A DNA stretch of 63,321 bases, filler included, from Collodictyon triciliatum (taxonomy: Eukaryota), in assembly GCA_043381765.1 (NCBI GenBank). It is 5 parts of 5 records of this genome, joined end to end, with 100 filler letters (N's around TTAATTAATTAA, not from the genome) between each part and the next. Parts side by side here need not be neighbours in the genome. Positions count along the whole stretch, not along the records: positions 1 to 18,425 come from JBHJMP010001370.1; 4 more parts are not named here. One strand, given 5' to 3'. This document shows positions 1 to 63,321 of the stretch, in pieces (within the stretch, counting starts at the first letter, position 1; each line of letters begins with the position of its first letter). A model generated the notes under the pieces. It did not search any database. It saw nothing but the letters and a program-made list of their open reading frames with translations, and was not told where the DNA came from. The translations under genes were made by a program, and so were the position numbers.

Positions 1-14
1 GAAGAGAGATGTAG

Positions 15-146
15 GAATGTGTCGTGCGATATCTCCCACAGCATATCCAACCCCTGCTACCCACGCAACCAATCAACCAGTTGGGACGCCCACCTGACCA
101 GCTCGCTATCACTGATTTCTTTCCAGTGCTAGCCTCTCCACAGTAG
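15..146 (+). pseudogene. Short open frame ending ...LGRPPDQLAITDFFPVLASPQ*; possible 3' end of a non-LTR retroelement ORF, or last exon of a gene outside the window
   Basis: Open from 15 to TAG at 144-146. Contains QLAITDFF, similar to QFLITDYF at the end of the LINE fragment at 12074-12097. AATAAA plus an A-run follows at 232-246. Confidence 0.3.
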
Positions 147-425
147 CGTCTTCTCTTACTCGCGTTTGCTCTCTACCATGCGCACCTATCTCACTTCTTT
201 TTATGGCATAACCTCGCTACACTTTGAATCGAATAAAGGAAAAAAATGCCTTGGAATGAATGACATGATTCGGTATATCTATTATTACCAAAGGATAAAA
301 AAAATAATCAAAAATAATATAATGAATTGAAAACTTGAAAAATAAAGTTAATCATAACATTCCAATGTTGTAAATTTCTAAAGAGAATGATATAATCATT
401 GATTTATGTTTGTTTAATCATTTAT

Positions 426-3400
426 TCATTGTGAAAAGGGGTCAAAAGGTCGTCTATTCTTCAGATTTTTCATCTTGACCAATGTTCGCTTGATTTCGCC
501 ACTTTTGAATAAAGGAATCACAAAAGCGATTGATGTAAAATAAAGCAGCCAGATTGAGTTCATTCCAATAAGCAGAGCTGTAATCCACAATTTCGAGTCA
601 AAAAGAGTCGACATGAGCGAAAGGAAGAAGGACAAAAAAATAATGTAGAGACTGGACAACTCCATTTGACTTTCGATTTTCGAGTGGTAAGGCTTATACT
701 CTTTTTGCATCCAAATTGAGCTCTAACAGTTTGTGCTTGATTTAATATTAATTTTCAAAAAATTATCTCATGTATTGCACCATATAAATAAATATTTAAT
801 CGACCTGAATAACGATGATGAGAAGCACGAAAAAAACCGCTGGGCTTGTGTATGGAATGACACTGAGCACAAACGAAAAAGCGATGCGGCGTGCGATTAT
901 GACAAACTCCCAATACTTGAAGGTCTATATAACATAAATCTCATAAATAGTTCAATTGATAATGGAAAAGAAAGAATATTGAATCACATACCTCTTTGTA
1001 TGGCAAGTAAAGGAATCCATATCGCGCTCCTGGTTCGTATCCAGGTCTTTCTGCCATGATTCTCACTTTCCACAATACAAAAGCAGGCAGACCGACCAAG
1101 AAAAGAACGAAAACTGGAACAGATATTGCAAGCAGTTTTTGATATTCATCCGAGGCTGGGCTGCATTGAATCCAGGGCTTGAAATTCAAATACCATTTAT
1201 TCACACCTTCGTCATAAACGGTGCATCCAAAAACACCAAACACCTCTCTTGCAACTGAGTAGTATATAAAAAACAGAAGATTCAATGCGATGAAAACAGC
1301 CTGCCAAAATAATAATAATAATTTAGTAATACTAAAGATGAAGCTGAAACAAATATAAAGATTTTACAATTAGATGTATTTTTCCTCCTTACTTTGTTCT
1401 GCTTGTGTCCATGTCCAAAATAGTACGTGGCTGAGCCAACAATGATAAAGATTGGTATTCTTGCAAAACTGAACACCAGAGAAGCAAACACACCGTCTAC
1501 TCCAAGGACACAGGAAAGGTTGGGGAATTGAATTGAGCTAATAGACGATGAAACATCAATAAAGCTGTTTGCATCTTCTGAAAGAACAAGCCCACTAGAC
1601 ACAATCGACAGTGTTTGCATGTGGAACATTATTATCCTGAGTTTCGCTGAATGAAATATTCTGATTAATATGGGAAGAATCAAAGTGAAAATAATTTAGT
1701 GACATTTACCTGATTTTGATGTCTCTGTGAAATACAGATAGCAAATGAACATAAAGAATCCAACCGAACCAAGAACCAGAGTAGAATAAATTGTTCCTTT
1801 ATTACATTTCACACATGACCTCCCTTGATTTCCGTATCCATTCTGACATTTTGAGCAGGCATAACCTTCATAACCCTCCTGACACAGGTTTATAATTTCG
1901 ACCGTCGTATTTGAATTCGAAATTTTCTCTGGAATCGACACATCACATGACTCGCGACGTGGACATGGCAGTATTGATTTCACAGAGGTGATGCTTGGTG
2001 AAGCATGACAGAATTTCAAGGACGTTCCATCAAGGCAATCACACCCTCTTGGGCATTGAACACAATTATTTCCAAAGCCGAAATATCCAGGTAAGCATTT
2101 ACAAAATTCAAAGCCGTAGTATTCTGGATTCAAGTCAACCTCCAACTCAGTTAGACCAGATTTCGAAATAATTGAAGGACAAAGGTAGCGTTTCGTTTCG
2201 TCTTGCAGATTGAAACTTGTTGTGAAATTCATGAAATCAGGAAGAAAATTGGCGGTTCCGTGATTCATCGATGTTTTATTCAATCCCAGATACTCAAGCT
2301 TTGAAAAACCTATGTATGATTCAGGAATGCTTCCAACAATCGGATTTCCAGTGAGGTCAAGGGAAGTCCAGCTCAACAGATTTGTAAGTTCATCAAGATA
2401 AGTGATGTTGTTGTTTTTAATACTTAATGTTTTTATGTTAACAACAAAGTCAAAAATCCAATGATTCAATGCTCCATAGAGTTGGTTGTCATCAAGCAAA
2501 AGGTTTTCATAAAAATAATCGATATTTCCTGAAGCTGGTGAGATGAAAACACCAATGTCTCCTGAAAATGAGTTGTTTCTCAGATCAATGGTGACTAGAT
2601 TCAGCAAATTCCAGAATGAATCAGGCATACTTCCAGAAAATTTATTGTGGGATAAAACGAGTGATTTCAACTCTAGTAATTCCTGAAAATAGGTTGGGAC
2701 TATGCCGTTCATTTTGTTCCAAGACAAGTCGATGTATTTAATTGAAGGCAATGACCAGTAATTGGGAATAGAGCCACTGACTTGGTTTTCGCTCACATCT
2801 AGTCTTGTCAGGTTATTCAGATTGAACATCGGTAATGTGCCTGTCAACTTGTTTCGGAACAATACTATTTCCTGGATGCTTTCGCAATACTTGAAATCTG
2901 GAACCTCTCCCTCCAACTGATTATCATAAACAGAAAAAATCTCCAGTTTACGCATGTTTGAGAAGTTTGAAATTGCACCTAAAATTACCCATTAATATGA
3001 TAGGAAATGTAAAATCAAAAGAAATAGAAAGGTAAAATAAGTAAAAATCACCATCCAATCTGTTTCTATCAAGGTAAATTATTTCTACATTTGGAATTCC
3101 GTTAAAATTTGGAATGGTTCCTATAATAAAAAGTTAGCTTCTTTTTATATTACATGAAAATAATAATTAACTTACCATTCAATTGATTGTTGTAAAGATA
3201 TATTTCTAAAACATTTGGAATTCCACTGAAGTTTGGAACGGTTCCTATTATATAAAGTTAGTCAGTTTATCAATATTACATGAAAATAATAATTGAAACT
3301 TACCATTCAATTGATTGTTGTAAAGATAAGTTATTTCAAGATTTGGAATCCCACTGAAGTTTGGAACGGTTCCTGTAATGTAAAGTTTGCTTCTTTTTTA

Positions 3401-5187
3401 TATTGCATGAAAATAAACCAAAAAATTACCATTCAATTGATTGCCGGAAAGAGAAATTATTTCAACATTTGGAATTCCACTGAATTTTGGAACTGTTCCT
3501 GTAATATAAGGTTAGTTTATTTTTTCTACTACATGAAAATAATAATTAAAAATTACCAGTCAATTGATTGCTGAAAAGATATATTCCTAAAACATTTGGA
3601 ATCCCACTGAAGTTTGGAACGGTTCCTGTGCTATAAAGTTAGCTTCTTTTTTATATTATACATGGAAATAATAATTAAAAATTACCAGTCAATTGATTGC
3701 TGAAAAGATAAATTATTTCAACATTTGGAATTCCACTGAAGTTTGGAACTGTTCCTGTAATAAAAAGTTAGCTTCGCATCAATAATACATGAAATAATAA
3801 TTAAAACTACCATTCAAAAGATTGCTGAAAAGCCAAATTATTTCAACATTTGGAATTCCACTGAAGTTAGGAACTGTTCCTGTAATATAAGGTTAGTTTA
3901 TTTTTTCTACCACATGATAATAATAATTAAAACTTACCAGTTAATTGATTTCTGTAAAGATATGTCTCTAAAACATTTGGAATCCCACAGAAGTTTGGAA
4001 CAGTTCCTGTTGTAAAAAAGTTGGTACTTCTATTCCATCATACTTAATAAATAAATTAAACCAAACCATGAACTTTGCAGCTATAAATTGCAAGAATCTG
4101 AATATTGGGCAACGCTGAGAAATCAGGCAGAGTTCCTGAAATGGAAAAATCATTAGAATTCAGAATAAATCTTAAAGGAAATTACTTGATACCTGTAATT
4201 TTTTCACTTCCACCAATCCACAATCTCTTCAGCGACTGTATTTCAGAAAAATCTGGTATTGTTCCTTCCAATTCATTCCCATTAATATCAAGATGTTCAA
4301 TTTTCGGCATTCCTTGAAAGTCTGGAATCGTTCCGGTAAATCGATTTTTATTGAGATTCAGATACGTAATACTTGGGAGATTAAAGTCTGGAAGATTTCC
4401 GTAAATGAAGTTGTGGCTCATGTCCAAAGAATCCAATAATTGGAGCTTCTCAAAAATCGTCGAGGCAGCTTCAATGTTACCGTTAAGATTGTTTTCAGAC
4501 ATTCTGATTTCCACGATAGGGCATGTGTTTCTCTATAAATATAAAGGAAAATATGTTAAAAATGAAATCAAAAGAGATTATTATTTCAAGAAATTACCTT
4601 ATAGTCTTCATCCGAGCAGCTCTGATGACACGATATTCCATACCAATCACAAATCGGAATACTTTCATTCTTCCATCCAGAGTTCCGAAACCAATTATCG
4701 CCGCCAAGTGAATCGTAAAGTTGGACAAGCAGTTCGTATTGGGTCCCAGCATTTCCATCTGCCACATTTCGGTTCTCTTCGTTCTCTAACCCCCGTTCTC
4801 TGTTTCTACTTCGTTTTGGCGAATGAATTTCTTTGTAGAAATCGACCTTACTAGATGTTAATTTTCTTCCATAATTCCATTCAGCACCGTGTCCATTTTC
4901 TAGCGAGTATCCTCCATCTTTGCAGCCATCCATCAACCCTGAAAAGCTATCTTCACTCTCTTTTAACAAAGGACAGTTCTCATCGTAGAAGCTCAACAGA
5001 ATTTGGAACGCATCTTCGACATTCATGGAAAGCAACTCATCTCTTGAATACTGGCATCTGTTTTCATCATTAGAGTCGAAAGTATATTTTATAAATATTC
5101 ATAAATCAAAATATACCTTTGACGTGGGTGAATTGAGTATACCGATGAAACAGCGAAAACGGTGGAAATGAAGGCAACCAAAAGCAT
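426..5187 (-). CDS. Cell-surface LRR receptor-like protein: signal peptide, LRR N-cap, many extracellular-type LRRs, Cys-rich segment and C-terminal multi-pass (~9 TM) domain
   Basis: Hand-spliced in frame with GT-AG introns. Exon 1 (5187-5117) encodes MLLVAFISTVFAVSSVYS (signal peptide). N-cap LVQLYDSLGGDNW..SGW...PICDWYGISC; LRRs of the LxLxxNxLxGxIP type; CLPGYFG and CQEGYEGYACSKCQNGY Cys motifs; TM domain with YGFLYLPYK..KYWEFVIIARR and KPY motifs; stop at 426-428. Confidence 0.9.
3052..4135 (-). repeat. Tandem array of nine exon+intron units (~124-129 bp), each a 69-nt single-LRR exon
   Basis: Exons at 3052-3120, 3176-3244, 3304-3372, 3430-3498, 3557-3625, 3686-3754, 3811-3879, 3938-4006 and 4067-4135. 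All have YAG|GAAC...TG|GT boundaries and are phase 1-1. The 55-60 nt introns resemble each other. Confidence 0.95.
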
Positions 5188-8100
5188 CGAATTTCTGGGT
5201 ATATATTTAAAATTAAGACTGATTAATCAAATGTATTTATCGCAGATTGAATTATGAAACGCACGTTGCAGGAATTTTGAGTGATATTATTCTCGATTCG
5301 AAGATATTATAGTGTTGGAAAGCAGTTCTTTTTTCGTCTGGTGAGTGCATTTCTATCCTATTGCAACCAATTTCTCAGTATAAGTTGAATATTATCAGTT
5401 CTACTGATATAATATTCACCAAACATAGGAATATTCAGCAAACATGATTTCAAGAATATTCAGTATTAAATAAAGGAATTCTCTAATGGAAGCTTAATTT
5501 TGTGTCTATTATCAAATATTATAGATTTTCCATGTGATATAATGTTGATAGAATGAAAATAATGCATTATTTATAAAAATTAATCAACAAAAACATATTG
5601 CTTAGGAAAAATGAATGAATTTTTTAGTGTATAAATTTATTTTTTAATTCTATTTCATGATTTTTTTCATTAACTGGCTTATTTTTATTTTTAACTTTCC
5701 TTCTGGTATATCAATCTCATATCAGTAAACCACTTGTCTTTTCGTAGGCTCATATATCATGATTCAATATTTATAATCATCTCTCTTGTTTCAACTTCAT
5801 ATAAACCAGATAAATAATATATTATTCAGCATCTCGAGATATTCACCGATAACCTAAAACGTTTAATTGCAAATAAAAATGAATTTTGATAGATAAGAAT
5901 ATTATAATTTTGTACTTCATATGAGTTGATTAATAAATAAAATAATTAAAAGAGAATGGAACTATTTGCATATAGTCATTGTGACGGCTAGAACTTTAGT
6001 CATTCCTAAAATTATAAATGTCAGTTCCAAATTATAAGAAAAATGTTTATGATTGTTGCATTCGTATAAATTGTTATTCATCATGATAATGAAAAATGTT
6101 AGGATAAGAAGAACCATTTATTTGAATCATCTTAGTGTCAACCATATACTCACACAGTAATTAATCAAACAATCAGAGGTTAGAACAGCCATATTATCAG
6201 ATAATTTATATTGAATCATTTATTAAAGAAACCCTGTTTGCTTGACAATATCAAATAATTATTATATGAGAAAAATGATATCGCTCTAGAACATGGCTTC
6301 CGATAAAATTTGTTCTGGATTTAAAAGTCTAAAATTGAGTATATGACATCTTCCTTCAGTTAGCTGAATTATTAATTGTTTTATAACTTTGCTTACTCAT
6401 GAAGTACGCCCATATATGTATGGAAATGGCGGCCAAGTGATGAGTCACATCCTAATATTCGGTAAACTTACATTAGCAACTGATTGAAACACCAAAACAT
6501 GTTTTGTGAGAGCTGGGTATCATCTCTAAGAGGTTCGATGATTAGCAATAAGATTCACTATAGATTTTCATGTATCTGTTTCATCGTGATTATTTCATTC
6601 TCTATAAGGAGGCACTTAGTTGTGGATTCAAATCAACCAACTATCTTAAAAATCCAATCGTATGTCAGTTTCCATATTAATATTATTCATTAAATCAAAA
6701 CCAAAGCACTCATAAGTTATATCGATAAAAATTTGACTATATTTTTGACTATTAATAGCGATATGTTTTATGTAAATCTTTTATTTCATTGAGCTCTAAA
6801 CCATGTGATTTTTAAGTTTCTTTGGAACCCAAGATAAAATCAGTGTTTATGAAAAGCTAAAGCTCACTATGATACAAAAATAATAATAAAAGGTATTGAT
6901 ATTATTCAATTTACAATCACAATCATTTCAAGAGATATTTTAGAACTGAAAGTTAAGCTACTCAATTACTTTAAATTTCTATCAATGTAGACAAATTGAA
7001 TTCTTGTATTTGAACATTTGATAAAAAATGAATAATATAGATTATCAATAAAATTGTGTATGCATTAATACTTGTACTCGGCCATATTTTGACCAAATAG
7101 GAATAAACCGAACAATATCAAGTATTTATTAAAACGATAGAATCACCAATATGAAACAACCATAGAAGCCATACTGTATGTATTGAATAAATAAATAAAT
7201 CATTATACAAACCAAAACAAATATACGAAAATATAATTTGTATGCATAAAAAGGATTTTTTTTAATATATTTGAACGATGGTAATCGTAAAACAAAAAAA
7301 GGGCGTGAGCCGTCTACCAAATCCTTGGTTAGTCAGGGGAACGTAATAATACATATAACAAATACCTTTTCATTACCTCTAATTCATTTGGAATTGGAAG
7401 GAGGAGGAGGGGTGGGTTTGTTGGATTTGATAGATCGACATCTAAATATTTAAGGGAGAAAATTTAACTAATTTAGATGATTCAATAACGATTAATTATC
7501 AAATAGGTTTCTTTATTGAGCAGTAAACTAACAAACCATTTCACTTGGAGAAACGAACAAGGTCTAGTAAGGTGAGGGGTATGGGTATGAAGCTGTGAAC
7601 AAAGATTGCAGGTCGGTCAAGGGGAGGAATGGTGTATCATTCAGCGGCAAACTGGTTTATAGCGGGAAAAAGGTATTTGTTTTTCGATTTGGATATAATA
7701 ATGGTTCATAATTTGGTTTTTGGTTTTTTTAAAATTCACATTTGATGCAAAAGTGAATCTATTGATTTAATTAAAAAGGAATGTAAAATACGGATACCAA
7801 GATTCTGCAGATAACAAAAATTTCTAGTAGAAACGTAATTTAAAGATTTTTTTGTCGATTTGGTATTCATGAGACGATACATAATAAGATTATTGAAAAA
7901 CCAACGACATATCAATGCAGATGCTTTAGACAGACATTTCATCTCGATTAAAATTAATTAGCGAATATATAGCTGATATTATTGAATTTATTGTAAGTAT
8001 TACAATATTGATTCCATGTATTTTATGTTAGGTTTAAATCTATCAACTGAATAATGAAATAACTTGCATGGCCAGACTCCGATGATAATTCTTCATTTTA

Positions 8101-9210
8101 TTGATTTTTGTTCTATCATTTTTAGTAATAGTTTTAAAAGTGAGATATTTTTAGTTAAAAAGATTAGTATTTATAAAAGTTATTTTCTTTGTTAAATAGG
8201 CAGCGTTTTCAAATTAAATAAAGTCTCCTTACCGCAAAAAAGGATACACGACTTTTGATTACAGAAATATACAAAGAATATTATGATATTTTATTTATTT
8301 TTTGGTCATGAATGACTGGAAAAAGACATACTTACTTCCACACACAACACCCTCACCGTACGTTCTTAGACCTTTACTTCAGACCATCGGGAAAACTAGG
8401 AGCCGCCAATCCACCACCCCTCCCCTTCCTCCAAGTAGTAGATCGAAACAGTTCCCTTTCCCACAGATTTTGTCTATTGTCCCTTCCAATTCCAACTGTA
8501 TTGAGTTTTGCCTATGACTTAAGTTTGAACATTTTCCGATTGAAGATGAATAATTAATGCTTAGTACGGTAGATTGAATAAAATAATGCGATTTTTCAGC
8601 TAGTCCATGAAGTTTTCACATTGAACCATTTATCAAAACGAGACCTAAATTAGGAATAAAGTTTGTTGATAATCTGCTAAAAATTAGGCTTTATAAACAC
8701 GTGTACTTAAAATGTGCGTATTTGGTTTTTCTATCGTTGAATATCAAACTTGTGACGAATTTTCTGTGATACAAATTTAAATTTTTTCGTGCTTTTCAAT
8801 TATGAAGGGTATTGGAAGGTAAAATTAGACATCAATCATATTGTTTTACTATCAGAATCTTGGTCAATCTGGCCCAATGATTGCACTATTCTTTGTAATG
8901 CCCTCAAAGTTTTAATTATGCGTTTCTTTAATTATTGTAAAAAATTAGATTAATGGAACTTGGCCTTGAAATAGATAAATTTCCTTTCTATACTATGAAT
9001 TGGCTTGGTCAACTTGCTGTATGACTTGTTTATTACCAAAAAAATGAGAGCTCCAGAATTCCTTGTACGATGAAATGGAATGACAGATAGGCCCTTTCTG
9101 AAGGTTCATGCAGTGCTATTATAAATGGTTTTTTTTTTGAGTTCATTCTGAGAAATAATCAAGATATTTTAATAGTTGAAAGTTTTGTCCTGGTCTTTCT
9201 TATCCAAAAA

Positions 9211-9371
9211 CAAGACCCAGACTACAGGCTAAACTGCAGGATGCAATTCCTGATTACCGACTACTTCTATACCACCCGGCAACCAAGCAGAGTCCATGCA
9301 AACGATGGCTAGCGAACCAAAGCCAACATCTCCATCGTCCTGTACAAAATGGAATGGAAGAATAAAAAATT
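9211..9371 (+). mobile_element. Short 5'-truncated copy of the non-LTR retrotransposon 3' end
   Basis: Closely matches the reverse complement of ~11972-12130. Encodes QDPDYRLNCRMQFLITDYFYTTRQPSRVHANDG* and ends in an A-rich stretch. Confidence 0.8.
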
Positions 9372-9954
9372 GTCGAAAATTTTGTATTGATTGTATAGAT
9401 TTTTTTATTTCAATGAACCCCCTTTAATATCGTTGAAATTGACTCATGATTGATTTTATCCAACTTGGCTACTTTTAATTCATACATCATTCCATATCAT
9501 ATACGCCTTATGAAATGTAAAGGTAAAAATTAACTAGGATAGCAAGGTATCAGAATCTACCGTTTATTTAGTCATAAAAATACATGGAGTGATTTTCCCA
9601 AATATGTGTCGTACATGAATCTGGTTGATTAAAGTATGATTTTGAGATTCAAGGAGTCGAGTTGAACAGACGTGTATCTTCAGACTTTAAGAATGGATAA
9701 TTCATTATTTATGTTTCCAAGATTTTGAGTAATACTGTAGTTGCCAATTAAAAAATAAAGATATATTTCTTCAGAGTCTGCAAAAATAATTTACAATATT
9801 CTTGCTGGTTCCGCTAATGCCTATACTGAAGAAGTTATGCTGGTTTGCCGGCTGTTATATGTTATATATTGAATACTAGACATACATAAGTCCAGGGTAT
9901 TGGATTTGGAGTCAAATAGAATAACCGAATATAAGGAATCTGATAGTAAAGGAG

Positions 9955-10150
9955 AGCAGGATAGTCGCGTGCGCTTTCGCCCCAAGGGAGAATTTGGCCT
10001 CCGATCAAATTGAAGTCAGAGACCTTGGTAGTTGCACCTCTTAAAGGTTGTAACTATTCTCGACCCTGTCAATTGCATATTGATGAGCCACAAATCCAGA
10101 TTCCATACGCTGCTGGCCTGAACCCCTTAACCAACACATCTCACTGCTTT
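9955..10150 (-). mobile_element. Degenerate fragment resembling a LINE APE-type endonuclease region
   Basis: Clear DNA similarity to 16460-16590 (shared ...GCAACTACCAAGG..CTGAC...GAGGCCAAA...). Translates as ESGFVAHQYAIDRVENSYNL*EVQLPRSLTSI*SEAKFS, with stops. Confidence 0.45.
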
Positions 10151-11187
10151 CAATCAGGATGCAACTACGGCGTCCTGTAATTTTTTTTTAAAAACTCATT
10201 CATTCACTTGTATTGAATAAAGGAAAATATGTATAAACGAGGGATTTATTTTTTTCCACCAATAGGAGAACCCCATGAAAAAGGCCGAGTTGAGAAGAGA
10301 AAAGCAAACAGATCAAAAACCAACCTGAAAGCAAATCCAAGATCTATGAGACGTTCTTAAAGTCTACGTTTGAAGGATCTCCATCGAAGTGACTTACTGT
10401 GGGCAGAGCAACCAGAGATTCAATCACCGCGAAGCTCCTAGAAAGCATCACAGACCGCATGAGATTGGAATATAATTCACTTAAAATTCTTGGTAACAAC
10501 AAAATGACAAATCAGCTAAAGCTTCGATAAAAAATAAAAATAGATTCAAGGGATATTTCATATAGTATGGATGCATGGCCAACAATGCTTTGCAACAGAA
10601 AGGCTCGGAAATCAGGAAGATGCCAGCTCTCATTGGCCAGCGAATATTCGTAATAATAAGGGCCCTAAAACCTTTGCAGGAAGGAGGAATAGTTGAATTT
10701 ATTGTTCTTTGGATATGTAGAAAAGTTTTCATATGTTTTGAGTTTTGCATTTTGGTCGGTTCGTGCGCAACATAACCCAGTGATTATGCTGGGAAAGACT
10801 AGAGCCATTCACATGAAGTTTTGTTGAAGGGACTCATCTTTGGCCGGTTCTTGTTTCTTTCATTTTATTTTTATTTGCCAGCTTTTGATAGACTACCCCA
10901 TTCTCGATCAAGTCTTTTGACTTTCTGACAACGGTAAAAGACTTGCTTAAGTTTAAACCTCTGCTTTTTTTAAAAAAGAAAATAAACGTATGTTTTCATG
11001 TTGGATTATTCAGTTTGCTTGGCCTTATGCTGATCGATGGCTTTTTATTTGTGTTCAGTTAAAAATAGTGAGTGTCCAAGCAAAAGGGATTCAATAGATC
11101 AGTTGTGTTGTGTTGGTCTTTGGCTTTTGTTCTTGAATTATTATGTGGTTGTGTCGATATGTTGTGCTGGTGTTGAGGGTGAAGGTG

Positions 11188-11225
<38 letters not shown>

Positions 11226-11971
11226 TTTACACCGAAAATGAGTCGGAGGTTGAAGGAGAAAGACATAGGTAAATTTTGTTTTCTTGATAGGAAATTTTAG
11301 TCGCGCAGAAAAATCAAAGCAAAAATCATAGCAAAAAGGCTGGACAGAGTAAAGGGTAAAAAATGGGGCTAGTGTCTTGGTTAACTGAATAAGCGGGTTA
11401 GTGATTGTCTCCAAAGTAAATAAAGCCTGGAATATATATTGTTTTCTAATACTGCAACCCAATCCATCTCTTCCATCACATTAACAATTCTTCATCGATT
11501 TCTCTTAATTTTTTTTTTTTTTTTTTGTGAGACGGCCTTTGAGCAGAGGGGAATATTACAACTGCAAATGATAAAATGTCTACCTATGGAAAGTACATTC
11601 ACATTCACATTAACATTCACATAGCAAAACATAAAAGCACCAGAACATCGCATTGTATTAGTTGAAGAGAAAAGCACATTGTGCACATCAAATGGCCCAC
11701 GTATCGACCTTATCCATTCATATATCTGATGGAAAGGGATGCAGTCCGTGACCTAAAAAAACCAGTAAATCAAAGCACTTTGATACATTTCACTGCTGAT
11801 TGTTTCTCTTGAAAGCACTGCAGGCAGATATCGCTATTGGAATCCAAAGTCTAGTTTACTAGCTTGTTACTTCTTCCTTCTTTCTTTTTTTCAATAGTTT
11901 ATTGATCAAATACATCGCCAAAGATGAATACCGTTTCTTTTTTATTGTATGTCTTTTTTTTTAAATGGTTG

Positions 11972-12651
11972 AATTTTTTTCTTCCTTTCAATTTTGTTCA
12001 GGATGGTGGAGATGTTGGCTTTGGTTCGCTAGCCATCGTTTGCATGGACTCTGCTTGGTTGCCGGGTGGTATAGAAGTAGTCGGTAATCAGGAATTGCAT
12101 CCTGCGGTTTGGCCTGTAGCCTGGGTCTTGTGCTTGCATGAGGGATAAAAGGCGAGGTTTAATATCCTTCTCAGCCTCTTTCCATATGTCTCTTCTCACA
12201 GGGTCTGAGTAGTATAGAACGTGCAGGTGGCGAAGAAAGCTATTGAGGAAAGAGATTTGTATGATGCCATCCAGCCTGTTATCAGGAATGGGTAGCTGGT
12301 TGCAGAGTCTTGCTTTGCGTGAGTATATGCGCGCTATCCACATAGTCCATAGCAAATGGCCTCGCGTCACTGCCCATAATGTTTTTGCCTCTGGACGCAG
12401 CTGTTGCAGAAGCCCAAATATCGCCTGGATTGGGCTAACAGCTGCAGCTGTCTTGAGAGTCAGTCGGAGAATCCACCGGCTGTTTCGCGCAGGTTTGGAG
12501 CGAAGGGACATTGCACAAATGTGTGCTCAATGGATTCATCACCGTTGCTGCAAAGTGTGCATTGTTGGGAGACTTTGCCAGCTTTTGCCGCGCATGTAGT
12601 TCCATAGCTCCCTATTGATGAGATGACATAAAGCATCCAAAACATTACCAA
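11972..12651 (-). mobile_element. Decayed non-LTR (L1/Tx1-like) retrotransposon, ORF2 C-terminal part
   Basis: Zinc-knuckle CTLCSNGDESIEHTFVQCPFA (zf-RVT type), then after a frameshift near 12500 LWAVTRGHLLWTMWIAR (W-x-I/M-W-x-x-R motif typical downstream of the knuckle). No introns. Confidence 0.8.
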
Positions 12652-15600
12652 AGCAAAATAAATGCAACCCAGGACATAACAAAAAAAGCAAATGATTCAC
12701 TCTGTGTGATATCGACCATATAATATTTTGTGTTCGCTTGACTGCGGCACGTGAAAAAAGAGAACGAGTATGGGTCGTATGTTATGCCATCTCGCCTATT
12801 AGTGTACATCCAGAACAACAACATGTCTTTTGGTATATGCCCAGTGATAGTTGGCATTCAGTAGTGTCCATTCAGTCGTGTGCTCCATCAAGGCGGATTG
12901 AACACGGTTCTGTTATATTCATAAATATAAAGCCTCTGGAAACGCATACTATTTTTCTTACTCTCTACTTTTTTGTATCATAAATATTTGTGTGCAACGC
13001 GACTGGACAAATAACGATAAAGCAAAAATTAAAAAAAAAGAATATTTGACTCTGCTTTTGCTTTACACTCCTGCAAAAAACACGTCTGATATGCTTTGCT
13101 TCTTTGTTAATCACTTGAATTTCTTTTTTACTCTTGTTTTTAGGTCATAGAGCTGATAGTTGTTTGACGCTATAATCCGCCCTTTCTTTACCAATATATA
13201 TATATTAATGCGTGATTTCATTTGGTGTTTTTTCTACAGTGTTATGCTGAGAAAGCAAATCCGTAGAAACCGTTTTTACCTGCGGGCGCACAACTTTTAC
13301 ACAGGCTAATTTTGAAAGTTTTTTTTAGTTTTTATTTTGATTAATGCAGATGCTAACGTTTATAATGATGAATAGGTTAATAACTAAATATTGTTTTCAA
13401 TATGTATAGACACAGTAACATGAAAATTTTTCATAGGCTGCCAACTTATATGACTTTTTGGAGGGTGCTTACTGTATGGATAGGTTGGTTTCTTCGTATC
13501 GAGGATTTTATACATGTATAATCTGATTTACCTTTTTAATACCCATTCGGACTTGATACTATATATAAGCAACATGTTACAATCAACATATCAATATACT
13601 TTTTCATGACAAAAATTAATCAAATATAAGTAAAAATTAAAAAATTCTCGTAATAAATCAATTTGAACAGGATATTGCCAATACTGTCAGTAGCTCTTTA
13701 TAATTATGAAATAAATATTTGATTGCTTTCATAAGTATGCAAACGATAAAGAATGCAAACAGTGCAAGACTCTCATACATCTATGAGATATTAGTTGTAA
13801 AGTTATGAATCAGGTTATCGAGCAATATCAATACATTACTTACCAAATAAACACAGCATACATTTTTAATATGTTCATACAATTTTTTTAATTATGTGTC
13901 ATGGCTAGTGTATTGTTGGCTTTGTATATGTAATCATTGTATGTTGAATAATCAAAATACAGTCCCTATGACGCTGGAATATCGATACTGTTGTTCACTC
14001 AAAAATTATTAATAAATCAACACTCCATGATGCACGCTAACTGTGACGTTGACCATGAAGTCCAGACCACTGCGTAAAGGCTTGACTTTGTAAATTATTT
14101 TCTCTCTTTTTAAATTTGAGTAAGCCTCGATTGTTTGACCTGACATAGTAATATATTATTGATGCATTTAAAATCATACACATAATCGATATGATTACTG
14201 TGATACCAGAAAACTAATGCAAATCAGCAAAAGAACGTTTGTAGTTATGAGACCCTGAAGAGAAACCAAGCCGACATAAAAACCCAAGAGAGCTGTGTTA
14301 CTGTCATATGATATTTCTTGGGACGCTAATCTTACAAATAAATCGAAGAAATCAAAATCATATGAAACCTATCTCATAAAGTACGAGCACATACATCAAA
14401 AATGGAATGATAAACCTTTAGAAATAGTTATCCTAACAAATAAAAACTGTAAACAAAAAATAAAACAAAAAATAGGGAATCCACCAAAACATCATCGCTA
14501 ATTAAATACCTTGCACACGACATAAAACCATAGACAAATTACATCTCAAACTTCCAGAATATTTTTCTGGTATAATTGCGAATAATTGTAAGATTGTACC
14601 AACCACAGCATAACAAAGTATAAAAAAATCCCTGTGTTTTTGTTTTAAATTTCAATCCCTTGCTCAACCGCACCACTTATTGTAGTTATATATCATAGTC
14701 TTTATTTAAATGACACTCGCGTTGGAGAATATAATAACCGTCTGACATATACAGGGAATAAAACTCCTTGAAATCGTTTTTTAAGATAACTGCCATGTGC
14801 GTACTTTCATCGACCCGACAATTTTATCCGCCCTTCTGTCAGTCTGGAACACAATATGAACCCGTGTTGGATTTTTTTATTTACAACAGGATAAGATGTT
14901 GGCGCCCGTGCCTACAATCTTCAAACCATGTTTAATTTAACCCACTTCAGGAAGAAAAGTCTGAGTGTAAAAACACTTTGCTTCCTTTTTATTTCACCAA
15001 CCGGTTTATCTTTTCTTAAATTCCTATTCATCTCTTTCTATTCATATTTTATTTTTTAAAAAACAAAAAAATCCAAATACATAAAGTTCAAGTTTTCCAC
15101 TGTCTCATCCGTATCTCGTGTTTGTCTTAGAGGCGAAGGCAGCACCTCGACTTTGTTTTCTATTAGTAAATAGTTGAAATGAAATCAAGAAAAAACTAAA
15201 AACTGCTACGTTGAATCAATTAAAAGCAACATAACTCATATATACAAAAACATTGTCATCGAATTTTTTTATCTCTTATAGAAGATGTTTGGTAAATCAT
15301 AAAAAAACCTTCAACGCATCACCACAAACTTATCGATTCGCTTGCACATTTGCAAGGAATATATTGAAAACACTTGCTATTTTTCGCTGGAATACCTCAA
15401 AAAATTGCGTATTTAAGGGAGCGGAGAGTATTTACTGATGTTCACAATATTGCCACCTTACTTGAGTGTGTATTTCTGTTTCTTAAAAACAAAGAATCTG
15501 AACTGTTCCTTTCAATATTTTTCTTATTTGAATATTTGTTTTGATAAAACTATTCTTTAAATTATTCTTGTTTGATACCACCATAAATACTTTTCTTGAC

Positions 15601-16419
15601 CGGGCTTCCTTCTCTTGGTGTTTATGCAAATCCAGTAAGTTTAAGTCAGTTTGAATTATTCACTTTTTTATTTATACAAAATAATTTTACATATTTTTTT
15701 GTTTGTTTTCGCTCCAGTAGCTAACAAGTATGTGAACAGATAGAAGAGCTGCATGTGGAGTCGCATCCCTCACAAATGTGCTAGTGATGTGAATAAATAG
15801 AGACATCACAAACAGAATAAGGACAGCGTCATGCAAAATTCCTTAATATTATACTGCAACAACAGGTAGAAATATCGTCTATGCTTACACGCTCTGAAGC
15901 TTTATGAACATGTTTGCTGAAAATCATTAAATACATACATAAAAAACAACTTTAATATTTTACAAAAATATTACATTAATAATTTAACAACACTGCCGGT
16001 GCCTTACACGCTCAAAGAAAGTAGTAAAGTTGAAAAGGCCACGCAAATCCTACATCTTGAAGAAATTACAATGACACATATTTCATAAAAAAATATAATA
16101 AAATTATCATATTGAGAGCAAGTGACACACGCGCAAGAGTAGAATACTGTCCACACAGGTTGTGTAAAATATGATTTCTTAAATATAATTTAATAATAAA
16201 AAAAATAGCAAAATCTTCCATGAACACAATATATGCAAACAAAATCCAAATACCTTACAATATTTTTGCATAGGACGAAATATATGCCCTCCGCCCATGA
16301 AACACAGAACAGTGTACTGCAAATAATAATACTTTTAATAATTTTATATCCTTCGTTCAATTCAAAGTAAGGTTTTTTTTTTGCATTTTTCTACAGTGCG
16401 CCGTTGTTGTTGCACCTTG

Positions 16420-16680
16420 TTTGAACACAATGAACGCATCAAATTCGGGTCAAGGTAAGCTTGGTACGGGAGCTGGATTCTTGGTTCATCACTATGCACT
16501 CGGGAGTGTTGAGAAATATTAAAACTCTAAACGGCTGCAACTACCAAGGGCCCTGACATGGATTCAATCCGAGGCCAAACTTTCCCCGCCCCCCGGAGGC
16601 ATCCTATTGTCTTGTTTATTCATTCAAGATATATCGTAGCACACTGGAGATAATCTGAAGCACAGATATTTCAATGATGT
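16420..16680 (+). mobile_element. Degenerate LINE APE-endonuclease-like fragment (second copy)
   Basis: Translates as TGAGFLVHHYALGSVEKY*NSKRLQLPRALTWIQSEAKLSPPPGGILLSCLFIQDIS*, resembling the GxGxGFLV ... WI ... LxxxY pattern of retroelement endonucleases. Inverted diverged homolog at 9955-10150. Confidence 0.5.
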
Positions 16681-18425
16681 GTCATTTTTTTGGAGTGGAG
16701 TGAAAGATAAATATATATATTTTCTTAATCAAGTGAATTACGTTCCCGTTTGAAACTATGAAAGCTATTTTTCAGACTATTTCATGAGCGTGCATAGAGC
16801 TTTATCGGTGATGCAAGTTAAGTGCATGTCACAGACTAGCTCGTCTTTTGGCTTTTCGAGTGGGTCAAAGGCACAGTGCTTCAAGGATTCCAGATGTTGA
16901 ATTTTATGATTTAATATTAACCAATTATTTACGTATCAAATCATAAAAACATATGACACGCAAATGATAAAATACAAAAATAATAATATTTGCTTATTGA
17001 ACGTCGGTGACATTTACAAAATAGACTACTTATAGATTTTTAGCCTTTCATTAAAAAATTATACTTGCCTGCCTAAACTTTCTTAAAATATCTGGCTCAT
17101 TTGTTGTTTATTTGCCGTTCGTGTGGATCTAAATGTTGGTTATTCATGAAATATTTTTCATATGTAAAAAAAAAGTCACGCATAACCTATTTGTAAAAAA
17201 TATTATGATATGCATACCTGAATGATTTTACCTCAACAAAATTATGCATCCTGCCAACTTGCGTTATGAACAATAAAGCTCTTTTATTTTTAAGGCAGAT
17301 AATTAAATTGGCACAATATAATTGTTGATTAGATGATTTGCCTATTTTGTGGCGTATACAGACACTTTCTTGACGATGGGCACTTTTTAATGCAGGTTCA
17401 GGGCAAAATGGTCAAAAAACAGTCCAACATGAACCCTCATTTGATTGCGTAGTTTTCTCTTATTATTTTTTTTGTTAAAGCTCCAAATTTGAGTACCTAA
17501 AATGCAAAAAAAAAAAAACATATAATAAATTTACATATAATAACAACATATAATGATAAACAGTGGATAAAATTATAATTATCATTAATAGATTATTCAT
17601 TAATTGTGCATTAAATATGCATAAGCTAGCAAAACATAATATGAATAATCAATTCATATAAACTTAGACAGAAGCACGGTTGTCATCATTTAATTCAGTT
17701 TGCATTTTGCCATGCCGTAAAGATATCGCCCTTTCTCAACGTAGACGAGACACTTATTTTTTTGGCATGATTCTGAATGCTTCTTCCCTTGCATTGGAAA
17801 CATATGAACCCTTTTGTGACCTTACCACAGGTGTCTTTACCTGATTTTATATACTGTAAACGCGAATCAATCGCATTATATAAGATACTCACTGCCTTTT
17901 TACATTCATTTGAATTAGTTCTGTACACACTTGGCACCCAAACGACAGAATTTCATTTGAATTGCTGACGGCTGACATGATACAGCCAAAGCAAAATGTT
18001 TTTTGACCCGGTGGAACTGCAAAACTGTTGTATTACGTGACACATATGCCACAAACACTTTTGCTGAAGCATGCGTTGATTTCGACCTCTGTCACCTTTT
18101 TTATGTTCTCATTCTGTTTATTCGAAAGGCTTAGATTTGCACAGATATTTACAAGAAATTATGCCAAGTAAAAATAAAAATCCATAGATGCCATAATCCT
18201 GACCGGGGGCTTTTCGTCCATTTTTTCTTCGTGCGCAAAAATCTTATCTTGGCCAGTTGGCTTTTATGTCTGGGATATGACTTCTTAATCAAAACAATGC
18301 AAAATATGTAATATCTGATAAATGAATAGTAAGTGATGATAATTTTACCCCTCAGCGATGTGTTCTCATGATAACATGGCCATAGCAATCGCGCAGATGC
18401 CTTTTCGATATTCAACTCTTACTCT

Positions 18426-18525
18426 NNNNNNNNNNNNNNNNNNNNNNNNNNNNNNNNNNNNNNNNNNNNTTAATTAATTAANNNNNNNNNNNNNNNNNNN
18501 NNNNNNNNNNNNNNNNNNNNNNNNN
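18426..18525. other. Artificial contig linker (N44-TTAATTAATTAA-N44)
   Basis: 100-bp block with a 12-mer giving stops in all six frames. The same design recurs at 36943-37042, 55433-55532 and 60353-60452. Confidence 0.95.
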
Positions 18526-18557
18526 GTGTGTGTGTGGGTGTGTGTGTGTGTGTGTGG

Positions 18558-18619
<62 letters not shown>

Positions 18620-18712
18620 GAGAAAAATAAAGAAAAATAGAGAAGGCAGAAAGCTTCTATCGATTCAATCTTTGATAATCTTACGAAAGGCGATGCGAAA
18701 TAATGCAGAAAC

Positions 18713-36207
<17,495 letters not shown>

Positions 36208-36660
36208 ATGTTTTTCCTTCCCCTCAAATCCTTCCTATTGTTTTTGCATCTTTTAAAAAAAATTACCCTCCGAAAATTAAATGTTAGATGCTTAAGTTTA
36301 AAAATGTTGGTCGAAAAAAAAAAACTACCAAAGAAAAAAATAGGAAGAAAACTACCGTGGAACAGTTTCTCCTTTTATAAGAGATTTGTAGGTATAGAGT
36401 TATGTGTAGTGGGCGTGGGAAGGATAAAATTGGCAATGTGAGAAATAGGGGGACGCATATGTGAACATAAATAGAAGAAGGGGAAAAATATCGAGATGTG
36501 GAAGAGAACGAAATGAAATGAGATTTTTTGGAAGGGTCACAACTTACGAGTGCATCCTCGGAGACATGCTGGAACTTGTCCACAAAACCTCGATCGGCGA
36601 ATGACATGGCACACCCTCCAGTACTTTACCAAGAAGGGTAGCAATGAGCCTCAGCAATGT

Positions 36661-39232
36661 TCAAGAATGAAAGGGGATAACCGTAGAGCTTAAGAATGTG
36701 GAGGAAGACTCGTCCTTTGCTGATGGTGTGTGCTAATATTCTTCGTTGTAATTCTTTGTTGGTTTTTTATTGGTTTTTTTATTGGTTTTTTATTGGTTTT
36801 TTTATTGGTTTTTTTATTGGTTTTTTTATTGGTTTTTTATTGGTTTTTTTATTGGTTTTTTTATTGGTTTTTTATTGGTTTTTTATTGGTTTTTTATTGG
36901 TTTTTTATTGGTTTTTTTATTGGTTTTTTATTGGTTTTTTATNNNNNNNNNNNNNNNNNNNNNNNNNNNNNNNNNNNNNNNNNNNNTTAATTAATTAANN
37001 NNNNNNNNNNNNNNNNNNNNNNNNNNNNNNNNNNNNNNNNNNATGTATGTATGTATGTATGTATGTATGTATGTATGTATGTATGTATGTATGTGTGAAG
37101 GGGGTAGGGGGTAGAGGGGGGGGGGTTGAATATTACCTCTTTCCGTGTTAATGGGAATCCCAGCGGGTGAATCTTTTGGCTGTGATGATTTTCCGTCGCT
37201 ACATTTTAGAGTTAGACCCGACATCAGGTACTTCATACATGCAACTATTGGCTGATGAAATCTTGATTTTGGGAAAATTGGAAGCATTATATATTCATAC
37301 ATCGGATGAGATAATTGGATAGCACTGGGTCTCCTATTTTGTGTTTGTAGGTTGATGTTTGCTAAAGACGGATGTCTCCCTTCAAATAAAGATACACTGC
37401 GCTGATGAAGGTTTCTCTCTGAGGGTTTTGGTCTTTGATAAACATCAAAAGCCTTTTCATGAAGACCTTCACGAACTAAGCTTTGGAGAGCCGAAGGAAG
37501 AGTCTATAATTTTGATCATTTTACTTTTGTGATATGATTTGGTATGATGTGATATGGTATGATGTGATGTGTTGTGTTGTGTTGTGATTTCTTTATTGGT
37601 AGTCTCAATTTTAATACCAATTTTGCTTCAGATAATACCCAAATTTTAAGAATTTTGATATTCCTTTGAAATATAAAATAGGGCAGTTGTACGTTATGGC
37701 CGTTATGATGAGAGTCCGCAGATCGTAGCCAAAGGGTTGGAGTTCGATTAACCATGCGATATATTTGAAGATAAGGTATTTGCTTCCTACATATTTGTGT
37801 GTTCTCAAAGTTTTTGAAATGTATTTTTTCTGTATTAACAAAAAAAAAAAAAAAAAAGGTCTTATGCAGGCATGCTAAGGTTTACAAATGCTATGTTTCA
37901 AAAATACTGTGTGGACAATCAATAAAACATAGAAATCACACATTAGAGTTGTTTTCGTGAGCAACTCGTGCACAGGTATTTCCTCATGTCCATTAGAAAG
38001 TATCAGTTTGTCGGCGATGCTTTTTACATCGCTAATTATTAAAGAAGATTTGGATAAGTAAAATATTTCTCACAAGTTTTGAAACTTATTATATGATTAA
38101 GGGCATAGTTTTACTCTTAAATAATGTCCAAATGAAATTGGTGTATACCATTCATTTGGAAGAGCTATTAACACATTTCTCATAAATGATCCAATACTTG
38201 AAGTTGGCTCATAGGGGAAAAATGTGATGATATACCATTTGTCGTACTCAAAAACTAGCTGGATATCTGTTTCAATCCAATTACCCTGATACAAACAAAA
38301 CCATTTGATACATTCTTAGTGATCGAGGCAAACCCGCAATATGTGAAGCATAGTAAATTTACTTTAACATATTTTTATGGAGCCCATTTTTATGTTTACA
38401 TCCCAAGTCTTCGAATAGAATAAAGAGGAAAAATGGTTTCATACCAAATGTATTTTACATGAAATGGGCTATATTCACGAAAAAAATGCTTACGTTTGAG
38501 GTGTCAGCTTTCCTTTTTTCGAGCCCCCTGCTACACGTGTGTATAATTTAAATATTCACGGTTGCAATTATGATTATGATTATGATTATGATTATGATTA
38601 TGATTATGATTATGATTATGATTATGATTATGATTATGATTATTACGGAGAAAGTGGGCTGTCGTTAGCAGACAACGTAATTGGCGTATTTATAATTGGA
38701 GGTTCTTCCTGGAGAATCTAAAGTATACATTTATAATCTTTTGGCTTCTTAAACAAGAATATATAAAACTCACCCCAGGGTAACCTGAGACATGATCAAC
38801 AGGAGACATAGGATTCACAATCCCTTCGTCAAGATCTTCTGTATGTACTAGGGGATTGGATGTTTTATCTTCACCCTAGATGTAAGCGCTCGATTTTCAA
38901 GAGTTATTTTGGAAAGAGAAATAAAAAGAAAAGAAAAGAAAAGAAAAGAAAAGAAAAGAAAAGAAAAGAAAAAGAAAAGAAAAAGAAAAAGAAAATGAAA
39001 ATGAAAGGAAAGAAAAAGAAAAAGAAAAAGAAAAAGCAACATAAAACAAATATGCGGTTGTAGCATGGAGCCCTACACACCTCTTTTCTGGTGCAGAAAT
39101 CATTCGGGTTTCCATCTCTTCGTACTTCATCTGTCGTATCCACTAACCTTTCCTCCATAAACTCACTCTATGTCTGACGAATGCAGATCTTGTAAATGAT
39201 CGAAACGGGTTAAAACAAATGACTTCGCGCAT
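36661..39232 (-). CDS. Hypothetical multi-exon protein with no recognised domain
   Basis: Phase-compatible GT-AG exon chain from ~38830 to TGA at 36661-36663: EDLDEGIVNP..., ILQEEPPII..., GNWIETDIQLVFEYDKWY..., DVKSIADKLIL..., KQIPYLQIYR..., TLPSALQSL...NTER, AKDESS...FHS*. The 5' exons could not be joined unambiguously. Confidence 0.6.
36759..36942. repeat. (T6-7ATTGG)n 11-12 bp minisatellite in an intron
   Basis: Directly visible; runs into the linker gap. Confidence 0.95.
38568..38642. repeat. (TATGAT)n hexamer microsatellite in an intron
   Basis: Directly visible. Confidence 0.95.
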
Positions 39233-40039
39233 TGTTTTTCTTCTCCACTTCTTAAAACTACACTATCTATTTCATATTCTTTCCACGGTCCTTTCTTTAT
39301 GCCACTTGTTATTTTATTTACTTATTCATTTTAAGAGAAAATAAGTAAAAGCAAAGAGAGAGAGGGAGAAAAAAAAAGTTATTCCTCAAAGTCAGGTGCC
39401 TTCGAAGGGTATGTCCAATGCACCCGCAATCAGACAACTCTGCAGGTGTCAATCCCTTCTTTGTTTCCTCTAATCCGCCGATTACCGCGGCATCTGATCA
39501 TACGCAAATGGTCGTGCGAAAAGCAGCCAATTATTCCACATTTGTCCAGCATCGCCTCGGCCAGAAGATCAAACAGGGCGGGTCGATGCTCGATCAAAAA
39601 ATAGAATCAAGTTAAAGTGTAAAGAAAAGCCACGAATATTCATAATCATAATCATAATCATGATTGTAATCATTATCATTTTTTTATCCTTTATTCGATT
39701 CAAAGTAATCATAATCATAATCATTACCATTTTTTTCCTTTATTCGATTCGAAGTAATCATAATCATAATCATAATAAACCCTTTCTCTTTCTTCCCTGA
39801 TAACGCTTCATGTGGAAGACGAAGGTAGACCTGCAAACATATGTGAGCAAATAAACCCACATTCTTTTTTTTTTCCCCCTTTATTTGACTCAAGGGAGGG
39901 AAGGGGTTTTTTAGATTAAGGCACATACTTTAATTGTTTTTTTTTCCCCCTTTATTCGATTCAAATACTTTGATTGATTGTTAACCATTCGCTGATCACT
40001 CATATTCCAGTTTTCCACAAGTCTGAAGTTGTGAGGCTC

Positions 40040-41521
40040 ATGGTTCGTTCCTCGAGGCCATTGATGAGACCGACTCTTTTCGTCGTAGCAACTTTGATAC
40101 TAATCGCTGAGTTGGGCTCGATCGAATGCGCAGGTCTTTGCCTCTATCAATGTGGTTCAGCTTTTGACTTTTTCTATTTTTATTTTCTCTCTCCTTTCTT
40201 TTTCCTATATAACAGCCACCTGTTGCTTATAGAGCTGTCATTTAATGAATTACAGTTATCAATTGTTTTGTTAGCTTTATTTATATCATTGTCTTGATTT
40301 TTCTGTGATATATTTTTGGATAATTAATGCTTAAGTATTTACTATCTATTTATCTATGTTTCGTTCGGTTTCGCTCGTTTCCATAAACGTCTTAATGCTT
40401 GGGTTATATTATATTATGCTATTTATTTATTCATTTATCAATCCATTTTCTTAAAAAAAAAGTAGAAAATAACTATATATTGAATAAATTATCATTAGAA
40501 AATCTTCCAGTGGCCAACATCAATACAGAAGGTGAAATGCTACTGTACAAGTATGGAATTAGTTTCAAAGTATAATTTCTCACATGTCACCGATCTACAC
40601 ATTTACGCATCGCTCTCTATTCAAAATGTGATTCGTCCAGGATGGAACAGGACCCACAAGGCAACATCGATTCGTATGCTGAGATCAGTGAGCAAGATCG
40701 CCAAAAATATTTTTCATTTGATGATAAGACTTCGTGGAGTCAGAAACTAAAAAAACTTCGTGATTTTGAGATTGCAACCTATATCGACGTGAAACTTGTG
40801 GGTTTTCAGCAAGATGGAGAGGGAAATATTATGCTGGAAGAGGTGAATTGAATGTTTTTGCAAAAAATACTATCCCTCACCCGAAACATTCAATGATGTC
40901 ACTCTATTTTCCTCTTATTTGTATTTTCGCCTATATTTTAGCCCCTTAATGAGAAGAAAATGCGAATGGTTTTTTTTGTGGGGTACTTAACATGTATAAG
41001 TTTGCAAAAAAAATTTTAAAAAAAATGACTATCAAGGCGGATTTCAAGCGCTATTTTGATGTCACTGAAGAGTCTCCGCACATTCAAGTTTTAAATGAGG
41101 AGGTATTTTAATATCTCATTTTGGTCAGATGTGCAAAAATTCCTTAAGTGTATCACTTGTAATCAGCTTTCTACTCATTTATTTAAAATCATATTGGTGC
41201 AGAAAACCCATATGAAATCGATGAATATGAAAATGCAACCTTTTCATCAAGTCATGCACGCACGAAAGTCTCTAGCCAAGAATGTGCTTGACGAAATTAA
41301 CAAAAATATTGTAAGTGTATACGCATGGTTTGTATAGATTCAATCTACTGCTGAATACAAAAATATTCATTTATGTGAAGGTAAACCTGCCATCCGGACC
41401 GAGTGTACCTTACGAGACTGTTGATTCTGTCCTTGAAAAGGTATTAAGAATATGTGTATTTTTTCTTTTTTTTCTTTTTCTTTTTCTTTTCTTTTTCCTT
41501 TCTTTTCGTTTTCTTCTTTTT

Positions 41522-41554
<33 letters not shown>

Positions 41555-44500
41555 ATTTTGAAAAATGCATCAGATTCTGACAATTTTCCAAAAATATACG
41601 TTAGGACTATGGAGAGCAATCCTCAACATATACGATTTACATTCTAAACATCAAGCGCCCAACAATAGCGAAGAATATGACTTACAAATACCATGCGAAG
41701 GATGGAATTGAGAAGACAGTTATCCCAAAGCCGTGCGGTGTTGGCTTGAGGGCGCATTCGGTCTGTTATGTTCCTTTCAATAAGGAACGTATTCTAGGAT
41801 ATCATTGTCTGTTCAGTCCTTTATTGACTGCATGACTTCGTGCCATTTTTCATTCATGTAGAACAAACGATTCCTCTGGGTGGATTTGAATGCTGGTCCT
41901 TTCGTATACGGTCCTCATATTGTAGGAGAGGGCCTCGTTACTTTTCACGATATTCCATCTGTTTTGGAGTATCTGGGTATTGGGTCAACGAAATTCTTGA
42001 AACAGGCATTATTTCATTTTGTAAAATATCGTGGTTTGTTTTGCTTTTAATTTTAATGGTATCAATGTCTCGGGGGTCAGAAAGCATATATGCAATTATA
42101 TTTAACAGAAGCTTACTAATGCCCTTGTTTCGTGCAATAGCCCTTCATAGCTGACGTTGTTGCTCTTGTCCACAAAACCACAAATCTTCTGTTGACTCCT
42201 CCGATGAAGTACTCGAACCCGTTATATCGATCTTCAAAGAAATATGTCCTTTATCATATATACGATTCCGAATCATTGAAAGAGAACACGAAATTTCGCT
42301 TTTCAGAAATTAAAAAACAGGTGAATTTCATTGTGAATTTTAGGTTGTGTTTTTTTTATTTTAGATTACTGAATGCTCCAATCAAAAACACCTCTCATGT
42401 ATGCGATATATAACGCATGCATATGCTAGAATTTCCTTCTTTTTTAATAAAAAAAACCTCTAGCTGGACTCTATTCCCAAGCTCGAAAGAGAAACAATCA
42501 ATTTTGAGGAGAAACAGATGAATTTGTACGAGTGTCAATGGTGTATGTCTGCACTATCTTCTTCCTTAAAGGTCTCTACTACATGACAATTTCATATTTC
42601 GACATGAAAATATATTTTCCTATCATTTACGAAGATATGCAATAAAGCAAGCACTCATCTAAATTATACAACAATCGCGACTGAAAAATGACAGACATAT
42701 ACCAGGTTGCTATATATTTTAATTATTATTAATGTATTATGGCATGATTTTCTCCATTCGATTTATTCAAATTCGGCAATAATATAGTGTCGTCATGGTT
42801 CAAGAGCTCACTACACGTGTTCATCAATATATTGACTCCAAAGAATTGTTTTATTGGCTGGACTACTACGAAAATTCTCGCTCACACGGTATTCCGTCTG
42901 GCATTATGCATCTATCATTTTTATTACTATTGATTGTGCTATTGTTGTTATTGTTGTTATTGTTGTTATTGCTCATTTTTATCAATTTACTGATTTTAGA
43001 AGCGCTTGCATACTAAGAGAGTTCATTCTAAATTTTACCATCCCATAATTCAGATATTATTGGAAAATACAATGGAAATAAAGAACCTGTCATTCCTATT
43101 TACCTTTTTGATCTATCAGCCAATGAGGTTGTTTTACTAGACCGATTTCACCAGGTTTGCACCGAAATATCTGAAATCAGTTGGTAGTGTTGTTTGGCCG
43201 CTGTCTGGTTGTTATTTTGCGTTGTTTTACGTTATTTTGCATATTTTATCATGTTTTTTTTGGAGATGTTAATCTTATATTACTTATGTAGTATCATTAA
43301 TTATATCACCAATATGTGATGCTCATATTTGTTATGAATTTGGCTCTTAGAGCTTATCGAATAGCGAAATGGTTATCTCAGTCCAAACTAAAATAGGCCA
43401 TATTTACGTTGACTTTAGGTAAATCATTTTCCTTCGCATATCTCATTCTCATTTTTAAAAAAACTTATTTACTTATTCTATCATTTTACTGTAGTTGTAA
43501 TGGTGAACGCAGGACAGTCGATTCAAACGATGCTACTAGAGCGACTTTGGCATCACTTTTGGAAACATCATACGGAATAGCACCGTCGTAAGTTTACATA
43601 TATATTATGTTACCTTCCTTTCACTTGGTACAAGTTGGAGAGTTTTAGCCTTCCTTTTATCCATCGTTATTTTTAAATAATCTTCTTTTTTCGGTCTCTT
43701 TTCTTTTCTTTTTCATTTTAGGTATATGTATTATTTTATTTTATTTCATTTTTTGTATGAAAAACGCAATCCGTCGTCAAGTAATTATGAAGATGTACAA
43801 AACTATAAATAACATGGTTCCTTCTGCTAAAGTTATTCTCTCTGGGACTCGGCCCACAAGACTGCGCATGTTGACTATCTCTGGTGCGTTGGAAGAACTC
43901 CATTCGGCTATTTATCCACAGAAACAGAACTATCCTTTGTCTACAAGGTAAATGAAGACTGCGGTTGGAAAGATTAACATCAACCCAGCGTTGCATTATC
44001 TTGTACCTTTTTTTGTTCAAAGATTTATTTGTTTATTTATTTATTTATTTGCATAAAGTAACTCTTTTTTTTTTTATCGGGTATATTTGTTGCAGGACCT
44101 TGCTGTTCGTTCGACTTTGTATAATATCATGAATTCGACTATATCAGAACTGGAAGTATACTTGGCTAAATTTGAGGTTAGAATTATTTTTTTTCCTTTC
44201 AATTTTGTATTTGAGTTTAAAATATACCAAATGATAGACTGATACCCTCGTTTGAATCTTCATATGTCCAACCGCACCAAACGAATTAAAATATTTTCAT
44301 AAGCCAATTTGCATTCAGTATCAAGTGCATCTCATAAAGTTGTATCCCAACCACTGCAGAAATATGGACAATCGATCGAAGATGCTTTGAATCCACAAGA
44401 TTACATAGAATTTTTGCGTAGATGGAACGTGCTATCTTTTAAACTTCAGAAGGCGTCCTTTTACATATCCTTGAACAAATTCAATCAGTAAGTCTTATTA

Positions 44501-45005
44501 CCGGCTTAGTAACTAAGTAAACAGATTTGAGCGTGTATTTCTTTGGTAAATTAATGGCATCAACCACGTTTTGGCTAAAATGAATGAAGTTGTTGCTCTC
44601 TTTTCTATGATATCATTAAAGAGGAAAGCTACTATTTTTAATTATTTTTTGCTAATTTTATTTATTTTTGTTTTTTATTACTATTTTAGTGCTTTTTACT
44701 TTCTCCGCTCGTCTCGGTTCGACCGTTTGGATTTGACCCATCTCATCTACAAGGCAGGGAAGGACTTTAATTCCTATTGGGAATGTGGGCTGGTGAATAT
44801 TTATCCAATTTTTTTTTATTACAGAATCATTCTTGTTTTGTTCCTTGACTCTGTCGTAACCAGCCTTAACACTCGAATTCCGCAGGAACCCATCATCACT
44901 CCACTCGCCCTATTTTCATCATCTGTGTTTGTATTCCTTGCTCTTGTTGTTGTTTGCGACCTGATTGGTGCGCTCAGCTCATCAAAACGCTCGAAACAGG
45001 CATAA
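40040..45005 (+). CDS. Conserved uncharacterised type-I membrane protein (DUF7906 / Arabidopsis At3g28720-At5g58100-like)
   Basis: Signal peptide in exon 1. Motifs IDVKLVGF, RFLWVDLNAGPFVYGPHIVGEGLV, QYIDSKEL, VIPIYLFDL..LLDRFHQ, MVISVQT, CNG...DATRATLASLLET.YGIAP and DYLWCVGRTPFG. C-terminal TM; stop at 45003-45005. Family assignment is from recall, not a search. Confidence 0.8.
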
Positions 45006-45197
45006 GTAGCTTTCGGGGCTGACTTACATCATCATCACCATCATCACCATCACCATCACCATGTCTCTTCTTTTCCATCCCTCAAGTGGGAGAACCAAAC
45101 ATCTTGAAGTTTACAACCGAAGCAATAACCAGAATAAACAAACCAGCGGCGAAGTTATTTTGCTCCAATATTGCCCCCTCCATATGTACATTCGGGT

Positions 45198-45296
45198 GAT
45201 ACTGATACTGATACTGATACTGATACTGATACTGATACTGATACTGATACTGATACTGATACTGATACTGATACTGATACTGATACTGATACTGAT
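45198..45296. repeat. (GATACT)n hexamer microsatellite
   Basis: Directly visible. Confidence 0.95.
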
Positions 45297-46043
45297 GGTC
45301 ATGGTCATGGTCGTGGTCGTGGTCGTATTAGAGAATATGGATAGATGGGGAATGCTTATGAATCTCGTCTGTTTGGGCGACCCGGCTCGCCGTGGGGTGA
45401 TGAACCTGGCCTCGTGTCCACCCGGGCCTTCTCTTTCGATGGGGGATGTTGCTGCCCGGCATGAGTTCTTACTCGCCCGACCTTTCGGATAGTATTTCTA
45501 TTCCTCCTGTTGCTTCGTTGTATTTTTCTAATTTTTTCTCGCGTTTCTCTTTTAGTATTTTCGGTTTAATATTTTGTTCTTGCTCTTGTTGGTATTTTAT
45601 TTGGAATCAGAAGACAACGAGAGAAGACAGCGGTTGCAAAAGATGGCAAAGTCGGAGACCTCTGACGAGAGAACCGCGGTATTCATACAGACCACAAACC
45701 AGTTCAATGCGTGAAGGGCGGAGAAAAAAAAGGCAGAGTGCGAAAAAAAAGACTGTGTCGATGGAGATATATGAGGTTCTTTTCCAGGCTAAAGGACGGC
45801 GGCTGGGGGAGGCAGAGAAGAGGAATAGGGCGGTCAGTTCACATCCACCTCTTGATGAGAAAATAATGGAGTCCATAGGGGAGATGTTGGTAATCTTCTT
45901 AATTGAATTGGGTGCTATGAGGCTTTGAAGGAGAGAGAGCCAGTGTAAATTGCTGGCGTTAATGGGGCTTCTGTGAACGGGGAAAAAAAAAGTGGAATTG
46001 GGTGCGTGTATAGTCGAGTATTGCTTTCATGCTTGTCACTTAC

Positions 46044-47570
46044 TTATTTCGCCGATTTCTCCAACCGGCTGTTCATGTAGTAATTCAAGTCCATCGGGTC
46101 TTTAGGCCTGGTGCGAGCGGGTGCGTGCATACTAGCATATTTCTTGTGTGCAAGAATGTTCATCATAAAATTGTGATTACTAAGAAATACTTTGTCAACA
46201 CAGGAATGTTGGAAATTAGTATTAATGAATGCTTTCTTTCGTTGCGAATGATGAATGCGCGTGTGGCTGTGTGTTTGTGATGATTGCAAAAGGGTGTCAT
46301 ACATCTCCATAATCCACATGAAGAGCAGGCGGATTAAATGAATTTTTCATATTGGACTTTTTGCTCGTCCCACCGAGTTCCCATCTGTCGTTTCAGCAAG
46401 GCAGAAATGTGTATAAGCTCCTCTCAGTACAGAAAAGCATGGCACCATAATTTGCATTCCAAAATAATAATAAAAGAACTGAGTCAAATGAGACGTTCAC
46501 TTATGCAATTTGATGCCGAGCCTCTCGCGTTCCTCTTCTTCGTCGGGAAGGATTTCAGTCTCCCTCCAGGAAAGGTGATTTGTTGTGAATCCGCTCGCTT
46601 CCATTCTCCCTGTAACTCGACGGGGTGCGTTCGGGTCCACGTAGAAACCTTGCCCGGCCCCGACACCTGACCCGAATGACGTGCTGAACTTATTTGGGCC
46701 CTGATGAAGGAGTTTGCACAGACCATGTTAGGATGGGATATGAGATAGAATGGTGGGATGGAGTAGAGATTGGTGTCAAAAAGATGATGCTCTTGAGAAG
46801 TGACATTTGATATTTTTTACCTTTATTTGATTCAAAGAAGTGATATTTGATATTGATTATCTTTTCCTTATTCAATTGAGCTTCCAATAAAGATATTGGT
46901 GGTTCTTCAATGAATTATCTACTCACACGGCAGTCGTTTTCCCCTTCGACAGGGTCGGCTGTGCGGATGCGGCGAGCAATCATTGGATGTAGTGGCTCTT
47001 TTAGCTGGAAGTTCATATCTTCCAGAAGATTGAAGCGCCCATTCTGGGAATAGCCACTTTGCTCCATCGTGACGGGCACTGATGGACATTCGATTATTTA
47101 GTTTTCAATGATTTTCCTTTATTCGATTCAAAGTGTATTTCGTTTTCAATGATAATATGGTCATCGTGAATGATTCTGTGTTAATAAAAAAGGAAACAGG
47201 AATAAAGCTTTACAGCTAATATTCAAAATATTGAAACTTTCATGGACAAAAAAAAGCATCATTACGTATGGACGAATATAATGTCCCCCCTGGAGAACGG
47301 AGGGTCTGGCCTTCTCCGTCAGCTATTATTAAAAAAAAAATGATCGTTTACGGTTGTTTTTGTTCAGATCGGCAGAAAAGTGGATTTCCTTCGTATGTTT
47401 AGCCTCACTATTGTCGAATACCACCATTTGTTGTTGTTGCCGTCATTTTTACTTGATCACGAGGTGATAACTTCCAGCATTCCCAATAAATCAGAAGCAC
47501 ATACCTGCTTGATTACTTCCGTTTGAGGCACGGCGTTCACTGGGAGTTGCGCTTCCGCTTCGGCGTCCAT
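46044..47570 (-). CDS. Hypothetical multi-exon protein; 3' end uncertain
   Basis: Phase-compatible exons MDAEAEAQLP...VIKQ, EIHFSADLNKNN, PDGEGQTL..., LPVTMEQSGYSQNGRF..., GPNKFSTSFGSG..., WELGGTSKK..., KYASMH...KSAK*. Confidence 0.6.
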
Positions 47571-48361
47571 ACATAACAGCTCTGCCTTCAGTGCTCATCA
47601 CGGTGGAACGGCCTTAAGTCTTAATCTACGCGTCCACACATACACGCACACCCACAAAAGAAAAAAAAAGGTAAGACTCTTCCACTTTCTTTTGCCCACG
47701 GCTTTTGGCACGAAGCCCTTGTCGGGAAAGCAGCAGAAGGGAAAAAAAAAGAGTAATTTGTGCGGCATTGCGAGCTTGTATACTCATAGTTGCACCATGG
47801 GCTCAACCTCCTGTCACTTCTTTCTCTGAGCGAATGGGGCGCAGCTTCTGGCAATTCTGCCAACTCCCTTCCTCGGGCTTCCTCGCGCTTTGCTTCGCGA
47901 GATGTTGATTCATGTCGAGGTTTGCGATTCACGATCCTGATTGTTGCAAAACCAACTCAGAACTTTTAGTGTTATCTGGCCTGTCCATTTCCGTCGAAAG
48001 TAACGTATTCCTTATTTGGTACCAGTTGAAACAATGTGGTGCATGTGAGGGAAAATCATTCAGCGTTTGTGTTCGTCGAATCAGCGGTATTGCGCTGAAT
48101 GGGTTATTTCCACATTTGTACATTGGGCGAGCCACCAGTCGGAGATGAATGAATGACAAAGCATGTCACAGACGGACATAGACTCACACATAAAGCCACC
48201 GTAGCGATACAACCCAAGAGGAACAGCGAGTAGAGGAGGACTTGGTCTAAGCTTTTAGTCGTATCAAGGGTCTTTTCATTTATGTTTTTCCTTCGTATTT
48301 ATCCATCTTTTTTCAATAAGTAATTATTTTTTTTTTGTAGAAAGACCCCCGTCGAAAAACG

Positions 48362-50682
48362 ATGCAGCCCCCAAGAAGCGACGAAACAATTCTGCGACTA
48401 GCCGGCCTTGGAAAGAGCAACTGCGGCTACTGCCAGTCCGAAGGAAGCTTCTCGCTAAGTAAGTGACTCAGATTTCTTATTTATATATTATAGATCGGAC
48501 ACTCAGTACGACACTTTCCATCCATCATAAATTGGAAAATAAGTAAGGAGATAAAATNNNNNNNNNNNNNNNNNNNNNNNNNNNNNNNNNNNNNNNNNNN
48601 NNNNNNNNNNNNNNNNNNNNNNNNNNNNNNNNNNNNNNNNNNNNNNNNNNNNNNNNNNNNNNNNNNNNNNNNNNNNNNNNNNNNNNNNNNNNNNNNNNNN
48701 NNNNNNNNNNNNNNNNNNNNNNNNNNNNNNNNNNNNNNNNNNNNNNNNNNNNNNNNNNNNNNNNNNNNNNNNNNNNNNNNNNNNNNNNNNNNNNNNNNNN
48801 NNNNNNNNNNNNNNNNNNNNNNNNNNNNNNNNNNNNNNNNNTATTTGTTTTATTATTTGTTTTATTATTTGTTTTATTATTTGTTTTATTATTTGTTTTG
48901 TTTTGCTCATGCAGATATGCTTTTAGACAACTATTCCATTTAGAGGGAATTGCACAAGTGTGAAAGGAACATTTGCGTTACTGATTGAAAAATAGATTCT
49001 GATGGACCGAGGTTTTCGGCGTAGTGGAAAGCTTGTCTACAAACTTCTTCCTGGAAGCTGTTGTGCTGCATATACAATCCGCTTGGACGCTTTTTCTTTT
49101 CAAATGACCAAAAGTCAGAAGAAAGTTCTTCGGCATCTCTCTGTATATCTAAAAAAGTATCCTGTTGCGTCGGAAAGAAATCAATCCCAATCTGCTTCGT
49201 CAGAATCAAAGTCAGAATCGTCTGAACCATCATCTTCAATGCCTTTCGAGTCCAAGACCCCCGTATCGACCAGAAAGAAGCCCATTAGCCACGAGGTTGG
49301 CCATGACGATTCACTTTCACCTCCACGTTCTCTTTTAGTATCAGCCACTAATCAAATCGATTTTGTCGAGGCGCGCAATAATTTCTTTGCCGATCTAATG
49401 AATGACCCTTCCAACAAACGCAAATTTACGGTACTCACGGATATTATGATGACCTACCATAATTGTGACATATTTCTTTTGGTATCATTGATGTTTAAAA
49501 CATATGAACGATTGAAGAAGAATGTACACAATTTGCTTCAAAAAATCAATATCTAACCAAGTACGACATCAAACCTTAGATGACTATGAATCATGCATCT
49601 GTAACCGAAGAAAAGTTCCAACTGTACAAAAAGTATCAAATGTTAGTTCACAAAGACCCAGAGACCAAGTTAAATCAAACTTCCTTCAAAAACTTTTTGG
49701 TTGACACTCTCCTCTTGGTAAATATATTACATATACCAATCTTGTGTATTTATTTTCCCTCTGTTTTATCCGTAACTTATTGATAAAAAAAAACTTCTTT
49801 TTTTTTTTTACGTATTGCAACTGGAGTTGCTAATCACTTGACATTTCCCCCCAATTTTCATATACTAGAGAGAACCATCCGGTTCTGATATTATGTACGG
49901 AACCCAACACATGGAGTATCGAATCGACGAGAAACTAATCGCTGTTAGTGTTGTTGATGTCACACCTGGCGTGTTGTCCTCAGTATATTTCTTTTATGAC
50001 CCTGATTATGATTTTCTATCACTGGGGAAAATATCCGCTCTGTTTGACCTCGAGTGGATAAGAAACGTTAACAAGAAACTACCTGATTTTCGCTACTATT
50101 ACCTGGGTATATTTGTAAATATTGAAGCCAATACAAATGCGTATTTTATTATACTGCACTCAAACTTACGTGAAGGCTTTCTCTTCTTTTTTTTTTCTTT
50201 TCCCGTCTTTCATATGTACTCTGTCGGGTGCGTTGAAGGATATTATATCGCCAGCTGCCCAAAGATGAGATACAAAGGAGAGTACAAGCCATCCGATCTT
50301 CTATGTCCTAGAACATACAAGTGGATTCCATTAGAGTCTTGCGTGCAACAAATAGAACAGAATCCTACTCTTCCTTTGTGTTCCGAGCCTTCTCCTACCT
50401 TGAATGTTCGAGATATTGCAGCGCGTCTCCGATTTCTTGTTAGGTCTACTCCCATGGGAATGTCGGTATGTCTTTAATCGTGATTAAGTTCATTTGTCAT
50501 AATTTCAATAAACTATATCAAAAGTATACACCCTGGCTGCTATTTTGATGATAATAAGAAAGCGATAAATGCACTGGCAGGTCTTTCCAGGCGATGTCCA
50601 AGAGAGGATTACCGAATTTTGTAAGGAAACCATCGAACATGTTGGCCCCGAATTGTGCTTACGCTCCTGGATAAGGTTGTGA
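48362..50682 (+). CDS. ATE1: Arginyl-tRNA--protein transferase
   Basis: N-terminal CGYC; [101 protein letters not shown]. One exon probably lies in the gap at 48557-48841. Confidence 0.93.
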
Positions 50683-50828
50683 ATCTTGAGCCTCACCTAA
50701 TTCATCTCATGAAAAATCACAACTGCAAGGAGGGACTAAAAGAAAGCAAGTGGAAGAAGGAAAAGAGAGAGGGAAGGGAATAAAAAAAAACGAATAAACA
50801 GAAAGGATGTGAATCCACACTCCAATTA

Positions 50829-50932
50829 TTATTTATTCATCTATTTATTCATCTATTTATTCATCTATTTATTCATCTATTTATTCATCTATTTATTCAT
50901 CTATTTATTCATCTATTTATTCATCTATTTAT
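50829..50932. repeat. (ATTTATTCATCT)n 12-bp tandem repeat
   Basis: Directly visible. Confidence 0.9.
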
Positions 50933-51263
50933 TAATTTTTTTCAGAACTGGAGGAACAAAAAGCGTATAACATACCTTCTTTTTCTGGAATATATCTTAA
51001 TTCTGTATTTAATTTATATATTTGTCATTTTTGATATAATAAATACATATTAAATAACAATATAATATATATATTAATAAAAAAATTATTCTCAGGAGAC
51101 CGAAATTGGTGTAATTCAATTTTGCATTATTATTGCACGATTTTCCCACTGAAACCTCACATTCTCTTTCCACTCGTTCTCGTGAAACTCCCTGTGGACT
51201 CAACGCCACTACACCCTACGGAACATCCAGCTGTCCTCCAAAGAAGACTAAGGCCTACGCAAG

Positions 51264-52149
51264 ATGACTGTAAGTATCTAGCTAGACACCTCTACGAACA
51301 ATATCAACCCCTGAACCTCCGTTCCTTCTATATGGCCCGTGGTGGGGGAAAGTTAACACGCCACGATAGCGCCCGAGAGAACACCGAGAAAAGTCATCCA
51401 CAACCCCCGTGTCCCACTCTAGTAGGCTGTTGAAACTGTAGGAATCAAGATTTTTGCAAAATCAGTCCCTCTCGGGAGGGAGGTGAATAAATTTGCTACT
51501 GGTATCGACGCCACAACTGGATGTTGGCTTTAAGCGAGACTCAGGCCGTCAGATAGGAAAATATTCACCAATTCTCACCAACTTTGGTGTCTGGGGTGCC
51601 GATCATGTCCCTGATTTACAGAACACGTCCACAACAGCCTCCTACCAACACTCACTACACTCCAATGTCGCTCGCACAACATTTTTCCGCATAATTCCCT
51701 CAGCACCTGACTGATTACCATTCTCTTTCATTACGCAGTACCCACCTACTGATCTGCTCCACCCTTCTGAGTCCGCTGAGAAGAGAAAGCACAAGCTTAA
51801 GCGCCTCATCCCTTCCCCCAACAGCTACTTCCTTGATGTCCGCTGCAATGGCTGCAACGTGATGTAAGAGTGCAGTCCCATGTTTTTAACAACAAGGCCA
51901 CCCTTCCCGGCAAGCTGAACTCTCTGAGACCCCTACCTTTTCTACTCTTAACTCAATCACCCCGAACAACCTGAAACTAACTGTTGCTCCCTTTTTCTTT
52001 TTTTTTTTTTCATTTTGTTCAGCACCACCGTCTTCAGCCACGCTTCCACAGTTGTTGTCTGCAGCTCATGCTCCAACATCATCGCCACCCCGACCGGAGG
52101 TGTGGCCAAGCTGTCCGAGGGCTGCCAGTACCGCCGCAAGGCCGAATAA
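51264..52149 (+). CDS. RPS27: 40S ribosomal protein S27 (eS27)
   Basis: Exons 51264-51269 (ATG ACT|GTAAGT), 51739-51863 and 52023-52149 give [85 protein letters not shown]. Confidence 0.95.
51424..51640 (+). ncRNA. Candidate structured RNA element inside RPS27 intron 1
   Basis: Nested stems: AGGCTGTTG/CAACAGCCT, CTGTA(GG)AATCA/TGATTTACAG, GATTTT/AAAATC, TCCCTC/GAGGGA, GGTGAATA/TATTCACC, TATCGACG/CGTC(A)GATA and CACCA/TGGTG. No family recognised. Confidence 0.5.
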
Positions 52150-52536
52150 ACGCCTCTGCCGTGCTGTACAACCCACACCCGTCAAACACACGACTTGCCG
52201 CTGTCAACCGCCTCCTCCCTCCGCCAAATTCTCTATTCGTAACGCTGGAGGTGGATTCTAGGACTGGGCCACTGCGAGTAACTTTGTATGGAGCTGTGGT
52301 TTCATTTCATGGAAAGGATGCAGAGGTGGAGGCAGGCGACCGGCCGGGCCCGACACGCACTGGGCCGCCCCGCAAACAGGCGGGGACGCACCCACATGCA
52401 AGAGCGGGGTGAACCGGGCAGAGGCACACGAGGCCGCAACCTTGGCTGCAGGAGAGGAGGGAAAGAGGAAGGAAGGGAGGGAGAATAACAGAGAGGGAGG
52501 GCGTGGATCCGGTGGCCCAGGCAGACAGGGGGGGGA

Positions 52537-53311
52537 TTACAGAAGCAGGCAGAGGGGCTTCTTTGTCGGGGGCTTGTCCTGCTTGCCGGGGGTGGCCTCG
52601 GCCTTGCGGACCTCGCGGACCAGCTCGCTGAAGGCCTCGTCGACGTTGAGGGGCAGCTTTGCGGAGGTCTCGAAGAAGGGGCACTTGAACTTCTTTGCGA
52701 GCTCCTTGCCCTCCTCGGTGGAGACCTTGCGCTCGTTGGCCAGATCGACCTTGTTGCCCACAAGCACCATGGGGATGGTGTCGGCGTCCTTGCACCGCAG
52801 GATCTTTTCGCGCAGCGACGCAACCTCCTCGTACGAGCTGCGGCTGGTGATGCTGTAGCACATCAGGAAGCCCTTGCCCTCGCGCCACCACTGCGTCGTC
52901 GGGAGGGGGCGGTTAGGACGGGGGAGGGGGAGAGGGAGAGGGAGAGGGAGAGGGAGGGGTACGGTACCTGGTCCTGGATCGTCTTGTACTCCTCCTGCCC
53001 TGCCGTGTCCAGGATGTCGAGCACGGTCGAGACGCCGTCGATGGTCACCTGCTTGCGGTAGCTGTCCTCTGCAGGAGGGGGTGTGGGTGAGTGGGTGAGT
53101 GGGTGAGTGGGAACGGGGCGGAATGACTCACCGATGGTGGGGTCGTACTCGGTCACAAAGTGCTTCGAGACGTACTGGATGGTCAGGGCGGACTTGCCGA
53201 CGCCGCCTGCTCCGACAACAACCTGCGTGCGGCAGAGGCCCGTGTCAGCGAGTGGGAGGGGGGAGGAGGGAGGGTGTGGCTGCGTACGAGTTTGTTCTGC
53301 TGCTGGCTCAT
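52537..53311 (-). CDS. RAS: Ras-family small GTPase
   Basis: Four coding exons encode [22 protein letters not shown], effector loop YDPTIEDSYRK, DTAGQEE, NKVD, ETSAK and CaaX CLLL. Confidence 0.95.
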
Positions 53312-54283
53312 GCTGCCTCTGGCGGTTCTGGGTCTGTGTGTGGCTGCGTGTGTGGCTGTGTGTGTGTCTCACCGCCTGCGGGGGCCTTTGCTGCTCTCTG
53401 GTGCGGCGGACATATGGAGTGGGCGGGTGAGTGTGGCGATTACCAGACACGGGTGCTGGGCTGTGCTTTGGGGGACGAGGGGGGAGGGGGAGGGTCTCGT
53501 TGGCCGCCAAGCCTTGTCTGCTTTTGGTATGAGTGTGTGTGTCTGCGTGTGTTTCGGTCGTGCGGGCTGGATGGCCAGGCAGGTCGAGAGGAAGAGGACG
53601 GAATGGACTAAGGTTAAGCGCACCCTCTCCTTCTCTTTTCGTCTCGAGACATGCTCGGGGGCAGCGAAAGGAAGGCGGAAATAGGGACTGTGGAGCAAGG
53701 CTTGTAGGAGTTGGTGCAAGGATCATCATAAAAATAAAATTGGTGGGGTAAATGAGTAAAGAGAGGCCCAGTGCTGGCTGTCCTTGCAGAGGGCTTTGAG
53801 TTCATAGAGAGTGGCCGGGATCATGTTTTGTGGTTGTTTCTGACTCTTTCGCTTCTTCTTTTGATTCACTCGGGGTGGGAGGGTCTCTTCGACGCCCAAA
53901 TACCGGTACCCAAGGAAGCAGCTTGAGTACAGGGTGGCAGATCAAACGAAAGGAAAAGGAAAGCAAGTCGAAGTCATGATTCAGGGGGTTTGTCATGTCG
54001 GTCCCTCACAGATATTTCATGACGTTCGAGTTGGGTTTGGAGGTCTGGGTGAGGAAAAGCGGAAGATTGAGAAAGAAAAAGATGTTCTGGCAAAGAAGTA
54101 AGATTGAGAAGAGGGCGCTGGTCGAAGGAACGATCAGCGCGCTCTGTCCTAGTTTGTGGCAGCCAGACTTCTTGCCTCTCGGTCTCACCCCCCCCCGATC
54201 ATTGAATGGGTCACGAGTTACGATGAGTCTCTCTCTCGTGCTTGGCTGTGCCGCCCCACTTCTTCGGCCCTGGCATGTGTCTC

Positions 54284-54550
54284 TCACGATCCTGTTGTGC
54301 CGCGGTTGCTTTGATTCATCTCAACGCCAATGAAACAATGCCTGCCTTTCGGCTCATTATTTCGCAGTGATATAATCATGCCTTTCCCTTCTGCGGGCGG
54401 GTTTTCCTCGAATTTGTCGACGAATGCGTCTTTGAACAAATCTTCCATTTTGACCTCCTCTGTTGGCGTCTTTGAGCCAGGGAGGGAATCTGTCACCATA
54501 CTGTCTCCCGTGCGTTGCTCAGGCGGCAATCTTGGCCAATCATTCAAAGC
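54284..54550 (-). CDS. Possible exon of an unidentified gene
   Basis: Acceptor TTTCACGCAG followed by a protein-like frame ALNDWPRLPPEQRTGD...KMEDLFKDAFVDKFEENPP. No complete model could be built. Confidence 0.3.
   Translation of the reverse strand, partial: ALNDWPRLPPEQRTGDSMVTDSLPGSKTPTEEVKMEDLFKDAFVDKFEENPPAEGKGMIISLRNNEPKGRHCFIGVEMNQSNRGTTGS

Positions 54551-63321: not shown

Follow-up and report, generated by a model that had tools for sequence, protein, structure and literature searches.

The window analysed here, a 63,321-nt stretch of DNA from Collodictyon triciliatum, a freshwater protist and probably a flagellate of the diphyllateans (CRuMs), carried on its minus strand a predicted gene of 17 exons encoding a protein of 1246 aa, with 16 GT..AG introns and an intact reading frame. 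The predicted product began with a signal peptide and an LRRNT_2 cap, continued with about 24 leucine-rich repeats (LRRs), and ended, beyond a Cys-rich stalk, in a multi-pass membrane domain. Between exons 3 and 13 lay an array of nine 69-nt exons (3052-4135), designated E1 to E9 in transcript order, each encoding one 23-residue LRR. The features were as follows.

5117..5187, minus strand: exon 1, with the ATG at 5185-5187 and a signal-peptide-like hydrophobic N-terminus (hydropathy peak at aa 1-19)
4598..5057, minus strand: exon 2, N-terminal orphan region and LRRNT_2-type cap
4193..4532, minus strand: exon 3, first 4 to 5 LRRs or so, ending in phase 1, with Pfam LRR_4, LRR_1 and LRR_8 matches
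4067..4135, minus strand: cassette exon E1 (GTLPDFSALPNIQILAIYSCKVH), an older unit with about 50% nt identity to the other cassettes
3938..4006, minus strand: cassette exon E2, from splice-site scan and translation
3811..3879, minus strand: cassette exon E3, from splice-site scan and translation
3686..3754, minus strand: cassette exon E4, from splice-site scan and translation; joined to E5 in an RNA-type contig
3557..3625, minus strand: cassette exon E5, from splice-site scan and translation; junction with E4 observed
3430..3498, minus strand: cassette exon E6, from splice-site scan and translation
3304..3372, minus strand: cassette exon E7, from splice-site scan and translation
3176..3244, minus strand: cassette exon E8, from splice-site scan and translation
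3052..3120, minus strand: cassette exon E9 (GTIPNFNGIPNVEIIYLDRNRLD), an older unit with 64-75% nt identity
3036..4010, minus strand: young exon+intron tandem repeat (TRF: period 127 nt, 7.7 copies, 80% matches)
1710..2978, minus strand: exon 13, about 10 further LRRs, the Cys-rich stalk and the first transmembrane helix
1393..1646, minus strand: exon 14, membrane domain; its flanking introns (1647-1709 and 1301-1392) appeared as CT..AC joints in RNA-type contigs
992..1300, minus strand: exon 15, where the multi-pass domain is best conserved, with an RYGFLY motif
805..924, minus strand: exon 16, membrane domain; its flanking introns (925-991 and 723-804) were seen as joints
426..722, minus strand: coding part of exon 17, with the stop codon at 426-428

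The cap in exon 2 matched Pfam PF08263 (E 9.3e-5; 23.1 bits versus a curated cutoff of 20.7), and a search with this exon returned a single weak database match covering 23% of the query. The repeats kept a 22-24-residue register, with LRR_1, LRR_4 and LRR_8 above the Pfam cutoff in exons 3 and 13; exon 13 gave in addition a weak DUF7630 match. Tandem LRRs of the form LxxLxLxxNxLxGxIP together with an LRRNT_2 cap are the features of extracellular plant-type LRR proteins, and the LRR region is predicted to lie on the cell surface. An AlphaFold model of exon 13 (pLDDT 86.3) had a solenoid-type strand pattern, with a beta-strand at register 14-16 of the 23-residue repeat and another, short one at the xGx turn. 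No Roc/COR match was found in six long frame translations covering most of the coding sequence; identity as a ROCO GTPase was rejected, the protein being without Roc-COR and ending in a membrane domain. The Ras/Roc-like ORF present at 52863-53729 belongs to a different gene, at a distance of 48 kb. Scanned with Rfam and for tRNAs, the window yielded no match.

Cassette exons and repeat ancestry

Every cassette exon was bordered by AG and GT, and all 18 splice sites were intact. A regular-expression scan recovered eight of the nine; the ninth, with a GTTTGG donor, was found by direct reading. Each exon starts with GA and ends with G, so that each junction rebuilds a GGA glycine codon (phase 1-1), and owing to this symmetry any subset can be deleted, duplicated or exchanged without loss of frame. 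To this extent the initial annotation of this DNA was borne out: its nine 69-nt phase 1-1 exons were located at the same places, their translations agreed letter for letter with the peptides that it listed, the other LRRs of the gene did lie in long exons (340 nt for exon 3, 1269 nt for exon 13), and the in-frame skipping, duplication or swapping that it envisaged is possible. The cassette introns were 55-60 nt long with GT..AG borders, the gene's other introns measuring 59-92 nt, and the branch-site word CTAAC was present in 6 of the 7 homologous cassette introns. A 27-nt degenerate scaffold pattern had 7 matches, versus none in 100 shuffles. No further cassette exons were found elsewhere in the 63-kb window.

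Seven units (E2-E8) were young, and the flanking exons E1 and E9 were older. In the identity matrices, exons E2-E8 shared 72-93% nt identity and introns I2-I8 were mutually 69-95% identical, so that homologous exon+intron units were recognizable at the nucleotide level for 7 of the 9. As a qualification to the initial annotation, near-identity is confined to E2-E8. TRF reported a higher-order period of 381 nt, and unit identity peaked at lag 3 (0.855, versus 0.78-0.835 at other lags). An LRR lying between two phase-1 introns was thus copied together with its own intron, probably through slippage during replication or through unequal crossing-over and on at least one occasion in a block of three units. 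The outcome was a run of seven young units with an older one on either side; as the unit is symmetric, each copy kept the reading frame.

Distribution of substitutions among the young units

Five x codons (13, 14, 16, 18 and 19) were set beforehand from the LRR consensus. Among E2-E8, they held 19-21 of the 29-31 non-synonymous parsimony steps (binomial p about 2e-6 to 2e-7), in accordance with the clustering of changes at x positions noted originally. These steps fell on 12.6 sites, against 33-39 steps on 52 sites in introns; the non-synonymous rate at x codons was thus 2.2-2.7 times the intron rate (binomial p 6e-4; small sample), and it exceeded both the intron and the synonymous rates on all three trees. 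This excess over neutrality was measured on 7 short units with a weakly resolved tree (bootstraps 10-86). Tree-free counts at second positions gave 8 steps over 5 sites in x codons versus 31 over 52 in introns (p 0.018), and for first plus second positions of the x codons the tree-free bound was p 0.065. Codons 12-23 taken together had a non-synonymous rate just 1.2-1.6 times that of introns, and the core hydrophobic and Asn codons of this variable half remained conserved, changing at 0.36-0.56 times the rate of introns.

In scaffold codons 1-11, 2 non-synonymous steps over 25 sites and 5-7 synonymous steps over 8 sites were counted, and second positions had no tree-free step over 11. Since scaffold third positions changed at about the intron rate (p 0.83), the constant half is held by protein-level selection and not by gene conversion. 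The scaffold half is under purifying selection, and replacement is concentrated in x codons, above the intron rate. Judged from the modelled repeats next to the array, whose strand occupies register 14-16, the variable residues lie on the concave face, within its beta-strand or adjacent to it, as had been assumed.

Contigs covering the array

Twelve sequencing runs matched the window, with shares of at most 0.12 each; 11 were metagenomes (freshwater, subsurface, aquaculture). Contigs of run X7, which is RNA by guess and comes from a close relative, contained minus-strand GT..AG joints at 723-804, 925-991, 1301-1392, 1647-1709 and 3626-3685, so that one cassette intron and four other introns were spliced out. 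Joint 3626-3685 links the adjacent cassettes E4 and E5 and was the sole clean cassette joint. As one of ten cassette junctions was seen, and in a relative's contigs, the inclusion of all cassettes is probably, rather than demonstrably, constitutive. Short introns with GT..AG borders and CTAAC form an architecture favouring intron-by-intron removal, and an in-frame stop codon would result from retention of each of the nine introns flanking cassette exons on both sides. Outside animals, intron retention is said to outweigh exon skipping (PMC6142364).

Another X7 contig joined an E4-like exon to a non-neighbouring unit (3749->3576), with 24 other letters; this contig diverges from the window sequence and may thus derive from another gene or strain. 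Two low-depth DNA contigs (metagenome run X1, depth 2-2.6) also reordered units (3664->3158 and 3766->4054). All three could represent other strains, paralogs or real variants. Pieces of the array at 90-99% likeness occurred in contigs from four runs of four studies. No contig covered the whole array, and the bin 3352-3515 was bare in all four runs, which is not proof of absence.

Homologues of the predicted protein

The closest homologues were the Diphylleia rotans transcripts P0001, P0002, P0244 and P0247 (EukProt), with 31-42% identity over exon 13. Their domain order matches that of the gene described here all the way from cap to final membrane helix, and they share its 23-residue GTxPDF... 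repeat. In these four full-length paralogs, compared as transcripts only, adjacent LRRs were at most 0.43-0.61 identical and no young array was present. Young LRR runs were rare among relatives in general, one of 40 having a stretch with at least 0.87 identity at the repeat lag. Among the Diphylleia relatives, 7 isoform pairs from Trinity were compared and none differed by internal multiples of 23 aa, a weak test as these are short-read assemblies; the differences were truncations and 5- and 9-aa indels only. Scanning metagenomes with a degenerate cassette pattern gave no stretches, and an alignment-based metagenome scan for related loci gave 301 pattern matches, none of which was confirmed.

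The multi-pass domain hit 71 representative clusters at E<=1e-3 among 1.84 billion proteins. The window's own exons had no match to PF06011 'TRP' (fungal Flc/Pkd2-like), which was detected in 3 of 40 long relatives at E<=0.001 (best 6.4e-7) and in 10 of 22 short relatives at E<=0.01 (best 6.6e-7); P0003 scored 11.4 bits against a cutoff of 28.5. Among look-alike clusters of unnamed protist proteins, one carried PF06011 on 12% of its members, which serves as a lead only. The membrane domain of relative P0285 was modelled with pLDDT 86.6; Foldseek against PDB returned nothing at E<=0.001 (best 0.19), and a wide VIA-align search gave a best Z of 7.3, with generic helical hairpins only.

Comparison with known LRR arrays

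The brown-algal precedent invoked for this locus, the 'type I' LRR arrays of ROCO genes in Ectocarpus and kelps, is real (PMC3341825 and PMC11378527). As described there, these arrays share with the present one fixed-length one-LRR exons of symmetric phase, tandem exon duplication, and an exon start at the Gly of GxxPxxL...LxxLxLxxNxLx, the register found here; positive selection at concave sites 14, 16, 18 and 19 overlaps the x codons used above. They differ in exon length (72 nt, or 24 aa, versus 69 nt) and in phase, for which the two papers give different values (phase 2 and 'phase 0'), against phase 1 here. According to the same papers, the algal proteins are cytoplasmic LRR-Roc-COR GTPases belonging to large shuffling families with non-coding LRR relics in introns, whereas the present protein is of the secreted/membrane type without Roc-COR, and a second locus turned up neither in the window nor in the two metagenome scans. 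In Ectocarpus, tandem LRR exons are reported to be alternatively spliced (PMC11378527), which is documented there but not here.

The 90-bp-exon LRR genes of Tetrahymena likewise form exon+intron arrays in which exon length is constant and all introns share one phase; in PMC6564038 they are ascribed to unequal crossing-over and clonal expansion, the young ones being detectable at the nucleotide level. Their exons are 90 nt long in phase 2 and encode 30-residue repeats, versus 69 nt here, and their young genes have introns of about 122-257 nt and an association with a LINE-like element, whereas the present array belongs to one gene, has introns of ordinary length, and shows no transposon. Exon copying in LRR genes is an already known mode of evolution.

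Plant-type LRR receptor-like proteins and kinases (RLPs and RLKs) also have the LRRNT_2 cap and LRR_1, LRR_4 and LRR_8 repeats, and hundreds of RLP/RLK matches were obtained at 25-35% identity. By comparison, the present gene has units of 23 and not 24 residues, no kinase domain, and a Cys-rich stalk and multi-pass domain common to protist proteins only. Dscam exon clusters and lamprey VLR assembly also use in-frame tandem cassettes for a binding surface, a functional analogy only. No sign of Dscam-type mutually exclusive choice was seen in the array. The lamprey VLR germline gene is incomplete and flanked by cassettes, whereas here the gene is complete and every cassette has splice sites; with no other cassettes in the window, VLR-type somatic assembly was rejected.

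Origin and role of the array

We consider it probable that the nine exons are a germline-encoded stretch of the LRR ectodomain in a receptor-like membrane protein, likely constitutively spliced, which grew by copying of exon plus intron and was afterwards shaped by selection. After copying, the scaffold half (GTVPNFSGIPN) would have been held fixed by purifying selection and the concave-face residues driven apart. With a fixed scaffold and a diverging concave face, the array would lengthen and retune one putative ligand-binding surface over evolutionary time. A purely neutral expansion, with slippage as the source of growth and variation at exposed positions due to nothing more than a lack of constraint, seems unlikely. 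It would accommodate the modest overall rate of codons 12-23, the non-significant p of 0.065, and the inflation of step counts by homoplasy on a weak tree, but it does not predict x codons evolving at 2.2-2.7 times the intron rate and above the synonymous rate on all three trees, nor 8 steps over 5 second positions, where every change is a replacement, nor core hydrophobic and Asn codons slowed to 0.36-0.56 of that rate. That the array, or its unit number or order, was made or distorted by draft assembly over a 127-nt repeat is highly improbable, even though 11 runs of N, 1914 in all, interrupt the window, the array is spanned by no contig, and published diphyllatean drafts are described as built from amplified single cells, a material liable to chimeras (bioRxiv 10.64898/2026.06.11.730069): the seven young units differ mutually by 7-28%, all 18 splice sites and the frame are intact, pieces recur in runs of four studies, and a spliced contig confirms one junction.

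The initial annotation had proposed a diversifying receptor system with many binding specificities arising from skipping or swapping. Its symmetric exons and fast-changing exposed residues stand; the generation of specificities is not supported by the contigs and isoforms examined. Regulated splicing, by which skipping of or choice among symmetric LRR exons would yield many isoforms with differing binding faces, as proposed for the brown-algal ROCO genes, is rather improbable. The uniform phase 1-1 exons, any subset of which stays in frame, the Ectocarpus report (PMC11378527), and the 3749->3576 joint speak for it; against it, that joint lies in a divergent contig possibly from another gene or strain, the one clean joint connects neighbours, the 55-60-nt canonical introns are ordinary for this gene with CTAAC in 6 of 7, intron retention is said to predominate outside animals (PMC6142364), and the 0 of 7 isoform pairs, a weak test, agree. 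As for swapping, no donor cassettes were found in the 63-kb window or in the two metagenome scans. A hypervariable recognition locus, where unit number and order vary between wild strains via ongoing unequal crossing-over and some cassettes are perhaps optional, is likewise doubtful; if true, a predatory flagellate would recognise prey, pathogens or self by means of an LRR surface that evolves fast, differs from strain to strain and is coupled directly to a channel-like membrane domain, and the CRuMs lineage would have invented independently the scheme that has been proposed for brown algae. The evidence fits the germline-encoded array favoured above, with diversification over evolutionary time rather than within a cell, and a role as a generator of diversity is unsupported.

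On this preferred reading, the gene represents a third independent protist lineage, probably CRuMs, that builds LRR surfaces from single-repeat symmetric exons; the 69-nt length and phase 1, unlike those of the brown-algal and Tetrahymena exons, point to convergence on one design. The combination of LRR ectodomain, Cys-rich stalk and multi-pass domain is an uncharacterised receptor architecture, rare in databases, and its members are candidate sensors of prey or of the environment in deep-branching predators. Should polymorphism or alternative splicing of the array be demonstrated, receptor diversification could be studied here in a compact, tractable model.

Organization of the cassette-bearing gene

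The model of the cassette-bearing gene, built by joining canonical splice sites and guided in its 3′ part by spliced contigs, comprised 17 exons with an open frame of 1246 codons, and all 16 introns were of the GT..AG type, 55–92 nt long. Eight of the nine cassette exons were detected by an AG-69 nt-GT scan; that at 4067–4135 was added by direct reading.

The cassette-bearing gene and its cassette exons (E1 to E9, in transcript order)
ATG 5185–5187 to stop 426–428, minus strand: cassette-bearing gene
4067–4135, minus strand: E1, direct reading, GTTTGG donor
3938–4006, minus strand: E2, AG-69 nt-GT scan
3811–3879, minus strand: E3, AG-69 nt-GT scan
3686–3754, minus strand: E4, AG-69 nt-GT scan
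3557–3625, minus strand: E5, AG-69 nt-GT scan
3430–3498, minus strand: E6, AG-69 nt-GT scan
3304–3372, minus strand: E7, AG-69 nt-GT scan
3176–3244, minus strand: E8, AG-69 nt-GT scan
3052–3120, minus strand: E9, AG-69 nt-GT scan

All nine translated peptides were identical to those of the initial annotation, and the symmetry it described (69 nt, phase 1-1) was borne out: each exon started with GA and ended with G, thereby restoring a GGA glycine codon at every junction. The predicted protein possessed a hydrophobic N-terminus, an N-terminal region nearly devoid of relatives (one weak database match), an LRRNT_2 cap (23.1 bits versus a cutoff of 20.7), about 24 LRRs of 22–24 residues each, a Cys-rich stalk weakly matching DUF7630, and a multi-pass membrane domain. 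Residues 291–498 corresponded to the nine cassette LRRs, while the others lay, as had been proposed, in ordinary long exons, namely the 340-nt exon 3 and the 1269-nt exon 13. For 3036–4010, Tandem Repeats Finder gave two periods, 127 nt (7.7 copies, 80% matches) and 381 nt (85% matches). A degenerate 27-nt pattern for the scaffold half gave 7 matches versus 0 in 100 shuffles, and no further cassette-type repeat was found in any frame across the 63-kb window. Another LRR gene in the window (58163–58996, minus strand) belongs to the RNI-like LRR_6 type; it is unrelated to the cassette-bearing gene and was without 69-nt exons.

Selection on the cassette codons

Parsimony steps among E2–E8 were counted on three trees. 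In LxxLxLxxN, the five x codons (13, 14, 16, 18 and 19) had 19–21 non-synonymous steps over 12.6 sites, and introns 33–39 steps over 52 ungapped sites, giving the x codons 2.2–2.7 times the intron rate (conditional binomial, p 6e-4), whereas the core codons for hydrophobic residues and Asn in that half changed at 0.36–0.56 of that rate. The reported clustering of changes at x positions was confirmed, these codons carrying 19–21 of the 29–31 non-synonymous steps (p 2e-6 to 2e-7), and the expected difference from the scaffold was also observed: scaffold codons 1–11 had 2 non-synonymous steps per 25 sites versus 5–7 synonymous steps per 8 sites. Tree-free lower bounds agreed, although less forcefully, with 8 steps per 5 sites at x-codon second positions versus 31 per 52 in introns (p 0.018), p 0.065 for x-codon first and second positions together, and 1 step per 22 sites at scaffold first and second positions (p 2e-4). 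Scaffold third positions changed like introns (p 0.83); thus, the pattern of steps indicates that the constant half is kept by protein-level selection and not by homogenisation. Judged from these sequence comparisons, the putatively exposed cassette positions outpace neutral DNA in change. In an AlphaFold model of exon 13 (pLDDT 86.3, 23 aligned sequences), three of the four leading repeats of this kind had their main strand at register 14–16, supporting the concave-face assignment in these neighbours of the cassette repeats.

Ancestry of the array

Exons E2–E8 were 72–93% identical and the introns following them (I2–I8) 69–95%, while E9 shared 64–75% and E1 about 50% identity with the other cassette exons. 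The flanking introns (4136–4192 and 2979–3051) had no evident similarity to I2–I8 on reading, and global alignment of I9, the intron after E9, with I2–I8 gave 51–58%. The cassette introns were ordinary-sized for this gene, and 6 of the 7 homologous ones had the word CTAAC ahead of their acceptor. Identity between exon-plus-intron units was highest at a three-unit lag (0.855 versus 0.78–0.835 at other lags); units U2 and U5 paired in whole-unit and intron-only trees (support 82–86), a pair absent from the exon-only tree. Most simply, the exon-plus-intron LRR unit would have been duplicated in tandem, on at least one occasion as a block of three units, through unequal crossing-over or slippage.

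Splicing evidence and reordered units

No RNA run was recorded as containing this stretch; contigs from four sequencing runs, each with a small share of the window, were aligned to it. Those of run X7, whose RNA type is a guess, were 90–99% like the window and contained the following joints.

Intron joints in X7 contigs
723–804, minus strand: GT..AG
925–991, minus strand: GT..AG
1301–1392, minus strand: GT..AG; alternative 1255–1392
1647–1709, minus strand: GT..AG
3626–3685, minus strand: GT..AG

With X7 presumed to be RNA, these joints indicate that a close relative transcribes and splices the cassette gene as modelled. The longer joint, 1255–1392, shifts the frame to a premature stop and so probably reflects either mis-splicing or the regulated production of an unproductive isoform. 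Each of the nine introns flanking cassette exons on both sides would introduce an in-frame stop on retention. The joint at 3626–3685, which covers one of the 10 cassette junctions, was exactly the E4–E5 intron and joined neighbouring cassettes.

It had been proposed that skipping or swapping of exons generates many binding specificities. This was not upheld, since the sole cassette joint ran from neighbour to neighbour and none of 7 isoform pairs in relatives differed by internal multiples of 23 aa, truncations and small indels being seen instead; programmed or splicing-based diversification of the binding face is therefore improbable. Three contigs had reordered units: one of the metagenome run X1 jumped from 3664 to 3158, a backward step of 507 nt or about four units; another X1 contig ran from 3766 to 4054 across 34 other letters, a net shift of roughly two units; and an X7 contig went from 3749 to 3576 with 24 other letters. 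At depth 2–4 and 90% likeness these are hints only, and they may derive from strains or paralogs with different arrays.

Relatives and the membrane domain

The best exon 13 matches were four EukProt transcripts (31–42% identity, architecture in common), assigned by cluster look-up to Diphylleia rotans, the best named match also of a GDI gene in the window. The source organism is likely a diphyllatean other than D. rotans. Adjacent LRRs in these relatives were at most 0.43–0.61 identical, and a run at 0.87 identity occurred in only 1 of 40 family members; the young array is thus particular to this gene or its lineage.

The conserved membrane exon matched 71 representative clusters (E<=1e-3) among 1.84 billion proteins; in 40 scanned relatives, LRRs were found in 30, DUF7630 in 7, FG-GAP_2 in 4 and PF06011 'TRP' in 3. 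The multi-pass domain (430–1646) and database relatives P0251–P0318 shared a RYGFLY...YWE...RR motif and formed a small, mostly protist family, in which the domain usually lies behind LRR ectodomains, sometimes FG-GAP, with weak similarity to PF06011. PF06011 matched 10 of 22 short relatives (E<=0.01), and a good model of one of the short relatives (pLDDT 86.6) had no convincing counterpart among solved structures; a channel-like role is therefore only a lead.

Other features of the window

Three long open frames at 19903–26559 (minus strand) encoded consecutive dynein heavy chain motor parts (AAA_6/7/8/9, MT stalk, D6), indicating a flagellated or ciliated organism. An island at 52001–54000 (60% G+C versus about 35% for the genome) could represent either an intron-containing gene rich in G+C or foreign DNA; an ORF at 52863–53729 (minus strand) had Ras/Roc-type GTPase pieces broken by Pro/Thr/His-rich read-through. 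The filler joins (18426–18525, 36943–37042, 55433–55532, 60353–60452) each consisted of 44 N, 12 bases and 44 N; three longer N runs (29372–29867, 32977–33758, 48558–48841) were masked or unassembled, and no N run of either kind lay near the array. An 11/23-nt tandem repeat, TTTATTGGTTT (36755–36942, 16.5 copies, 95% matches), directly adjoined an N run.

Comparison with known systems

The array has its design and site pattern in common with known protist arrays. No Collodictyon or Diphylleia paper mentioning leucine-rich repeats was among the matches listed, and we know of no such report for CRuMs. In brown-algal ROCO genes each LRR is encoded by one 72-nt exon, starting at the same glycine as here, with exon shuffling, alternative splicing and positive selection on the concave face at sites 14, 16, 18 and 19 (PMC3341825, PMC11378527). 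The LRR genes of Tetrahymena, numbering in the thousands, carry arrays of exactly 90-nt phase-2 exons, ascribed to unequal crossing-over (PMC6564038). Draft genomes have been reported for two diphyllateans (bioRxiv 10.64898/2026.06.11.730069). The present array differs from both systems in exon length, phase, protein family and scale, one locus being seen here, and its protein is of membrane receptor type without the Roc-COR of ROCO. The best-supported mechanism, which we consider reasonably likely, is that tandem exon duplication under diversifying selection would have expanded and retuned an LRR surface over evolution.

Follow-up and report, generated by a model that had tools for sequence, protein, structure and literature searches.

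The first intron of the RPS27 gene of Collodictyon triciliatum may carry an ordinary box H/ACA guide RNA of about 185 nt, at positions 51500-51684 of the window, the whole 63,321-nt stretch of DNA that was analyzed. This putative assignment, drawn from sequence and from modeled structures, is tentative, with a little less than an even chance of being right. Its basis is an intron that is spliced, boxes and guide nucleotides present in both RPS27 copies of the genome, and complementarity to the organism's own large subunit (LSU) rRNA. A gene for dyskerin/Cbf5 was found in the genome. The larger fold that an earlier note had placed at 51330-51655 of the same intron is incidental and is no real feature.

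Results

Contigs assembled from RNA defined an RPS27 gene with three exons and two introns on the plus strand. Exon 1 (51164..51269) contains the 5' UTR followed by ATG ACT, with the ATG at 51264; RNA contigs begin at 51164-51182 and join to 51739. Then follow intron 1 (51270..51738, GT..AG), exon 2 (51739..51863), intron 2 (51864..52022, 159 nt) and exon 3, which runs through the stop codon (52023..52150). Exon 2 shares 90% identity with C. triciliatum RPS27, and the next-best matches reach at most 80%. The sequence CTGAT at 51711..51715, kept in both RPS27 copies, is by its position the probable branch point. The 75-Mb assembly contains exactly one further RPS27 gene (locus L002); a loose end in RNA run X1 corresponds to the 5' UTR of this gene, so that both copies seem to be expressed.

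The joint across intron 1 was an exact skip in three of the four RNA runs, and in the fourth the joint lay at the same place, the final base of the exon carrying a strain variant. No alternative joint was seen in any of the four. Contigs of X2 and X5 do not enter the intron, one of X4 covers 51359-51509 at a depth of 2, and one of X1 covers 51323-51768, from the intron into exon 2, at a depth of 6 versus 783 for the spliced form; this last contig could be pre-mRNA or DNA. All of these runs consist of assembled contigs and bear neither way on a stable intron-derived RNA. A possible poison exon at 51466-51501 (AG..GT with an in-frame stop in both copies) has no joint in these RNA runs and no clear branch point.

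The length of 469 nt and the lack of microsatellites described earlier were confirmed, with no tandem repeat inside 51270-51738. The description of this intron as unusually long holds against the internal introns measured close by and in other ribosomal-protein genes (63-159 nt) but is weak against other first introns: where further ribosomal-protein genes open with a start-codon mini-exon, the intron after it measures 301, 264 and about 387 nt (the start codon being inferred for the last), and that of the paralogous RPS27 measures 534 nt. Long first introns are usual for the ribosomal-protein genes of this genome. On either side of RPS27, the window contains a perfect 12-nt tandem repeat of 8.7 copies (50830-50933, in the interval that separates the RPS27 promoter from the gene upstream) and a Ras-like GTPase gene, recognized by eye on the minus strand at 52570-53310 and convergent with RPS27. 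The introns of the latter are 65, 63 and 77 nt long, some of them filled with short repeats.

The region 51330-51655 had been called highly structured. It gave a z-score of +0.67, with 70 of 100 shuffled sequences folding as well, and the shorter spans 51426-51642 and 51420-51655 gave -0.83 and -1.70. The perfect 9-bp stem said to close 217 nt does exist (51424..51432 with 51632..51640) and dominates the computed fold of the intron, with pair probabilities of 0.95-0.99. It is at chance level, however, since a perfect inverted repeat of at least 9 bp occurred in 261 of 1000 shuffled introns, and it is lost in the paralog, where the 5' arm has diverged and a 3-nt deletion lies beside the 3' arm. 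The strain variant G51425C in X1 breaks one of its pairs without compensation. The 217-nt fold was ruled out on these z-scores, the shuffled stems and the loss in the paralog. The smaller elements fared similarly, each being present in the window copy but not conserved. The ACA at 51648..51650, one of 14 in intron 1, reads TTA in the paralog; the H-like AGAGAA at 51376..51381 reads GTAGAA; and the upstream hairpin (51338..51365, CGTGGTG at 51338 with CGCCACG at 51359, 7 bp with one G-U) is split by a 67-nt purine repeat. Trimmed to 29 nt, this hairpin had a z-score of -3.0, the only element to reach such a value, in a window picked by hand.

The paralog is the only homolog available for this span, and the two-copy consensus fold had a z-score of -0.05. 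A search of all 4227 Rfam families yielded no match in the window at the gathering threshold, the best E-values being 2.8 near intron 1 and 4.8 in the paralog. A MITE or other dispersed repeat, which requires many copies, was excluded because the only two places in the genome are the two RPS27 introns. With a non-significant z-score and no conservation or covariation, two outcomes that the earlier note itself had named as speaking against its 220-320-nt RNA were found. The H/ACA version built on 51376 and 51648 was rejected, as both boxes are gone in the paralog and the fold is not significant. What is left of the proposal, some H/ACA RNA within the intron, would lie elsewhere, at 51500-51684, with other boxes, and has nearly even chances.

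The 5' hairpin of this candidate (51502..51556, plus strand) would have, in the window copy, a lower stem of 4-5 bp (51502-06/51552-56) and an upper stem of 8-9 bp (51517-26/51535-44). The predicted pocket holds a left guide, GCCAC (51510..51514), invariant in both copies, and a right guide, GCCG/GCCA (51545..51548). An H box of the form ANANNA, AAAATA (51558..51563), lies in the hinge 1 nt after the lower stem in both copies, and a second conserved ANANNA lies at 51553. The 3' domain (51585..51670) consists of a 13-bp helix (51585-98/51658-70) and a 5-bp inner hairpin (51601-05/51612-16), with the proposed guides GGGTG (51594..51598, also part of a helix arm) and CAAT/CAGT (51663..51666). The predicted 3' end is formed by an ACA conserved in both copies and the 3 nt that follow (51679..51684); the ACA is 8 nt past the end of the helix, which is a long spacer. 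Two stable hairpins, a spacing of about 15 nt between pocket and box, and at least 8 bp of guide pairing define the class (excerpts of PMC6049503 and PMC7601244). The spacing found is 13 nt (window) or 14 nt (paralog) for the H box and 16 nt for the ACA, and each pocket offers 5 + 4 bp around an unpaired U-N in both copies, above the 8-bp minimum (excerpt of PMC6049503).

In these models, spacing and pairing agree with the class and the hairpins only in part. In the 5' hairpin, 9 of 10 cells of the lower stem and 13 of 17 of the upper stem are paired. The constrained fold of the window copy has -6.1 kcal/mol versus -12.9 for an alternative. The two X1 variants that fall inside this hairpin, C51540T and G51556C, each replace a mismatch of the model by a Watson-Crick pair; of these, C51540T alone is independent of the paralog. 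The paralogous hairpin gives -11.5 kcal/mol with the pocket held open versus -21.8 when free to form an alternative hairpin that hides the pocket; its upper stem is broken at three of eight pairs and the guide is sequestered, so that the 5' pocket of the paralog looks decayed or refolded in the model. The 3' domain of the window copy, with its pockets held open, has +2.6 versus -14.9 kcal/mol free, its left guide makes up one strand of a 7-bp helix that both copies retain, and the pocket shows no acceptable upper stem in either copy. The candidate was not filed as a member of the H/ACA class because the 3' upper stem is missing and the left guide is paired in a conserved helix.

The genome's own rDNA, with 1798 uridines, was scanned for targets that both copies would share, using a conserved box, a spacing of 13-16 nt, a lower stem, and pairing of 9 bp or more with no more than one G-U. 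Of these uridines, five passed. One is LSU U3229, from the H box at 51558: the left guide forms 5 bp on the 3' side of U3229-U3230 and the right guide 4 bp on the 5' side of U3229. Another is LSU U3326, from the ACA at 51679: the left guide forms 5 bp on its 3' side, and the right guide adds 4 bp. The two stand in the right order along the candidate. By alignment they are E. coli U2457 and U2554 (A loop), which gives yeast positions 2826 and 2923. None of the other three was recognized as a conserved site. In this rDNA, the LSU gene (L005:764-5334, minus strand) has an insertion of about 726 nt in its conserved core (LSU ~3357-4083), probably a group I intron, and the 18S, at 2153 nt, is long and contains AT-rich expansions. 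A second, shorter small subunit (SSU) rRNA match of 1440 nt (L004, G000:C834:42374-43813, minus strand) is probably mitochondrial or bacterial.

In 5000 random draws of uridine sets, the real hits produced such an H plus ACA pair in 1.76% of sets of 100, a round figure for human, and in 0.42% of sets of 45; over 2542 column shuffles the shares were 0.03% and 0.006%. These percentages are optimistic, since the criteria were fixed after both hits had been noticed, and the real probability of a chance pair is higher, possibly a few percent. The set of 45 follows the yeast pseudouridine count (excerpt of PMC2879522). When the pocket was fixed by the structure, U3229 ranked first among 41 joint hits and U3326 tied for ranks 2-5 of 163. 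Requiring an upper stem left U3229 in the window copy alone and removed U3326 from both copies. The window intron alone yielded 30 distinct targets under the upper-stem rules, so matches in a single copy are cheap.

Guides for the same sites were also sought elsewhere in the genome. Three patterns gave 4, 61 and 39 matches versus 9, 12 and 43 in reversed controls, and none of those scored (4 of 4, 30 of 61 and 30 of 39) was convincing as a snoRNA. The best (L150) offers 13 bp to the Ψ2826 site with a fold z-score of +0.66, and by eye is antisense to a gene start; it is a reminder that such guide matches arise by chance. A U65-like pocket for Ψ2880 (51552-59 with 51598-603), seen by eye in the window copy only, was rejected: X1 and the paralog break it and its ACA is 20 nt away. 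The family models of snR10, SNORA21 and SNORA65 did not find the candidate locus.

The comparison of the two RPS27 copies bears on whether there is a functional RNA at all. The exons are 98% identical and the 3' UTR is at about random level. Intron 1 is shared over 51499..51738 (about 74% by BLAST); identity is 73% (135/186) over 51499-51684 and about 50%, the level of shuffled sequences, over 51276-51498, so that conservation sets in at the predicted 5' end of the candidate. Intron 2 is 84% identical, above the 73% of the candidate region (p 0.018), with no indel outside a U tract; a search of it for structure, boxes and rRNA targets found none. Another gene, eL42 (RPL36A), is also duplicated (L101, L102), with near-identical exons (92-98%) and fully diverged introns. 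All three of these introns are at about shuffled level, and this control implies that the 3' part of RPS27 intron 1 and intron 2 were kept alike by selection or gene conversion. Being conserved without structure, intron 2 calls for conversion at the level of genomic DNA, unless it has another role.

It is accordingly quite possible, though not the reading we prefer, that this is an ordinary long first intron without a functional RNA, the pocket matches being chance and the shared 3' part the result of gene conversion or partial re-duplication between about 51499 and the stop codon. The gradient of identity, from exons through intron 2 and the 3' part of intron 1 to the 5' part and 3' UTR, is what this would leave, and intron 2 requires an explanation of the conversion type anyway. 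Polymorphism in X1 is equal in both parts of intron 1 (6 sites in the 186 nt of 51499-51684 versus 5 in the 176 nt of 51323-51498). At four sites the window copy departs from X1 and the paralog alike, each time weakening a proposed helix, a pattern that points to constraint being relaxed or absent. Transitions make up 35 of the 47 differences between the copies and were dropped as a signal of structure, a dispersed repeat having an equal excess (18 of 24). That repeat, of about 247 nt and 90% identity, occurs upstream of the paralogous RPS27 (L002:519-764) and at 1-247 of the window. Consensus folding of the whole conserved region gave a z-score of 0.0 and reached p 0.02 in only one of 11 windows, plus one sub-window of it. 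Other first introns are long as well, and unconserved in eL42. In fungi, ribosomal-protein paralogs often undergo conversion, which mostly leaves introns out, as in the eL42 control here; the first observation favors this explanation and the second speaks against it (both from an excerpt of PMC6993855). Also against it, two of the five filtered targets are conserved pseudouridine sites of the peptidyl transferase center (PTC), and the 13-bp helix retains all of its pairs. An identical run of 17 nt taken alone has p 0.07, but jointly with an invariant run of 13 nt it has p 0.014, and each of the two contains one left guide.

More distant sequences were sought for the same comparison. A pattern of splice site plus exon matched no stretch in metagenomes. 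A protein query for RPS27 relatives gave 153, of which 80, at most 76% identical, were kept, and the introns had no blastn match among these 80 (best E 0.39). A covariance model of both copies found two matches in 86 sources, both of them the training sequences.

The 13-bp helix is, in the models, the best-supported structure of intron 1. All 13 pairs are kept between the copies, with one compensatory and three one-sided changes, and its window in the consensus fold has a z-score of -2.2 and p 0.02, with 11 windows tested. Its domain (51585-51670) lies about 40 nt before the branch point. It is conceivable, if unlikely, that it acts in cis in the pre-mRNA to tune splicing of intron 1, possibly with free eS27 binding to it as feedback. 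If the intron were retained, translation would meet a stop after 5 codons (window copy) or 9 codons (paralog), and the X1 contig that continues from the intron into exon 2 would fit. Structured parts of long introns occur likewise in yeast ribosomal-protein genes (RPS9A/B, RPL18A, RPS22B and RPS17B; excerpt of PMC4937481). Such a role is disfavored by the lack of alternative joints in all four RNA runs and by the weakness of the helix in the window copy, where its pair probability is about 0 when the whole intron is folded alone, versus 0.8-0.99 in the paralog. Also against it, pairing between introns 1 and 2 is at chance level (p 0.91).

Searches for other RNA families gave no clear match at this locus. 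The earlier note had matched no box C/D, RNase MRP or TPP motifs, and motif searches of intron 1 confirmed this. Neither copy has RUGAUGA, and the bases before the conserved CTGA at 51611 differ between them. The P4 pseudoknot motifs of RNase MRP RNA are absent from both introns; an MRP RNA was found elsewhere in the genome (L094, G000:C6238:828-1211, plus strand), with 59 bits, above the Rfam cut-off, and 384 nt versus the 266 positions of the model. The UGAGA junction and the P4/P5 motif of the TPP riboswitch are absent, with zero Rfam matches. A telomerase template of the form CCCTAA is absent from both copies; CCCTGAA occurs once, at 51309, and not in the paralog. Both introns lack TATTCC and AAACC, which we take to be the m1 and m2 cores of snR30/U17 after a check against the organism's own 18S, and the SNORA73 model had no match at the locus. 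A SNORA73 match elsewhere (L008, G000:C1604:9826-10043, minus strand; 28.8 bits, E 9e-4) was rejected as U17/snR30, as it lacks the m1 core; it overlaps long open frames and is probably chance. The contacts of snR30 with 18S are described in an excerpt of PMC4105744.

Against the rDNA transcript, the longest antisense stretch in intron 1 of the window copy is 12 nt with two G-U, and in the paralog 14 nt; it belongs to the invariant block of 13 nt and presumably points at 18S immediately 3' of the ES7 expansion. In the paralog alone, a 13-bp pocket on SSU U1271 is formed there. That the intron yields an H/ACA RNA, orphan or acting in processing, which pairs with 18S through the invariant block 51592-51603, or an RNA of an unrecognized class, is nevertheless very improbable. 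By estimate, a search space of this size holds a few such 12-nt matches by chance, the window copy fails the pocket on U1271, and motifs of U17/snR30, RNase MRP, C/D and TPP RNAs are missing, as is a CCCTAA telomerase template.

Discussion

The preferred reading remains the guide RNA at 51500-51684. By analogy with H/ACA biology, the excised intron 1 would be debranched and then trimmed down to about 185 nt, leaving an RNA that ends 3 nt past the ACA at 51679, and this RNA would bind Cbf5, Nop10, Nhp2 and Gar1. Its 5' hairpin would position LSU U3229 (E. coli U2457, yeast Ψ2826) for pseudouridylation, the likelier of the two sites; the 3' domain may do the same, less surely, for U3326 (E. coli U2554, yeast Ψ2923, in the A loop). 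The fuller proposal, that one intron-borne H/ACA RNA guides both sites, with the 3' pocket, normally shut by the conserved helix, refolding in order to act and the RPS27 paralogs dividing the functions (the 5' pocket in one copy and the 3' helix in the other), is improbable, somewhat more so than the cis-acting structure.

Both sites have known guides. Human SNORA21 has the same target as yeast snR10, the equivalent of Ψ2923. The candidate resembles snR10 in aiming its 3' hairpin at Ψ2923 (excerpt of PMC2879522) and in being long, and differs from it in that the 5' hairpin of snR10 has a 7-nt processing element and in that the 3' pocket of the candidate is without an upper stem. It resembles yeast snR34 and human U65 (SNORA65) in a 5' hairpin aimed at LSU Ψ2826 with the H box next to it (excerpts of PMC5778458 and PMC11121408, the latter equating yeast Ψ2826 with E. 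coli Ψ2457 and U2921 with Um2552). In contrast, the 3' pocket of snR34 guides Ψ2880, not Ψ2923, and the candidate has only 9 bp versus 12-14 bp in snR34 and snR5. The SNORA65 model had no match in this genome at E<=10. The location, and the presumed release from the spliced intron, are as in the snoRNAs of animal ribosomal-protein introns, of which human has 57 in 28 ribosomal-protein genes (excerpt of PMC3412847). A literature search made no RPS27-hosted snoRNA evident and found neither reports of collodictyonid snoRNAs nor a guide for both Ψ2826 and Ψ2923.

If the explanation without a functional RNA holds, RPS27 intron 1 is an ordinary intron with a footprint of gene conversion. The candidate, if real, would be a useful annotation and no new mechanism. 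With both pockets active, it would join two sites that yeast splits between snR34 and snR10. It would also be, as far as the literature was searched, the first intronic H/ACA guide from the collodictyonids (CRuMs), and it would provide a deep-branching point for tracing how snoRNAs in ribosomal-protein introns evolved and how guides for the conserved PTC pseudouridines were reshuffled.
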